DNA of 64,000 nucleotides from an uncultured Acidobacteriota bacterium (GTDB taxonomy: Bacteria > Acidobacteriota > Blastocatellia > RBC074): the NCBI GenBank assembly GCA_963796275.1, contig CAWCKY010000003.1:1088001-1152000 (forward strand). The letters run 5' to 3'. Of this stretch, positions 1 through 64,000 are shown one piece after another (position 1 is the first letter of the stretch; every line of letters starts with the position of its first letter). A program made the position numbers and the translations under genes. Below the pieces are notes generated by a model, which saw nothing but the letters and a program-made list of their open reading frames with translations, was not told where the DNA came from and made no database searches.

Positions 1-1128
1 AGACGAACGCGAATGAATGGCTCCCCGGCATAAATGTAATACCGTAAGGTGAAGGCGAGCGTGGGAGGCGTTTTTCCCAGCCGGCTTCTGAAGCTGCCAT
101 CCTGACGTACGACTGCGCGCAATTCGTTAGTCTCTTCAATGCTGGTGCGCTCGACGACCGCGGTCGCATCGCGGTTGACTCCATCCGCTACGAATAATTG
201 CTCTCCGACGGTGTGCGGAGATTTGAGCGGCTGGGTGAATTGCACCAGCTGACCGCGGATTTGCCTGATAATCGCGACTTCCTGCTCGATGCTCAGATCG
301 CGTATGATGCTTCCGGCGGTGTGCTCATACTTGAGCGCCGTGGCAGCCTGTAAATCGCCGGGTTGTGCCGATTTGATTTCGATCTCTTCCTGGCGCGGCG
401 TTCCTTCGGAGAGGCGATAACGGCGGCCCGCCGCAAAACTCTGATCGTTCGTGACGATCCGCGATGTGGCGGCGGCGGAGTTCCATTTCAAAGTGCTTGT
501 ATGCTCGAAACGCACTTTGTCGCCGGAACTGAGGAGGGAAGCGTCGGTAACATAAACCGAATCAAGCGATGTGCCTTTCGCCTGCCCCAACTGTACGATA
601 ATCGCGCGAGGCGGCAAGCTCAATTGAACTTCCATGGGACCACGCAGCATCTCCTTGCCATCCAGCTTGAAAGTCTTGAGCAATCGGGTTCCCGGCTTAG
701 AAAATTCGAGTTCAAGTCTTGAATTGCCGACGCGCAAATTACCGCCCATTTCGCTAATGGTAACCGGAGTAATTTTGATATGCGGAGCGCGGACGAGAAA
801 GTGGACGCCGGGGGCTGAAGGTTTGAAATCGACCAGCAGCCATTTAACAGATTTATCGGAATCGGGTTTACCTCGCCAGCGCGCGAGCACGCGGGTTTTC
901 GTGGGTATCTGGGTCCCATTTGAATCGACGATGACAAGTTGCGTCGCATCGAGTAACTTATCGTCTTCACCGAATGGCACACCGATGGTTATCGGCAGCG
1001 AGGGATCTGTTGACTGTGATCGGCACGCTGATATCCGAGGGTTGCGTTTGCGAATAGACTGAGGTGAGCCGGGGTGGAGATTCCACGGCAACCAGTCCCA
1101 AAGCAAGAAAGAAAAGAACGCTTCTCAT
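1..1128 (-). CDS. Secreted protein with a RIFT-barrel/PcRGLX-YetA-like N-terminus; runs off the window edge; apparent +1 frameshift near 1000-1040
   Basis: My translation: ATG at 1128 gives the signal peptide MRSVLFFLALGLVAVES. A shifted frame gives LPITIGVPF...VLARWRG...VKWLLVDF and IEETNELRAVVRQDG...FTLRYYIYAGEP, open to base 1. Confidence 0.55.
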
Positions 1129-1222
1129 TATGGCAGAATGTGACATATTGTAGGATCATCTACTGCAATAGTATTTGAAGACTGTGCAAATCAAAGTTCG
1201 TTATCATCGACAGTTTTTTATT

Positions 1223-1372
1223 GGCTCCGGAGGAGCCCGATGTATAGCATTCGATTACCCAAGTCTGACAAGCTCCGGAGGGGTGACATACAGTCATTCA
1301 TATGTCGCCGCTCCGGAGCTTGTGAGATGTGGGGAGAACGATATCTATAAACGCCCCGCGTCTCTGGCGCTC
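1223..1372. repeat. REP/MITE-like palindromic element
   Basis: Repeated GCTCCGGAG units; AGCTCCGGAGGGGTGACAT pairs with ATGTCGCCGCTCCGGAGCT. Confidence 0.55.
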
Positions 1373-1684
1373 TCAGGAACGATAACGTTGATTCAATGAT
1401 CCTTTATTTGCCCACTCTTCTATCATATGACTGGTGCCAGGCACTGAGCCGTAGCATGTCTCGGGAGGAACTTACGGGAGAAGATTACTGCGCGGAGGCG
1501 CGGAAGAAGGAATAAGTTTTTGTACACGTTAAAGATAACATTTTTTGAATTTGACGGAAAGTAAGGTGGAGTCCCGAAGCTCAGCCACAGATGCGCAGTT
1601 GTCCCGGATCTCGCATTTAAAATTGATATCGCTGATTTCGGATTTACCAAATTGATAACGACATAAAAAAGGAGAGACGATCCC

Positions 1685-2464
1685 ATGTTGCTGAAAGGCA
1701 AGAATGGTCTGATTATTGGTGTTGCGAATAAGCATAGCATCGCGTGGGCGATCGCGCAGTCCGCGGTCCGAGAAGGCGCGCGCCTCGCGTTCAATTATCA
1801 AAACGAACGGCTTAGAGAGAACGTTGAAGAGCTGGCGCAAACGGTCGAGGGAGCGAAGACCTTTCCATGCGATGTGAGCAATGATGACGAAATCGCCGGG
1901 TTGATGAAGAATATCGAAGCTGATCTGGGGAGTCTCGATTTCCTCGTACATTCGGTAGCGTTCGCGCCCCGCGAGGAGTTGACCGGCGAGTTCATCAACA
2001 CTTCGCGACAGGGATTTTCGACGGCACTGGAAGTCAGCGCGTACTCGCTCGTGGCCGTATCGCGCGCCGCACTGCCGCTCATGAAAAACGGCGGTTCGAT
2101 CCTCACCCTTACCTATCTGGGCGCCGAGCGGGTTGTTCCGCATTACAATGTGATGGGTGTAGCGAAGGCTGCGCTGGAAGCAACCGTACGTTATCTGGCC
2201 AATGATTTAGGTCCTCGAGGTATTCGCGTCAATGCTATCTCAGCGGGCCCGATCAAGACGCTTGCCGCGCGCGGCGTCTCGGGAATCAGCAAAATGGTGG
2301 ATCATCACCGCGAAGTCGCCCCCCTGCGGCATGCAACGGAACAGGCGGAGGTGGGCGACACCGCACTCTTCCTCCTCAGTTCGCTCGGGAGGGGAATTAC
2401 CGGCGAAGTGATCTATGTCGATGGCGGGTATCACATCCTTGGTACGCTGGCGCCTATAACATAA
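1685..2464 (+). CDS. fabI: Enoyl-ACP reductase
   Basis: GVANKHSIAWAIA, YNVMGVAKAALE (Y-x6-K) and ISAGPIKTLAA motifs; GGAG RBS. Confidence 0.96.
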   Translation: MLLKGKNGLIIGVANKHSIAWAIAQSAVREGARLAFNYQNERLRENVEELAQTVEGAKTFPCDVSNDDEIAGLMKNIEADLGSLDFLVHSVAFAPREELTGEFINTSRQGFSTALEVSAYSLVAVSRAALPLMKNGGSILTLTYLGAERVVPHYNVMGVAKAALEATVRYLANDLGPRGIRVNAISAGPIKTLAARGVSGISKMVDHHREVAPLRHATEQAEVGDTALFLLSSLGRGITGEVIYVDGGYHILGTLAPIT

Positions 2465-2939
2465 CCAGGTTGAGGTATGAACGTAATCTGGATTCGGTGA
2501 CCGGCTCGCCGATTTTTTTATTGGAGATGACATACCAGGAAGATGTGTTTTTACCATCGCGTTTGAGGATGAGTTCGGCCACAGTCGACGCCTCCAGCAT
2601 TATGTTTTGACTGAGACCGATGCGGGCGCGTGCCAGACCCCCGTCGGGGACGAAGCCGTGCTCGGGCAAACGAGGCCAGCCGGCTTCAACCACGAATGTT
2701 CGAGTGTGATAGCGCGCTCCGAATCTTTCCCCCACCATAGTTGAATGAGCTATAGTGAATTGCCATTGCTGCTGGCCGATCTGCAAGACGGCGCTTGCAC
2801 TTTTCTCAGCAAGTCTACTATTTATCTCCGAGCAGAGCTTCTTAAGTATATTCCACAACCACTGTGTGCCATCTTCGCGTAGCTTATCGTTCTCTGCCTT
2901 AAGTGAAAGATAATCTTCTGAATAGTCTTGGTTAATAAT
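2454..2939 (-). CDS. Hypothetical protein; the frame stays open upstream of the TTG at 2858, possible ATT start at 2939
   Basis: Track ORF 2454..2858; in-frame extension IINQDYSEDYLSLKAENDKLREDG; AAGAGGA lies 8 nt before the ATT. Confidence 0.6.
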   Translation of the reverse strand: MINQDYSEDYLSLKAENDKLREDGTQWLWNILKKLCSEINSRLAEKSASAVLQIGQQQWQFTIAHSTMVGERFGARYHTRTFVVEAGWPRLPEHGFVPDGGLARARIGLSQNIMLEASTVAELILKRDGKNTSSWYVISNKKIGEPVTESRLRSYLNLVML

Positions 2940-2969
2940 AGTTTTTGTCCTCTTGTTGTCGGGTCGTAG

Positions 2970-3584
2970 CTAGACATCGTGGCGGTGGGCCAGCGCTTTA
3001 TGCATTGTTACTTCATCGGCATATTCGAGATCGCTTCCGACGGGCAATCCCATAGCGATCCTCGTCACACGCACGCCGAGTGGTTTGAGCAAGCGAGCCA
3101 GATAATTAGCCGTCGCCTCCCCTTCAGTATTGGGATTAGTGGCCAGGATAATCTCTTTCACTTGCGATTCGCCGCTTGCATTCGGCCGCAACCGTTCGAG
3201 CAGGTTCTTGATATGCAGCTCTTCGGGGCCGATACCGCGAATCGGTGAGAGCGCTCCGTGCAGGACATGATAAAGACCATGATACTCGCGCGTCTTTTCG
3301 ACGGCGAGCAGATTATAAGGCTCCTCGACCACGCAGATGACCGATGGGTCCCGCGATGGGCTGGAGCAGAAGCGGCAGGGATTGGTATCTGTGAGATTAT
3401 TGCAGACTGAGCAAAAAATTATCTTCTCTTTTACCTCATGGATAGCTTCGATCAAACGCTGGGCGTCCTCCTGCGATACTTTGAGCAGGTGGAACGCCAG
3501 ACGCTGAGCTGATTTATGGCCGATACCAGGCAGCCGTTTGAATTCATCTATGAGTTTGGTCACCGGCTCTGCATAATCGAGCAT
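2970..3584 (-). CDS. recR: Recombination mediator RecR
   Basis: [18 protein letters not shown]4 zinc finger, TOPRIM motif [12 protein letters not shown]. Confidence 0.97.
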
Positions 3585-3598
3585 AAATGGTCAGTGAA

Positions 3599-3910
3599 TT
3601 ACGTCAATCCTGGGATATTCAGCCCGCCGAATGCGCTGCCGAGTTTGTTCTGCATAACTTCATCTACTTTACGGCCGCATTCATTGACTGCCGCGACGAT
3701 CAGGTCCTGCAGCATCTCAACATCGCTGGCCGCTTCCTGGTCTATCTTCACCGAGATCACTTCTTTGGATCCGTTCATCTCGACTTTGACTATGCCTCCA
3801 CCCGCAGTTGCATCAACGCGCAATGACTCCATCTCCTTCGCCATCGCTTCTTGCATCTTCTGCGCCTGCTTCATCATCTGTTGCAGGTTCATACCACCCG
3901 GAAGTTTCAT
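3599..3910 (-). CDS. ybaB: YbaB/EbfC nucleoid-associated protein
   Basis: [18 protein letters not shown] and [14 protein letters not shown] motifs; lies between dnaX and recR. Confidence 0.95.
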
Positions 3911-3960
3911 TTCAGTTCTCCTTCAAATTGAGCATAAAAAGCGAATTTATCATAGCACGG

Positions 3961-4143
3961 GATAAGGATAATGGATAATTGATAATGGACAATTGATGAT
4001 GGGAGATAGTGAACTGAAGTGCCTCACTGTCAACTGTCAATTATCAACTATCAACTATCAACTATCACCTTTATCAACTATCAACTACCAGTCATCAACT
4101 ACCAACTACCAACTATCAATTATCAATTATCAATTATCCATTA
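3961..4143. repeat. Inverted heptamer arrays (GATAAT[G/T])n ... (ATCAA[C/T]T)n
   Basis: Directly visible; the right arm overlaps the dnaX stop codon. Confidence 0.85.
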
Positions 4144-5978
4144 TCTTTCACCCACACGATTTCACCGCGCGTTTGATCGAGGATGAGTTTCACGGCGGGA
4201 TTTTTCATTGCGCGGTTATGCAGCTGCTGCCGTGCGAGTTCAGCCTCATCGACGCGCTCTTTGGTCTGGCCGCTGATTCGGACTTCGACGCGTATAGGCC
4301 GGCCGAATAATTTCTCTCCGATCTCGCGAAAGAGCGTATTGCTGTCGCGCACGCGGCGCGCAAACAGGTCTTCGCTAGCGAACGTTACATCCAATACTCC
4401 ATCCTGATACGCGAGCTGCTGCGCGTCTTCTAGTGCAGTGAGCACCATTCCGCGATTGAGTTTTTGCACTTCTTTGAGGATAGCTTCGACCTCATTCACC
4501 TCTTTTCGATCGGAAGCGAAATTCGATTCTATTGGAGGAGAGGGCACGCGCGTTTGAACAGGGTCCGATACGGGACTCCCCGTTTTCGCCTCTTCGCGAT
4601 CGGAAGTGAGATTCGATTCTATTGGAGGAGAGGGCACGCGCGTTTGAACAGGGTCCGATACCGGACTCCCCGTTTTCGCCTCTTCGCGATCGGAAGTGAG
4701 ATTCGACTCTCTTGTAAGATGCGGCACCTGAGGAACCGGGGTCGATACGGAACCTCCCGTATCTGAAGTATTACGGGGGATGCCGCCGGAAGATGGTGAT
4801 GGTGCGGGTCTACCTCCCGCTGTTTCACCTCCCAGCCGCGAAACGAGAGTATCCAATCGTTTGATCAGTTCCTCCAGGCTGCGCAGACGGGCAGCGTGTG
4901 TGAGTTTGACCAATCCTATCTCCAACTGGAAACGCGGATGGGGCGAATCTTTTATCTCCTTCTCGGTCTGCGCGAGCAAATGAAAACAGCGCACAATATC
5001 CTCCTCGGAGAAATGCCGCGATAACTTCTTTAGGCGATCGATCTCTATATCCGCGACGCTCAGTATTTCGCCGCTTACTATGCCGGACTTTATGACGAGC
5101 AAATGGCGCAGATAAGCCATTAATTCGCGTGTTACGTTACGCAGATCATAACCTCGCGATGTTATCTCTTCCACCAGATTAAGAGTCATCGGCGTATCCT
5201 GACGCGCGATGGCTTCCGCCAACCGTCCGAGAGTTTCCGTGCTGAGAAGCCCGAGCGACGAGCCGACATCTTCTGCCGTTATTTCAGGGCCGCTCGCTGC
5301 TATAACCTGATCGAAGTAAGATTGTGCATCGCGCAAACTGCCGGCTCCGGCGCGCGCTATTTCACGTAATGCCGCATCACTGATGTTTATACCTTCGGCA
5401 TTCGCGATTTCGCGCAACCGATTCAGGATTTTTTCTGTTGCGATCTGACGGAATTCGAACTGTTGACAGCGCGATAATATGGTGTCGGGAACCTTATGAA
5501 GTTCCGTCGTCGCCATGATGAAGATGACATGCGATGGAGGTTCTTCGAGCGTTTTGAGTAGCGCGTTAAATGCGCTGGTCGATAACATGTGCACTTCGTC
5601 GATAACAAAAATCTTATACCTGTCGCGCGCTGGAGCCATGGCGAGGTTGTTGATGATTACGTCGCGTACATTATCCACGCCGGTATTCGAGGCAGCGTCG
5701 ATTTCGAGCACATCGAGCGAATTGCCCGATGCGATCTCGCGACAGGATACGCACTGCAGGCAGGGCTGACTCGTGATGCCTCGATGACAGTTGAGTCCTT
5801 TTGCAAGTATACGCGCCGTGGTCGTTTTACCGGTCCCGCGCACACCGGAGAGGAGATAGGCATGATGCATTCGCCGGTTATCGAGCGCATGACTTAGTGT
5901 GCGCGTGATATGTTCCTGACCTGTCAGATCCGCGAATGTCTGAGGACGATACTTGCGAGCGATAACTTGATAGCTCAT
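4134..5978 (-). CDS. dnaX: DNA polymerase III subunit gamma/tau
   Basis: [34 protein letters not shown] and SRCQ motifs. Confidence 0.97.
4499..4710. repeat. 90-bp tandem repeat (~2.3 copies) within the dnaX linker
   Basis: [30 protein letters not shown] is repeated, near-identical at DNA level. Confidence 0.9.
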
Positions 5979-6172
5979 ATGATTACTCTCTGACGAAAAT
6001 AACATTCGATTGATTTATTTAAAGTTAGTACGTTTAACGTAGCTTTTTGATTGCAGGGTAGTATACAATGCTACAAGTATAAGTTACACTACCGCTGCTG
6101 TTACTGATAAAAATGTTCAGAAGGCGTTCAGTCGGCAGTAATAATATAACCCAAAACAAGGAGAGGAAGAAA

Positions 6173-6466
6173 ATGCCAAGACCAAAAGGAGGCAGTAGCA
6201 GAAGCGAACTCGTCAGACTAGCTATTGCCGGAATCGATGCACAAATACAGGATTTGATGGATAAACGTAAAGAGTTTGCCAAACTGGCGCCCGGAGCCAC
6301 GGGCTCGGCGTCAACCGCTTCTTCCGGAACCGCCCGCGCGGCGGCAGTGACCGGAACCAAGGCAGCGCCGGCGAAGAAGAAACGCACTGTTTCAGCCGCA
6401 ACTCGCAGGAAATTGAAGGAAGCAGCGAAGGCTCGTTGGGCGAGAGTCAGGGCCGAAAGGGGATAA
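6173..6466 (+). CDS. Small basic Ala/Lys/Arg-rich protein, putative histone-like DNA-binding protein
   Basis: AAGGAGAGG RBS; N-terminal coiled coil; C-terminal KKRTVSAATRRKLKEAAKARWAR. Confidence 0.7.
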   Translation: MPRPKGGSSRSELVRLAIAGIDAQIQDLMDKRKEFAKLAPGATGSASTASSGTARAAAVTGTKAAPAKKKRTVSAATRRKLKEAAKARWARVRAERG

Positions 6467-6473
6467 ATTGGGA

Positions 6474-6577
<104 letters not shown>

Positions 6578-6586
6578 ATATGGCGA

Positions 6587-6782
6587 TTTAAATTTGAAAT
6601 TTGAAATAAGAGATATATACCGATATCTCAGTTCCAAATATCAAAATTTCAAGTTTCAGTAACGGAGAGGGCGGGATTCGAACCCGCACAGGCCTTACGA
6701 CCCGCCGCGCTTCCAACGCGGTGCAATACCATTATGCGACCTCTCCAAATTTCAAATTTCAAATTTAAAATGTGAAATTTGA
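6587..6782. repeat. AAATTT[C/G]-type heptamer inverted arrays flanking tRNA-Ser(GGA)
   Basis: TTTGAAA/TTTCAAA units at 6587-6652 and 6747-6782. Confidence 0.65.
6663..6746 (-). tRNA. tRNA-Ser (GGA)
   Basis: GGAGAGG acceptor, anticodon arm CCGCG-TTGGAAG-CGCGG, long variable arm, GGTTCGAATCC; CCA not encoded. Confidence 0.93.
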
Positions 6783-6784
6783 GA

Positions 6785-6873
<89 letters not shown>

Positions 6874-7057
6874 AATAAATATTTCAAGTTACTCAGGAAA
6901 CCTATCTTAATTCTTAATCCCTTATCTTAAATCCTTGTCAGTCCTTATCGATTCTTATCAACGCTGATAAGCGCTCATCTTACCACTTTTACTTATCACT
7001 CTTATCACTCCCTCGTCCTTCCCGATCTATCATTCTCTCTCTAAAGTCTCGTTATGT

Positions 7058-7511
7058 TTAACGTTTTTCTCGAAAGAATGCTTGGATCAAATCGCGACAA
7101 TCATCGACCAGGATTCCCGAAGTAACTTCAACTCGATGGTTCAAAGAGCTATTCGTGCAGATCTGGAGGACCGAATCTACTGCGCCTGCTCTGATATCGG
7201 GTGCGCCATAAACCAGGCGTTTGATGCGGGCGTTGACAATGGCCCCGGCGCACATCGCGCATGGTTCTATTGTTACATAGAGAGTGGCATCGGTGAGACG
7301 ATAGTTTCCAATTCGCTTGGCCGCATCGCGAATCGCCAGTATCTCGGCATGCGCCGTCGGGATCTTTCGCCCCGATCGGTTGATTATGTCCGACTCCCAC
7401 CAATCGATCATTAATTATCACGGCCGCGCCGATCGGGACTTCACCTGAATCCCTCGCCATCCGAGCTTCGATCAGCGCAAAGTCCATGAAAAACTGGTCG
7501 GCGGAACTCAC
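7058..7511 (-). CDS. tadA: tRNA adenosine(34) deaminase with an apparent +1 frameshift near 7359
   Basis: GEVPIGA...[10 protein letters not shown] is in one frame and TAHAE...EPCAMC in another; removing one base from the GGG at 7359-7361 restores DPTAHAE. Confidence 0.9.
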
Positions 7512-7662
7512 TCTACTCTCTCACTGAACTACCTTTTCAAATTTAGAACCCGATAAAGCAAATGCGAATGCTACCGGCCGGGAAAGTTCATGTCAAGTAG
7601 CTCATAACGGAAATCAGTATACAGCTGAATAAAGAAATGGTTGTGCCTCCCGCCTGCTTATT

Positions 7663-8976
7663 CTACACCGCAATCATTACCGATTCTTTCATCGTTGCCT
7701 CGACATCTTTCACATCTTTGGGCGTCATCGCCGTTAGCACCTCGTAACCGGTCTCCGTTACTAGCACGTCGTCTTCGATCCGTACACCGATATTGAAATA
7801 TTCCTCGTTCACGCCCTCGGTACCGGCGGGGATATAGATGCCGGGCTCGACGGTGAAGGTCATGCCAGGTTCAAGCTTACGCCACTCATCTCGTACTTTA
7901 TATCTTCCGACATCATGCACATCCATTCCGAGCCAATGGCCGGTGCGATGCATGAAGAACTTCCTGTAGGCTTCCTTCTCGATCGCCTCTGCGCGGCCGC
8001 CGGAGATCAAGCCGAGTTCGAGCAATCGATCGGAAACCACTTCGACCGCTCGTTCGTGAAGCTTCATAAAGCTCTCACCGGGTTTGACCATCTTGATCAC
8101 CTCTTTGTTCGCGGCGAGCACTGCCTCATAGATCGACTGCTGCGCTTTTGTGAATTTACCATTGGCGGGAAAGGTACGCGTGATGTCGCCGGAGAAAAGA
8201 TTGTACTCTGCGCCCGCGTCAATCAACACCATATCTCCGTCCTTGATCTGATGGTTATTCGTATTGTAGTGAAGAATCGTGGTATTGAACCCCGATCCGA
8301 CTATCGACGGATAACCAACGCCTGTCGCGCCGTTCTTGCGAAAGACGTATTCGATTATCGCTTCGAGTTCGTATTCATAGATTCCCGGCCTGCAATGCTT
8401 CATTGCTGCGATGTGGCCTTCGGCGCTGATCTGGGCGGCGCGGCGCAGGTTATTGACGTCTTCTTCGCTCTTCCGCAAGCGCATCTCGTGCACGATCGTT
8501 CCGGAATCGATGATAGAAGTCGGACCGTAGATGCCGCCGCGGACCTTCTCGCGTATATATTTAATAGTCGAGATGATCTTGTGATCGAAGCCTTCGTTGT
8601 TGCCAAACCTGTAGTAGAGTCTCTCAACGTTTTGCAGATATCTGGGCAGCAGGTCGTCGAGCTGGCCGATCGCGTATGACGCATCTGCGCCGTAATCGAG
8701 GACGGCGCCCTCGACACCCGCTCGGATGCCAGTCCATATCTCTTCCTCGCGGACTCGCGGGCGTACGAATAGTACATACTTATGTTCGGGATGGCCCGGT
8801 GCGACTATCGCCACGCAGTCAGGTTCGTTGAGACGCGTGAGATAATAAAAATCGGTGTCCTGCCTGAATTCGAAATCGGTATCGGCATTGCGACGGACAT
8901 CGTGGGCGCTGGCGAATACGGCCACGCTCGACGGTTCCATCTTTTCCATAAATTCATTAAGTCGTGCAGGTCTCAT
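7663..8976 (-). CDS. pepP: Xaa-Pro aminopeptidase (M24B)
   Basis: [35 protein letters not shown] and RIEDD motifs; AAGGAG RBS before ATG 8976. Confidence 0.92.
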
Positions 8977-9248
8977 TTGTAAGTTACTCCTTGAAGCATT
9001 TGTTGGTAGAGCGCGTAGTATACATTGGGCCGGTGCACATGCTAGAGCGGGGTTCATCTGGATGGGAAGGCGGTTCGAAAAATATTTTAGAATCCCAGAG
9101 GTCAGGCCGGCGGTCACCGTGCGATGTGAGACAGGCTGCGAGGATGCGACGGATCGCCGCTGGTTGAGCCTGAAAATTCGCGACATTCGCATCGATCAGC
9201 GGTCCGCCGGTACAAATATCAGACGCTTTCGTTTAGAATGGCCGCTAA

Positions 9249-10355
9249 ATGAACACAGAGACGATTAATCAATCGGTTGTTGGCCTTCTCGATCGAATCG
9301 CCAAAGGCGATAGTCTGGCTGAGGACGAATGGATTTGTGTAATCAATGAGGCAGAGACGGAAGATTTGAGCTTCCTGGCGGACGACCTCAGATGCAGATT
9401 ACATCCGGATAACATCGTCACTTATGTCGTTGACCGGAACATCAATTACTCGAACGTCTGTTTCTCCGTCTGTAACTTTTGCGCGTTTTATCGCAAGCCC
9501 GGTAGCAGCGACGGTTATGTTTTGAGTTATGACGAAATATTTAAAAAGGTCGAGGAGATGATCGAGTTAGGCGGCAGCGGCATATTGATGCAGGGTGGAT
9601 TGCACCCCGATCTGCCGCTCGATTATTACACCAATCTGCTCCGCGAGTTGAAAGGGCGTTATGGGATTCACCTGCATTGCTTCTCGCCGACCGAAATTTA
9701 TGGCATGTCGAAGACTTTCGGTATGACATACGAAGGGATTATTCGTGAGTTGAAAGATGCTGGGCTCGATAGCATTCCAGGAGGAGGCGGTGAAATTCTG
9801 GTCGACGAGATTCGCAAGAAACGCCGGACGGAATGCAATGGACAACAGTGGCTCGATGTCATGGAAGCAGCACATCAACTCGGCATCAAAACGACCGCTA
9901 CCATGATGATCGGTTATGGAGAATCCGTCAGACATCGTATTCAACACCTTGAGCTGCTGCGGAAATTGCAGGATCGCTCTTTGAAATCTGCTCCGGCCAG
10001 TTTCGTATCTTTTATTCCCTGGACGTTCCAGCCTGACAACACGCCGCTTGGTAAAGTCGTGCCAAATAGGATGGCGGGAGACGAGTATTTGCGCTGGCTC
10101 GCGCTTTCGCGCCTTTATCTCAGAAACATTCCGAATCTGCAGGTATCGTGGCTGACGGTAGGATTGAAAGACGGGCGGCGCGGATTGCATTCAGGCGCAA
10201 ACGACATAGGTTCGACTATGATCGAGGAGAACGTTATCTCCAAAGCCGGGGCCAATCACAAAGCGACCGAAGCTATGCTCGTCGACGTGATAATCGAAGA
10301 AGGGTTCAGGCCATTGAAGCGAAAAGCAGATTACACACGATTGGAGCTTATATGA
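9249..10355 (+). CDS. mqnC: CofH/MqnC-family radical SAM enzyme, likely cyclic dehypoxanthinyl futalosine synthase
   Basis: [39 protein letters not shown] and [14 protein letters not shown] motifs. Confidence 0.8.
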
Positions 10356-11776
10356 GCAAATCCGACAAGAATATCGACAAAAGCACCCGTCGAAAATTCA
10401 TCAAGACAGCCGCAGCCGGGGCCATGGCTGCCGGCTCGTTCGTGCGCGCGCGCGGCTCGTCAAAAACATTTATCCTCGAATCTGAGCCCGAATTCCAACA
10501 ACAGGTCGCGCCCAACGACCGCATCAGGATCGCTCTGATCGGCGCGGGTGGTATGGGATTCGGTGATACTGAGACCGCTCTGCGTGTTCCTGGGGTCGAG
10601 ATGGTGGCAGCGGCTGACATCTATGACGGCAGGTTGACGCGCGTGAAGGAGGTTTTCGGTAAAGATGTCTTCACCACGCGCGATTACCGGGAAGTACTGG
10701 CGCGTTCTGACGTCGATGCCGTCATCATCGCCACTCCAGACCATTGGCACCGGCAGATATCTATCGACGCGATGAAGGCGGGTAAGGACGTCTATTGCGA
10801 GAAGCCGGTCGTTCAGAAACTGGAAGAAGGTTCGGCGGTCATCGAAGCTCAGAAGCAGACCAAACGCATCTTCCAGGTCGGCAGCCAGTTCGTCAGCTCC
10901 ATCGTTTACCAGAAAGCCAAAAAACTGTTGGCTTCAGGCGTCATCGGAAAGTTGAACTTCGTCGAATCGTCGCTCTCGCGCCGCCATCCGCTGGGAGCGT
11001 GGCAATATACTATTCCGCCTGATGCTTCGCCGCAGAACATCGACTGGGACCGCTTCCTGGGGAGTGCGCCCAAGGTTCCATTCGATCCGGTGCGCCTCTT
11101 TCGTTGGCGTAACTACCGTGATTACGGTACTGGTATCGGCGGAGACCTTTTCGTTCATCAATTCACCAGCCTGCATTTCGTCACTAATTCCATTGGGCCG
11201 TCCCGTGTACTCTCTTCGGGCGGACTCCGCTTCTGGAAGGACGGCCGCGACGTTCCCGACCTGCTGCTCGGTCTCTTCGATTATCCGGAGACGAGCGAGC
11301 ATCCGGCATTCAACGTCTGTTTCCGCGTCAACTTCACCGACGGCGAGGTGGACCAATACGGCGAAGATATTTGGATCTACAGGTTCGTCGGCAGCGAAGG
11401 GATCATCCAGATCGATAACGGCGTCGTGCTGAAACTCAAGCCGCCGCTTAAAGAGCCCGGCTACACGATTGACACCTTCCCGGAAGCTGTGCAGGAGCAG
11501 TTTCTTAAGGAATATCGCAGGAAATACCCGCGACTTGAGCCGGAAACACGGAGCGTCAGCGAGGAACGATTCCTGCCGCCGGCGGGTTACCGGGACCGGC
11601 TCGATCATTTCAAAAACTTCTTTAAGGCGATGCGCACTCGAGAGCAGGTTCTGGAAGACGCAGTTATGGGATTCCGCGCGGCCGCGCCTGCCTTGATGGC
11701 CAACGTCAGTTATTTCGAAAATCGTATATGCGAATGGGATCCCGAAGCGATGAAGTTGAAAGGTACGAAGAGCTAA
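10352..11776 (+). CDS. Tat-exported Gfo/Idh/MocA oxidoreductase
   Basis: STRRKFIK twin-arginine signal; GAGGMG, ATPDHWH and CEKP motifs; ATGA overlap with the upstream stop. Confidence 0.88.
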
Positions 11777-11907
11777 ACATTTTACATTTTACATTTTACA
11801 TTTGACATTTGTCATTGCAGAGCGCTCTTCAATGGCAAATGGCAAATGGCAAATGGCAAATGGCAAATGACAAATGACAAAATGTAAAATGTAAAATGTA
11901 AAATGTA
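11777..11907. repeat. Inverted heptamer arrays (ACATTT[T/G])n ... (AATGGCA/AAATGTA)n
   Basis: Starts immediately after the TAA at 11776 and ends just before the next ATG. Confidence 0.9.
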
Positions 11908-11912
11908 ATGAT

Positions 11913-12122
11913 ATGAGCAAGCCTTTTGACGCGAAGGATCCTCTAGTTGAAGGCGAAGATTACTACCTCGAAAACGGCCTGCTGGTCTTTACCGCGTCGT
12001 ATCATTTGAAGCGCGGCTACTGCTGCCATAGCAACTGCCGCCACTGTCCGTATGGAGATTCGAAGGCGGAGGTACAGCCAACCGCTGATAATGTTGATTT
12101 ATCAGATGATAAATTTAACTGA
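11913..12122 (+). CDS. Small Cys-rich protein (DUF5522-like)
   Basis: GLLVFTASYHLKRGYCCHSNCRHCPYG motif. Confidence 0.8.
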   Translation: MSKPFDAKDPLVEGEDYYLENGLLVFTASYHLKRGYCCHSNCRHCPYGDSKAEVQPTADNVDLSDDKFN

Positions 12123-12354
12123 TTGGACAAACCGGTTTTGAAACCTTATCTTGTAGTGCGAGTTACTGTATCGCCAATATCAATCAAAAAAATGTCGAGT
12201 TACACACTTAAGTATCGTTGCTGTATCAAGCGTGAGATTCTTCGAGCGAGAGCCGCAGTGTGCGAGGCCGTATTAACGTCGCTTACGGTATCAAAATGTA
12301 AAAGCTTCGCTGGCGGCTAGAGCTGAATCGAAATGATAGGCCCGACGATAGCAA

Positions 12355-12394
12355 GCCCCAGCGAGACGAAGCAAACTCGCTGGGGCGTTTGATT
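12355..12394 (+). terminator. Terminator-like hairpin in the gltB leader (candidate attenuator)
   Basis: GCCCCAGCGAG-N10-CTCGCTGGGGC followed by GTTTGATT, about 35 nt before the start codon. Confidence 0.5.
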
Positions 12395-12427
12395 ATCCGG
12401 AGTAATGTTTGAAGGAGAGGGAAGAAA

Positions 12428-15400
12428 ATGACACCACTCGAACTGCTCGGAATCGAAGAGGAACGGGACGCTTGTGCGATCATCGCATTCGTCAAGAAGG
12501 ACGGCCGGGCATCGCACGGAAATGTCAAGCGCACACTCGAAGCGCTTACCAAAATGGGGCATCGCACTGGCGAGATCGCCGGTGAAGGTGACGGCGCCGG
12601 AATTCAAACCGATATTCCGCGCGAGATCTGGAGGTGGCACCTCGAGTCGTGCGGGTTGATCGGTGAGACGGTCAACCATCCATATCTCACCATTGCTCAC
12701 ATCCTGCTACCCGCTTCCGAGCGCGCCAATCATGCTGACATCAAGCGGCGCGCGGTCGAAATTTTCGAAACGCGCGGGATGGAGATCGTTTTCGAACAGG
12801 ATGCTCAGACCCGCCATGAGGCTCTGGGGCCGCTGGGCCGGTTGAACGAGCCGCTCTTCTGGCAGGTTGCGGCGATTCCCCGCGGCGCCCGCAGGATGGA
12901 GAACCGCGATACTTTCCGGATCCACGTTCAGCTTGAGCGCGAGCTGCCGCTCCACGTCGCCAGTTTGAGCAAGACCAGCGTCGTATACAAAATTCGCGGC
13001 GACGCCGAAGCGCTGCGCCGTTATTTCCCAGAGCTGTCGAAACCCGATTTCAAATCGGCCATCACGCTCGGCCATGGGCGCTATTCGACCAATACCAACT
13101 CGGCAGCCGAGAAGGCGCAGATGTTTTCTACGCTCGGCCACAACGGAGAGATCAATTCGATCGATCGGCTGACGCGCGAAGCCGCAGCGCTCGGGTTCCA
13201 ACTCCCGCGGCAGGCGAGCGATTCGCAAATTCTCGATCGCGTCGTCGAGAGCTTCATGTTTATCTACGGCCTCTCGTTGATGGAGACGATTGAGATACTC
13301 TTCCCGCCGGTTTGGAGCGAGAGTGAAAAGTTCGATTCGCCGATGAAGAGCTATCACCGGTACTTTCGGCGGGCATTCGGTTCGCTGGCGCAGGGGCCGG
13401 CGGCCATCATCGCGCGCGAGGGCGATGAAGTCGTTTTCAGTTGCGATGCGCTCGGTTTGCGCCCGCTCTGGTTCGGGAAGACCGAGAAAGAATATTTCGC
13501 ATCGTCCGAAAAGGGCGTGGTGCCGCTCGAAGCGATGGCGGAAGATCCGCGCCCGCTCGCGCCCGGGGAGAAGATGGGGTTGCTAGTGCGGCGCGATAAC
13601 TTCGTTGTGGAAGTCTTCGAGCATCAGGAGATGCAGCAGCGCATCTTCGAGATGGCGTCATACCGATATGACTTCCGCCGGCTTAACGAAGTCACCATGA
13701 ACCCCGGAGTTTTCGACTTCGATCGGGCAGAAACAGAAGCGAAAGATGAGACGCCGGCAACCGCAAGTGAATCGCCGGAAGATGCGTTAGCCATCGCTGA
13801 GGCTCAGTCTGAGCGAGCGATAAAAATCGAACGCACGCTCGCCGCTACGGACGCTCTTGCGGCAATGGGCTGGACCAAGGAAGAGGTCGATAACCTCATG
13901 ACGACGGTGACGGGCAAGGACCCGCTGAGCGGCCTCGGTTATGACGGGCCGCTCGCCGCCTTCTCGAAAGTCCGCCGCAACCTGAGCGATTACTTTCAGG
14001 AGAGAGTTGCAGTCGTCACCAACCCCGCGATCGACCGTGTGCGCGAAGGCGATCACTTCTCGGTGCGCATCTTTTTGGGCAGCCGCCCCACGCTCGCGCC
14101 CGGCGGCGCGATGACCCAGCAGATCGAGTTGCGATCACCGCTCCTGCTCGGCGGCGGGGCGAATGACCGCAACTTTCTCATCGCGCATGCGGCTGTCGCG
14201 CAGGCCTACGGTACTTGCCTCATCGATGATATCGCCCGCGCATTCAGCGAGAGCGTCGAGGCGAATCCATTTTCTGCCGAAGCCTCTATCCGCCGGACTT
14301 TGCGTGGCCAGCACGCAGGCCGGGAATTACCCTCCGGATTGGTCACCGCTACGGTCGACATCGTATACGACGAAACCGAGACGCTCGCCGAAGCGATCGA
14401 ACGCATCAAGCGGGAAGCGCGCGAGGCCGTTGCGTCAGGGGCTACGCTGATCATCCTCGATGATTCGCGCGCTTATACCGAGCAGGAACTATTCATCGAT
14501 GCGCATCTCGCACTGTGCGCCGTCGATCAGGCCCTCAATAACTCGCTCGAAGTTTCCGTCTCCGGTTGCGCCGTCACATCTGATATCACGATCGGCATCG
14601 CAAATGCCGGCGAATCAAACGGAACAAACGGAACAAACGGGGCAAACGGGGCAAACGGGGCAGACGGGGCGGCAATCGACTCAATCGGGACTGGGCCGGC
14701 CAGCGGTGAGCCGGGGCCTGGAAATGAGAGTTTGCGCCGCAAATGCAGCATCGTCTTGAAGTCGGGCCAGCTCCGCAATCTTCATGATATCTGTTTCGCT
14801 CTCGGCTGCGGCGCGGATGCGGTCAACCCCTATGCTCTGTACGAGGTCGCGCTGCGCGACGCGGCCGATGAGGAGTCGGCCAAGAAGGCGCTGTTCAATT
14901 GCTTTGCCATGCATCATACGGGCATCGAGAAGGTCATGTCGACTATGGGAGTTCATGAGGTGGACGGATACGGCCGCCTCTTCGCTTCAATCGGCCTCTC
15001 GCCCGAGTTGGCCGACATCTTCGGCATCAAGAACTATTGTGGCTCGCGGGAGGCCGGCTTAACGCTGGCGAAGCTTGACCGGGAGCTGCGCAGCCGACTG
15101 GCTGCCCGCAAAGAGCAGGCGAAGAAATCCGACGCGCCGGTCAAGCTCACCGGCACATCGGGTTTGTCGCGCGAGTACCGGCGGCAGCCCTACGTTTGGA
15201 GCGCGGCGGGCAAGGTTGCGCGCAAGGAAGAACGCTATGAAACCTTCATTCAGAAGCTGGCTGAGATAGAACAGAAGGACCCTGTTTCCCTGCGGCACCT
15301 GCTCGACCTGAACGAACGCGCGATCGTCACGCGTAACCAGGCCGACACGAAGATAGGCAACCACAACGCTCCGATTTTCATTGCCGCGATGTCATTCGGC

Positions 15401-17332
15401 TCGCAGGGCGAGACGACGTTTCGCGCTTACGCGGAGGCGGCGAAGCGCTTGAGGATCGTGGCGATGAACGGCGAGGGCGGCGAGATTCCCGATATGATGG
15501 GCCGGTATAAAGAGTATCGGGGCCAGCAGGTCGCATCGGGACGATTCGGGGTCAACATCCACCTGCTCAACTGCGCCGATTTCATCGAGATCAAGATCGG
15601 ACAGGGGGCCAAACCCGGCGAGGGTGGACACCTGCCTGGTTTCAAGGTTACGGATCTGATCGCGAAGACGCGCCACACGCCGAAGGGCATCGACCTTCTT
15701 TCGCCGTCGAATAATCATGACATCTATTCGATCGAAGATCTCGCTCAGGTCATCGCTGAACTCAAGACCGCCAACCCGCACGCGAAGGTATCGGTCAAGA
15801 TTCCGGCTGTTCCCTTCATCGGTCCGATTGCGACGGGGGTCGCCAAAGCGCACGCGGACATCATAGCCATCAGCGGATACGACGGTGGGACCGGGGCCGC
15901 ACGCAAACACGCGCTGCGCCACGTCGGTATGCCCGTCGAGATAGGCGTCAAAGAAGCGCACCGGGCATTGCTCAAATCCGGTCTCCGCAACCGCGTCGAA
16001 ATCTGGGCCGACGGCGGAATCAAAGCGGGCGTCGATGTCGTCAAGCTCATGCTTCTCGGCGCCAATCGCGTCGGCTTCGGAACGATGGCGATGGCGGCGG
16101 TGGGCTGCACGAGCTGCCGCGAATGCAACACCGGAACTTGTCACGTCGGAATCACGGCGCATTTCCCATCGACCGAAACGGCGCATGACGCGGGAGTCAA
16201 GAAATATACGCCACGCGATTACGATAAATCGGTCGACTCGCTGGTCAATTTCTTCAACCAGGTGATAAACGAGATCGGCATCTGGACGATGCGGCTCGGT
16301 TTTCATCGGACCCAGGATCTGGTCGGCCGTTCGGATTTGATGAAGCAGACGCGCGACCGCGACCTGATCGATCTCGAATACCTGCTCGCCGGTGTCGAGG
16401 TGACCGAGGCGTTCGAGCCCGAAAAAATGCAGGAGGACCAGATCGGGCGCGCCTATCGCCCGCGCACATCATTGACCAAGATAGTATCGGACGAAATTTA
16501 CAGTCTGATCGAGAAGGGCAAGTCGATCGCGATCTTCGAAGACGACAAGGTAACTTCGGTCGATCGCTCTCTCGGCACTCATCTATCGGGAAAACTCGCG
16601 CGCGAGCAGTATCGCGGCAAGATGCCGGCGCATTTTAAGCGTGCGATGCTGCATTTCACCGAGGGATCGATCTCCGGTAACGGGCTCGGCGCATACAACA
16701 TCGAGGGCGTCGACATCATCGTCGAGGGGGGAGTGCAGGACAGCGCGGCCAAGAGCAGTTGCGGCGGGACGATTGCAATCTTGAAGGGCATGAACCACGA
16801 CGGCATACGTTTTGACGGTTCCGTCGGCAAATGTTTCGGGTATGGGGCCCAGGGCGGAGCTCTCATAGTGCAGGGAGATGCCGATTCTCGCGCAGGCATT
16901 CGCCTCTCGGGAGCCGATTTGATAATCGCCGGTAAGCTACGAGAGCCGCTGAGCGACGATCTGGGATGCATCGCCTCGCGCGCGAATATCAAGGGTTTCG
17001 CCTTTGAATATATGACCAGCGGGCGCGGCATGGTGCTCGGCGATCCCGGCCCTTGGCTCTGTTCGGGAATGACGGGGGGCGTGGTATACCTCAAACTCGA
17101 TGAGTTGCTGGGGTTGGATGAATCCGCGCTCGAGCGTCGCTTGGCGAAAGGCGCGGAAGTGACAATCGAACCGGTCGGCGGCGTGGATGATGAAAAGAAC
17201 GTCCGTGAAATGTTGACGACATATATCAGCGTGCTAACGGCGCACGAGCAGAAGGAAGAAGCCGACGTGATTCGCGGGTTGCTGCGTGAATGGCAGAGTT
17301 CGTTTGTGAAGGCTGTGCCGCGAAGGAAATGA
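12428..17332 (+). CDS. gltB: Glutamate synthase large subunit (GATase, central, FMN and GXGXG domains)
   Basis: EERDA/CAII Ntn-Cys, [38 protein letters not shown], Fe-S cysteine cluster and FEYMTSG. Confidence 0.92.
14616..14670 (+). repeat. 9-bp tandem repeat CAAACGG[AA/GG] x6, in frame inside gltB
   Basis: Encodes [17 protein letters not shown]. Confidence 0.9.
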
Positions 17333-17431
17333 AGCGGCAATGATATTGCGAGTATTCCCGCCGTTGCCCTAGTGCTACTGTGTCACAAAATTCTCGAAAT
17401 TCGCATATGCGATCCGTGTATCGCCGCGTTG

Positions 17432-17637
17432 GGATGGCGGAGCATTTGGAGTGCGGTACCAGGCCAGGCGATGCCGCTGGCGAATTCGTTTTGGACAGCA
17501 AATCAGTACCGCGAGCGGTAGCGAGCGTGGCTCTCGCAAAGGATTTACGCCGGAAGTCACGCTCGCTACCGCTCGCGGTACTGATTCGCCAGCAGTATCC
17601 CAGGCCAGGCTACCACACTCCAAATGCTCCGCCATCC
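17432..17637. repeat. Nested palindromic REP/MITE-like element between convergent genes
   Basis: Outer IR GGATGGCGGAGCATTTGGAGTG; inner IR AATCAGTACCGCGAGCGGTAGCGAGCGTG. Confidence 0.85.
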
Positions 17638-17667
17638 TCTTAATATCAGTTTAATATCAGATGCATT

Positions 17668-19326
17668 CTACTTCTTCCCCAGGAATATCCTGGCCTGCTC
17701 CAGCTCAGGTCTTTCGACATCCGCCTTCTCGCACAGTTTAACCAGTTGTGAGTAGTAGCCTGCGGCCTTCTCCCGATCGCCCGCCAGCTCCGAAGCGCGG
17801 GCTGCTCCATAGAGCCCGATGAAGCGATTCGGCGCTTCTCGCAGCGCCGCTTCGAACTCAATCAGCGCCAGATCCGCCCGCTTTGTTGCAAGCAGCAAAT
17901 CACCCAACTGCTCGCGCGCCGGAAGGATCGCCCCCGGCGTAACCGGGTGTTTATCTGTCGAATCCTCCAGATCAGCCGCCATCCGCATCAACTTGACCGC
18001 CTCATCCTTTTTTCCCTCTGCATAGGCGAGCCAGGCAGACGCAACATTAATTTGAATCTCGACCTGTTTTCCCCAATCGTAACCGCCTCCGGTGTTCGTG
18101 AGGCTCCGGCGAATCTCAGCCAATTTTTCGACATCCTGTTTATTCACATTGCCGCTCCGCGCGGCCCCGATAACGCGAGCGCAATAAATATGAGCCTCCG
18201 CCCAGCGAAAGCGATCCCACGGAAATGTGCTCGGGGCAATCTTCAACTTCGCAGCTTCCTCCCATTGCCGCCGTTCGAGCGCATAACGCGCGGGAATGGC
18301 TGAGAAAGCATATGCCGCCGCGAAAGTCTCAGGTTCACCCTTATCGATCTTGCCCAACTCATCGACCACGCCCCACGCCTTCTTGTCCTGAGCGCCCTGC
18401 AGGTAGGCGTAAACGAGATAGTCCATCGCGTGGAGTTGTTGATCCCAAGCGCCGGCCAGGCGATGTTTGATGCCGTAGGCCTTCGCCGCAGCCTCAGAGT
18501 TCAGGTTCGATTGAATGGAATCTTGCCATAATCCTAGACGCGTGAAGATGTGTGAAGGCATGTGACGAGCATGTGCGGAGGCCGGCGCGATTTTCGCATA
18601 ATTACGAGCCGCGGGCAGCGCCAGGTTCGCTAATTGCGGATAATCGAAACTGTGGATAAGGTAGTGGGTTACTCCCGGATGCTCCGGTTCTACCGCCAGG
18701 ACCCCATTGAGAATCTCGGCGGCTTTCTTCTCGTTGGCGTACGTCTTATCATTCGCCATCATTCCCTTCGCGATGAGCGTCAGCGCGTAAAACACCGCCG
18801 CTTCGCGGTCCTGCGCATATTCCCGATAGAGCTTCTCCATCGCCTCACTGTAAGCGAGCGCGCGAGTTTTATGATCAAGTTTGTTGGCATCTTGGTAAAA
18901 TATTGCGATTGCCGCGATGTAGCCTTGTTCGCGCTTCGTCTGGGCGCCCGCGGAACGAGCTTTTTCAACGGCGGCCTCACCCTTTTTTAGCTCTGTCGGT
19001 GTCGGCGGAGCCCAGATCGGGTGGTAGTTGCTCATCGCGATTCCCCAATAAGCCATACCGCATTTTGGGTCAACCACGCTGACTGCTGTGAATGCTCGTT
19101 CAGCCTCCTCGTATTCAAAAGAATGCAGCCATGCGACCGCGCGCCTGAATTGTTGACCGGCCGCATCGCTGCAGGATACCGGAAAATTGACGCTCCCGAT
19201 TTTATCAGCGGCGTCGTGTTGATGATCGTGTTGCTCGTGTCGTTGTCGATCCTGCGGATTAACCGGGGAGAAACAGAGCGCGACAAGGATAGCAACGTAG
19301 GTAAGCGCCTGGCTGCTGCGTTTCAT
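17668..19326 (-). CDS. Secreted TPR-like helical-repeat protein
   Basis: Signal peptide, His-rich N-terminus; WLHSFEY, HPGVTHYLIH and HARHMPSHIF motifs. Confidence 0.8.
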   Translation of the reverse strand: MKRSSQALTYVAILVALCFSPVNPQDRQRHEQHDHQHDAADKIGSVNFPVSCSDAAGQQFRRAVAWLHSFEYEEAERAFTAVSVVDPKCGMAYWGIAMSNYHPIWAPPTPTELKKGEAAVEKARSAGAQTKREQGYIAAIAIFYQDANKLDHKTRALAYSEAMEKLYREYAQDREAAVFYALTLIAKGMMANDKTYANEKKAAEILNGVLAVEPEHPGVTHYLIHSFDYPQLANLALPAARNYAKIAPASAHARHMPSHIFTRLGLWQDSIQSNLNSEAAAKAYGIKHRLAGAWDQQLHAMDYLVYAYLQGAQDKKAWGVVDELGKIDKGEPETFAAAYAFSAIPARYALERRQWEEAAKLKIAPSTFPWDRFRWAEAHIYCARVIGAARSGNVNKQDVEKLAEIRRSLTNTGGGYDWGKQVEIQINVASAWLAYAEGKKDEAVKLMRMAADLEDSTDKHPVTPGAILPAREQLGDLLLATKRADLALIEFEAALREAPNRFIGLYGAARASELAGDREKAAGYYSQLVKLCEKADVERPELEQARIFLGKK

Positions 19327-19921
19327 AACTGGCCCCTCCTAAGATTAATAAGCATACGCCTGTACCGGCTATTATCCAATCGTTGAATCCCGTTGGTGAA
19401 TTGCATCGAATAGGAGACATTATTGTGTAAATCAAATGTAGAGCTGACAATTTTGTCATTTGCTGCTTAAGCGGACTTGGGATTCGCGCCTGACTCCGAA
19501 GTCTGAATACGCCGGAAAACGCGCATCATTGTCCTGACATCTTCCTCTTGGCGAGATGCTACTACCTCGGCGACCGCCAAGTAACGAAAATGTGACGAAG
19601 AAATGACAAAATAGCAGACAAAGTTCGCCTATCCGGACACATAAGTCCCAGAGCCATGCAGTCGTAATCCCGATTCCCAAATGCTAGAAACATCCCGCGC
19701 GTATTTTTATCTTTTTTTCAAATACTCTGCTCCCAGACTCCGCGGGACTAGAACCTCGAGATTTCCAGTTGATACAAAATTGTTATATGAGATGCTATCA
19801 ATGACATCTTTGTATCAATCGTATCGAGGGATCGAGCGGCCTGCGAAGGACCTATAATGCACAAATATCCAATCAGGAGCTTACCTTACGCCGGTTAGGG
19901 GATTGCCATGCCGCTTCTGGC

Positions 19922-22684
19922 ATGAGGTTTGCTTTTCGTATTGCGGCGGATGAAATGCAAATTAATCTGGCGACAATCGAGCAGCATGCCGGCGAGAAGC
20001 TGCGGCGTATCGAGAGCCAACCGAGTTCGGCGGAGCGGCTCATTGCGCTCAAAAAGTTTTTGAAAATAGAGACGCAGCGTTTGCATCTACGCCATCGGTT
20101 CGGCATCGGCGGGTCTCAGATCGTCGCAGCGCGCAGTTTGATCGTAGATTTACTGATCCGGCGTATAGCGCGCGCAGCGGTTGAAGAGAGGTCCGGAGGG
20201 GCATCTCAAACAGATCAGTTCGCCATCGTCGCGCTCGGAGGTTATGGGCGGCAGGAGCTGTCCCCTTACTCCGACATAGATATTCTCTTTTTGCATCAAG
20301 GCCGCAAGGATTCCGCATCTGCTGCGCAACTTAGTGAGGCGATCCTCTATCTACTCTGGGATATCGGCTTCACCGTCGGACATAGCGTTCGTTCTTTAAG
20401 CGAATGCGTCTCAATTGCAAAAGATGACATCGTCTCGCGCAATTCAATGGTCGATGCGCGATTGCTCTGGGGTGGCGCCGATGTCTTCCGGACGCTCAAT
20501 GAACGTCTGGACGAAGAGGTCTTTGAGAAGAAAAAACGCGAACTGCTCGTCGAACTGACGATCGAGCGAACGGCGCGCTACCATAAATTCGGTGAAGTGG
20601 CGTGTCTGCAGGAGCCGAACGTCAAAGAGTCGGCGGGCGGCTTGCGCGATCTGCACTCGCTGCTCTGGACGTCCCGAATCGCTTATGGTCATGCGACGCT
20701 GGAGGCTCTGGCCGGGGCAGGAGTGGTCCCGGAGCGTGATGTAAAGGCAATCAATGCCGCTTACGATTTTCTGCTGTGCGTCAGAAACGAGCTTCATTTC
20801 CTGACCGGCAGGCGCACCGATATGCTATCGCTCGATTTACAGCAACAGGTGGCGCGCAATCAGCGTTACACGGACACGGCGCAGCAGCAGGCTTCCGAAA
20901 TATTCATGCGCGATTACTACCTGCACGCGCGCAGGTTGCATCGCCTGTGCGAGGCGCATTTGCAGCGAGCGGTAGCGAAGCAGGAGAAGCGAGGGTGGTT
21001 CAGCCGAGCACGGACTGCGCCGGCCATCGGGGGATTCGTTATGCGGGATGGGGCCCTCGACCTCGAGACATCGATCGAAAATTTGGGCGGCCGGCGCGCA
21101 GGTTCGCTGGACGGGCACAGAATGATGCTCGCATTCGGATACGCACAGGCGACCGGAGCGGCTTTAAGCGCGAACCTGCAGGAAGCGATTCAATCGAGCC
21201 TGCCCGCGGTCAATCGCGCGTTCCGTGCTTCACCCGAAGCCGCCACGGCATTCGTCAAGATGCTGCGCACGAAGGGGCGCGTTGCCGCCGGTCTGCGGAT
21301 GATGCATGAGCTCGACTTCTTCGGCAAGTTCATGCCGGAGTTCGGGCGCCTCACGTGTCTGGTTCAGCACGATCTCTATCATCGATACACGGTTGACGAG
21401 CACACGTTGCGCGCCATCGAGATGATCGACGAGCTCGCGAATTCGCGCAGCAAGTCGCTCGAGCGCTATCGCAATTTATACAATGAGATCGCCGATCCGG
21501 CCGTTTTGAATCTGGGGTTGCTGATGCACGACATCGGCAAGGGGCTGGGTGGAGGCCATACGGAGAAGGGAATCCGGATCGCCGAGCGGGTTTGCAGCAG
21601 GCTGCAGCTCGAACGAGAGACGACAGAGACCGTGCTCTTCCTCATCCGTGAGCACCTCAAAATGTCGCATATTTCGCAGCGCCGCGATCTGGCCGACGAG
21701 AAGGTGGTTCTCGATTTCGCCGCTCAGGTGGGTTCGCTCGACCATCTCAATATGCTGACGCTTCTCACTTACGGCGATATCAACGCGGTCGGACAAGGCG
21801 TCTGGAACGAATGGAAAGACGTGCTCTTGTGGGAGCTCTACACGAAAACGCGCGGGATATTACGGCCGGACGAAGAGGGGGAACGCGATATCGAGCCGCT
21901 GCGCCAGCGCATCGGTCGGATGCTCGCCAGCGAAGTCGACTACAACGAGGTGCGAGGTCATTTCCAATTGCTTCCCGAGGATTACACGCGCTCCACGCCG
22001 CCACAGACGATCATTGAGCACATCAGGCTGGCCCATTCGCTCAATTCCCGTCTGGCGCGGACGAGCTGGCGCATCAACACGCAGTCGCGCTGCACGGATT
22101 TACATCTATGCGCGCGCAACCGGCGCGGCCTGTTCGCCGCTGTAGCGGGGGCACTCTCTGCCCAGGGCGTCAATATCCTGAGCGTCCATCTCAATACGCG
22201 CGCTGACGGGTTGGCCGTCGATTCCTTCAAGGTCCGAGACACCGCCGGCGAGCCGATCACCGACCCGCTGCGATGGGAACAGATCGACAACACGATCAGG
22301 CGCGCTTTGAGCGGAGAGATCGATGTCGCCGCAGCGGTAGCCAAGAGATTGCTCGCGCAGAGCGGCTCGCGCTTGCAGAAGCGCAGATCCTTTCCGCCCG
22401 CGACGACTCGCATCAACTGGGATAATCAGACTTCGGACAAGAGCACCATCCTCGAGGTTCGGACTGCCGACAGGCTGGGCCTGGTTTACCGGATAACGAG
22501 CACGCTTACCGCCCTCCATCTCGATATCGGCTTCGCCAAGGTTGCGACTGAGAAACATCTCGCGCTGGACGTTTTTTACGTGGCGAATGCGACAGGCGAG
22601 AAGCTAAGCGATGTCGAGTTGCCCGCGATTGAGGAAGCCATTCGGGAAGCGCTCAGTGAAAAGAATGTAGTCGGTAGTCGGTAG
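19922..22684 (+). CDS. glnD: [Protein-PII] uridylyltransferase/uridylyl-removing enzyme
   Basis: ALGGYGRQELSPYSDIDI, EPNVKESAGGLRD, HRYTVDEH, HDIGKG and two C-terminal ACT domains; start may be 19955. Confidence 0.94.
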   Translation: MRFAFRIAADEMQINLATIEQHAGEKLRRIESQPSSAERLIALKKFLKIETQRLHLRHRFGIGGSQIVAARSLIVDLLIRRIARAAVEERSGGASQTDQFAIVALGGYGRQELSPYSDIDILFLHQGRKDSASAAQLSEAILYLLWDIGFTVGHSVRSLSECVSIAKDDIVSRNSMVDARLLWGGADVFRTLNERLDEEVFEKKKRELLVELTIERTARYHKFGEVACLQEPNVKESAGGLRDLHSLLWTSRIAYGHATLEALAGAGVVPERDVKAINAAYDFLLCVRNELHFLTGRRTDMLSLDLQQQVARNQRYTDTAQQQASEIFMRDYYLHARRLHRLCEAHLQRAVAKQEKRGWFSRARTAPAIGGFVMRDGALDLETSIENLGGRRAGSLDGHRMMLAFGYAQATGAALSANLQEAIQSSLPAVNRAFRASPEAATAFVKMLRTKGRVAAGLRMMHELDFFGKFMPEFGRLTCLVQHDLYHRYTVDEHTLRAIEMIDELANSRSKSLERYRNLYNEIADPAVLNLGLLMHDIGKGLGGGHTEKGIRIAERVCSRLQLERETTETVLFLIREHLKMSHISQRRDLADEKVVLDFAAQVGSLDHLNMLTLLTYGDINAVGQGVWNEWKDVLLWELYTKTRGILRPDEEGERDIEPLRQRIGRMLASEVDYNEVRGHFQLLPEDYTRSTPPQTIIEHIRLAHSLNSRLARTSWRINTQSRCTDLHLCARNRRGLFAAVAGALSAQGVNILSVHLNTRADGLAVDSFKVRDTAGEPITDPLRWEQIDNTIRRALSGEIDVAAAVAKRLLAQSGSRLQKRRSFPPATTRINWDNQTSDKSTILEVRTADRLGLVYRITSTLTALHLDIGFAKVATEKHLALDVFYVANATGEKLSDVELPAIEEAIREALSEKNVVGSR

Positions 22685-22775
22685 TCGGTAGTCGGTTGCC
22701 GGTAGTCGGTTTCTGGCTATGTCTGAGAATTAGCTATTGCGAACCGAGAACCGTTAACCGACTACCGACTACCGA
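22667..22775. repeat. Inverted heptamer arrays (GTAGTCG)n ... (CGACTAC/AACCG)n
   Basis: The left arm supplies the last codons and TAG stop of glnD. Confidence 0.88.
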
Positions 22776-22804
22776 TAATATCCACACGAGAGGAAACTCT
22801 GTTT

Positions 22805-24274
22805 ATGAAAACAAAAAACGCAATCATACGTGCCTTCGGCGTTATGTTAGGTTCACTGATCACAACACTGTCGGTCCTCGGCCAGACGCCGACGGTTGAC
22901 GAGCGTCTGGCGAAGGCGGAAGCCGCACTGGCGAGCGCGCAGATGTCGGGTGATAATGCCTGGATGCTCGCCAGCTCGGCGTTAGTCCTGATGATGACCG
23001 GGCCGGGATTGGCTCTCTTCTATGGCGGGCTCGTGCGCAAAAAAAATGTGCTCGCCACGATGATGCAGAGCTTCATCCTTATGGCGGTTGTCACGGTACT
23101 GTGGGCATTTTATGGCTACAGCATCGCGTTCTCTGAAGGGACATCGTTTTTCGGGAATCTGAATTATCTGTTTCTGAACGGAGTAACGGGTGATCCCAAT
23201 TCGACCTATGCCGGGACCATTCCGCATCAGACATTCATGGTCTTTCAATTGATGTTCGCCATCATCACACCCGCACTGATAACCGGAGCGTTCGCCGAGA
23301 GGATGAAGTTCAGCGCGATGCTGGCTTTTACGGTGCTCTGGTCGACCATCGTTTACTTTCCGCTGGCTCATATGGTCTGGGGATCCGGCGGACTGCTGGC
23401 CCTTCCGCTGCTCAATGGCAAGATCAATTCGCTGGATTTTGCCGGCGGCACAGTCGTTCACATCTCTTCCGGATTTTCGGCTCTCGTCTGTGCGATCTAT
23501 CTGGGGAAGCGCATCGGATATCCGCGGACGCCTATCGCACCGCACAACCTGGTCATCAGCGTAATCGGCGCTTGTCTGCTGTGGGTCGGCTGGTTCGGCT
23601 TCAACGCGGGCAGCGCAGTCGCCGCCGGTAAACTCGCTTCGAGCGCATTCGTCGCAACCCATTTCGGCGCGGCCGCCGCCGTGCTCGGATGGCTGATCGT
23701 CGAGTGGCTGCGCCAGGGCAAACCGACGATTCTGGGCGGCATCACGGGCGCGGTCGCGGGTTTGGTCGGTATTACTCCGGCATCAGGCTTCGTCACGCCG
23801 ATGGCGGCGCTGGCGGTCGGGTTCATCACCGGTATCGTTTGTTTCTTTTCCGTCACGGAACTCAAGAAGCGGCTCGGTTTCGACGATTCGCTCGATGCTT
23901 TCGGCGTTCACGGCGTCGGGGGGCTGACGGGGGCCATACTGACCGGGGTATTCGCGTCGAAAGTCGTCCAGGATATATATGGCGGCAACGCGGTAGGCTT
24001 GCTCGAAGGCAATCCCGGTCAGGTCATCAATCAACTGATTGCCTCCGGCATTGCGATCGGTTTGGCAGTGGTCTCCACATTTATTATTCTCAAGGCGGTG
24101 GATCTCGTCATAGGAGTACGCGTGACGAGTGATGAAGAAGTGCAGGGACTCGATGTGACGCTACACGGAGAAGAAGGATACAACTTCGATCTGGACCTGA
24201 TCACAACGAGCCGCTTGAGCGAAGAGGTGGTCGAACCCGGCTTCGCTGCTGCACCCAATCCGGTCGGCAAATAG
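22805..24274 (+). CDS. amtB: Ammonium transporter
   Basis: GLALFYGGL, FQLMFA, DFAGGTVVH, GWFGFNAGS and DDSLDAFGVHG motifs. Confidence 0.96.
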   Translation: MKTKNAIIRAFGVMLGSLITTLSVLGQTPTVDERLAKAEAALASAQMSGDNAWMLASSALVLMMTGPGLALFYGGLVRKKNVLATMMQSFILMAVVTVLWAFYGYSIAFSEGTSFFGNLNYLFLNGVTGDPNSTYAGTIPHQTFMVFQLMFAIITPALITGAFAERMKFSAMLAFTVLWSTIVYFPLAHMVWGSGGLLALPLLNGKINSLDFAGGTVVHISSGFSALVCAIYLGKRIGYPRTPIAPHNLVISVIGACLLWVGWFGFNAGSAVAAGKLASSAFVATHFGAAAAVLGWLIVEWLRQGKPTILGGITGAVAGLVGITPASGFVTPMAALAVGFITGIVCFFSVTELKKRLGFDDSLDAFGVHGVGGLTGAILTGVFASKVVQDIYGGNAVGLLEGNPGQVINQLIASGIAIGLAVVSTFIILKAVDLVIGVRVTSDEEVQGLDVTLHGEEGYNFDLDLITTSRLSEEVVEPGFAAAPNPVGK

Positions 24275-24652
<378 letters not shown>

Positions 24653-24675
24653 CATTACGATGACGGGATGCCGCT

Positions 24676-24733
24676 TGCGGAATGCGGGTCGATAAGAAAC
24701 ATCCACTGAATCCGCATTTCGAAATCCGCATCC
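24676..24733. repeat. Short inverted heptamer array (TGCGGAA ... AATCCGC)
   Basis: ttgcggaatgcggg ... aatccgcatttcgaaatccgcat just after the glnK stop. Confidence 0.55.
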
Positions 24734-24939
24734 CCGACATAAGAACAGGAGCCGCGGCTTATATCAAAATGATGCTGCAACATCATCGAGCCACAGCTCC
24801 TGATCCGAACCACGCAGACGACTAGGAAAATCTCGGCGTGGCCACGAGGGGAGTTTAGAACGCGTAAATGCACACTTGCAAGCGTTCGCTCTATGTCTCC
24901 TGGCCCGCAGGGTTAATTAGATAAAGGAGGCATAGAGTC

Positions 24940-26400
24940 ATGCTGTTTCAAATTTCAACTAACACCGGTCTGTTCGGGAGATCCTTACCGGCAATTTTGG
25001 TTACCCTCATATTATTTATCTCTCTGAGCGGTGTTGCTATCGCACGGATGCCGAACTACGAAATTGCTTTCGATACAGAGAAGGAGACTAAAAAGAAAGA
25101 GCCGACGGAGAAGAAAGCCGACGCCCGGACCGGCACGGCGGAGACGGCGAAGCTGATCGAAGCCCTTGAAGAGCGCATCAGAACGCTCGAAGAGAAACTC
25201 GCCAGGCTCAACGGAGAAGCCCCGGCGCTCACTGCGAAAACAGAAAATGAAATAAAGAGTGGCGAAGTAAAGGGCGATGCGATCGATGAGATCAGGAAAG
25301 AAGTCCAGGATATGAAGGACGAATCCAAGAAGAACGAATCGTTCAACAACTTCTTCCGCAGCGTCGAGGTCAGCGGCGTCGTCGACGGCTATTACGGCTT
25401 CAATAATAACGAGGTCGATATGTTCACCCAGGGGCGGGCCTTCGACGTGCGCCACAACGCCTTCAGCCTGCAGCTGGCCAAGCTGACGCTGGAGCGCAAG
25501 AATTCCAAGGAGAGCCCGCTCGGTTTCCGGGCCGACCTCGGTCTGGGCGATACGGTCGACCGCGTAATCTCGGTCAGCGACTCGAGCCGCAACGACGCGA
25601 CCAAACACGTCCTGCAAGCCTATGCCAGTTACGTGGCGCCGCTGGGCAGCGGATTGACCCTGGATTTCGGCAAGTTCTACACGCCGGTCGGGGCGGAAGT
25701 GGTCGAGACTAAAGACAACTTCAACTATTCGCGCGGGCTGCTCTTCCTCTATGGGCCGTTTTATCACGCGGGGCTGCGGACGAAATACACGGTCAGCGAC
25801 AAGGTCTCCCTGAGCGGGTTCCTGGTGAACGGCTGGGATAACCTGTTCGAGAACAATTTCGATCAGAGAACGACGGGCAAGACGATAGGTTTTCAGCTGG
25901 GTCTGACGCCGTCGAAGAAGTTTGCGATCACGGGGACCTATCTGGGCGGACAGGAGGCGCCGCTGGCGAACGTGCCGGATGTCTCATTGAGAGACAACTG
26001 GCGGAATATCTTCGACTCGGTGGCGACCTATTATCTGACCGACAAGGTGACGCTGCTGGGGAACTTCGTTTACGGGAATGACGGAGACAATCTGGGGAAT
26101 CGGGGATATTGGACCGGGTTCGCCGGATATTTAAAGTTCGCGTTCAATAATCGGCTGGCATTCTCACCTCGATTCGAGGTCTTCAATGACAACGATGGAT
26201 TGAGGACCGGCCGAGCGCAGACGATCAAAGACATCACGCTGACGCAGGAAGTGAAGCTGTTGAACAACTTCCTCACGCGATTCGAGTTTCGTCGCGACTT
26301 CTCGAATCAGCCCTTCTTCACGAACTTTGATGGGATATCGAAGAAGAATCAGAACACTTTCCTGGTCGGCGTTAGCTACTTCTTCACTACCAGAGAGTAG
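24940..26400 (+). CDS. Outer-membrane beta-barrel porin (BBP2/DUF1597-like) with N-terminal coiled coil
   Basis: Signal peptide; VDGYYGFN, QAYASY, DFGKFYTPVGAE, NYSRG and NGWD motifs; aromatic C-terminus; AAGGAGG RBS. Confidence 0.8.
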   Translation: MLFQISTNTGLFGRSLPAILVTLILFISLSGVAIARMPNYEIAFDTEKETKKKEPTEKKADARTGTAETAKLIEALEERIRTLEEKLARLNGEAPALTAKTENEIKSGEVKGDAIDEIRKEVQDMKDESKKNESFNNFFRSVEVSGVVDGYYGFNNNEVDMFTQGRAFDVRHNAFSLQLAKLTLERKNSKESPLGFRADLGLGDTVDRVISVSDSSRNDATKHVLQAYASYVAPLGSGLTLDFGKFYTPVGAEVVETKDNFNYSRGLLFLYGPFYHAGLRTKYTVSDKVSLSGFLVNGWDNLFENNFDQRTTGKTIGFQLGLTPSKKFAITGTYLGGQEAPLANVPDVSLRDNWRNIFDSVATYYLTDKVTLLGNFVYGNDGDNLGNRGYWTGFAGYLKFAFNNRLAFSPRFEVFNDNDGLRTGRAQTIKDITLTQEVKLLNNFLTRFEFRRDFSNQPFFTNFDGISKKNQNTFLVGVSYFFTTRE

Positions 26401-26438
26401 TACTGGATGAGGTAGCACCATATGACAACAAGATTTTT

Positions 26439-26515
<77 letters not shown>

Positions 26516-26794
26516 AGCTCCAGCCGCAGAATTATTGTAAATCAAATTTTATAATTACAAAACATTTGAAACATGATTTGCGGAGGTATTTGGCCACCCG
26601 GAGGAATGGTGGACACAAATTAAATATCCGGCCCGCCATTTTTAAATCTGAAAGTTTTTTCTTTCCTTACAGAGATTTTTCATCTTGATTATCGTATGAG
26701 TGATCGGCCTTACGCGACTAGTCAAGCTCCCTTAGTGAAGCGAAAACATGTCGCATACCTTCCGTCCACCCAAACTTTTGAAAGGAGATCACTT

Positions 26795-29599
26795 ATGTCC
26801 CTGCTACAGCTCCCCTGGCTAACTCGACGAGTGTTGACGCTTGGATTGGTGTTTACCCTCGCCGGCTTTATGTTTTTTGCGCAGGCAAATGCGCAAGAAC
26901 ATCTAATTGCAAAAACCACCCTGTTAACAGGTCAACAACCGGCTCCGCAGCCGGGCCAACCTGCTCCTTCAGGTCAGACTCCGGCCCAACCTTCTGGTCA
27001 AACTCCTGGGCAACCGGCGCAGCCAACTCCGCCCCCCGAAAAGCCATTTGCGGACGTCATAAAAGACGCCGAAATCATCAAGGGTCTATTCACCTTCTAT
27101 CGCAAGGATGACAAGGTATGGGTTGAAATCCTGCCCGAACAGTTCGATAAGATTTACCTATGTTCTCCGACGATGGAATCGGGCATCGGCGAGCGCGGTT
27201 TTTTTGCCTCGATGATGCTCAGCGAGTTCGTCTTCTCATTTCATAAGCTCGGTAAAAACGTGCAGTTCATCCAGAAGAACGTCAATTACCGTGCCGATGA
27301 TAAGACGCCCATTCGACGCGCCCTCTCGCGCTCGTTCGCCGATTCGATCATCGGTTCGGCGACTGTGGCCGGTCTGCCGCACCCGGAACGCAAGAGTTAT
27401 CTCGTCGAACTTAACGGTATCTTCCTCTCGGACATCCCGCTCATCGGCTATGCGCTCGAGGCTACTTACCGCTGGCCCTATCGCCTGGACGCGAAGAACG
27501 GCGCCTTTGGAATTGTCAAAGCCTTTCCGCAGAACGTCGAAGTTGAAGCGCTGCTGAACTTCGCCATCGATCGGCCGCCGGTGCCGCCGCTCATGCCGTC
27601 GCCTGCGCCGCTCCAGATGCCGCCTCCGCCCGTCGCGCCGCCCGATGTGCGCAGCCTGCAGTTCCACATCCGTTACAGCCTCTCGACGCTGCCGGAGACC
27701 GGCTATCACGCGCGCCTCGCAGACGATCGAATCGGTCATTTCCTGGCGATGTTTCAGGATTTCACCAGCGACAATGAATACACACCGTATGTGCGCTATG
27801 TCACGCGCTGGCATTTAGAAAAATCCGATCCGAACGCACAGCTATCGACGCCCAAACAGCCGATCGTTTTCTGGCTGGAGAACACCATCCCCGTGAAGTA
27901 TCGGAAGGCGCTCACCGACGGCGTCTTAATGTGGAATAAGGCATTCGAAAGAATCGGGTTTAAGGATGCGATCATGGTCAAACAACAGCCTGACGACGCC
28001 GATTGGGATCCCTCAGATGTACGGTATAACACCATTCGCTGGTTTGTCGCCGCCGACGCCTCATTTGCGATTGGACCGTCGCGCATCAACCCCTACACGG
28101 GCCAGATCTACGACGCGGACATCGGATTTACCGAGAGCATGACACGCTACACCCGGCAGGAGTTCGAGGAATTCGTGACGCCGCTCGCGGAGCATCAGGC
28201 GAACGGTATGGCAGAGTTGTTCAGATGGAAGCCGAATATGCGCCACCTGTGCGATCACGCTAAGGGCGCGGTCCATCAGGCGGCCTTCGGACATAACCTG
28301 CTTATGGCGCGCGGGCTGCTGGCCAATGGGACGGATATCGAGGGGTACATTAGCGAATTTCTAACATATATCGCCGCGCATGAGGTGGGCCACACCCTGG
28401 GGCTGCGCCACAATTTCCGGGCTTCGACGCTTCATCAACTCGATAAATTGCAGGATGTCGCGGCCACGACGGAGAAGGGATTGACCGGCTCTGTCATGGA
28501 CTACACTCCCGTCAACATCGCTCCGCAAGGCGCAAAACAGGGGCAATACTGGCAGACGTCGCTGGGCACCTACGACTACTGGGCGATTGAATACGCTTAC
28601 AAGCCCGTTGCCGGTAGCAAGCCGTCGGATGAACTGCCTGAGCTGCGCAAGATTGCATCGCGCGTGGCCGACCCGTCGCTCGCATATGGGACAGACGAAG
28701 ATGCTTTCGGTATCTCGCCGATCGGTCTGGATCCGCGCACCAACCAGTGGGACTTCGGCGACGATCCTTTGGGCTTCTACACCGAGCGAATTAAGTTGGC
28801 GCACGAGGTATTGAAGGGACTTGAGACGAAGGTGGCGAAGCAAGGCGAGGGGTATCAGAGGTTACGCCGCGGCTTCAACCAGGCTTTCAGCGAACTGGCG
28901 ATCGCCCTCTTGAACGCCAACAAATATGTGGGAGGCGTATACCATCACCGCGATCACGTCGGCGATCCGAACGGCCGGTTGCCCTACGAACCGGTTCCTG
29001 CTGCCAAGCAGCGGCAGGCTCTGGAATTGCTTAAGACGTCCGCGTTCGGCCCGAATTCCTTCGATCTGCCGCCGAGCCTGTTGAATAAGCTGGCGGTTGA
29101 TCGCTTCTGGGACTTCGAAGGTAGCATCTTTCGGGCGCAGCGGCTCGATTACCCGATTCACCAACAAGTCGTCGCGTTGCAACGCGTGCTGCTCGACCGG
29201 CTATTCAATCCGATCGTGCTGGCGCGCCTGCAAGATGCTGAGTTGAAGTATGAGAACCCGCGCGATGCATTCACCATGTCCGATATGTTTGAAGGTGTGC
29301 AGGACGCGGTTTGGTCGGAAGTTAAGCCGGGGGCGACGGCTCAGATCAACAGCTACCGCCGAGCGGTACAGCGCGAACATTTGAAGCGGCTCGCCCGCCT
29401 AGTGCTGCGGGTCGACAACAACACGCCGGAAGATGCCTCGACGCTCGCTCGCTATAATCTCACGCAATTGCGCGGGCGCCTTCAGCAGGTTCTCGCAAAC
29501 GGGAGGACGATGAATACGACCACTCGAGCGCACTTGATGGAATCCGCTGCGCGCATCGACGAAACTCTGAAACCGCAGCAGCAGCGTCTCGTTAATTGA
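26795..29599 (+). CDS. Secreted zinc-dependent metalloprotease (DUF5117/DUF4953, metzincin)
   Basis: HEVGHTLGLRHNF, SVMDY Met-turn, signal peptide and Pro/Gln linker; AAGGAG RBS before 26795 (longest ORF starts at 26696). Confidence 0.88.
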   Translation: MSLLQLPWLTRRVLTLGLVFTLAGFMFFAQANAQEHLIAKTTLLTGQQPAPQPGQPAPSGQTPAQPSGQTPGQPAQPTPPPEKPFADVIKDAEIIKGLFTFYRKDDKVWVEILPEQFDKIYLCSPTMESGIGERGFFASMMLSEFVFSFHKLGKNVQFIQKNVNYRADDKTPIRRALSRSFADSIIGSATVAGLPHPERKSYLVELNGIFLSDIPLIGYALEATYRWPYRLDAKNGAFGIVKAFPQNVEVEALLNFAIDRPPVPPLMPSPAPLQMPPPPVAPPDVRSLQFHIRYSLSTLPETGYHARLADDRIGHFLAMFQDFTSDNEYTPYVRYVTRWHLEKSDPNAQLSTPKQPIVFWLENTIPVKYRKALTDGVLMWNKAFERIGFKDAIMVKQQPDDADWDPSDVRYNTIRWFVAADASFAIGPSRINPYTGQIYDADIGFTESMTRYTRQEFEEFVTPLAEHQANGMAELFRWKPNMRHLCDHAKGAVHQAAFGHNLLMARGLLANGTDIEGYISEFLTYIAAHEVGHTLGLRHNFRASTLHQLDKLQDVAATTEKGLTGSVMDYTPVNIAPQGAKQGQYWQTSLGTYDYWAIEYAYKPVAGSKPSDELPELRKIASRVADPSLAYGTDEDAFGISPIGLDPRTNQWDFGDDPLGFYTERIKLAHEVLKGLETKVAKQGEGYQRLRRGFNQAFSELAIALLNANKYVGGVYHHRDHVGDPNGRLPYEPVPAAKQRQALELLKTSAFGPNSFDLPPSLLNKLAVDRFWDFEGSIFRAQRLDYPIHQQVVALQRVLLDRLFNPIVLARLQDAELKYENPRDAFTMSDMFEGVQDAVWSEVKPGATAQINSYRRAVQREHLKRLARLVLRVDNNTPEDASTLARYNLTQLRGRLQQVLANGRTMNTTTRAHLMESAARIDETLKPQQQRLVN

Positions 29600-29619
29600 G
29601 AATGCTGAAGATTCGCTGG

Positions 29620-29725
29620 AAGAAGGAATTCAGGAGACAAGAATGGAACTGTTCCCCATTCATTCTGGCTTCTGAATTCCTCTTTCCTTTTGTGCTCTAT
29701 TTGTGTTCTATGACATATCTTTGTG
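29620..29725. repeat. Degenerate inverted short-repeat arrays
   Basis: AGGAATTCAGGAG ... TTCTGGCTTCTGAATTCCT, then TTTGTG units. Confidence 0.45.
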
Positions 29726-29846
29726 TTGTAAAGGTTAATGCTCCACCTTAAATTATTCCCCTTTAACCACTGGAAAAGTCTCAGCCGACGGTGCACAATG
29801 AAACTTTCCCGTTTCTCTAATCGTTTGCGATACTGTCTCAAGGCAT

Positions 29847-32279
29847 ATGATCGGCGAAACCATCTCCCATTACCGTATTATCGAGCGTCTAGGAGCAGGC
29901 GGCATGGGCGAGGTCTACAAGGCAGAGGACCTTCGGCTGCACCGGCCGGTCGCATTGAAGATGATGTTCGTTGATGGAAGGAAGAATGATCCGAGCGATG
30001 AGGCGCGCGCTCGGTTCCTGCGGGAGGCGCGCGCCGCATCAGCTCTCAATCATCCAAACATTGCGACGGTCTATGAGATTGATGAAGTTGTCCGCAATGG
30101 TTCGCGGTACAGTTTTATCGTGATGGAGTTCATTCCCGGACTGACGCTCAAAGAAACCGGGCGCAAATTTACTCTTGCGGAAGATGTGGATATTGCCGCT
30201 CAGATAGCGGATGCGCTATCCGAAGCGCATGACCACGGCATCATCCATCGCGATATCAAGCCATCGAATATCATCGTCAACGAACAGGCCCGCGTTAAGA
30301 TTCTCGATTTCGGAGTGGCCAAGTACAATCCGCGGCCCGATGCGGAGGCTGAAACCGCCAGTCTTTATTCCACCGAACTGATCAAGACCACTCCCGGCAC
30401 GGTCGTCGGGACATTCGCTTATATGTCGCCCGAGCAGGCATTGGGCAAAGAGGTCGATGGGCGGAGCGACATCTTTTCGCTCGGCGTCCTTTTCTATGAG
30501 TTGATTGCAGGGCGAGCGCCATTCACGGGGTCGTCGGCGCTGGCGGTGGTAGACGCAATCCTGCATGCAGATCCGCTCCCGGCGGGCACTTTCAATTTCA
30601 ACATCACCGGTGATTTGGATCGGCTGCTTCAAAAGATGCTCGAGAAGGACAAATCGCGCCGTTATCAGTCGATGCGCGAAGTAGTCCGCGATCTGGACGC
30701 TGTCCGGCAGGGGATCTCGCTTAATCGCGATTCTTTCGATACGAGTACCAGTAATAAAACGATTTTATTTTCTGCCGCAAGCTTGGGTTCTAGCACGCTC
30801 AAAAACCGCCTGGGTCAAAGCATAGCCGTCACCAGTTTCAACAATGTCACGAAGAATCCGACCGATCAGTGGATCGGAACAGGTATTGCCGAGACGGTGA
30901 CGGCGGACATGAAGAAGATAGAAGGGATCACGGTGATCGGGCGCGAGCGGATATTCGAACTTCTGCGGCGTTGGAGCGTCGAACAGGACGAAGAGATTGA
31001 CGAGACGATGGCCACTAGCATCGGGCGAGAAGTCGGCGCGCGCTGGATAGTTTGCGGGGGTTACCAAAAGATCGGCGAGATGTTGCGCATAACCGCGCGC
31101 TTCGTCGAAGTCGAGACCGGAGAGGTTTTAAAGACCGTCAAGATTGACGGGCAGATGAAGGATATCTTCGATCTACAGGACAAGATCGTTTACGAACTCT
31201 CGCGCGACCTCGATTTGAGCCTGCACAGCGGCGAGCGAAAGGGAATAGAGGAGAAGGCGACCGATGTCGTCGAAGCCTATGAGGCCTTCGTCAAAGCGGA
31301 TATTGAGCTCGATAAAGGCAGCCGCGAAAGTATGGAGGAGGCCATCCGGCTTTTTGAGCGAGCGATCGAACTCGATCCGAAATACGCGCACGCCTATGCG
31401 GGATTGGGTTATGCCCTGGCACTCAAAGGTCATTTCCTGACGAAGCCGGAGTATTTCGAGCAAGGGGTTAATTATTTACAAAAAGCCATCGAGCTCAATC
31501 CGTTATTGCCTGACGGCTACAGCGGATTGGGTTTTACATTCACCGGGATGGGGAGGGATGAAGACGCGATCGGCGCATTGCGGCGCGCCTTGTCTTTCGC
31601 TCCGCACGATCCTCTCGCGCACTCCGCGCTCGGCCGCGCTTATCTGATCGGGAAAGGGATGTTTCGCGAAGCGGCGGCGGAATACAAACAAACGCTCAAA
31701 TTGAATCCGCAAGCCGGATGGGTAGCTCAACAACTGGCGCTCTGCTGCTCGTACCTCGGAGATTACGAATCCGGGTTGGAGGCCGCGCGCAAGGCCATCG
31801 AAGCACAAGAGCAATTTATATCCGGCCAGACTGGCATGCAGATCATCGGTTCGTTCGTCCGGCTTGCGCATCTCTACAATTTGCAGGGCCGTTACGACGA
31901 TGCGATTGCCGAGTGCTATCGCGAACTCGTCTTCCTGCGCCAATCGGACCATGCCCTCAAAGAACGGACGATGATCGAAGTCAATCAGAAGCTCGTCAGC
32001 GCCTATATCCGGCAGGGAAACCAGGAAGACGCGCGTAAGGTATTCGATCAACTGATCAAGGGTTTTGAATCGCGTCTCACCGCAGGTGCCGACGATCCAT
32101 TCACGCGCTATTACGTTGCCTGCGCCTGCGCGATGATGGGTGAGAAAGACCGTGCGCTGGAGCATCTTAAAATTGCGGTCGATGGCCGGCGTAATTTCAA
32201 TGTCGCGCGCGCGAAGGTCGAGATCGATTTCGAAAGCCTGCATGATGACGAAAGATTCAAGGCGCTGATCAAAAGCTAG
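29847..32279 (+). CDS. Hanks-type Ser/Thr kinase with TolB-N-like module and TPRs
   Basis: LGAGGMGEVY, VALK, HRDIKPSN, DFG and YMSPEQ motifs; TPR C-terminus. Confidence 0.92.
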   Translation: MIGETISHYRIIERLGAGGMGEVYKAEDLRLHRPVALKMMFVDGRKNDPSDEARARFLREARAASALNHPNIATVYEIDEVVRNGSRYSFIVMEFIPGLTLKETGRKFTLAEDVDIAAQIADALSEAHDHGIIHRDIKPSNIIVNEQARVKILDFGVAKYNPRPDAEAETASLYSTELIKTTPGTVVGTFAYMSPEQALGKEVDGRSDIFSLGVLFYELIAGRAPFTGSSALAVVDAILHADPLPAGTFNFNITGDLDRLLQKMLEKDKSRRYQSMREVVRDLDAVRQGISLNRDSFDTSTSNKTILFSAASLGSSTLKNRLGQSIAVTSFNNVTKNPTDQWIGTGIAETVTADMKKIEGITVIGRERIFELLRRWSVEQDEEIDETMATSIGREVGARWIVCGGYQKIGEMLRITARFVEVETGEVLKTVKIDGQMKDIFDLQDKIVYELSRDLDLSLHSGERKGIEEKATDVVEAYEAFVKADIELDKGSRESMEEAIRLFERAIELDPKYAHAYAGLGYALALKGHFLTKPEYFEQGVNYLQKAIELNPLLPDGYSGLGFTFTGMGRDEDAIGALRRALSFAPHDPLAHSALGRAYLIGKGMFREAAAEYKQTLKLNPQAGWVAQQLALCCSYLGDYESGLEAARKAIEAQEQFISGQTGMQIIGSFVRLAHLYNLQGRYDDAIAECYRELVFLRQSDHALKERTMIEVNQKLVSAYIRQGNQEDARKVFDQLIKGFESRLTAGADDPFTRYYVACACAMMGEKDRALEHLKIAVDGRRNFNVARAKVEIDFESLHDDERFKALIKS

Positions 32280-32600
32280 CAGAGAAATAAACAGGCAGAA
32301 ATGAAGCGCGGTCTGCGGCCCCTATCCGGAAATTTTGTTAGCGAAGAAGAAAGTTTGTGACTGCGCTGCGCCCCGTCCGATGATCCATTGAAAAGTAATG
32401 CAACGGCCTTTGTGTAACCTGTGCCTGCTCAAGAGCGACGCGACCACGCACATAGGATAGAGGCGCAGGTGGTACGCATATCCGCCCTTAGCTGGACGCT
32501 TATTTGCATATATTTTTCAAAACCAGAACCGGGCAGGGCAATTTCAAACGAGTAGAGTTACCACATTTTTGCTTTGGCCATTTTTTCTTCACCTCATCTT

Positions 32601-33431
32601 ATGAATTTAACGGTTCACGAGGTAGTTGCCAAAAACTACGGTGCAGATCACGCCAACCGGATCCACAGTGATGATGGCGCGGCAAGATATGGTTTCACCG
32701 GAGCGCTCGTGCCGGGCGTAGGTCTCTACGCCTATCTGACTCAACCCGTTTTGGAGACATTGGGGATGGAGTGGCTGGCGCGCGGCGCAATGAGCGCGAA
32801 GTTCATACATCCGGTCTATGACGGCGAGCGTGTTTATATTGAATGCCGGAGCGCTGGGATTGACCCGATCGAATTGCGGCTTGAACTGTTCAACCTATCA
32901 GGTGTGCTCTGTGCCGCAGGTGCGGCCGAGCTGCCATCATCGCTTCAGCGATTGGACCGGGATGATTATCCGCTTCACGCGCTGCCCGCCAACGATGAAC
33001 AGGTTCCGGCGGCAATCGACAATTTTCGCGTGGGCGATCGCCTCGGTTCTCTGGAGTTCACTTTGGATTGGGCTGGTAGGATGGCGAAGTTTCTCGATGA
33101 CGTGCTCGAATATTCGCCGGTTTATTGCGGATATGATGCGGTGTGTCACCCCGCCTTCTGGATTGCGCAAGCGAATGAGATATTGATGCGGAATATGGTG
33201 CTCGGTCCGTGGATTCATACGGCGAGCGAAGCGCAGCATTATTCGGTTGCAAGAGACGGCGAGCGCGTGTCGCTCCGCGGGAGAGTGATCGATTTACATG
33301 TAAGACGCGGTAATGAGTATATCTCGCTTGAACTGGGGTTTTTCGGCGAACAGGGTCGACAGATCGCGAAGGTCAAACATACAGCGATCATCAAATTGCG
33401 CGAGCCGGATAAAGATGAACAAACTGACTGA
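32601..33431 (+). CDS. Double hotdog-fold (MaoC-like) protein
   Basis: NRIHSDDGAARYGFTGALVPGV motif. Confidence 0.65.
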   Translation: MNLTVHEVVAKNYGADHANRIHSDDGAARYGFTGALVPGVGLYAYLTQPVLETLGMEWLARGAMSAKFIHPVYDGERVYIECRSAGIDPIELRLELFNLSGVLCAAGAAELPSSLQRLDRDDYPLHALPANDEQVPAAIDNFRVGDRLGSLEFTLDWAGRMAKFLDDVLEYSPVYCGYDAVCHPAFWIAQANEILMRNMVLGPWIHTASEAQHYSVARDGERVSLRGRVIDLHVRRGNEYISLELGFFGEQGRQIAKVKHTAIIKLREPDKDEQTD

Positions 33432-34257
33432 AAAAGAAGAGAAGGTAGGGCGGCATTACGACGATGCTGTATTCGAGTATGAATCGATGCGTTCGGAATA
33501 TTGCCCGGTGGAATTTTCTATCACCGCGAGGCAACTCAAGCGTTGGATCCCCGAACGGGCAACGGTGGCTGAAATAGGCGTCGGTGGGGCTTTCTACACG
33601 GAATTTTTGGCGAGACACGGCTGCCGGCTCCATCTGGTCGATGTCTCGGCGCGCTTGCTTGATACGGCATGGGCTAAGCTTCGCGTGGGCGGGTTTCAGG
33701 ATCGGATAATCGATATAGATCTCGCATCCGCGACGAATCTCCATTGTCTGCAGAGCGAAAAGTTCGATGCGGTGCTGATGCTTGGCCCCCTATATCACCT
33801 CTGTAGCCTCGACGAACGACGCCGTTCGGTGAGTGAAGCCGCTCGCGTGTTGAAGCCGGGTGGATTGTTATTCGCCGCCGGCATCAATCGGCTGGCCTAT
33901 CTACGCGATCTGTTTCGCGAGTCTCCCCGTGAAATTCTGGCGCGACAGGGATTTCACAACCAATTTTTGAGCGATGGCAATCTCGACCCGGAGCACGCAC
34001 CGCCCATCGGACTTGCACATCTGACGACAATTGCTGAATTCAGAGAGCTCTTCACTTATCGATTCGATGAGATCAGTTTGATGGGAGTCGAGTCATTCGC
34101 CATCATCGAGCAGAAGAGATTGCATGAATTACCGGATGAAGAGGTGAATGCCTGGACGGAGCTGATCGAGCGAACAGCTACCATGCCGGAAGCGCTCGGT
34201 GTGAGCGATCATTATCTGTTTATCGGAAGGAAAAAATCGGAGGGCGAAGAAGCATGA
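33415..34257 (+). CDS. Class I SAM-dependent methyltransferase
   Basis: EIGVGGA, FDAVLMLGPLYHL and RVLKPGG motifs. Confidence 0.85.
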   Translation: MNKLTEKEEKVGRHYDDAVFEYESMRSEYCPVEFSITARQLKRWIPERATVAEIGVGGAFYTEFLARHGCRLHLVDVSARLLDTAWAKLRVGGFQDRIIDIDLASATNLHCLQSEKFDAVLMLGPLYHLCSLDERRRSVSEAARVLKPGGLLFAAGINRLAYLRDLFRESPREILARQGFHNQFLSDGNLDPEHAPPIGLAHLTTIAEFRELFTYRFDEISLMGVESFAIIEQKRLHELPDEEVNAWTELIERTATMPEALGVSDHYLFIGRKKSEGEEA

Positions 34258-34718
34258 GCGATGTCAGAGTGACGTTAAACTGGGGCGGAGAGATGAAATT
34301 TACCGCCGTCAATGCGGCAGGCCACCTGACGTCCATCGATGGAGATAAAAAATCGGCCGCCAGCCCCGTAGAGATATTGCTCGAGGCTCTCGGCGCCTGC
34401 ACGGGAATCGATGTCGTTCTGATCCTGGGGAAGATGCGAACACCCGCGGAGCGTCTCGAGATCGCGATCGAAGGGAATCGCCGGCAGACGGAACCGCGAT
34501 ATTACACCGAGGTGTGCCTGCGATTCGATGTCTGGGGCGATGGGATCAATCCTGACAAGTTGGCGCGCGCCATCGATCTTTCAATCGCGAAATATTGCAG
34601 CGTTTATCACTCACTCCGGCCCGATCTTAAAACGGTGGCCGAGTTCCGCCTTCATGCTATCAGCGCCGATGCGGCTGGAGAATATCAGATAGTTGATTTT
34701 GATAAACAATCTCTATAA
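34254..34718 (+). CDS. OsmC/YhfA family protein
   Basis: SPVEILLEALGAC and KYCSV motifs. Confidence 0.88.
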   Translation: MSDVRVTLNWGGEMKFTAVNAAGHLTSIDGDKKSAASPVEILLEALGACTGIDVVLILGKMRTPAERLEIAIEGNRRQTEPRYYTEVCLRFDVWGDGINPDKLARAIDLSIAKYCSVYHSLRPDLKTVAEFRLHAISADAAGEYQIVDFDKQSL

Positions 34719-34778
34719 CAATCGATTTCACATTTAAATTTGTTACGATATCCCCTTAAATCTCTGCATTAAACACTG

Positions 34779-35234
34779 TTACTTTTTATTCATTTCCGCA
34801 GTATCGAGCCAGATCGTTACCGGGCCGGAGTTATGAATTTCGACCAGCATATCAGCCTGAAATTCTCCGGTCTCAACCTTGAAACCCATCGCATTTAACT
34901 TTTGCACGAATTTTTCGTATAGGGGAATGGCTATTTCGGGCCGTGCGGCATCGGTGAAGCTCGGACGACGGCCTTTGCGAGCGTCGGCGAAGAGCGTGAA
35001 TTGCGAGATGACGAGCATTTCTGCATTCACCTCAAGCGCCGACAGGTTGAACTTACCCTCGATATCCGCAAAAATTCGCAAGTTGGCAATCTTATTCGCA
35101 ATAATGTCAACATCGGATTCTTCATCGCCGGCTCCGACGCCGAGCAAAATTACCAGTCCGGCATTGATTGAGCCGACGACTTCTCCTGCGATCGATACTC
35201 TTCCTTGTGTGACCCGTTGGATGACTGCGCGCAT
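34779..35234 (-). CDS. dtd: D-aminoacyl-tRNA deacylase
   Basis: [20 protein letters not shown] and NSGPVT motifs. Confidence 0.95.
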
Positions 35235-35244
35235 AAGAAGAATG

Positions 35245-35327
35245 GATAATTGATAATTGGTAGACACTGGGGCACGATTTATACGAATTATCAATTATCA
35301 ATTATCAATTATCAATTATCAATTATC
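35245..35327. repeat. Inverted heptamer arrays (GATAATT)2 ... (AATTATC)6
   Basis: Abuts the nurA stop codon. Confidence 0.9.
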
Positions 35328-36533
35328 TTATCTCCTCCTCGTTTTGCTTCTCACTTTCTGTGAAATTCGCAAAGTTACTCCCTGCTCCCGCGCGAAACGC
35401 TGGAAGAGGGCATAGAACGCGTCGCGTTCACGGGAAGTGATGACGGCAGCGGCATCTGCCGTCTCGATCACGTAAGGATAACCGTTTCCTACAATCACTT
35501 CGGCGCGAATCAGGTCTATTACCTGGTCGAGCAATCCACGATCGTAGACCCACAGAGGTAGCTCCAGGCGCGCGGGAGGCGTCTGCCCATTGGTTCTAAG
35601 GTATACAAAACCGATGCCACGCCGGTACTCCTCAAAACTTTCCAGCACACCCGGGTGTTTGCGGTCAGCGCCGCCCCGCGCGCAGATGAATATCGGTGTG
35701 CGGTCTCCCCATTCGAGCGAGTCGCCGGTGATCTGGGCATCGTGCACGCGCTGCGCTTCGCCCAGGTTGAAACAATGCGCGAGCATATTGGTCAGATCGC
35801 GGGCATAACTGGTGTCGACATAGCCGACGACCGGGATGCCGGTCTGCTCCGAACAGCGCAGGAGCTTGAGCATCGCATTGACGTGCCGCACCCGCATCTC
35901 TTCCTGCAAGCGATCGGCAAACGAGATCACGAGCGAGCTATCGAATAAAGCCACAGCCAGTTGCGCCGATTGATCCCGCTCCGCCGCAATTCGTCGCATC
36001 AAACTGCAGAGCGTTTCAGTTTCGAGCTCGAAGCGACGCGCGTTGACAGTCTGCTCGGAAAATATACGATCACCATTGAACTCGACCAGCAGCTCCTCAG
36101 GCGTCAGGATTTCAAAAGCTACGTCTTTCGTGTAGCTAGGTTCGAGGCGGTGTCGATTTTCGAACAGCGCGACCTGTACGGCAGCGATAGGTATGTTCAG
36201 ACCCGGGTCCGGCCTGATCTGACTACCATCGACGGCGAAGGTAGTATGACCGAGCAGTACTTCGAGCGCCCAGCCGCGGGCTTCCTGGTGATTGCCGAAC
36301 CTGTTCGGGAATTCGAGGCAGAGACCCCTCGCCCGCTCGAATTCGGGTGTCGGTAGCGCGCCCGGAGTGGTTTCGCTCGATAGTCGGGAAAGCAGGTTCT
36401 CGCAGGAGAGCTCAGCGAGTCTGTTTAAAGCATCACGGTAGTCTTTCGTGTCGTCGCGCAAAGTCTCGTTGAAAGCGTCAAATTGGGGCCATTTTTCGCG
36501 TAGTTGTGTGATAATCTTGTGGTTTAGGATCAT
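35328..36533 (-). CDS. nurA: NurA-family nuclease
   Basis: FAVDGSQI, ALFDSSL and GNGYPYVIETADAAA motifs. Confidence 0.75.
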   Translation of the reverse strand: MILNHKIITQLREKWPQFDAFNETLRDDTKDYRDALNRLAELSCENLLSRLSSETTPGALPTPEFERARGLCLEFPNRFGNHQEARGWALEVLLGHTTFAVDGSQIRPDPGLNIPIAAVQVALFENRHRLEPSYTKDVAFEILTPEELLVEFNGDRIFSEQTVNARRFELETETLCSLMRRIAAERDQSAQLAVALFDSSLVISFADRLQEEMRVRHVNAMLKLLRCSEQTGIPVVGYVDTSYARDLTNMLAHCFNLGEAQRVHDAQITGDSLEWGDRTPIFICARGGADRKHPGVLESFEEYRRGIGFVYLRTNGQTPPARLELPLWVYDRGLLDQVIDLIRAEVIVGNGYPYVIETADAAAVITSRERDAFYALFQRFAREQGVTLRISQKVRSKTRRR

Positions 36534-36671
36534 ATTTATTGCTTCAACTATTGCTTGATATCATTGTGCGCCTATGTTAGCTTTCAGCCTGTTTTTACAC
36601 CATTTATTTCGTCGACGCATCGGCTTGTTTTATCAATATCAACAAATAGGAAATTTTTCTGGAGGCCCGGT

Positions 36672-37010
36672 ATGACCATTTCAGAACGTAAGAGTGGTGA
36701 CGTAACTGTTCTCGATGTAGAAGGCAAAATACTCCTCGGTGAAGGCGACGTCCAGTTAAAGCGCAAAATAGATGAATTGATCGAACGCAACGAGAAGCTA
36801 TTATTGCTCAACCTCGCGAATGTTCCGTATATGGATAGCGGCGGCCTCGGGGAGGTTGTCCGCAGTTATACGACTGTCAAGCGTGCAGGCGGCGATCTCA
36901 AGCTGGTCAATGCGACGAAGCGCATCAGCGATCTGTTGACGATCACCAAGCTGATCACAGTATTCGAGGTCTTCGATGACGAAGCGCATGCAGTGAATAG
37001 CTTCGCCTAA
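36672..37010 (+). CDS. STAS-domain anti-sigma factor antagonist
   Basis: LNLANVPYMDSGGLG; GGAGG RBS. Confidence 0.9.
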   Translation: MTISERKSGDVTVLDVEGKILLGEGDVQLKRKIDELIERNEKLLLLNLANVPYMDSGGLGEVVRSYTTVKRAGGDLKLVNATKRISDLLTITKLITVFEVFDDEAHAVNSFA

Positions 37011-37044
37011 ACGAAACGTCGAAGAACACCAGGACACCGAAAAG

Positions 37045-37110
37045 GCGAAATAAACTGAACAAACGAACAACCATTGGCATCGTTTGTTCTGTTTATTTCG
37101 CCTGTTTCGC
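37045..37110. repeat. Inverted 9-mer array between convergent genes
   Basis: GCGAAATAAACTGAACAAACGAAC ... GTTCTGTTTATTTCGCCTGTTTCG. Confidence 0.7.
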
Positions 37111-37125
37111 ATCTCCCTTCCGCCA

Positions 37126-38304
37126 TCACTTCGCCGCTCCATACTTCCGTAATATCTCTGTGACTTTATCTATGGGCAGCGCCTCGGCTCGATGGCCGTC
37201 GCGGCCGGTGACCGTGGTTGCACGCAGGAGCGAGTTATAGATCGCTTCCTCGGTGGCTTCTACAACGGCCTGAAATAAAGGCGACATCGAATCATTGCCG
37301 AGCGTTCGGATAGTACGCAGCTGTTCGCCGGCGCGGATGCGGTTTTCTTCGGATGTGCTGAATGCGATGATGTAATCGCCGCTCCCTTGCGTTGAAGGTG
37401 ATCCGGTGCGGCCCAGTCCGAGCATGGCGCGCGCCGCCAGTCGCTTCAAATTGCGCGCGTCGAGCGGGGCATCGGTGGCTACCACAATAATTATCGATCC
37501 ATCGGCTCTATCTCGGCCAGGATCATCGGGGATATCGTTGCGGCCGACTCGTTCGAGTTGTTCCTTCAGGTAATAACGGCGGAGCTCGCGGCCGACAGGC
37601 GCGCCGTTGATCGTCAATACCCCGCCGAAATTCGATTGAACGAGTACTCCGACCGTGTAACCGCCGAGGTTTTGCGGAAGCGCTCGGGACGATGTGCCGA
37701 TGCCGCCTTTATACCCGAAAGCCACGGTGCCCGTGCCGGCGCCGACCGAGCCTTCGGCGATTGGGCCGTCCTTCGCTGTTTTTAAGGCCGCGAAAACTTC
37801 ATCCCGCCCGACGTGGCGTCCCCGAATGTCGTTGAGATAACCGTCGTTCGTTTCGGCGACTATCGGATTGATTGAACGAACATCCTCATTGCCCGGCAAG
37901 GCGAGCATCCAATCGATCAGAGCGTCGGCGACCCTGGGTACATTGAGCGTGCTGGTGAGCAGGATCGGCGTTTCGATTTCGCCGAGCTCATCGACCTGAG
38001 TCGACCCTATCAGTTTGCCGAAACCGTTGCCGACGAAGATCGCTGCCGGGATCTTTTCCTGAAAGAGATTGCCTGAGTGAGGGATGATCGCAGTCACTCC
38101 CGTTCTCACCTTATCACCTTTGCTCAAAGTGGTGTGGCCGACTCGCACGCCCGCGACATCCGTGATCGCATTCAGTCTTCCCGTTGGTATGATTCCCACT
38201 TCGATCCCAAGATCTCGCGCTCGGGGGCGCGGCTTTTCAGAGCTCGTCTGACTCATAAGTAACAGGAGGAAAAGCAAAGGATATGTAATTCTCGCTGCGG
38301 TCAT
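37126..38304 (-). CDS. DmpA/P1 (S58) family aminopeptidase, secreted
   Basis: NAITDVAGVRVGH, EGSVGAGTG, DG/SII autoproteolysis site and GSGDY. Confidence 0.88.
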   Translation of the reverse strand: MTAARITYPLLFLLLLMSQTSSEKPRPRARDLGIEVGIIPTGRLNAITDVAGVRVGHTTLSKGDKVRTGVTAIIPHSGNLFQEKIPAAIFVGNGFGKLIGSTQVDELGEIETPILLTSTLNVPRVADALIDWMLALPGNEDVRSINPIVAETNDGYLNDIRGRHVGRDEVFAALKTAKDGPIAEGSVGAGTGTVAFGYKGGIGTSSRALPQNLGGYTVGVLVQSNFGGVLTINGAPVGRELRRYYLKEQLERVGRNDIPDDPGRDRADGSIIIVVATDAPLDARNLKRLAARAMLGLGRTGSPSTQGSGDYIIAFSTSEENRIRAGEQLRTIRTLGNDSMSPLFQAVVEATEEAIYNSLLRATTVTGRDGHRAEALPIDKVTEILRKYGAAK

Positions 38305-38308
38305 TGAT

Positions 38309-41236
38309 TCAGCCCGTATTTCTCATTCCGGCCGCAATCCCATTGATCGTCAGCAGGATGGCATATAGTAGCTTTTCGCGCTCCCGGGCGGAAGCTTTAC
38401 CGGCCCGCTTACGTGCGAGCAATTCGACCTGTAAATAACTCATCGGGTCGACATAAGGGTTGCGCACGGCGATCGATCGTTGCAGAAACGGCGAATTATC
38501 GAGCAATCTTTTCTCCCCCGTAATTTGTAGGACAATGCGACAGGCGAGTTTATATTCATCTTCGAGCATTTCGAATATTCGTTTACCCAGAGTGCGATCG
38601 GGAGTGCGCGCGGCGTATTGCCGTGCAACCTGAAAATCCGCTTTGGCCAATGACATTTCGATGTTCGAGATGGTGCTATGAAAGAACTCCCAATCGTTAT
38701 ACATCTCGCGCAACAGTTCGAGATTCTTTCTTCCGGCACTGAACTTATCGAGAGCTGTGCCGACAGCGAGCCAGCCGGGCAACAGATGCCGGCTCTGCGT
38801 CCATCCGAAAACCCACGGAATCGCACGCAGATCATCGAGACTTTGCGAGCCCTCTTTTCGCTTAGCTGGCCGTGACCCGATGCGTAGATGCTGTAACTCC
38901 TCGACTGGCGTCGCTTGAATGAAGTAATCGTAAAAACCCTCGGTCTCCCGGATAAACCGGCGGTAAGCTGCGAATGCGTCTTGAGAAATGCTCTCCATCG
39001 CATCTTTCCATAGGGAAAGTTGCTCATCATTGTGCTTCTCCTGCGGTAAACTGGCGGCGACAGCTGCAGCGGTTGTCAGCTCCAAACTACGCAGGGCGAT
39101 CTCGGGCAGACCGTACTTTGAGGAGATAACTTCTCCCTGTTCGGTGATCTTTATCCGCGATGCTACCGTCTCGGGAGGTTGCGCCAGGATAGCTTCGTGA
39201 CTCGGGCCGCCGCCGCGGCCGACCGTCCCTCCACGGCCATGAAACAGGCGTAATTCGACGCCATTCATGCGCGCGACCTCCCATAAATTCTCCTGCGCTT
39301 TGTATAACTCCCAGCTCGAAGTCAATATCCCACCGTCTTTGCTGCTATCCGAATAACCGATCATTACTTCCTGCAGGTTCCCATGACTCTCGACTAGTCT
39401 TCGATAGATGCCTATCCCAAATAACCGATTCATCACCTGCGGTGCCCGTCGCAGATCGTCGATCGTTTCGAAAAGAGGCGTGACTGATAGAGAGAACGGA
39501 TAAACGGGAGAACCGGCGGCTTTTCTCTCATCTCCCGCTCCTCCGTTCTTCACAATACCTGCTTCTTTAGCCAGTACGAGCACGGCCAGGAGATCGCTGA
39601 CCTCGCGCGTCATGCTCACAATATACGTCCCGATGGCATTAGTGCAGATTTCATCGAACGCGCGCCGAGCGACCCGGAAGACGTTGAGCGTTTCCGTTGT
39701 TTCTATGCTATAACGGGCATCAGGCGACACCAGCGGGCGAATGCTCGAAAGCTCCTGTGTCAGCCATTCGAGGCGTTGTTCTTCATTCATCTGTGCGTAA
39801 TCGCGCGCAAATCCCAGGGTCTGTGTGATCTCCGTGAGCGCTGCCGTATGCCGTAAGCTGTGCTGCCGCAGATCGAGCCGGGCCAGGTAAAGATCGAAAG
39901 TCGCGACCTGCCGCAACAAACGGTCGATATCGCGCGCTGCGTATGTGGCCTTCCCCTCTCGCAGGCTCTCGCGTACCAGGCGCAGATCTTCCCACAGGTC
40001 CGCGCCTGTTCGATATAGACTTGCATTGGTCCCCGCTGAGCCGGCGGCTACCGCGGTCAGCGGGGTCGATTGGCGGATTGAGATCAGCGAATTCGGGGAT
40101 TCGGCTCTCAGCGAAGATGCCAGCATCTGATTATGCTGCAGAGTCCGATCGAGCCGCGTATAAATGAATGAGAGTTTTTGACGATACGGTTCTTCCGGGT
40201 TCCGTTTGAAAATCTCTGCCGCAATCTGCGGCATCTCGCGTGCATCTCGCGCGATCGAGGCGTGCAGCTCGCCGGTCGCCGGCGAGAGGCGGGATGATTC
40301 GCTCAGGCGCCGCGATAGATCTGCTACCGCGTTACGGTATTTTCGCAGTATCAGTCGCTGTTGCAGCCGCAGGGTCTCCCACGTGACTTCAGGGGTGACG
40401 AACGGATTCCCGTCGCGATCGCCTCCGACCCACGAGCCGAAACGCAAGGGAACTCGCGGTTCGTACATCTTCACGCTGGGGAAATTTTCAGAGAGCCGCC
40501 GCTCCAGCTCTTCGAGCATAATGGGAATTGAATCGAAGAGCGTCGTATCGAAGTAGTAGAGCGTATTGTTGACCTCATCGAGCACGGTTGGTTGCATGTG
40601 CCGCACTTCATCGGTATGCCAGACAGATTCGACTTCCGCGGCAAGTCGTTCAAGTAACTCCGTCTGTTTGCGCTTCGGAAGGTTTTGGTCATCGAAAGCG
40701 GTGAGCAGATCGGCGATGCGGCGATGCTTGTCGAGCAGCGTCCGCCGGGCTGCTTCGGTCGGATGCGCGGTCATTACCAGTTCGATCTCCAGACGGTCTA
40801 CCACGTGCTGGACGTTTTTACGTAATTCAGATTCGCTCAAATGTGTGTTTTCGTTCTTGATGCGGTTGAATGTATCCGCCAGCGAGCCGCGTTGCGGCTG
40901 GTCAGGCGTATGAAGTTCATAGAACCGCTTACGGCGAATGCGATGATGCTGTTCGGCGATATTTACGAGCTGAAAATAGACGGAGAAGGCCCGAATTACG
41001 CCAATGGCGTCATCGAGGTTCAATCCGTTCAGCAAATGTTTAAGTTTTCGTTCATCGGCAGGTGAATGATCGGTACGAAGTCCTTTGCAGAGAGCCCTGA
41101 CGCGCTCTTCGGTTTCGAAGAGCCTACTGCCGCCGAGGCGTTTCAGCGTCTCGCCCAGCAAGTCTCCGAGACGGTGTATGTCATTGCGTAGCGGCAGATC
41201 TTTTGACGATGTCTGTGCTTTACGATTATCGCTCAT
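38309..41236 (-). CDS. ppc: Phosphoenolpyruvate carboxylase
   Basis: TAHPTE, GGDRDGNP, GYSDSSKDGG, FHGRGGTVGRGGGP, LRAIPW and C-terminal GMRNTG. Confidence 0.97.
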   Translation of the reverse strand: MSDNRKAQTSSKDLPLRNDIHRLGDLLGETLKRLGGSRLFETEERVRALCKGLRTDHSPADERKLKHLLNGLNLDDAIGVIRAFSVYFQLVNIAEQHHRIRRKRFYELHTPDQPQRGSLADTFNRIKNENTHLSESELRKNVQHVVDRLEIELVMTAHPTEAARRTLLDKHRRIADLLTAFDDQNLPKRKQTELLERLAAEVESVWHTDEVRHMQPTVLDEVNNTLYYFDTTLFDSIPIMLEELERRLSENFPSVKMYEPRVPLRFGSWVGGDRDGNPFVTPEVTWETLRLQQRLILRKYRNAVADLSRRLSESSRLSPATGELHASIARDAREMPQIAAEIFKRNPEEPYRQKLSFIYTRLDRTLQHNQMLASSLRAESPNSLISIRQSTPLTAVAAGSAGTNASLYRTGADLWEDLRLVRESLREGKATYAARDIDRLLRQVATFDLYLARLDLRQHSLRHTAALTEITQTLGFARDYAQMNEEQRLEWLTQELSSIRPLVSPDARYSIETTETLNVFRVARRAFDEICTNAIGTYIVSMTREVSDLLAVLVLAKEAGIVKNGGAGDERKAAGSPVYPFSLSVTPLFETIDDLRRAPQVMNRLFGIGIYRRLVESHGNLQEVMIGYSDSSKDGGILTSSWELYKAQENLWEVARMNGVELRLFHGRGGTVGRGGGPSHEAILAQPPETVASRIKITEQGEVISSKYGLPEIALRSLELTTAAAVAASLPQEKHNDEQLSLWKDAMESISQDAFAAYRRFIRETEGFYDYFIQATPVEELQHLRIGSRPAKRKEGSQSLDDLRAIPWVFGWTQSRHLLPGWLAVGTALDKFSAGRKNLELLREMYNDWEFFHSTISNIEMSLAKADFQVARQYAARTPDRTLGKRIFEMLEDEYKLACRIVLQITGEKRLLDNSPFLQRSIAVRNPYVDPMSYLQVELLARKRAGKASAREREKLLYAILLTINGIAAGMRNTG

Positions 41237-41295
41237 GCATAAATCATAGCATTTCCCGTGAAGGTTCACGGTCGAGCAATGAAAGGAATAGATCG

Positions 41296-42276
41296 ATGAA
41301 ACCACGCATCGCCACATTCTTCACCGGGGGCACGATCTCTATGCGGATCGATCCCGTAACCGGCGGCGCGATTCCCGCGCTTTCGGGCGAAGAGATAATC
41401 GCCCTGGTGCCGGGGTTGGAGGAGATCGCAGAATTCGATGTGGTCAATTTTGCGCTCTGGCCGGGGCCGCACGTCACGCCATCGAGAATGATGGATCTGG
41501 CCGTGAAAGTGAAAGAAAAACTTGCCGATAAGAGAATCGCCGGCGCGGTGATCACTCACGGCACCGATACGCTCGAAGAGACGGCATACTTGCTTGATCT
41601 GGCGATCGATGACGATAAGCCCATCGTACTGGTCGGGGCTATGCGCAACAGCTCGGAACTGAGCTGGGATGGTCCGGGAAATCTGTTCTCGGCTGTCCGC
41701 GCGGCGATCGATACGAAAACCCGCGGGCTGGGAACCATTGTCGCCATGAACGATCAATTGATTGCCGCTGCCGACGCTACCAAGACGCACACGGAATCGA
41801 ACGAGACTTTTCAGAGCCGGGATTTCGGGCCGATTGGTTTGGTTGACAAGGATCGGGTGATCGTTGTGCGCCGCCCCGTTCAGCGCGAGCATATCGCGAC
41901 CGGCCGGATCGAAGAACGCGTCGATGTGATCAAGATGTTCGCGGGGGCGGATGGCCGTTTCATCAATTTCGCGGTCGACGATGGCGCGCGCGGATTGGTG
42001 ATTGAAGCTCTGGGCAGAGGAAATGTCACCGTTCCTTCCCTGCCGGCTATTGAGAGGGCGATCGGCGAAGGCCTCCCGGTCGTGATCACTTCGCGTTGTC
42101 CGCGCGGGAGAGTCCTCGACACATACGCCTATGAAGGGGCCGGCAGGCAGTTGAAGAAAATGGGCGCCATTCTCGGCGGTATGCTTCCCGGTCATAAAGC
42201 TCGCATCAAGCTCATGCTTATGCTTGGAGCAGACTGGAGCATCGAACAAATTCGCGAGTCATTCGAATGTAATTGA
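41296..42276 (+). CDS. L-asparaginase
   Basis: TGGTI, HGTDTLEE and GAMR motifs. Confidence 0.92.
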   Translation: MKPRIATFFTGGTISMRIDPVTGGAIPALSGEEIIALVPGLEEIAEFDVVNFALWPGPHVTPSRMMDLAVKVKEKLADKRIAGAVITHGTDTLEETAYLLDLAIDDDKPIVLVGAMRNSSELSWDGPGNLFSAVRAAIDTKTRGLGTIVAMNDQLIAAADATKTHTESNETFQSRDFGPIGLVDKDRVIVVRRPVQREHIATGRIEERVDVIKMFAGADGRFINFAVDDGARGLVIEALGRGNVTVPSLPAIERAIGEGLPVVITSRCPRGRVLDTYAYEGAGRQLKKMGAILGGMLPGHKARIKLMLMLGADWSIEQIRESFECN

Positions 42277-42295
42277 ATAGCACTCAGGAACATAG

Positions 42296-42501
42296 GATGG
42301 CGAAGCCTGTGGAATGCGGCGGCCGAATTCATATAAATCGTATCGCGAACGAAGCTTTGGCAAAAAAATTCGGTAGTCACACGCGATACCGCTCGCGGTA
42401 CTGATTCGCCGCAGTTTCGCTTGCTTGCAACCGCTTTGGTCATAAGCCCCCAGGGGGCGTTATATATAGCAGCCAGGGGTGAAGCGCAGCGCAGCCCCTG
42501 G
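42296..42501. repeat. Degenerate copy of the 17.4-kb palindromic element plus a second REP-like palindrome
   Basis: GGATGGCG...ACCGCTCGCGGTACTGATTCGCC is shared with 17432-17637; CCAGGGG...CCCCTGG hairpin. Confidence 0.65.
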
Positions 42502-42524
42502 ACGCATCAGAGAAATGGGCAGTA

Positions 42525-43562
42525 ATGAAATACGGTGTTATCGCTACCAACCCGCTTGAACTGCTGGCTTTATTATTCGGCAAGGTTCCCCTCACGATAC
42601 TGGATTCGCTTTATGCGATCTTGAAAGCACGTACATTGATGGCCGGCGTACAACTCGGGGTCTTTGATGCATTAAAAGATGAATCCGGCACTGCGGCGAC
42701 ATTGTCGCGTCGATTGGCGCTGGATGAGGAATGCCTGGACCTGCTTTTGCGCACTCTCGTGTTTTCCGGTTATCTCGAGCGTGATGGGACGGCATATAAA
42801 CTCTCGCGACTCGGGAGGGAGAACTGCATCAGGGAATCTCCGGCGGGGACTTCCAACTATTTGTTATGGAACTACACGCAATGGGACTGGGTCGGTCGAT
42901 TGGAGGATTTGCTGCGGACGGGTGCGGGAATCGACTTCCACCAGAGCCTGCTTGATACGGCGGCCTGGGAAACATATCAGCGGGCCATGTTTGAGATCGC
43001 GCGCAAAGACGCTCCCTATCTCGCTGCAAAACTCCCGGTTCCGCAAGGAGCCAAGAGCTTGCTGGATGTCGGCGGTGGCCATGGGTTGCTGGGCGCTGCG
43101 ATCTGCCGCAAACACCCGCCCATGAAATCGACGGTCCTCGACCTGCCGCAGGCTGTACACCACGCGCGCAGCCTGGCCAATGCAGAAGGATTCGGCGATG
43201 TAGTGGCATACCGCGAGGGCGATTTGCTCGAATCGGCCTGGGGGAGCGCGCATGATGTAATTCTGCTCGCCAACATTCTTCATCATTTTTCGCCCGGGGA
43301 GAATGAGGGTATTCTGCGCAAGGCGGCAGACGCGCTGCGCGAGGGTGGAACCGTTGCCATCTGGGACATCGAACGATCGCGCCAGGATGCTGATGTCTCG
43401 ATCGGAGACCCGGCTGCATTATTTTTCAGGCTGACGTCAAATGCTAGCGTCTACCGGGCTGATCAGTATGTGCAATGGGCTTCGGAGGCCGGTTTTCGGC
43501 GGGTGCGCGTTACCAGATCAATTCGATTTCCCGGGTTTGCCCTTATTATCGGGAGACGATAG
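42525..43562 (+). CDS. O-methyltransferase (dimerisation domain + Methyltransf_2)
   Basis: LLDVGGGHG, LDLP and ANILHHF motifs. Confidence 0.85.
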   Translation: MKYGVIATNPLELLALLFGKVPLTILDSLYAILKARTLMAGVQLGVFDALKDESGTAATLSRRLALDEECLDLLLRTLVFSGYLERDGTAYKLSRLGRENCIRESPAGTSNYLLWNYTQWDWVGRLEDLLRTGAGIDFHQSLLDTAAWETYQRAMFEIARKDAPYLAAKLPVPQGAKSLLDVGGGHGLLGAAICRKHPPMKSTVLDLPQAVHHARSLANAEGFGDVVAYREGDLLESAWGSAHDVILLANILHHFSPGENEGILRKAADALREGGTVAIWDIERSRQDADVSIGDPAALFFRLTSNASVYRADQYVQWASEAGFRRVRVTRSIRFPGFALIIGRR

Positions 43563-44699
43563 CAGCTCGAGTATCTTACTCGCCGCTCGTTTTGACGCGT
43601 TAGACGAGCCGAGGGCCTGACGTACTTGGGCCAGGTCTGCCCGTAGATGCGTGAGGCTTTTCGGATCGCTGAGCATGGCGGTGATCTGCTCCGCCAATCT
43701 TTCCGGATTCATTTCATCCTGCAATAACTCGGGAGCGATCTCCCGCCCTGCTATCAGGTTCGGCATACCGACGAATGGGACGTTGATCAATGGGCGGAAT
43801 ATCCGCCAATTCAAGGTCGAGGCGCGATAGACGATGATGAGCGGAGTGCCGATGATAGCAGTTTCGAGCGTAGCCGTACCGCTTGCGACGATCGCAAGCT
43901 CCGACGCTGATAGCGCGTTATAGGTATCATTCTCAATCGGCTTTAGATTTCCGATCGGATGGGATTGCATGCCGATTTCGTCAATGGAAAATGTGCGCGC
44001 CAGAGGCAAAGCGAATTGCAGTTGCGGTTGTGATCGGTTGAGTATCCGGGCCGCATCGAGCATCGGAGGCAGGATATATTTAATCTCCGAGTGACGGCTG
44101 CCCGGCAAGAGCGCGACGATCGGTCTCGCTGGGTCGAACTGGTGGCGTGAACAGAAATCATCCCGGCTCGCGGTCACGCGCACGCTATCGAGCAGCGGAT
44201 GGCCGACGTAATCGACATCGATACCGTTGCGTTCGTAATAATCTTTCTCGAACGGCAAAATGACGAGCATCTTTTCGATATACCGTTTGATGGCGTGGAT
44301 GCGGTAACTGCGCCACGCCCAAACCTGCGGGCTGATGTAATAGACCAGGCGCAGATTGTCGCTATGCAATTTTTTGGCAAGTCTGAGATTGAACTCTGGC
44401 CAGTCGACCAGGATCACCAGCGCGGGTTTCCTTGTGCGGGCTAACTGCCGGAGTCGGCGAAAAACACGAAGGAATTTAGGCAATGCCCGGGATACCTCGA
44501 GCAGGCCCATAATCGCGACTTCGCGAATGTCGACATGTGTCTCGACTCCGGCGCCGCGCATCTCTTCACCACCGGAGCCAAAAAATTCGAAAGGCAAATC
44601 GGGACGCAATGAACGCAACGCGGCGACCAGCTTCGCCCCGTGTTTATCACCGGAAGCCTCGCCCGCAACGATCATGATTCGCACAGATTGATTGACCAC
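43518..44699 (-). CDS. lpxB: Lipid-A-disaccharide synthase
   Basis: VAGEASGD, YISPQVWAWR, VGHPL, LLPGSR and SGTATLE motifs. Confidence 0.96.
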   Translation of the reverse strand: MVNQSVRIMIVAGEASGDKHGAKLVAALRSLRPDLPFEFFGSGGEEMRGAGVETHVDIREVAIMGLLEVSRALPKFLRVFRRLRQLARTRKPALVILVDWPEFNLRLAKKLHSDNLRLVYYISPQVWAWRSYRIHAIKRYIEKMLVILPFEKDYYERNGIDVDYVGHPLLDSVRVTASRDDFCSRHQFDPARPIVALLPGSRHSEIKYILPPMLDAARILNRSQPQLQFALPLARTFSIDEIGMQSHPIGNLKPIENDTYNALSASELAIVASGTATLETAIIGTPLIIVYRASTLNWRIFRPLINVPFVGMPNLIAGREIAPELLQDEMNPERLAEQITAMLSDPKSLTHLRADLAQVRQALGSSNASKRAASKILELLSSPDNKGKPGKSN

Positions 44700-44825
44700 G
44701 ATCTACATCATACCCCAGGGGATCAATAGTCCGATTACTATGTATGCGAGAGCCGCGGTTTGGCAGGTATTCGGGATTGATGTGATTGTGATAGAGGCCT
44801 TCGGGCTCATTGGCTCAATTTTCAG

Positions 44826-45803
44826 TCAATAAATCTCTGGCTCGCCCTCCGGGCGCGTCCGCCAGCGACGATGTATCCACAGCCATTGATCGGGGTAGCG
44901 GCGGATGATCGATTCAAGCACCTTAGCGTATTGTGCTGTATTGGCGACTATATCTTCCTTCTGATTTCCGGTGTCGATCGTTTCGATCGGCTTTTCGAAG
45001 TGCAGTCGGTGGACACGCTGCTTATCATCCCACACGAGATATCCGGGCATGACGACGGCGCCCGTACGCATAGCCAGAGTGGCTACGCCCGCTGTGGTAC
45101 ATGCCGGCACCCCGAAGAAATCGCAGAAGACCCCTTCTTCTCGCGATGAATTGAGATCGGCGAGAATACCGACAGCCCCGCCGGACTTCAATGTCTTAAT
45201 CACCTCGCGCGCCGATTTAGTCTTGTCGATGCTGCGATTGCCGAAACGGGCGCGATAGCTTTCGGCCAACTGTTCGACTAACGGATTATCTACGCGCCGC
45301 GCCAGAAAAGATATGGGATGACCATTTATCGAATGCGCGTATACGGACAGTTCCCAGGCGCCGATGTGACCGGTGAGCAGAATCACCCCTCGCCCCCGCG
45401 CCTTCGCCTCCAGGAAGTTGGTGAGGCCATCGTAGTTGACGATTGATGATATGTTGTCGCGGTTGTAGCGCGGGAACTGGCTGATCTCGCCGAGCAGGCG
45501 CCCGAGATTACTGAATACCCCGCGCTTGATGCGCTCGAGTTCCCCTTGCTCGATTTCAGGAAAGGCCAGACGCAGATTGATCTCGGCGTTGCGCCGCAGA
45601 TGTGGCAGAAGCAGTTGCGCGAGCCTGCCGACCGCCTGCCCGATCTTCAATGCGAACGGGCGAGAAAACAGCCCGACGCCATGCAAGATGAACCAGGCTA
45701 TCGCGTATTCGACATAGGTTCGTACTACGCCCCGTTTCCTGATTGCCCACTCCATGGGCTCCGATTTCTCTTTCTGATTGTTGTCTAAAGCAGTGTGATA
45801 CAA
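44826..45803 (-). CDS. Lipid A late acyltransferase (LpxL/HtrB family); start may be 45755
   Basis: TGHIGAWE (H-x4-E) and PDQWLWIHRRWR motifs; next to lpxB. Confidence 0.88.
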   Translation of the reverse strand: MYHTALDNNQKEKSEPMEWAIRKRGVVRTYVEYAIAWFILHGVGLFSRPFALKIGQAVGRLAQLLLPHLRRNAEINLRLAFPEIEQGELERIKRGVFSNLGRLLGEISQFPRYNRDNISSIVNYDGLTNFLEAKARGRGVILLTGHIGAWELSVYAHSINGHPISFLARRVDNPLVEQLAESYRARFGNRSIDKTKSAREVIKTLKSGGAVGILADLNSSREEGVFCDFFGVPACTTAGVATLAMRTGAVVMPGYLVWDDKQRVHRLHFEKPIETIDTGNQKEDIVANTAQYAKVLESIIRRYPDQWLWIHRRWRTRPEGEPEIY

Positions 45804-45859
45804 GCCGGGACGAAACTAGCATTCGTGGCGGGTGACTGTCAATTTATGCTGATTCGTCA

Positions 45860-45935
45860 AAAACACAAAAATAGACACAAAAAGCACAAAGAATATTCTT
45901 TGTGCTTTCTGTGCCCCTACTTTGTGTTTTCTGCG
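45860..45935. repeat. Inverted short-repeat array (CACAAA)n ... (TTTGTG)n
   Basis: Directly visible after the SGNH gene stop. Confidence 0.7.
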
Positions 45936-45939
45936 GTGA

Positions 45940-46800
45940 TTACTCCGCTATTCGCTGAAACGGGCTATATCCCAGGCTATTCAACCGTTCGGCTATCAGC
46001 TGGTGACCTCGCCCGTTTGGGTGAAGGCCGTCGAAGGCGATAAAACCGCGATCACCCGCGTCCAGCGTACCGTTAGGTCCGTTGAATGCCCGATAGACCT
46101 GGGCGGAAGGAATGTTATACGCGCGCGCTGTTTCGGCGATATAGTTGTTGATCTGGTCAAGATAGATCTTTCCGACCTGAAAATCATTGCCCTGATCATT
46201 CGGCCACGTGTCTCGCGCACTATCCACATTGACGTATGGGTTGTAAACATCCATCGTCCGGATGATTGTGTTACTGGTGCTGCGCAGCGAGAGGACTTCT
46301 AAGAGTATAGCGTTAAAATTTCCTTTGAATGTCGCGACCATTGCCCTCAGGCAATCTTGATTATCCGGCCCTCCGCAGGTCCTATCTCCATAGCTGCCGC
46401 GCGCGCCTAAGAGGTCATTGCCGCCAATATTCACGGTAACGATTGGCGAAGCAGCGACAGAGACGCGAAAGAGAATATTTCCGCTGATCGCGCCCAGCAG
46501 ATCGCTGCTCGTCCAGCCAGGGACGCAGAGGTTGATCGCAGTTACATTCGCTCCGGTGTTGGCTTCGACGAGGCGACCATAGGCAGGCACATAGCCATCT
46601 CCGATGGGCGCGAAGAGGCCAAAGCCGATTGAATCGCCGATACCGGTATATACCACGTTCTGCGCAGCCGCTTCTTTAGGCGTCGCAAGTAGCGTTAAGA
46701 GAAATAGTGAGCAAATGCTCAGGCTAACGGCTCTTCTGGTGAATATATTACGGTTGGTGATTTTGCTTAGAACCCGATGCGCTCTAGAAAACAGACTCAT
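45940..46800 (-). CDS. Secreted SGNH/GDSL hydrolase
   Basis: GDSIG, IGGND and DGLHP motifs; signal peptide. Confidence 0.9.
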   Translation of the reverse strand: MSLFSRAHRVLSKITNRNIFTRRAVSLSICSLFLLTLLATPKEAAAQNVVYTGIGDSIGFGLFAPIGDGYVPAYGRLVEANTGANVTAINLCVPGWTSSDLLGAISGNILFRVSVAASPIVTVNIGGNDLLGARGSYGDRTCGGPDNQDCLRAMVATFKGNFNAILLEVLSLRSTSNTIIRTMDVYNPYVNVDSARDTWPNDQGNDFQVGKIYLDQINNYIAETARAYNIPSAQVYRAFNGPNGTLDAGDRGFIAFDGLHPNGRGHQLIAERLNSLGYSPFQRIAE

Positions 46801-47125
46801 AGGTCTTCCTCCTTTAATTGCTTAAAGTTAATTACTGCAAGTTAATGAATTCGTGAGTGAGGTTTTCTCGCATGTATCCTGTGTATCAGGGGGGATTGGG
46901 GCTTGTGGGGAAGCTTCAAATTATAGTGTCTGGAACTACAAAATATTTCGCTGCTATAACTGAGGCACTAGCAAAAACCGGATGCAGGATGCCACACGCG
47001 AGTTGTCGGAGTCAATCACGAGTTGATCGACGCATAATCAACCGTTATTATTGCCTGCGTCAGAAAACGCTAAATCGTGGGGGAAACCCCGTTCCATCAA
47101 ACATTTGTAACTCAGACTAACTCAT

Positions 47126-47581
47126 ATGATCACTAAGCGAGATGGATTTGTTGCTTTGTTAACCCTGAGTGTGACGCTGACCGTGGTTGGCTTCGCTCAA
47201 ACCGATTCAACATTAATGGGTTCTTCGATTTTCGATTGGAGTTCGATTGAAGCGAAGACTACAAAAGTAGGAGCGACGCGCAAATTTTTTCAGGCTCCCA
47301 CGGCTACACTTGATGAGCTGGAATGCCACGTTACTACGCTCAATCCAGGTGAGACGCCTCATCCCCCGCATAAGCATGCGGACGAGGAATTGATAATAAT
47401 AAAAGAGGGAACAGTCGAATCTCTCGTCAATGGCCAAATCAAACGCGTGGGACCCGGTTCGGTGATCTTTCAGGCTTCCAACCAGATGCACAGTATCCGC
47501 AACGTAGGTCAGACGCCGGCGACTTATCATGTAATCAAATGGAATTCTCCCGGGATGTTAAAAGCTAAACAGAAGCCGTAG
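47126..47581 (+). CDS. Secreted cupin-domain protein
   Basis: HPPHKHADEE and HSIRN motifs. Confidence 0.85.
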   Translation: MITKRDGFVALLTLSVTLTVVGFAQTDSTLMGSSIFDWSSIEAKTTKVGATRKFFQAPTATLDELECHVTTLNPGETPHPPHKHADEELIIIKEGTVESLVNGQIKRVGPGSVIFQASNQMHSIRNVGQTPATYHVIKWNSPGMLKAKQKP

Positions 47582-47585
47582 CAGT

Positions 47586-48119
47586 ATGGCGTCAATCATC
47601 ACACATCCGATCGTGCCGATAACAGTCGCGGTGATATTTCCCAGGAAAATTATCGCCCCCGCTGTGCTAATTGCCGGCGCGATCTGTTCTATCGTACCCG
47701 ACTTCGACGTTATCGGCTTCGCATTCGCAATCGAATACGGCGACATGCTGGGTCATCGAGGCATCACGCATTCGATAATGTTTGCCGCCTTACTCGCGGC
47801 ACCCCTCACCTTTCTCCTCGTCCGCCATGAGCGCAATACACGTCTTCCGGTCTTCGTATTCTTATTCTTATCGACTCTCTCACACGCAATCCTGGATGCC
47901 ATGACTAACGGTGGTCTGGGTGTGGCACTATTCGCACCCTTCGATAACACGCGGTACTTTCTGCCATGGCGGCCGATTGTCGTATCTCCCATCGGCGTTG
48001 CCGGGTTTTTTTCGGTTCGGGGGCTACGCGTAATCCAGAGTGAATTGCTGTGGATATGGATTCCATCGGCAATCGTATATGGCGTTGCACGCTATTGTAA
48101 AAATGTATGGCTGATATGA
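47586..48119 (+). CDS. Membrane-bound metal-dependent hydrolase (YdjM/YbcI-like)
   Basis: PDFD, HRGITHS and SHAILDAMTNGG motifs. Confidence 0.88.
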   Translation: MASIITHPIVPITVAVIFPRKIIAPAVLIAGAICSIVPDFDVIGFAFAIEYGDMLGHRGITHSIMFAALLAAPLTFLLVRHERNTRLPVFVFLFLSTLSHAILDAMTNGGLGVALFAPFDNTRYFLPWRPIVVSPIGVAGFFSVRGLRVIQSELLWIWIPSAIVYGVARYCKNVWLI

Positions 48120-48520
48120 TTCCGGTTGTATCGTTCGCGCGGCTGGAGGAGATGGAGCCGATCTGCATCACGTTCAAAGACGTCCCGTATTGTCTGATCA
48201 GGGTCGGAGAGGAGATATATGCATTCGTTTCAATATGCCCGCACAAAGATCTGGCGATGCTTCCTCCGAAGGTGAAGAATGGATTGATTGTCTGCCCGCA
48301 TCATAAGGTAGGGTTTGACCCGATCACCGGTGAGGTGGTTAAAGACCAGGGGAAAAGCGTCGAGGATCTGACTCCTGTGAGGACTGAGATAGTTGATGGT
48401 GTTATTTATCTGGAAGCGCGGAAGCGTTATCGCAGGCTTGTGCCGAAGAGCGAGCGGGAGTGGCTGGAAAAAGAGAGCAAAAAATCGGAGAAGATTATGG
48501 AGGAGTACAATAAAAGATAA
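48107..48520 (+). CDS. Rieske 2Fe-2S ferredoxin
   Basis: CPH...CPHH motif. Confidence 0.82.
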
Positions 48521-49182
48521 TGAGCGATCAGAAACGAGCGGTTATCTGGGATTTGGATGGAACGCTTATCGATTCATCCGCTTTTCATTGGGAGGCATGG
48601 CAGCAGGTGATGAAGGCTGAAAACCTGGCATTGACATATGAAGAATATGTCGCAGATTTTGGCAAGCGAAATGACGAAATTTTGCGCGGGCGTCTTGGCC
48701 CCAACCTGACTGATGGCGATATCGTGCGGATCACAGACGCGAAAGAGGGAATATACCGCGAACTGGTGCGGTCGAGAGGGCTGAAACTTTTACCGGGCGC
48801 CGGTTATTGGCTGCAACGACTGAAATCCGATGATTGGCTGCAGGCGCTCGCTACCTCATCGCCGCGGGGCAATATCGGCGCGGTATTCGCTGCGCTGGGG
48901 ATAGAGAAGTACTTCGACGTGGTGGTTTCTTCGGAAGAAGTGGAACACGGCAAACCGCATCCGGATGTTTTCCTGTGGGCGGCGGAGCAACTGAAGGTGG
49001 CGTCCAGTAGGTGTATCGTGGTCGAGGACGCTCCGGCAGGCATCGAGGCAGCACATCGGGCCGGGATGAGAGCGATCGGCGTGCGGACCACGCATGCCGA
49101 GTTGGTCGCTGATTGGGCTTTTGAATCTTTGGATAGATTGCCGATGGATTTCTTCCATCGAGATGAAGCCCTGAAACAATGA
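48520..49182 (+). CDS. HAD-family phosphatase (beta-PGM-like)
   Basis: [16 protein letters not shown] and VEDAPAG motifs. Confidence 0.9.
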
Positions 49183-49295
49183 AGGTATTTAGTCAAGTTA
49201 GAAGTCCTTCGGGCTGTTAGCTGGATCGATCTCTGAAAGATACCTTTCGCTGCCTGCTGAAGACTGAAACCTGAGAATTATTGCCTGAGAGGCGC

Positions 49296-50243
49296 ATGAA
49301 CCGTACTGACCGATTGCTCGCTATCGTACTTGAGCTACAGCGTAAAGGTCATCGGCGCGCTGAAGACCTCGCTGCATTCTTTGAGACCAGTAAACGGACG
49401 ATCTACCGCGATATCCAGGCGCTTTGCGAATCCGGCGTTCCGGTGGTTGCTCAGCCCGGTTCAGGTTACTCGCTCGTCGAAGGTTATTTCCTGCCGCCGG
49501 TCAGTTTCAGCACCGACGAGGCCACTATGCTTTTGCTCGGCGGCGAATTCGTCGCTGATAAATTCGATGCGCAATACCGCGAGGCGGCACATTCGGCGAG
49601 CCGCAAGATCGAGGCCGTGCTATCACAGAAGCTTCGCGCTGAAGTCGATTATTTACGCAGCAGTATCGCATTTGTCCCTGCTCCCGTTCTCTCGGGCAGC
49701 GCCGCAGCCAACTATCTGCCGCAATTGCGGCGCGCGATTATAGAGCAGAGAACGATTAAGTTTCATTATCACACCAGGTATTCGGATGATGGCTCGAGCG
49801 TTCAGAGGACGCGCGAGGCCAATCCATTTGGATTGATCCACTACGGGGACTCATGGTACTTCATCGGCCATTGTCATCTACGTAACGACATACGCAATTT
49901 CAAAATCAACCGAATCTCCGACCTGAAAGTCCTCGAGCGGAAATTCGAACGGCCACCGAATTTCCGGATGGAGCCACCAGAAGATGAGAGCCGCCAACTC
50001 CTCGTGCGCGCACTCTTCGATAGTGATATTGCACCCTGGGTGCGCGAAATGCGGTCTTTTTTTGTCACAAATATGGAGGAGATTCCGGACGGTTTGATGG
50101 TTTCAATGAAAGTCCGCGTCATAAACGAGATTTTACCGTGGTTGCTCAGCTGGGGCGGGCAGGTGCGAATATTGGAGCCCGAATCTGTGCGGCGGATCAT
50201 GATGGAAGAGGCGAAAAAAATGCTCGAAAAAAATTCGTCGTAA
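49296..50243 (+). CDS. YafY-family HTH-WYL-WCX transcription factor
   Basis: MNRTDRLLAI, RTIYRDIQAL and WYFIGHCHLRNDIRNFKINRI motifs. Confidence 0.93.
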   Translation: MNRTDRLLAIVLELQRKGHRRAEDLAAFFETSKRTIYRDIQALCESGVPVVAQPGSGYSLVEGYFLPPVSFSTDEATMLLLGGEFVADKFDAQYREAAHSASRKIEAVLSQKLRAEVDYLRSSIAFVPAPVLSGSAAANYLPQLRRAIIEQRTIKFHYHTRYSDDGSSVQRTREANPFGLIHYGDSWYFIGHCHLRNDIRNFKINRISDLKVLERKFERPPNFRMEPPEDESRQLLVRALFDSDIAPWVREMRSFFVTNMEEIPDGLMVSMKVRVINEILPWLLSWGGQVRILEPESVRRIMMEEAKKMLEKNSS

Positions 50244-50254
50244 TGAATAGCTAC

Positions 50255-50287
50255 TGACATAGGGCTGTCACATGGGTGGAATATTTT
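50255..50287 (+). promoter_or_regulatory. Candidate WYL-regulator site/promoter: TGACA-N6-TGTCA, with TGTCAC-N10-TA-N3-T
   Basis: Palindrome at 50255-50270 between the regulator and the DinB gene. Confidence 0.65.
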
Positions 50288-50327
50288 GTCTCTGTTCGAA
50301 AAACACAGTTTTAGAAGGGAGACTGAA

Positions 50328-50843
50328 ATGACGAAAGAAGGACTGCTCAAACAATACGCCTATTTCAAGATGGTTCATGGTGTGACCTTGCGCCTGATCG
50401 GAACCTTTGAGGATAAGGATATCGATTTTCGTCCCGCGCCAGGTATGCGCTCGGTGCGCGAGCTGATTACACACACATACGGTATGATGGGCACTTTCTC
50501 TGAGGGAATACGAAGAGGCAGGCTGACAGCCGAAATTGAAAATCATGCAATACCGGAGACCGATGAGGGCAGAGCGAAAGCGTTCTCATTTAAAACTATG
50601 GCGGCGCTTCAAGATTTCGCGCTGAAAAATTTCCGCACGATTGAGGAAACTCTGGCGGGACTCACGGACGAACAACTGGCACAACCGCTTGAGTCTCCTT
50701 TCGGAACATATCCCACCTGGCAGTACTTCACTTTCGCTTACGACGAGCACTGGCATCATCGCGGGCAACTTTATACTTATGCGAGGTTGGTTGGAAAAGA
50801 ACCGCCGATGCTCTATGACTACGAAAATTCTCCGGTTCAATAG
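50328..50843 (+). CDS. DinB/YfiT-family protein
   Basis: FRPAPGMRSVRELITH and EHWHHRGQLYTYAR motifs. Confidence 0.88.
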   Translation: MTKEGLLKQYAYFKMVHGVTLRLIGTFEDKDIDFRPAPGMRSVRELITHTYGMMGTFSEGIRRGRLTAEIENHAIPETDEGRAKAFSFKTMAALQDFALKNFRTIEETLAGLTDEQLAQPLESPFGTYPTWQYFTFAYDEHWHHRGQLYTYARLVGKEPPMLYDYENSPVQ

Positions 50844-50889
50844 TTATTATTGACATTCAGCTTGGTCGTTTAAAAAATAATGCAAACAG

Positions 50890-50929
50890 GTAGGGCAGAC
50901 CTATGTGTAATACACAGGTCTGCTCTTAC
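50890..50929. repeat. GTAG-type REP-like hairpin at the core/accessory boundary
   Basis: GTAGGGCAGACCT...AGGTCTGCTCTTAC. Confidence 0.55.
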
Positions 50930-50962
50930 GTTGGATGACGTGATTGCATCTATTTTTCAAAG

Positions 50963-51758
50963 TTGGGTAGATTGTGGGTTGCACTCGATCGAGCCTGGCC
51001 GCTGTTGACCGGAGGACCGGCAGGAACGGGCAAAACCTCGCTCTGTGAAGCCCTGGCTGAGGGTTGTAACCTGCCGATGTTTGAGGTGACGGGGCATCCG
51101 GGCCATGAAGCGAGGGACATCATCGGCGCTTGGAACCGAAGGGCAGGACAGAGCGGAGGATGCTGCCCTTGCCGCCGGCGCGTCGCAGCAGGAAGCCGCG
51201 CGGGAAAGGTGGAGAGAGGAGTTCTTCGAGTGTGGAGAGGTGCTCGACGCATACCGCGAGGCGGCGCGTGCCGCGGCGGCCGGCGAGCCGCCGCCAGTGT
51301 TACTAATCGACGAAGTCGAAAAGCTTCCTGTGCCGATCCTTCCACTGTTGATCGAGCCCACGCTTAAGAAAGTGGGAGCGCGTGCGAGATTGCCGTATGA
51401 GGTCAGGTTCGCCCCGGCTGCGCTCGACACGCTGTGCAACTGGGGCTACAGATGGCCGGGCATTTTCCGCGAGTTCGAAAACACAATTCTGTAGCTGGCG
51501 ATAAAAGCGAAGAGAACCGAGGGAGTCATCACGGAAGCTCTCGTGTGGGAGATGTTCGGGCGGAGCGGCGCAATTGCGGAGGACTGCAGCGGCGGCGCTA
51601 GCGCCGAAATTGATGAGATGCGGGAATATCTCGACATCATGGGAGCGCTCAAGATGACACGCGGAAACAAACGAAAAGCAGCTCTCTTTTTGGGAATGCC
51701 TCGCACGACGATGCAAACGAAGCTCCAGAGATTCGAGCGCCGCGCAGGCCGTTTTTAA
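50963..51758 (+). pseudogene. Degenerate MoxR/CoxD-like AAA+ fragment joined to a sigma54-EBP-type C-terminus with Fis HTH
   Basis: GPAGTGKT and VLLIDEVEK lie in different frames; then YRWPGIFREFEN, an in-frame TAG at 51492, and GNKRKAALFLGMPRTT. Confidence 0.7.
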
Positions 51759-51912
51759 AATACGCACAGCTTCAATCACCTATGCGCGATTTATCGGGGA
51801 TAAAAAGTCTCGGCCGAGCCAGGAGCACAGAGTACAAACATCCACTCAGCCGATAAAGCGTCTTCCCAATCCCTGCGACAAATCCGTGGCCGAGAGGCTC
51901 TCGTAGGGATTA

Positions 51913-52248
51913 GTGGTTAGTAGCGAGAGAATTTATGCAGGTAGTCCGAGCATACGAACAATGAAAAGAGCGAACAGCCCTAATAGGCATACGTGTGCCC
52001 CCTCACAGACGAACGCGAAGCATGGAGCTTCGGTCGATGGTGAGTCGCTCCTCGATGATCGAGATTGGGAGCTTTTCCTGAAAGCATCCGGACTTGATGG
52101 CGATCCGGAGGTGGCGGCTGACGTGCAGGCTCGTCTCTGGTTGCGGCTTGACGAAACTCTCGACCAGCCGTCGAGCGGCAGGCGGTTACGGAGCACGTTT
52201 CGCGCCGGGATCAGGGAAGCTCACAAGCGCTCGAAGTTCATCGAGTAA
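51913..52248 (+). CDS. Hypothetical protein (possibly truncated), paralogue of the next ORF
   Basis: Shares the QARLWLRLDE...FRAGIREA motif; start uncertain. Confidence 0.5.
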   Translation: MVSSERIYAGSPSIRTMKRANSPNRHTCAPSQTNAKHGASVDGESLLDDRDWELFLKASGLDGDPEVAADVQARLWLRLDETLDQPSSGRRLRSTFRAGIREAHKRSKFIE

Positions 52249-52262
52249 CCATAGAAGAATAC

Positions 52263-52658
52263 ATGGCATACATCGAAGGGGACCTGGATATCTATTTTGT
52301 GAATGATGGTATTGAATTACTCTATCACAGAGAGGTAAGGCCTATCGAGATTATGGCATGGACGGATTCTCTGTTTGATGCGCAAGACTGGCTGACATTT
52401 TTGAATCCGGATGCACTTCATGACGATCCGGATGCGGTCGACGATCAAGCCCGTCTTTGGTTGCGACTGGATGAAATCCTAAACAATCCACAGAATGCAG
52501 CTCGATTACGGTATACGTTTAGGGCAGGCATTAGAGAGGCTCAAACACGTTCGACATATAAACACCTGCCGCTACAAGACTACATCGCACATATCAAGAA
52601 CGGATACAGCCGAGAGATCAGGAATACTCTGAGCGGCATGGGTAGAAGGAGAGGGTAA
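52263..52658 (+). CDS. Hypothetical protein
   Basis: 131-aa ORF with a paralogous motif upstream; abuts the next ORF. Confidence 0.65.
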   Translation: MAYIEGDLDIYFVNDGIELLYHREVRPIEIMAWTDSLFDAQDWLTFLNPDALHDDPDAVDDQARLWLRLDEILNNPQNAARLRYTFRAGIREAQTRSTYKHLPLQDYIAHIKNGYSREIRNTLSGMGRRRG

Positions 52659-52659
52659 T

Positions 52660-53262
52660 ATGGCCGCAAGACCACGGGACACTCCCTCACCCAAACAAAT
52701 TAAAGACGCGTTGAGAGAGGCATCAGATGACGACCTGTTCTATGAGGCCTGTCGACGGGGGATGATCTCGTCTCTGGAAATCAAAAGAAGGGAAAGGTGG
52801 GGGGAGGCAAAAAAATCCCAAGAAGATCAAAAAGATTCTGCAGCCAGGCACAGAGAATATGTTGAGGAATTGTTTATCCTACTTCACCAGAAGCGGATCG
52901 AGATGATGAAGGAGAAATGTATCTGGCGCGCGCACACGGCTCCTGAGTTTGCCGCTCTTGGCGTGGTGATGACCAAAACAATTTTCGATCATTTGGTCGA
53001 TGCCCGGCGTGCCGAGTTGGATCAGGGCAGTTGTAATATTGAATCGCTATTGGAAGACTTCATGAGTGATAGCGGCCGCTCATTTGCGGAAAGTCTTGTT
53101 TCAGGAGATATCCGCATCCGGCCTAGTTTGTGGGCAAGTCTCATTTATACGACGGTCCATTATGCTGCTATGTCTTTCTCGGACATAGTGGATGAAGATG
53201 CAGTAGAACCGCTAGACCAGGACGATCAGAATAGTGACAATGAGCCTGGTTTCATCAACTAA
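52660..53262 (+). CDS. Hypothetical protein
   Basis: 200-aa ORF with AGGAGAGG RBS, helical, acidic tail. Confidence 0.65.
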   Translation: MAARPRDTPSPKQIKDALREASDDDLFYEACRRGMISSLEIKRRERWGEAKKSQEDQKDSAARHREYVEELFILLHQKRIEMMKEKCIWRAHTAPEFAALGVVMTKTIFDHLVDARRAELDQGSCNIESLLEDFMSDSGRSFAESLVSGDIRIRPSLWASLIYTTVHYAAMSFSDIVDEDAVEPLDQDDQNSDNEPGFIN

Positions 53263-53369
53263 CGAAAAGCCCGCCAGTTCCGCATTTTCAAGTAGGCAGA
53301 GGAACAATTGAAACGAGTAGAGCCGCCTTTATCTCCTCTTATTTGCATCGTGCTCAGCTCCTCTCGCCG

Positions 53370-53748
53370 TCAACCCACCGCTTTGCTCCGGGGTCCTTCG
53401 GAGCGCCCCACACACAATCGATCGTAGATTTGGCTAGCCGTATGGCGCTGTTTGCGCGGCGCCTTCTGATTCTCGGTCAGAAATCTGGTCGATAACTCGC
53501 GCACGGGTCGAACACAGGACTGTGTCGCCGCGGGGATTTGCGGGCAGGAGTAAGAGCGTTGGCCTGCACTTGTACCGACGCCGAATTCATACTCACGCCT
53601 GATCTGTTCTAAGAGTTCCAGTTTGTTCTCGTTGTCATTGGTGGCCTCCCTGACTCGGATTTGTTTAGTCAAGAGGTGAAGGTTCCAGGGACGAGAGGGG
53701 TCAAATCAGGGCACCAAAATGGGCCAAATCAGCAAATCAGTGCCAGAA
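53370..53748 (-). mobile_element. IS21-family relic (IstA N-terminal fragments and end repeats)
   Basis: LELLEQIRREYEFGVGT and APRKQRHTASQIYDRL; repeated GG[T/C]CAAATCAG at 53698-53740. Confidence 0.65.
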
Positions 53749-54035
53749 AGCCCTGAAAAATTAAATTCTGAAAGATTCGCATTAAATTAATCACTCCTTA
53801 TACAGGAAGGAGTTTGTTGTGGGAGCCGATTGCCGATAATCGGGTTCTTCTAGTTGTTCTCAACGTAGGTCCTCACTAATCGCCGTTCTATCGTGATTGA
53901 GCTTGTCGGTCCTTTACCGAGGAATACTCGATGATGTGTCTGCTCGCCGGCAAGTGAGAATCGTGCGTGATTGTATATAATTTGGAAGCAAAGGAAATAG
54001 CCTCTGTCATAGCTCGAAGGCGATGACCGCAGAGT

Positions 54036-54980
54036 ATGACACCTTCCTCAACTGCACGCGGCAGCCTGGAATATCAGTTTACAAATGAAGTCACCCTGGC
54101 ACCAATTGCCGTTGAGGTCCAATCCAAGGAGCCCCATGTTGCGTATCGTCAGCCTTTCTGCCTCTCGTCTCGTCTTGTCAATTCTATTCTCATTCAGTCT
54201 GATTTATGGGCCGGTCATCTCGCTCAGATCAGTGAGCGCGGAAAACCTGTCCCGATCAAGCCCTCAAGCAAAGCCCAACAAGTGACCAAGCATCACAAGG
54301 AGGGCGAGATAATCGTCAAATTCAAACAGGACGCGCCGCAGTCGCTGCGCGATCTGGTCGTCCAAACCTATGCCAGCAGCGAGAAGCAGTCGCGCGGGCG
54401 CGGCAAATTGAGCACGCTCCGGATCAAGGGCGGGCTCGATCTGAGCGATACCATCTTCAACATCAAGCAGATGGATGCGATCGTCGAGTACGCCGAGCCG
54501 AACTACGTCGTCACTCGTACCGGTAATCTCAAGAAGCTGAATCGTCACGCCCTCTCAAAGCCGACTACAAAAATTCCGAACGATTCCAGGTTCAGCCTGC
54601 AGTGGGCGCTCTCAAACGCGGGCCAGAACAACGGCGCGCCAGGCTCGGACATCGGCGCCCTGGCCGGCTGGCAGCAGACCACGGGCTCAGAGAAGACGAT
54701 CATCGCCGTGATCGATACGGGAGTCGATGCGAGGCATCCCGACCTGGCGCGCAACCTCTGGGTCAACAAACAGGAGAGCAAGGGCAAGCGGGGCGAGGAC
54801 GATGATGGCGATGGTTATTTCGACAATGTCTCGGGATGGAATTTCGTCAATGATTCAAACAATGTGACAGACGATCACGGGCACGGGACGGCGATGGCGG
54901 GCATCATCGCGGCCGAGGGCGATAACCGCGAAGGGATCGCGGGTGTGATGAGGCGCGCGAGCATTATGGCGCTCAAGGCA
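54036..54980 (+). pseudogene. S8 subtilase N-terminal part (prodomain, catalytic Asp and His; Ser region missing)
   Basis: GEIIVKFK, YAEPNY, IAVIDTGVD and HGHGTAMAGII motifs; similarity ends at IMALKA. Confidence 0.85.
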
Positions 54981-54981
54981 G

Positions 54982-55453
54982 AGCGAGACGCGCCAGTTCC
55001 AGGGACTCTCGGGGACCTACCGAGTGAGTTACGCATACAACCTGGTCGATGCGCTCAAGCAGGTGACTTATACGGCCAACAGCTGGACCAAGAGCGTCAA
55101 TTACGATTACAACTTTGCCGGAGCGACTGCGAAGATCGGGACGAACCTCAATCCGCTGGGGGGAGTGAGCGACAACGTGATGAAGACTCTCAACTATCGA
55201 GCGTTTGGAGCGCTCAAGAACGGAGATTTCGGCAACGGGCGGAGGATCGAACTGGACTATAGCCATAAACGGCTGAATATGACGAGCCACAAAGTGATCA
55301 AGGCGAGCCCGTTTGAAGCGATCATCGACAACGTCTATGACTATTACGATACGGCGGAACTCAATAATGGCCGAGTGCAGAAGATCACTGATAATCTCGA
55401 TTCCAATTTCACGGCGACCTATGGATACGACGATTACGATCGGCTCGCGAGTG
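54982..55453 (+). pseudogene. Rhs/YD-repeat fragment upstream of the nested insertions
   Basis: SETRQFQGLSGTYRVSYAYN...YRAFG...YGYDDYDRLAS. Confidence 0.8.
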
Positions 55454-57080
55454 TGCATATTTCGACGTATCGTGAACACCAAATCCGGCTGATCGGTTCT
55501 CCCCAGAGTTTGGTGAAGACATTCCTTGTTATTCAACTGCGCTAAGGTGGCTCTGCTCATATCGCATTCAATATCCGCGCCTTCAGCAGGTCGAATTTAG
55601 CCCGACCGAACATCTGTCTCTTGATATATTTGAGCTTATTTACCTGTCCTTCTGTTTGACCGTTACTCCACGGTGAGGTGAAGGCTTTCTTAACGGCTTC
55701 ATAATCGCGGCGGATTCCATTGATAAAGCCCTTGAACGGATTACCTACTGCGGCTTCAGCTTGTTTGATCCATTCATCCAGACCGCCTACTTTTCTGGCA
55801 GCCAGGAGACGGCGAAAGCTCTGCACCAGCTCCAGACCTTGTTTAATGGGATCCATCTTCAGAAGCTGTTCGCGTTCTTGCCGCTCTTGCTCGGTCAACT
55901 TGTCTTGCGTTCTCAACAAGAGCCAGACACTCTGCCGTGCCGTCGGAACCTGTCGTTTCGGTGGCTTGAAACGGGACGGTGATAATAGGATGCCATTCAC
56001 GATAATCCCATCGTCCTGGCGCCAGGGATACACATAGCGCCAGACTCTGACACGGCTGCCGATGGTATCCTTGCGCAACCAATTCTCGATGCAACTGTTG
56101 AGCGTTGTGGCAACCTTCTGCCCATCGCGCCCTCAGATAAGCATCATATTGCTCAACTCCACTGCCAGGCGCTTGACGTTGTACGATCGGATATTCACTG
56201 GCTTCATAGAGCAACCGCGTCCCTTCGTAGCTGCCACCCAGATACCGTGCAACCTGGGCAATGTTCAGTCCTTCCGCCTTGAGTTCCTGTACCTTTTCAT
56301 AACGTGCTTTGCGGCTCGCGTGCCATTGCTGCCGTTTAATTTGATCTTTCTGCGATCGGACGTACTCGCTCGGTGTCGGCGGCACCACATGCTCAATCTC
56401 CGGTGGAGGTGGCGGTGCTGTCGGCAATAACTCATCAGCAAAGACCGTTTGCCAGTGTGCTTTGATGGCACTTGCCTGGCGATGCAACAGCTCTTCAAAA
56501 GCACTCGTCAGGTTCTTGAAGATATGCCAGCGATCGGCGATCTGCTCGGCCTGTGGAGCACCACTAGTCGCCCCTTCCTGGTAAGCCGTCGCGCGATCTC
56601 GACTGATCGTGGTTACGCTCGGATGTTGATGCAGCCATTCCGCCAGAGGAGCAGCCTCGCGACCCGGCAAAAGGTCGATTACCTTGTGCCTTTCAAAGTC
56701 CACCAATACCGTGCCGTACTCGCAGCCTCGTCGCAGAGCGAAATCATCGACGCCTAGGACTTTTATCTCGTCCGTTGTTTGCTCCGCCACTGGCGCGAAA
56801 TCGCGAATGCGTTTGATTAAGGTCGAGGCGCTTACTTGATAACCAAGCTTTTCTGCCAGTCTGGACCCTAGCTCTCCGCCCGAGGCGAGCCCCAGCAAGG
56901 TTTGATGCTGATTAAGGCGCACGGTGCCATGGGAATATTTTTCCACGCATTCTGGCAGTCGTTCACAAAAGATGGTGCGAGGGCAGCCCGTGTTTTCACA
57001 AAAGAATTTGCGCGCATGAAGTAGGAGGCGGACGGAAAACCCCGCAGTCGGTAGATCGCGAGGGCGCCGTAGGTAAGAGC

Positions 57081-58477
57081 CACTGGTATCTACACAAGTT
57101 TTTGCGTTTGGTTGCAAAGAGTTATCGCAATCAAACCTACCGAAAGAATATGCTCTTTGAATGTTTCTCCTCAAACCTCCATTTGACCCCCGTTTGCAAA
57201 GACGGTATGAGAGGCTGGTGAATGAACATCTCCATACAAGCGAGAATCAAGCTGCTGGATCGCGTGCGCTGCCGAGCGTTAATGAAGCGTTTGCCAGCAC
57301 GCAAGCGGCCTGGCGATTTTATGCCAACCCCAATGTGAGGCTGACGGGGCTGGTCGAACCGTTGGTAGAACAAGCTCGGCGGGAGATGCCGCTTGTCTGT
57401 CGACGGTATGGACTGGCGATCCACGACTGGTCTGATCTGCGCTACGGAACGCATACGAGCAAGAAGGATCGGAAAAAAATCGGCAGCGACTTGGGCTACA
57501 AACTGGCGACCACCTTGCTGCTGAGCGACCAGAGCGGGGCGCCGATAGCGCCGATCAGCCTTGGGCTGTGGGCCAATGATGGTTGGCACACAACGCTTGA
57601 TGAAGAGAGGCACAGAGATTGGTCGCCCCTGGGATTGGTGAGCCAGACAATGCGGGCTTCGCAGAAGCAAAAACTGTCGTTGCCGCTGGTCCACATCATT
57701 GATCGGGAAGGCGACTCGATCTTTCACTATCGTCAATGGAATAGTGAAGGCCATCTGTTTGAAGTACGTGCCAACGGGGAACAGAGAGTTGTTTGGCAGG
57801 AGCGGACACAACCGTTGAGCCAGGTCGCAGCACAGGTCGCCTTGCGCGCTAGCCAAGCGGTAGAGATTTCGGCCAATCTCATTGGGCAACTGTTTGTGGG
57901 CGAAACCAGCATCGTCATTGATCGTCCGGCCTTTCCCCGCGCGCGCGACGGGGGCAAGCGTCAATGGATCAAAGGTGAGCCGCTCGAACTGCGCTTGATT
58001 GTCTGTCAACTGCGCTTGCCCGATGAAACGATTGCGGCTGAATGGTACTTGCTCAGTAACGTGCCGGCTGGCATCAGCGCTGAGCAACTGGCCGAATGGT
58101 ACTACTGGCGCTGGAGAATTGAATCTTACTTCAAGTTGCTTAAAAGTCATGGTTTCCAAGTCGACCAGTGGCAGCAGGAAACTGCTGAGGCGATTGCCAA
58201 ACGTTTGTTGGTGGCGGCCATGGCTTGTGTCGTAGTCTGGCACATCCAACGCGCAACGGATCCGCAGACGGTCACCCTGCGCAATCTCTTGGTGCGATTG
58301 AGCGGTCGACAAGTTCGGCGTGGGCAACCCACTGCACCAGCATTGTTGGCTGGGTTTTGGAGTTTCTTGTCGACACTTGAATTGCTCGAACATTATGACC
58401 TCAATGACCTTAAACAGATGGCCCGGCTCATTGTGCCAGGCTATTCCTGACCGTCGGAAAATGTGTAGATGCCAGTG
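57081..58477 (+). mobile_element. IS4-family (IS50/Tn5-like) element with 9-bp target duplication GGTAAGAGC
   Basis: IRs CACTGG[T/C]ATCTACACA; duplication at 57072-57080 and 58478-58486. Confidence 0.92.
57161..58450 (+). CDS. IS4-family DDE transposase, intact
   Basis: AIHDWS, IIDREGD and YYWRWRIESYFKLLK (YREK motif). Confidence 0.92.
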   Translation: MFLLKPPFDPRLQRRYERLVNEHLHTSENQAAGSRALPSVNEAFASTQAAWRFYANPNVRLTGLVEPLVEQARREMPLVCRRYGLAIHDWSDLRYGTHTSKKDRKKIGSDLGYKLATTLLLSDQSGAPIAPISLGLWANDGWHTTLDEERHRDWSPLGLVSQTMRASQKQKLSLPLVHIIDREGDSIFHYRQWNSEGHLFEVRANGEQRVVWQERTQPLSQVAAQVALRASQAVEISANLIGQLFVGETSIVIDRPAFPRARDGGKRQWIKGEPLELRLIVCQLRLPDETIAAEWYLLSNVPAGISAEQLAEWYYWRWRIESYFKLLKSHGFQVDQWQQETAEAIAKRLLVAAMACVVVWHIQRATDPQTVTLRNLLVRLSGRQVRRGQPTAPALLAGFWSFLSTLELLEHYDLNDLKQMARLIVPGYS

Positions 58478-58719
58478 GGTAAGAGCTATGGACCTTCTGT
58501 GTTGGCTGTTGGCATACAGGGCAATGAACAACTGTTCGTGTTGTCTTAGCCTCGATCGTCATCACTAGCCCCGAAACGTTAAGTTTCTCGAATGCAATCA
58601 GATGCGGTGAGGGAATCAAAGCATCCATCCCGCAGCTTTTAACAGATGCTACGTCTCATCACCAAACTCTGGGGAGAACCCATCGTCGAATTTACCTTTC
58701 ACCATCACCGAAATACGCA

Positions 58720-60142
58720 AGTGCCAATGCGACATCCTTCGGGCGCACATACAGCTACGATGAATGGGGCAATCTGACCAATGTCGCTGCTACCGGTGCT
58801 GGAGAGAGTGGGGGCTATTCACTCAGCTATGTGAACAATGCGAGCGGTGCGCCGCTCAATAACAGGATCAACAACGCCGGGCATGTGTACGATGCGGCCG
58901 GGAATATGACTCAAGACCCTGCGCTGAGTTATACATATGACGCGGCCAATCGGTTGAAGACGGCGGGAGTGGGCAGCAGCTACGGATATGACGGAGACGG
59001 GTGGAAGGTAAAACAGGTGTCGGGAGTCAGCACGGGTTTCTCCCTGTGGTCGAGCGTGTTGGGACAGCCGGTGGTGGAACTGACGAGCGGAGGAGTAAAC
59101 CGAGCCTATGTCTACTCGAGTGGAGGGCAAGTGCTTGGGCTGCAGGCGACGGATCAACAGTTCTACTGGGTGCACACTGATCATCTGGGAAGCGGGAAGA
59201 TGATGACGAACACGAGCGGGGCAGTGGTCTATCGAGGACAGTACGATCCGCATGGGCAGATGGTCTATGAGTGGGCGAGCGATGGACAGATGAACAAGAA
59301 TTCGCACAAGTTCACGGGATATGAAAGGGATTCGGCGGCGGATTTGGATTATGCGAAGGCGCGGATGTACAGTAGGTTCAAGGGGAGGTTTACGTCGCCT
59401 GATCCATTGGGGTTGGGTGCTGCTGATCTGAGCAACCCGCAGAGTTTGAATCTGTATAGCTATGTCGGGAATGATCCAGTGAATTACACTGACCCGACCG
59501 GCTTGTTTAAGCATAATCCACCACAATCACCAAAACCACCAAGCATATGATCCGGCTTTTCTGGACTTCTTCCTGGATTCATTGGAGTTTCACAGCCGAA
59601 GTGGCGGCGGGTTTCAAGGGGGAGGAGGCGGTGGTCGCGGGGGGCAGGCGCCAGCGCAAACACCAACGCCGCCTCCACCGCAAACTGATTGTGAGCGGTT
59701 TGCAGACATGGTTGCTAACATTGCGGCTCAGGCGACTGGAAGTGAGAATTTCTTCGACAGGATGGCAAGTACCTTTACTGCCGCGAATAACAGTAGCATA
59801 AGTGAAATGAATAGAACTCAAGCATTGGGATTGCCAGCTGGTAGACCAAGATTTGGAGATTCGGGTTTCAAAAGTCAGTTCCGAGATGGCAGTAATCAGG
59901 TTCGGCATTTCACAGCTGGCCTGATAGCGGGATATAGGATAGGCACTACACCTGCTCTTCTCTTCATGAATAGTCGAGAAACATCCGGTATAGATGATGC
60001 TGACATTGCACTCAACCGTGAAAGTACTAGTATGGGGATGACTTACAGCGCTAGACCTGGGAGCTTTGCTGATCTTATCAACTTAACGGGTGGCAACTAC
60101 GGAGAGTTAGCTGATCAAATAAGAAAGAGATTATGTTTATGA
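58720..60142 (+). pseudogene. Rhs core C-terminal part plus toxin domain (frameshift near 59540)
   Basis: YSYDEWGNL, HTDHLGS, KFTGYERD, RFTSPDP and YSYVGNDPVNYTDPTG motifs; Gly/Pro linker; C-terminal domain in 59582..60142. Confidence 0.88.
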
Positions 60143-60669
60143 GTAAGTTTATCAAATGTGCAATCACTATTATTGGGGTTATAGCGTTAAGTAGTTGCAA
60201 TCTTCTGCTTCCCCCTCGTATAGGTAAAGTAACTGAAACTTGGGTCACTACAAATAACACATTTAAAATTCGTGTGAACAGGCACGCCGAAGAAAATGGT
60301 GGATTTGTGGGAGGAGCTTATTACGTTTTCCAAGCTGCTAAACAAGACTCAGACAACTGGACAGAGATCATGGTGGTTCGACACGATGATCCGATTGATA
60401 TTCCGCGAAAACAATTGCGCTTTGTGAATGATCAGATCGGTTACACATTCATGAATCGCAAGTTCGCCTCCACTATTGATGGAGGAATAACTTGGTCTGT
60501 TTGGGATGCGGTGGACAACCTTCAGGATTGGAAACTGACACGCGCATCGATAAGTGATGTACATATAGAGCCAAATGGGGATGGAGCTATGAAACTCGTT
60601 TCTTTTACAGATCACCCCCCTCCCAATCTTTTTACAAAGGACTATGGAAAAATCTGGGTTGTCAAGTAG
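60139..60669 (+). CDS. Lipoprotein, candidate cognate immunity protein
   Basis: ATGA overlap with the toxin stop; lipobox LSSC; Asp-box motifs STIDGGITW and TKDYGKIW; AT-richer than the core genes. Confidence 0.75.
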   Translation: MSKFIKCAITIIGVIALSSCNLLLPPRIGKVTETWVTTNNTFKIRVNRHAEENGGFVGGAYYVFQAAKQDSDNWTEIMVVRHDDPIDIPRKQLRFVNDQIGYTFMNRKFASTIDGGITWSVWDAVDNLQDWKLTRASISDVHIEPNGDGAMKLVSFTDHPPPNLFTKDYGKIWVVK

Positions 60670-60732
60670 CTTTCAGACCACTAGTCGAGCATAGTGGCAG
60701 AGCAGTGGTGGATGTGACTGACTGTAGACGTT

Positions 60733-61150
60733 CTTAATCGTAAATGCCTCTTGGATGAGGATTCCATCCACATCGAATAATCGATTAAGAACCTTCTCGA
60801 GAGATTTTCCTCGCTTATTTGTGTCGGTTTCTTTGAACAAGGCGAATAAGTCAGCCTTTATAGATGAGATTCTCTCACGACGATTGGCCTCTTCCTTTTG
60901 TTTAGCGCGAGTTTCCTCTACGCGTTGTTGTCTTTCTGCTTCACGCTCTATGTTCATCCTCGTGAATGCATCTTTTACGCCAATAATACGTCGAACATCT
61001 GCGACTTGGCCCTTTGCCTTCAATTGATCATTTGGCCAGCAAGTAGAAAAGTCTTCAAAGTCCGAAATGCGTTTTAGAACTTCGCGCCTTTCTCGCAGAG
61101 TTGCATCTCCGCCTTCATTTAGTCTCGTTAAAACAACGCGCGCGTAATTT
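60733..61150 (-). pseudogene. Fragment of a restriction-endonuclease (Mrr-like) gene, nuclease domain truncated
   Basis: RREVLKRISDFEDFSTCWPNDQLKAKG...RGKSLEKVLNRLF; no start codon; cut after EAFTIK. Confidence 0.5.
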
Positions 61151-61241
61151 CGTATTTACTGATGCTGTCTCTATCTATATCAATCTTCTGAACGAGGTCA
61201 TTTGTAATATCTGAAGAGACGCCAGCTCCTTTGGTATCCTT

Positions 61242-61275
61242 CAGTAACGCGTCACGAGCAGTAACGCGTCACGAG
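61242..61275. repeat. Perfect 17-bp tandem duplication CAGTAACGCGTCACGAG
   Basis: Directly visible. Confidence 0.9.
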
Positions 61276-61367
61276 TCCGGAATTAATATTTCGTGAGGGT
61301 GGTAATATCCAATGGAATTCAGCAACTTCCACCGGCAGAGTTCCAAGACGGAAGCAAAGGAACTCAT

Positions 61368-62025
61368 ATGTCATACTGGATGACTCTATATCGCAAGCTG
61401 TTTATCTTGAGCCTTGGATTGGGATTGATGACTGCTTGCTTTTTCTTAGTTGAGGTCTGGGCGAGCCGCCACTATTCAAGCAGGGCCCTGCAGAGCGCAC
61501 TGCCAGACCTAATACCTGCTACGACACTCCCTGGCACAGAGGATGAGATGAAGTGGTGGCAAACAGTTCGATCGCAGGCCGTGAAGCCGTCGCATCCTGG
61601 GCACGTAAGGACGAAGCAATCACCAAAGCCAAACGCAGACAGATAAGAGTCGCGTGGGGTATATCCGCTCATGCGAAGAGAAGGTATCTGATTCCACCAA
61701 ACAATTCGTGAGCTTGATGCGCGAGGCAGGTGAAAAATCATATCGAGTGCCGGTGCCTGACAACCGCCCTATCATTCTCCATAAAACCATGCCGAACTAC
61801 ACCGATGAGGCACGGCGGAGGAAAGTTAAGGGATCTGTCGTCATCTCTACAATGTTTCTTGCTGACGGGGAAGTTGGCGATGTCAGGATTGTACGGGGAT
61901 TGGGAGCGGGATTGGATGAAAAGGCATCTGAGGTTGCCCGCCAGATTCTCTTTCTTCCAGCAGTCAAGGATGGAGTGTTTGTTCCAACCCACTCCAACGT
62001 GGACATGGGGTTCAACATTTACTGA
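61368..62025 (+). pseudogene. TonB C-terminal domain protein with frameshift(s) near 61575-61650
   Basis: N-terminal TM helix; PNYTDEARRRKVKGSV, VRGLGAGLDEKA and FLPAVKDG in another frame. Confidence 0.7.
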
Positions 62026-62152
62026 GCGGGCATTTTGGGAGATACGAGTTTGGACAAATAGGGGATGGTCAAATGGCCTATCCATATGGATGTTAACTTT
62101 GCCAGAACTGTATGGTCCTAAACTCCATATCAGGCTAAGCAGGAGGCACAAA

Positions 62153-64000
62153 ATGCATGCTGTATCAGGAGGCGCTTGCGCCAGTTGCAGAGCCATCTGC
62201 CTTTTCATTGCCATCGGGTTGTTACTAGGCGGCAAGGGAAAAGCGCAGGAGAAAACTGACATACTCCATGATCTCGCGCAGAAATTGCAATCTCCTGACA
62301 GAGTCACCCGTCGCACTGCGGTAGAGGCGTTAGGAGTGTTTGGGGCGGTGGCTATGCCCGCCTTAATCGGCGCGCTCAAAGATCAGGACGCGGAGGTTCG
62401 CGTCTCTGCGGCAGAGGCGTTAGTGAATATTGGGCCGGCGGCGAAGGAAGCAGTGCCAGCACTGATCGTGGCACTCAAGGATCCGGAGGAAATGCTTCGC
62501 TTCTACGCAGCGTGGGCATTAGGGCAGATCGGTCCCGAGGCGAAGGAAGCCGTGCCGGCACTTATCGCCGCACTCAAGGATCCGAATGAATTTGTTTACG
62601 ACGTCGCACAAAATGCATTAAAGCGAATAGGGACAGCAGCCGTGCCTGCGTTGATCATCGCGCTCAAGTATCCGGAGGTAGGTGATCGCAGCTCCGCGGC
62701 AGAGGCATTAGGAAAGGTTGGGCCGGCGGCGAAGGAAGTAGTGCCGGCGCTGATTGAGGCACTCAAGGATCCAGAGCCGCGTGTTCGCAGCTCCGCGGCC
62801 AAGGCACTGGGGGAGATCGGGCCCGAGGCAAAGGAGGCTGTGCCCGCGCTGATCCTGGCACTGAAAGATCCGGATGCACGTGTCCGCGGCTCCGCAGCAT
62901 ACGCGTTCAAAGGGATTGGGCCGGCAGCGAAAGAGGCCGTTCCGGTGCTTATCGCCGCGCTCAAGGATCCACGGGAAAGTGTTCGCGGCGCCGCAGCATC
63001 ACTAGGATGGATTGGGCCTGAGGCGAAGGAAGCAGTGCCGGCGCTGATTGCTGCGCTCAAGGATCCACATGAAATTGTTCGTAACTCCGCAGCATCCTCA
63101 TTAGGGCAGATCGGTCACGAGGCGAAAGAGGCCGTGCCTGCCTTGATCGCCGCGCTCAAAGATCCGGATGGAGTTGTTCGCGGCTCCGCAGCCAATGCAT
63201 TGGCGCGGATAGGGCCGGAAGCCGTGCCTGCCTTGATCCCCCTGCTCAAGGATCCTGGGGTAGGTGTCCGCAACCTTGCATTCCATGCATTAGGGCAGAT
63301 CGGTCCCGAGGCGAAGGAAGCAGTGCCGGCACTTATCGCCACACTCAAGGGATCCGGACGCAAACATTCGCATCGCCACACAAAATGCATTAAAGCGAAT
63401 AGGGACAGCAGCCGTGCCTGCGTTGATCATCGCGCTCAAGTATCCGGAGGTAGGTGATCGCAGCTCCGCGGCAGAGGCATTAGGAAAGGTTGGGCCGGCG
63501 GCGAAGGAAGTAGTGCCGGCGCTGATTGAGGCACTCAAGGATCCAGAGCCGCGTGTTCGCAGCTCCGCGGCCAAGGCACTGGGGGAGATCGGGCCCGAGG
63601 CAAAGGAGGCTGTGCCCGCGCTGATCCTGGCACTGAAAGATCCGGATGCGCATGTCCGCGGCTCCGCAGCATCACTAGGGGGAATTGGGCCTGAGGCGAA
63701 GGAAGCAGTGCCGGCGTTGATTGCTGCGCTCAAGGATCCGGATGCACGTGTTCGCAGCTCCGCGGCTAGTGCGCTAGGGTGGATTGGACCTGAGGCAAAG
63801 GAGGCTGTGCCCGCGCTGATCCTGGCACTGAAGGATCCGGAGGCAAATGTCCGGAGCTCCGCAGCATATGCGTTCAAAGGGATCGGGGCGGCGGCGAAAG
63901 AGGCTGTGCCCGCGCTTATTGAGGTGCTAAAGAATGGAATACTCGCTAATAGAATACTCGCTAGCGGCTCCGCAGCAGAGGCCTTGGTGGGAATCGGGCC
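62153..64000 (+). CDS. Secreted HEAT/PBS-lyase-like repeat protein; apparent +1 frameshift near 63349; runs off the window
   Basis: AGGAGG RBS, signal peptide, many [32 protein letters not shown] repeats. Confidence 0.9.

Follow-up and report, generated by a model that had tools for sequence, protein, structure and literature searches.

A putative, undescribed Rhs toxin tip family with a BNR-type immunity candidate and its probable remnant in an acidobacterial genome

Within a 64,000-nucleotide stretch of acidobacterial DNA (hereafter the window), we identified an Rhs-associated toxin tip that, judging from the conservation of its homologues, appears to represent a genuine, conserved and undescribed toxin family, degraded in the source genome. 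We are highly confident that this tip and the gene that follows it form a toxin/immunity pair. The complete account developed below, namely an envelope-directed, lipocone-like toxin tip with a BNR-type immunity protein, surviving as a remnant in the source genome, is in our estimate evenly poised between right and wrong. The features of the locus are as follows.

54036-54960, + strand: truncated subtilase (S8) gene fragment (Peptidase_S8 and Fervidolysin N-prodomain), adjoining the 5'-truncated Rhs remnant
54985-55470, + strand: Rhs/YD-repeat shell fragment A, 5'-truncated (BLASTP to P0057 and P0047)
55491-58684, no strand assigned: nested insertion sequences, an outer ISL3-family element with an IS4-like element inside (57067-58491), interrupting the Rhs gene
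58711-59547, + strand: Rhs shell fragment B, containing the Rhs-associated core plus the cleavage motif DPxGL (TIGR03696, Pfam RHS, BLASTP)
59548-59550, + strand: stop codon TGA of the Rhs frame; its first base, T at 59548, is missing from two read-derived records, and its presence here puts the tip in the +1 frame
59549-59683, + strand: pre-toxin linker, a short hydrophobic/acidic segment followed by a Gly-rich and Pro-rich spacer (+1-frame translation, P0001)
59684-60142, + strand: 152-aa toxin tip domain (59684-60139) with its stop codon (homologues, conservation, AF2 model)
60139-60669, + strand: immunity candidate, an exported Asp-box/BNR lipoprotein of 176 aa from ATG 60139 (alternative ATG 60133)

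The Rhs carrier is truncated and split by insertion sequences

The subtilase fragment covers only positions 2-91 of the 288 of the Peptidase_S8 profile in the Pfam scan, and its reading frame decays past about 54960; its junction with the Rhs remnant marks a deletion/rearrangement joint. Fragment A, which has stops immediately upstream in its frame and only a weak RHS_repeat match, aligned by BLASTP with residues 201-364 of the Rhs protein P0057 (E 3.5e-44) and with residues 1236-1358 of the full-length Rhs protein P0047. As it starts at the equivalent of P0047 residue 1236, approximately 1,235 N-terminal Rhs residues are absent. It is followed by the nested insertion sequences, of which the outer one is bounded by 29-nt inverted repeats (55491-55519/58656-58684, 93%) and the inner, IS4-like one by 30-nt inverted repeats (57067-57096/58462-58491, 77%). 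In the Pfam scan, DDE_Tnp_ISL3 was spread over two minus-strand ORFs, while DDE_Tnp_1 was found at 57161-58450.

Downstream of these elements, fragment B scored 69.3 bits against TIGR03696, whose cut-off is 32.5, and 35.5 bits against Pfam RHS (PF03527), and aligned by BLASTP with residues 355-623 of P0057 (E 1.5e-96); RHS_repeat (PF05593) matches the Rhs remnant at E 1.1e-6. The Rhs core is closed by DPVNYT-DPTGL, with DPTGL at 59491-59505. A complete Rhs shell, including a plug or secretion domain at its N-terminus, was not found at the locus, nor was a full-length rhs gene upstream. From ~0.53-0.57, the GC content drops to ~0.42 over the stretch that contains tip and immunity gene, and a promoter/terminator scan was uninformative (one promoter-like site versus 3.5 expected; two terminator-like sites versus 2.2 expected).

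The locus thus resembles Rhs/YD toxins with orphan modules in its YD repeats, its TIGR03696 core, its DPxGL motif and its low-GC variable tip with an immunity gene. It differs from them in that the remnant adjoins a truncated S8 gene and nested insertion sequences without a full-length rhs upstream, and in that its tip family is unassigned in Pfam, NCBIfam and PADLOC. Because the ~1,235 N-terminal residues are gone, the gene is split by nested insertion sequences and a frameshift precedes the tip in the assembly, the carrier is very probably a defunct remnant in the source genome rather than a working weapon. An earlier reading of the window, made from its sequence only, noted neither the frameshift nor the loss of the 5' part nor the nested insertion sequences.

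A single extra base separates the Rhs core from the tip

That sequence-only reading had also treated core and tip as one reading frame. In the assembly, the core stops at 59548-59550 (...KPPSI-TGA, at a site that reads ATA-TGA-T) and the tip is open in the +1 frame only. Omitting base 59548 reproduces exactly the 336-aa protein P0001, which stems from an independent 3,376-nt Logan contig. Likewise, a contig of depth 2.2 from the soil-metagenome run X1 is otherwise identical over 59437-59588 and lacks base 59548, so that the frame from DPxGL to the tip, broken at this position in the window, is continuous in both records. Of the sequencing runs listed, this soil-metagenome run is the only one to contain any of the stretch (share 0.15), and its coverage is limited to 58821-58969, 59224-59384 and 59437-59588; no RNA run was listed.

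Since two read-derived records are in frame without base 59548, the frameshift appears either to have arisen as an error during assembly or to be a mutation of very recent origin. A frameshift that is genuine in the strain, making the tip a dead pseudogene there, is the less probable reading, albeit one to be taken seriously: the window itself carries ATA-TGA-T at the site, truncation and insertion have already damaged the locus, and the metagenome contig without the base has a depth of only 2.2. Against it speak the two records, which are identical to the window over the stretch covered apart from that base, as well as the immunity protein of the Logan contig, whose 100% identity to that of the window suggests that both come from one strain or from two that are almost identical.

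The tip belongs to a conserved family with near-invariant polar residues

The DPTG motif and the Gly/Pro linker (ordered Pro-rich, Gly-rich, Pro-rich) reported by the sequence-only reading are present, and so are its three tip motifs, GSNQVRH (His75, codon 59906-59908), FMNSRE (Glu99, codon 59978-59980) and DDADIALN (Asp107, codon 60002-60004), all of which recur throughout the family. Homology searches with the tip retrieved 136 representatives at E<=1e-3 and 51 at E<=1e-10, most of them C-termini of Rhs proteins. One of the 136 matches, the nSTAND/MORN protein P0065, aligns only with query residues 48-76 and was judged spurious. Among the aligned domains, conservation was highest for D107 (119/119), H75 (118/119) and G61 (117/119), followed by Q72 (114/119), E99 (107/119), G118 (106/118) and N111 (90/119), with a family consensus D-x-x-L-N-x-x-S-x-x-L-G in which LNxxS follows the Asp. 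On the basis of this alignment, His75, Glu99, Asp107 and Asn111 are candidate catalytic residues. In addition, the N- and C-terminal cysteines Cys3 and Cys151 were both retained in 59 of the 61 tips covering both positions. With respect to the carriers, 11 of the 20 long members scanned contained RHS_repeat, two SpvB and two TcdB_midN, and eCIS_core occurred in 1/107 family members, with the tip behind it.

Scans of Pfam, NCBIfam and PADLOC gave no match for the tip, including any to a nuclease, deaminase or ART family. Against PDB sequences, neither the tip as a single query nor the profiles of the tip and of the immunity protein retrieved more than chance rows or the Rhs tail. The AF2 model of the tip is confident (pLDDT 93.6) and all-alpha; a single-sequence model (pLDDT 44.6) was discarded. 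In the confident model, the consecutive predicted helices 72-86, 88-96 and 105-119 hold His75, Glu99 and Asp107 within them or at their ends, and a further C-terminal helix spans 140-149. This model had no significant match among solved structures, and no lipocone or TelC entry was among the structural matches listed.

The next gene encodes a BNR-type immunity candidate

Tip and immunity candidate are linked by an ATGA stop/start overlap at 60139-60142. The protein, whose N-terminus reads MSKFIKCAITIIGVIALSSC, fits the lipoprotein pattern of a Lys-containing n-region, a hydrophobic h-region and a lipobox [LVI][ASTVI][GAS]C, here LSSC with the Cys codon at 60196-60198. It further carries the Asp-box STIDGGITW (60469-60495) and a second one, TKDYGKIW (60634-60657). 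The overlap, the lipobox and both Asp-boxes had been described beforehand and are present as described, except that the second Asp-box is degenerate.

We found 84 homologues of this protein. A strict lipobox pattern was seen in 19/71 of them, with Cys-containing or hydrophobic N-termini in most of the others, and Pfam BNR (PF02012) matched 48/71 at E<=0.1 (best 1.7e-4). The window protein itself scored only 11.7 bits against this profile (E 0.29; cut-off 27), and Pfam, NCBIfam and PADLOC gave nothing past this weak match. The Atlas model of one homologue, P0174, had BNR/Ycf48 propellers as neighbours, with TM scores by query of 0.5-0.6 and a family agreement of 10/10. As in the BNR propellers of the Ycf48 and sortilin-Vps10 types, the immunity protein has SxDxGxTW Asp-boxes, and P0174 aligns to parts of a propeller. 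In contrast to them, the mature part comprises ~155 residues, roughly half a propeller, falls below the Pfam cut-off, and would serve in toxin neutralisation instead of assembly or glycoside hydrolysis. Our literature search found nothing linking BNR proteins with Rhs immunity.

The two genes travel together, with a probable target in the cell envelope

An immunity homologue lies next to the tip in 9/9 copies at 8/8 loci in eight other acidobacterial genomes, starting between -53 and +66 nt from the toxin stop (eight loci). This adjacency upholds the proposal of an Rhs C-terminal toxin with a cognate, exported immunity gene. The distribution is patchy, with 5/401 genomes sampled in the phylum, including the source genome. 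Orphan or truncated copies also occur in relatives (loci L009 and L011), and further Rhs-core fragments lie downstream in L007, L009 and L012.

The toxin probably acts on the envelope, as had been suggested earlier. An envelope or periplasmic target is the best reading because of the lipobox or membrane-anchor N-termini of the immunity proteins, their BNR fold and the conserved N/C cysteine pair of the tips. The alternative, a cytoplasm-acting toxin such as a nuclease or NADase, next to a gene that is merely membrane-anchored or not an immunity gene at all, is in our view very improbable. Most characterised Rhs tips do work in the cytoplasm, as is generally known, and the low share of strict lipoboxes among the immunity homologues fits such a site of action. 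However, the window copy has a canonical lipobox, its BNR/Asp-box repeats are of a kind found outside the cytoplasm, and the terminal cysteine pair is retained almost throughout the tips; the absence of nuclease, deaminase and ART family matches in the scanned collections and the invariable adjacency of tip and immunity gene speak against it too.

Similarity to the lipocone superfamily

The sequence-only reading had likened the tip to serum amyloid A (SAA) and the lipocone superfamily. In this superfamily, Min-Wnt (DUF6973) and prok-SAA tips belong to the SAW (SAA-Wnt) clade (Burroughs, Nicastro & Aravind 2025, PMC12419801), and the active-site pattern, as defined in that paper, consists of a His in H2, a Glu in H3 and an Asp in H4, with a polar residue following the Asp and a Gly capping H4. 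The His, Glu and Asp of the tip, together with the Asn at Asp+4 and the Gly cap at Asp+11, fit this pattern. Moreover, an acidobacterial Rhs-type DUF6973 tip (L013), whose motif strings are present in the Min-Wnt sequence file of the same paper (PMC12419801), shows exactly the same distances (His+12 Gly, His+24 Glu, Asp+4 Asn, Asp+11 Gly). The core of a lipocone is a cone of four helices that bears the conserved residues at its aperture; in the all-alpha model of the tip, helices 72-86, 88-96 and 105-119 carry the corresponding residues.

Profile comparisons gave a weak signal of the same kind. Aligning the tip to a 29-sequence prok-SAA profile with hhalign gave a score of 15.9 (P 0.042) over 80 columns and superimposed His on His, RE on RE and DxxxN on DxxxN, and 0/60 block-shuffled controls reached this score (mean 10.6, max 14.4). 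A first run had aligned only 33 columns (E 0.089, probability 0.6%), global mode was uninformative, and comparison with a single Min-Wnt-type sequence gave P 0.27. The ESM-feature neighbours of the tip of homologue P0257 included clusters with SAA (0.93, 0.88) and DUF6973 (0.92), at a family agreement of 4/10 and flagged 'probably wrong', and a viral fold search in BFVD placed two DUF6973 phage proteins at ranks 4 and 13.

Other searches for this relationship were negative. Pfam SAA (PF00277) and DUF6973 (PF22322) did not match the window tip at E<=1 and matched 0/107 members at E<=0.1, and HMMER profile-sequence searches of the tip family against SAA/DUF6973 sequences gave no match. DUF6973 likewise had 0 matches at E<=1 in the source genome itself, and tblastn of a DUF6973 tip against a phage collection found none. 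Gly-Arg does not follow the Asn in the tip family, such that the SAW-clade hallmark sNxxGR, which lies around the H4 active-site position, was not found. Another trait of this clade is a fifth helix packed between H2 and H4; the model of the tip has its C-terminal helix at 140-149. Finally, nine tip motif strings had 0 occurrences in the sequence files of 30 published lipocone families, compared with 35 for each of the control strings (PMC12419801).

On the present comparisons, a lipocone placement on the SAA/Min-Wnt side is weakly supported, by several weak signals that agree, and the chemistry would be plausible; that the tip is a lipocone-type phosphoesterase we rate at even or slightly below. 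Somewhat less probable, at roughly the level of a one-in-several contender, is an envelope toxin whose all-alpha fold is new and has no kinship with the lipocones, still neutralised by the BNR lipoprotein and using another chemistry or non-catalytic binding. Such a toxin might hydrolyse peptidoglycan or lipoproteins, or bind an envelope protein in the way of the T6SS effector BteO, which binds OmpA. No lipocone gave a significant match, by structure or by profile, and the motif strings are missing from all 30 family files; both observations favour it. Conversely, His, Glu and Asp are close to invariant, which favours catalysis over mere binding, and four independent weak signals converge on the SAA/Min-Wnt group and not on scattered families.

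Comparison with characterised and predicted lipocone toxins

Acidobacteriota also encode Rhs-type tips of the prok-SAA and Min-Wnt kinds, represented by a prok-SAA tip (L003, PF00277 93 bits) and by L013. The window tip shares with Min-Wnt and prok-SAA tips its C-terminal Rhs-type position in this phylum, the small, soluble all-alpha domain and the exported immunity partner, and with L013 in particular the order His...Glu...Asp-x3-Asn...Gly at equal His-Gly-Glu and Asp-Asn-Gly spacing. Unlike these tips, it has no Pfam match to either family and no sNxxGR, its H3-H4 connection is ~9 residues shorter, and it possesses additional helices at the N-terminus, a loop FGDSGF that is invariant, and the terminal cysteine pair. 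The tip family further differs by a Gly six before the His (56/118) and a Ser three before the Asp (37/119), which PMC12419801 lists as features of the CapCone/ClaspCone side. The only polymorphic-toxin literature on Min-Wnt that we found was this lipocone paper. Its sections on immunity describe all immunity proteins of lipocone toxins as TM proteins or lipoproteins, and a BNR repeat protein is not among the immunity folds named there (PMC12419801).

According to the same sections, TelC-TipC of Streptococcus intermedius, with the lipid II phosphatase TelC, is the only case of a lipocone toxin with measured activity (PMC12419801). TelC is secreted, is directed at other bacteria and works only when outside the cytoplasm, and its immunity protein resides in the membrane/periplasm; in these features the window pair would be alike. 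In contrast, TelC is delivered by T7SS/LXG in Gram-positives and the window tip by Rhs, TipC is unrelated to the BNR protein, and six residues beyond the H4 Asp, where TelC families retain an Asp, the window tip carries Glu113 (counted from Asp107). A cap covering the active site is a further mark of prok-TelC. A particular closeness to TelC was not supported.

Proposed mechanism and significance

We propose that the DPxGL self-cleavage motif after the Rhs core would release the tip after delivery, and that the released tip, possibly stapled by a Cys3-Cys151 disulfide, would work at the periplasmic face of the envelope of the target cell. There, His75, Glu99 and Asp107, with Asn111, could form a hydrolytic centre. 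Acting like a lipocone enzyme of the SAA/Min-Wnt side, the tip might cut a phosphate-linked head group from a lipid, with lipid II, another undecaprenyl-linked precursor or a phospholipid as candidate substrates, while the BNR lipoprotein would block the tip by binding it in the producer's periplasm. The pair had been put forward as possibly uncharacterised and directed at lipids or lipid II; it is indeed undescribed and conserved, and a lipid-attacking chemistry would be plausible.

If this mechanism holds, an Rhs-delivered Gram-negative relative of TelC with a different immunity fold would test lipid-head-group chemistry across a superfamily that includes Wnt and serum amyloid A, and could hint at a further route of attack on lipid-linked cell-wall precursors. 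Should the lipocone link prove wrong, what still stands is a conserved pair without Pfam, NCBIfam or PADLOC match whose tip has a confident model and no structural neighbour. In the source genome only the immunity gene is intact, and it is therefore most likely retained as orphan protection against toxin-carrying neighbours. With the weapon broken and the shield intact, the locus illustrates clearly how an orphan immunity gene can outlast the carrier of its toxin.

Reading frame and conservation of the Rhs tip

Translation in all frames confirmed every motif that the sequence-only reading had named for the tip and the following gene. The 152-aa candidate toxin domain (tip; 59684-60139) carries GSNQVRH, FMNSRE and DDADIALN, its stop codon overlaps the start of the candidate immunity gene (60139-60669) as ATGA (60139-60142), and the immunity protein, a predicted exported lipoprotein, has the lipobox LSSC, the Asp-box STIDGGITW and a second, degenerate Asp-box, TKDYGKIW. 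That reading had overlooked a frame change: the Rhs frame runs ...GNDPVNYT-DPTGL-FKHNPPQSPKPPSI into a TGA (59548-59550), and the tip is open solely in the +1 frame, where a short DPAFLDFF... segment leads through a Gly-rich and Pro-rich spacer to the 152-aa domain. A 336-aa protein from a 15-billion protein collection (P0001) reads through (...PPSI-DPAFL...), and the 3,376-nt Logan contig from which it derives carries an immunity gene as well, whose product is 100% identical to that of the window. In a script comparison, the window minus base 59548 gave exactly P0001, from GTG 59131. Base 59548 is also absent from a soil-metagenome contig over 59437-59588 (depth 2.2), which otherwise does not differ from the window and comes from a run that may be the window's own sample. 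Since both sequences lack this base, an in-frame allele exists, and the extra T in the window arose either in assembly or by recent mutation.

An exhaustive HMMER search over 1.84 billion representatives returned 136 tip homologues at E<=1e-3, of which 51 reached <=1e-10 and 7 reached <=1e-30, with the match at the C-terminus, frequently after DPxGL. Among 20 long members scanned, RHS_repeat was present in 11, SpvB in 2 and TcdB_midN in 2; an eCIS-core domain occurred in 1 of 107 shorter members. Source annotations read only 'RHS repeat-associated protein', and the tip had zero matches in Pfam, NCBIfam, PADLOC and PDB sequences. Across the aligned domains, conservation was strongest at D107 (119/119), H75 (118/119), G61 (117/119) and Q72 (114/119), followed by E99 and R74 (107/119 each), G118 (106/118) and N111 (90/119), and Cys3 and Cys151 were both kept in 59 of the 61 tips covering both ends. 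The tip defines a genuine family that has not been described before.

Linkage to a probable immunity family of BNR type

Scanning one genome per species, we found eight tip loci, all in Acidobacteriota (Pyrinomonadaceae, Blastocatellia, Terriglobia). An immunity homologue follows the tip in all eight (nine copies), with its first possible start at -53 to +66 nt relative to the stop codon of the toxin. The toxin-immunity module is duplicated in tandem at locus L011 (822-2866), more Rhs-core fragments lie downstream of the immunity gene at L007, L009 and L012, and two of the tips at related loci are orphans without a core; the modules at these four loci form orphan arrays in the related genomes.

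The immunity family comprises 84 homologues of ~175-195 aa. A strict lipobox pattern is found in 19 of 71; in most of the others a hydrophobic stretch precedes a Cys or the N-terminus resembles an uncleaved anchor. Pfam BNR is matched in 48/71 at E<=0.1. ESM Atlas neighbours of the homologue P0174 are exclusively of the BNR/Ycf48/sortilin type (family agreement 10/10), and its structure matches portions of larger propellers (TM by query 0.5-0.6). In its mature form the immunity protein amounts to roughly half a propeller, and no solved relative was found by sequence. We found no publication on this pair or on an Rhs immunity protein with BNR.

Relationship to the lipocone superfamily

The available text of Burroughs, Nicastro & Aravind 2025 (PMC12419801) describes the lipocone as a four-helix cone carrying His on H2, Glu on H3 and Asp on H4, the Asp being followed by a polar residue and a Gly cap, and the window tip family has exactly this residue pattern. 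Two bona fide tips of the SAA-Wnt (SAW) clade were retrieved from acidobacterial Rhs proteins. Locus L003 (G176:C48, 1-1990) encodes a prok-SAA tip (PF00277, 93 bits), PF00277 tips being found in 2/401 genomes at E<=1e-3 and in one above the cut-off. The L003 tip is followed by a small ORF whose product has multiple cysteines and one hydrophobic segment, which fits the Cys-rich immunity protein to which the same text links prok-SAA toxins. In 1/401 genomes, a short Rhs-tail protein (L013; G221:C5, 1417-2157, minus strand) ends in DUF6973, the second of these tips, and its motif strings occur in the Min-Wnt sequence file of PMC12419801; from these sequences, DUF6973 therefore seems to cover Min-Wnt at least in part, a link without mention in the main text as available. 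That paper was the only literature found on Min-Wnt polymorphic toxins. The L013 and window tips have common spacings (His+12 Gly, His+24 Glu, Asp+4 Asn, Asp+11 Gly).

Profile-profile comparison with prok-SAA gave weak matches, in a first run with E 0.089 over 33 columns (RE and DxxxN paired), and, using the 119-sequence alignment with a permissive alignment setting, with a score of 15.9 (P 0.042) over 80 columns, in which His, RE and DxxxN were all matched. None of 60 block-shuffled templates reached 15.9 (mean 10.6, sd 1.3, max 14.4), and the reversed template scored 9.8. ESM-feature neighbours of the tip homologue P0257 included SAA clusters (14% of members, 0.93; 63%, 0.88) and a DUF6973 cluster (12%, 0.92), with a family agreement that is doubtful by the tool's calibration, and a BFVD search placed DUF6973 phage proteins at ranks 4 and 13 with non-significant E-values.

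The motif sNxxGR of the SAW clade is absent from the tip family. Features that the available text assigns to the CapCone/ClaspCone side are mixed in, Gly at -6 from His occurring in 56/118 window-family tips and Ser at -3 from Asp in 37/119. Nine tip-family motif strings had 0 occurrences in the sequence files of all 30 lipocone families, in which control strings occurred 35 times each. Membership of a named lipocone family therefore fails, and membership of the superfamily is plausible; if true, the tip family would be an additional lipocone family.

Proposed mechanism

The analysis established the family to which the pair belongs, its architecture, the linkage of the two genes, their export signals and conserved residues, and a confidently predicted fold; site of action, chemistry, toxin-immunity binding and the disulfide are inferred. 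The tip, stapled by a disulfide, would be released from the Rhs carrier and act on the envelope as an enzyme toxin using His75, Glu99 and Asp107. By analogy with TelC, which acts on lipid II, and with the lipocones, predicted in the available text of PMC12419801 to cut phosphate-linked lipid head groups, its most likely substrate would be such a head group. Its inhibitor would be the exported BNR lipoprotein, a half-propeller.

The carrier as a remnant and its genomic context

The region upstream of the tip contains the following features:

54036-54985, subtilase (S8) gene with pro-domain, upstream of Rhs, retaining only profile positions 2-91 of 288
54985-55470, Rhs fragment A, matching residues 201-364 of the collection protein P0057
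55491-58684, ISL3-family element between fragments A and B, with 29-nt inverted repeats (55491-55519 and 58656-58684)
57067-58491, IS4-like element inside the ISL3-family element, with 30-nt imperfect inverted repeats
58711-59508, Rhs fragment B, matching P0057 residues 355-623

The S8 gene breaks off about one third into its catalytic domain, where a deletion or rearrangement joint connects it to the 5'-truncated Rhs remnant. The Rhs frame starts abruptly at ~54985, after stop codons, and fragment A begins at residue 1236 of full-length P0047 (1,857 aa). The ISL3-family transposase is divided between two overlapping ORFs, with the IS4-like insertion near the 5' end of its gene. Given a carrier that is truncated, interrupted by IS elements and perhaps also out of frame, probably only the immunity gene still functions in this genome.

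Elsewhere in the genome (9.46 Mb, 7 contigs) there are ten further matches to the Rhs core, and several of them fall in open frames 1,500-2,090 aa long. Tip and immunity gene are each single-copy, and GC drops from ~0.55 to 0.42 across them. A gene for the T6SS sheath protein VipB/TssC (452 bits) lies ~345 kb beyond the window (G000:C3:1496478-1497377), so that a contractile delivery system is available to this organism.

At 51913-53262, a C-terminal segment (...ARLWLRLDE.L...RLR.TFRAGIREA...) is repeated in two adjacent small ORFs, one of 111 aa and one of 131 aa, which are followed by a 200-aa ORF; the 131-aa and 200-aa ORFs had no Pfam match. Directly 3' of the immunity gene, a charged, coiled-coil-like 116-aa ORF (60673-61023, minus strand), with Pfam rows at chance level only, may be a truncated gene. 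Highly repetitive HEAT/PBS-lyase-type repeat proteins occupy 61730-64000 (HEAT_2, E 4e-87), where long opposite-strand mirror ORFs are probably repeat artefacts.
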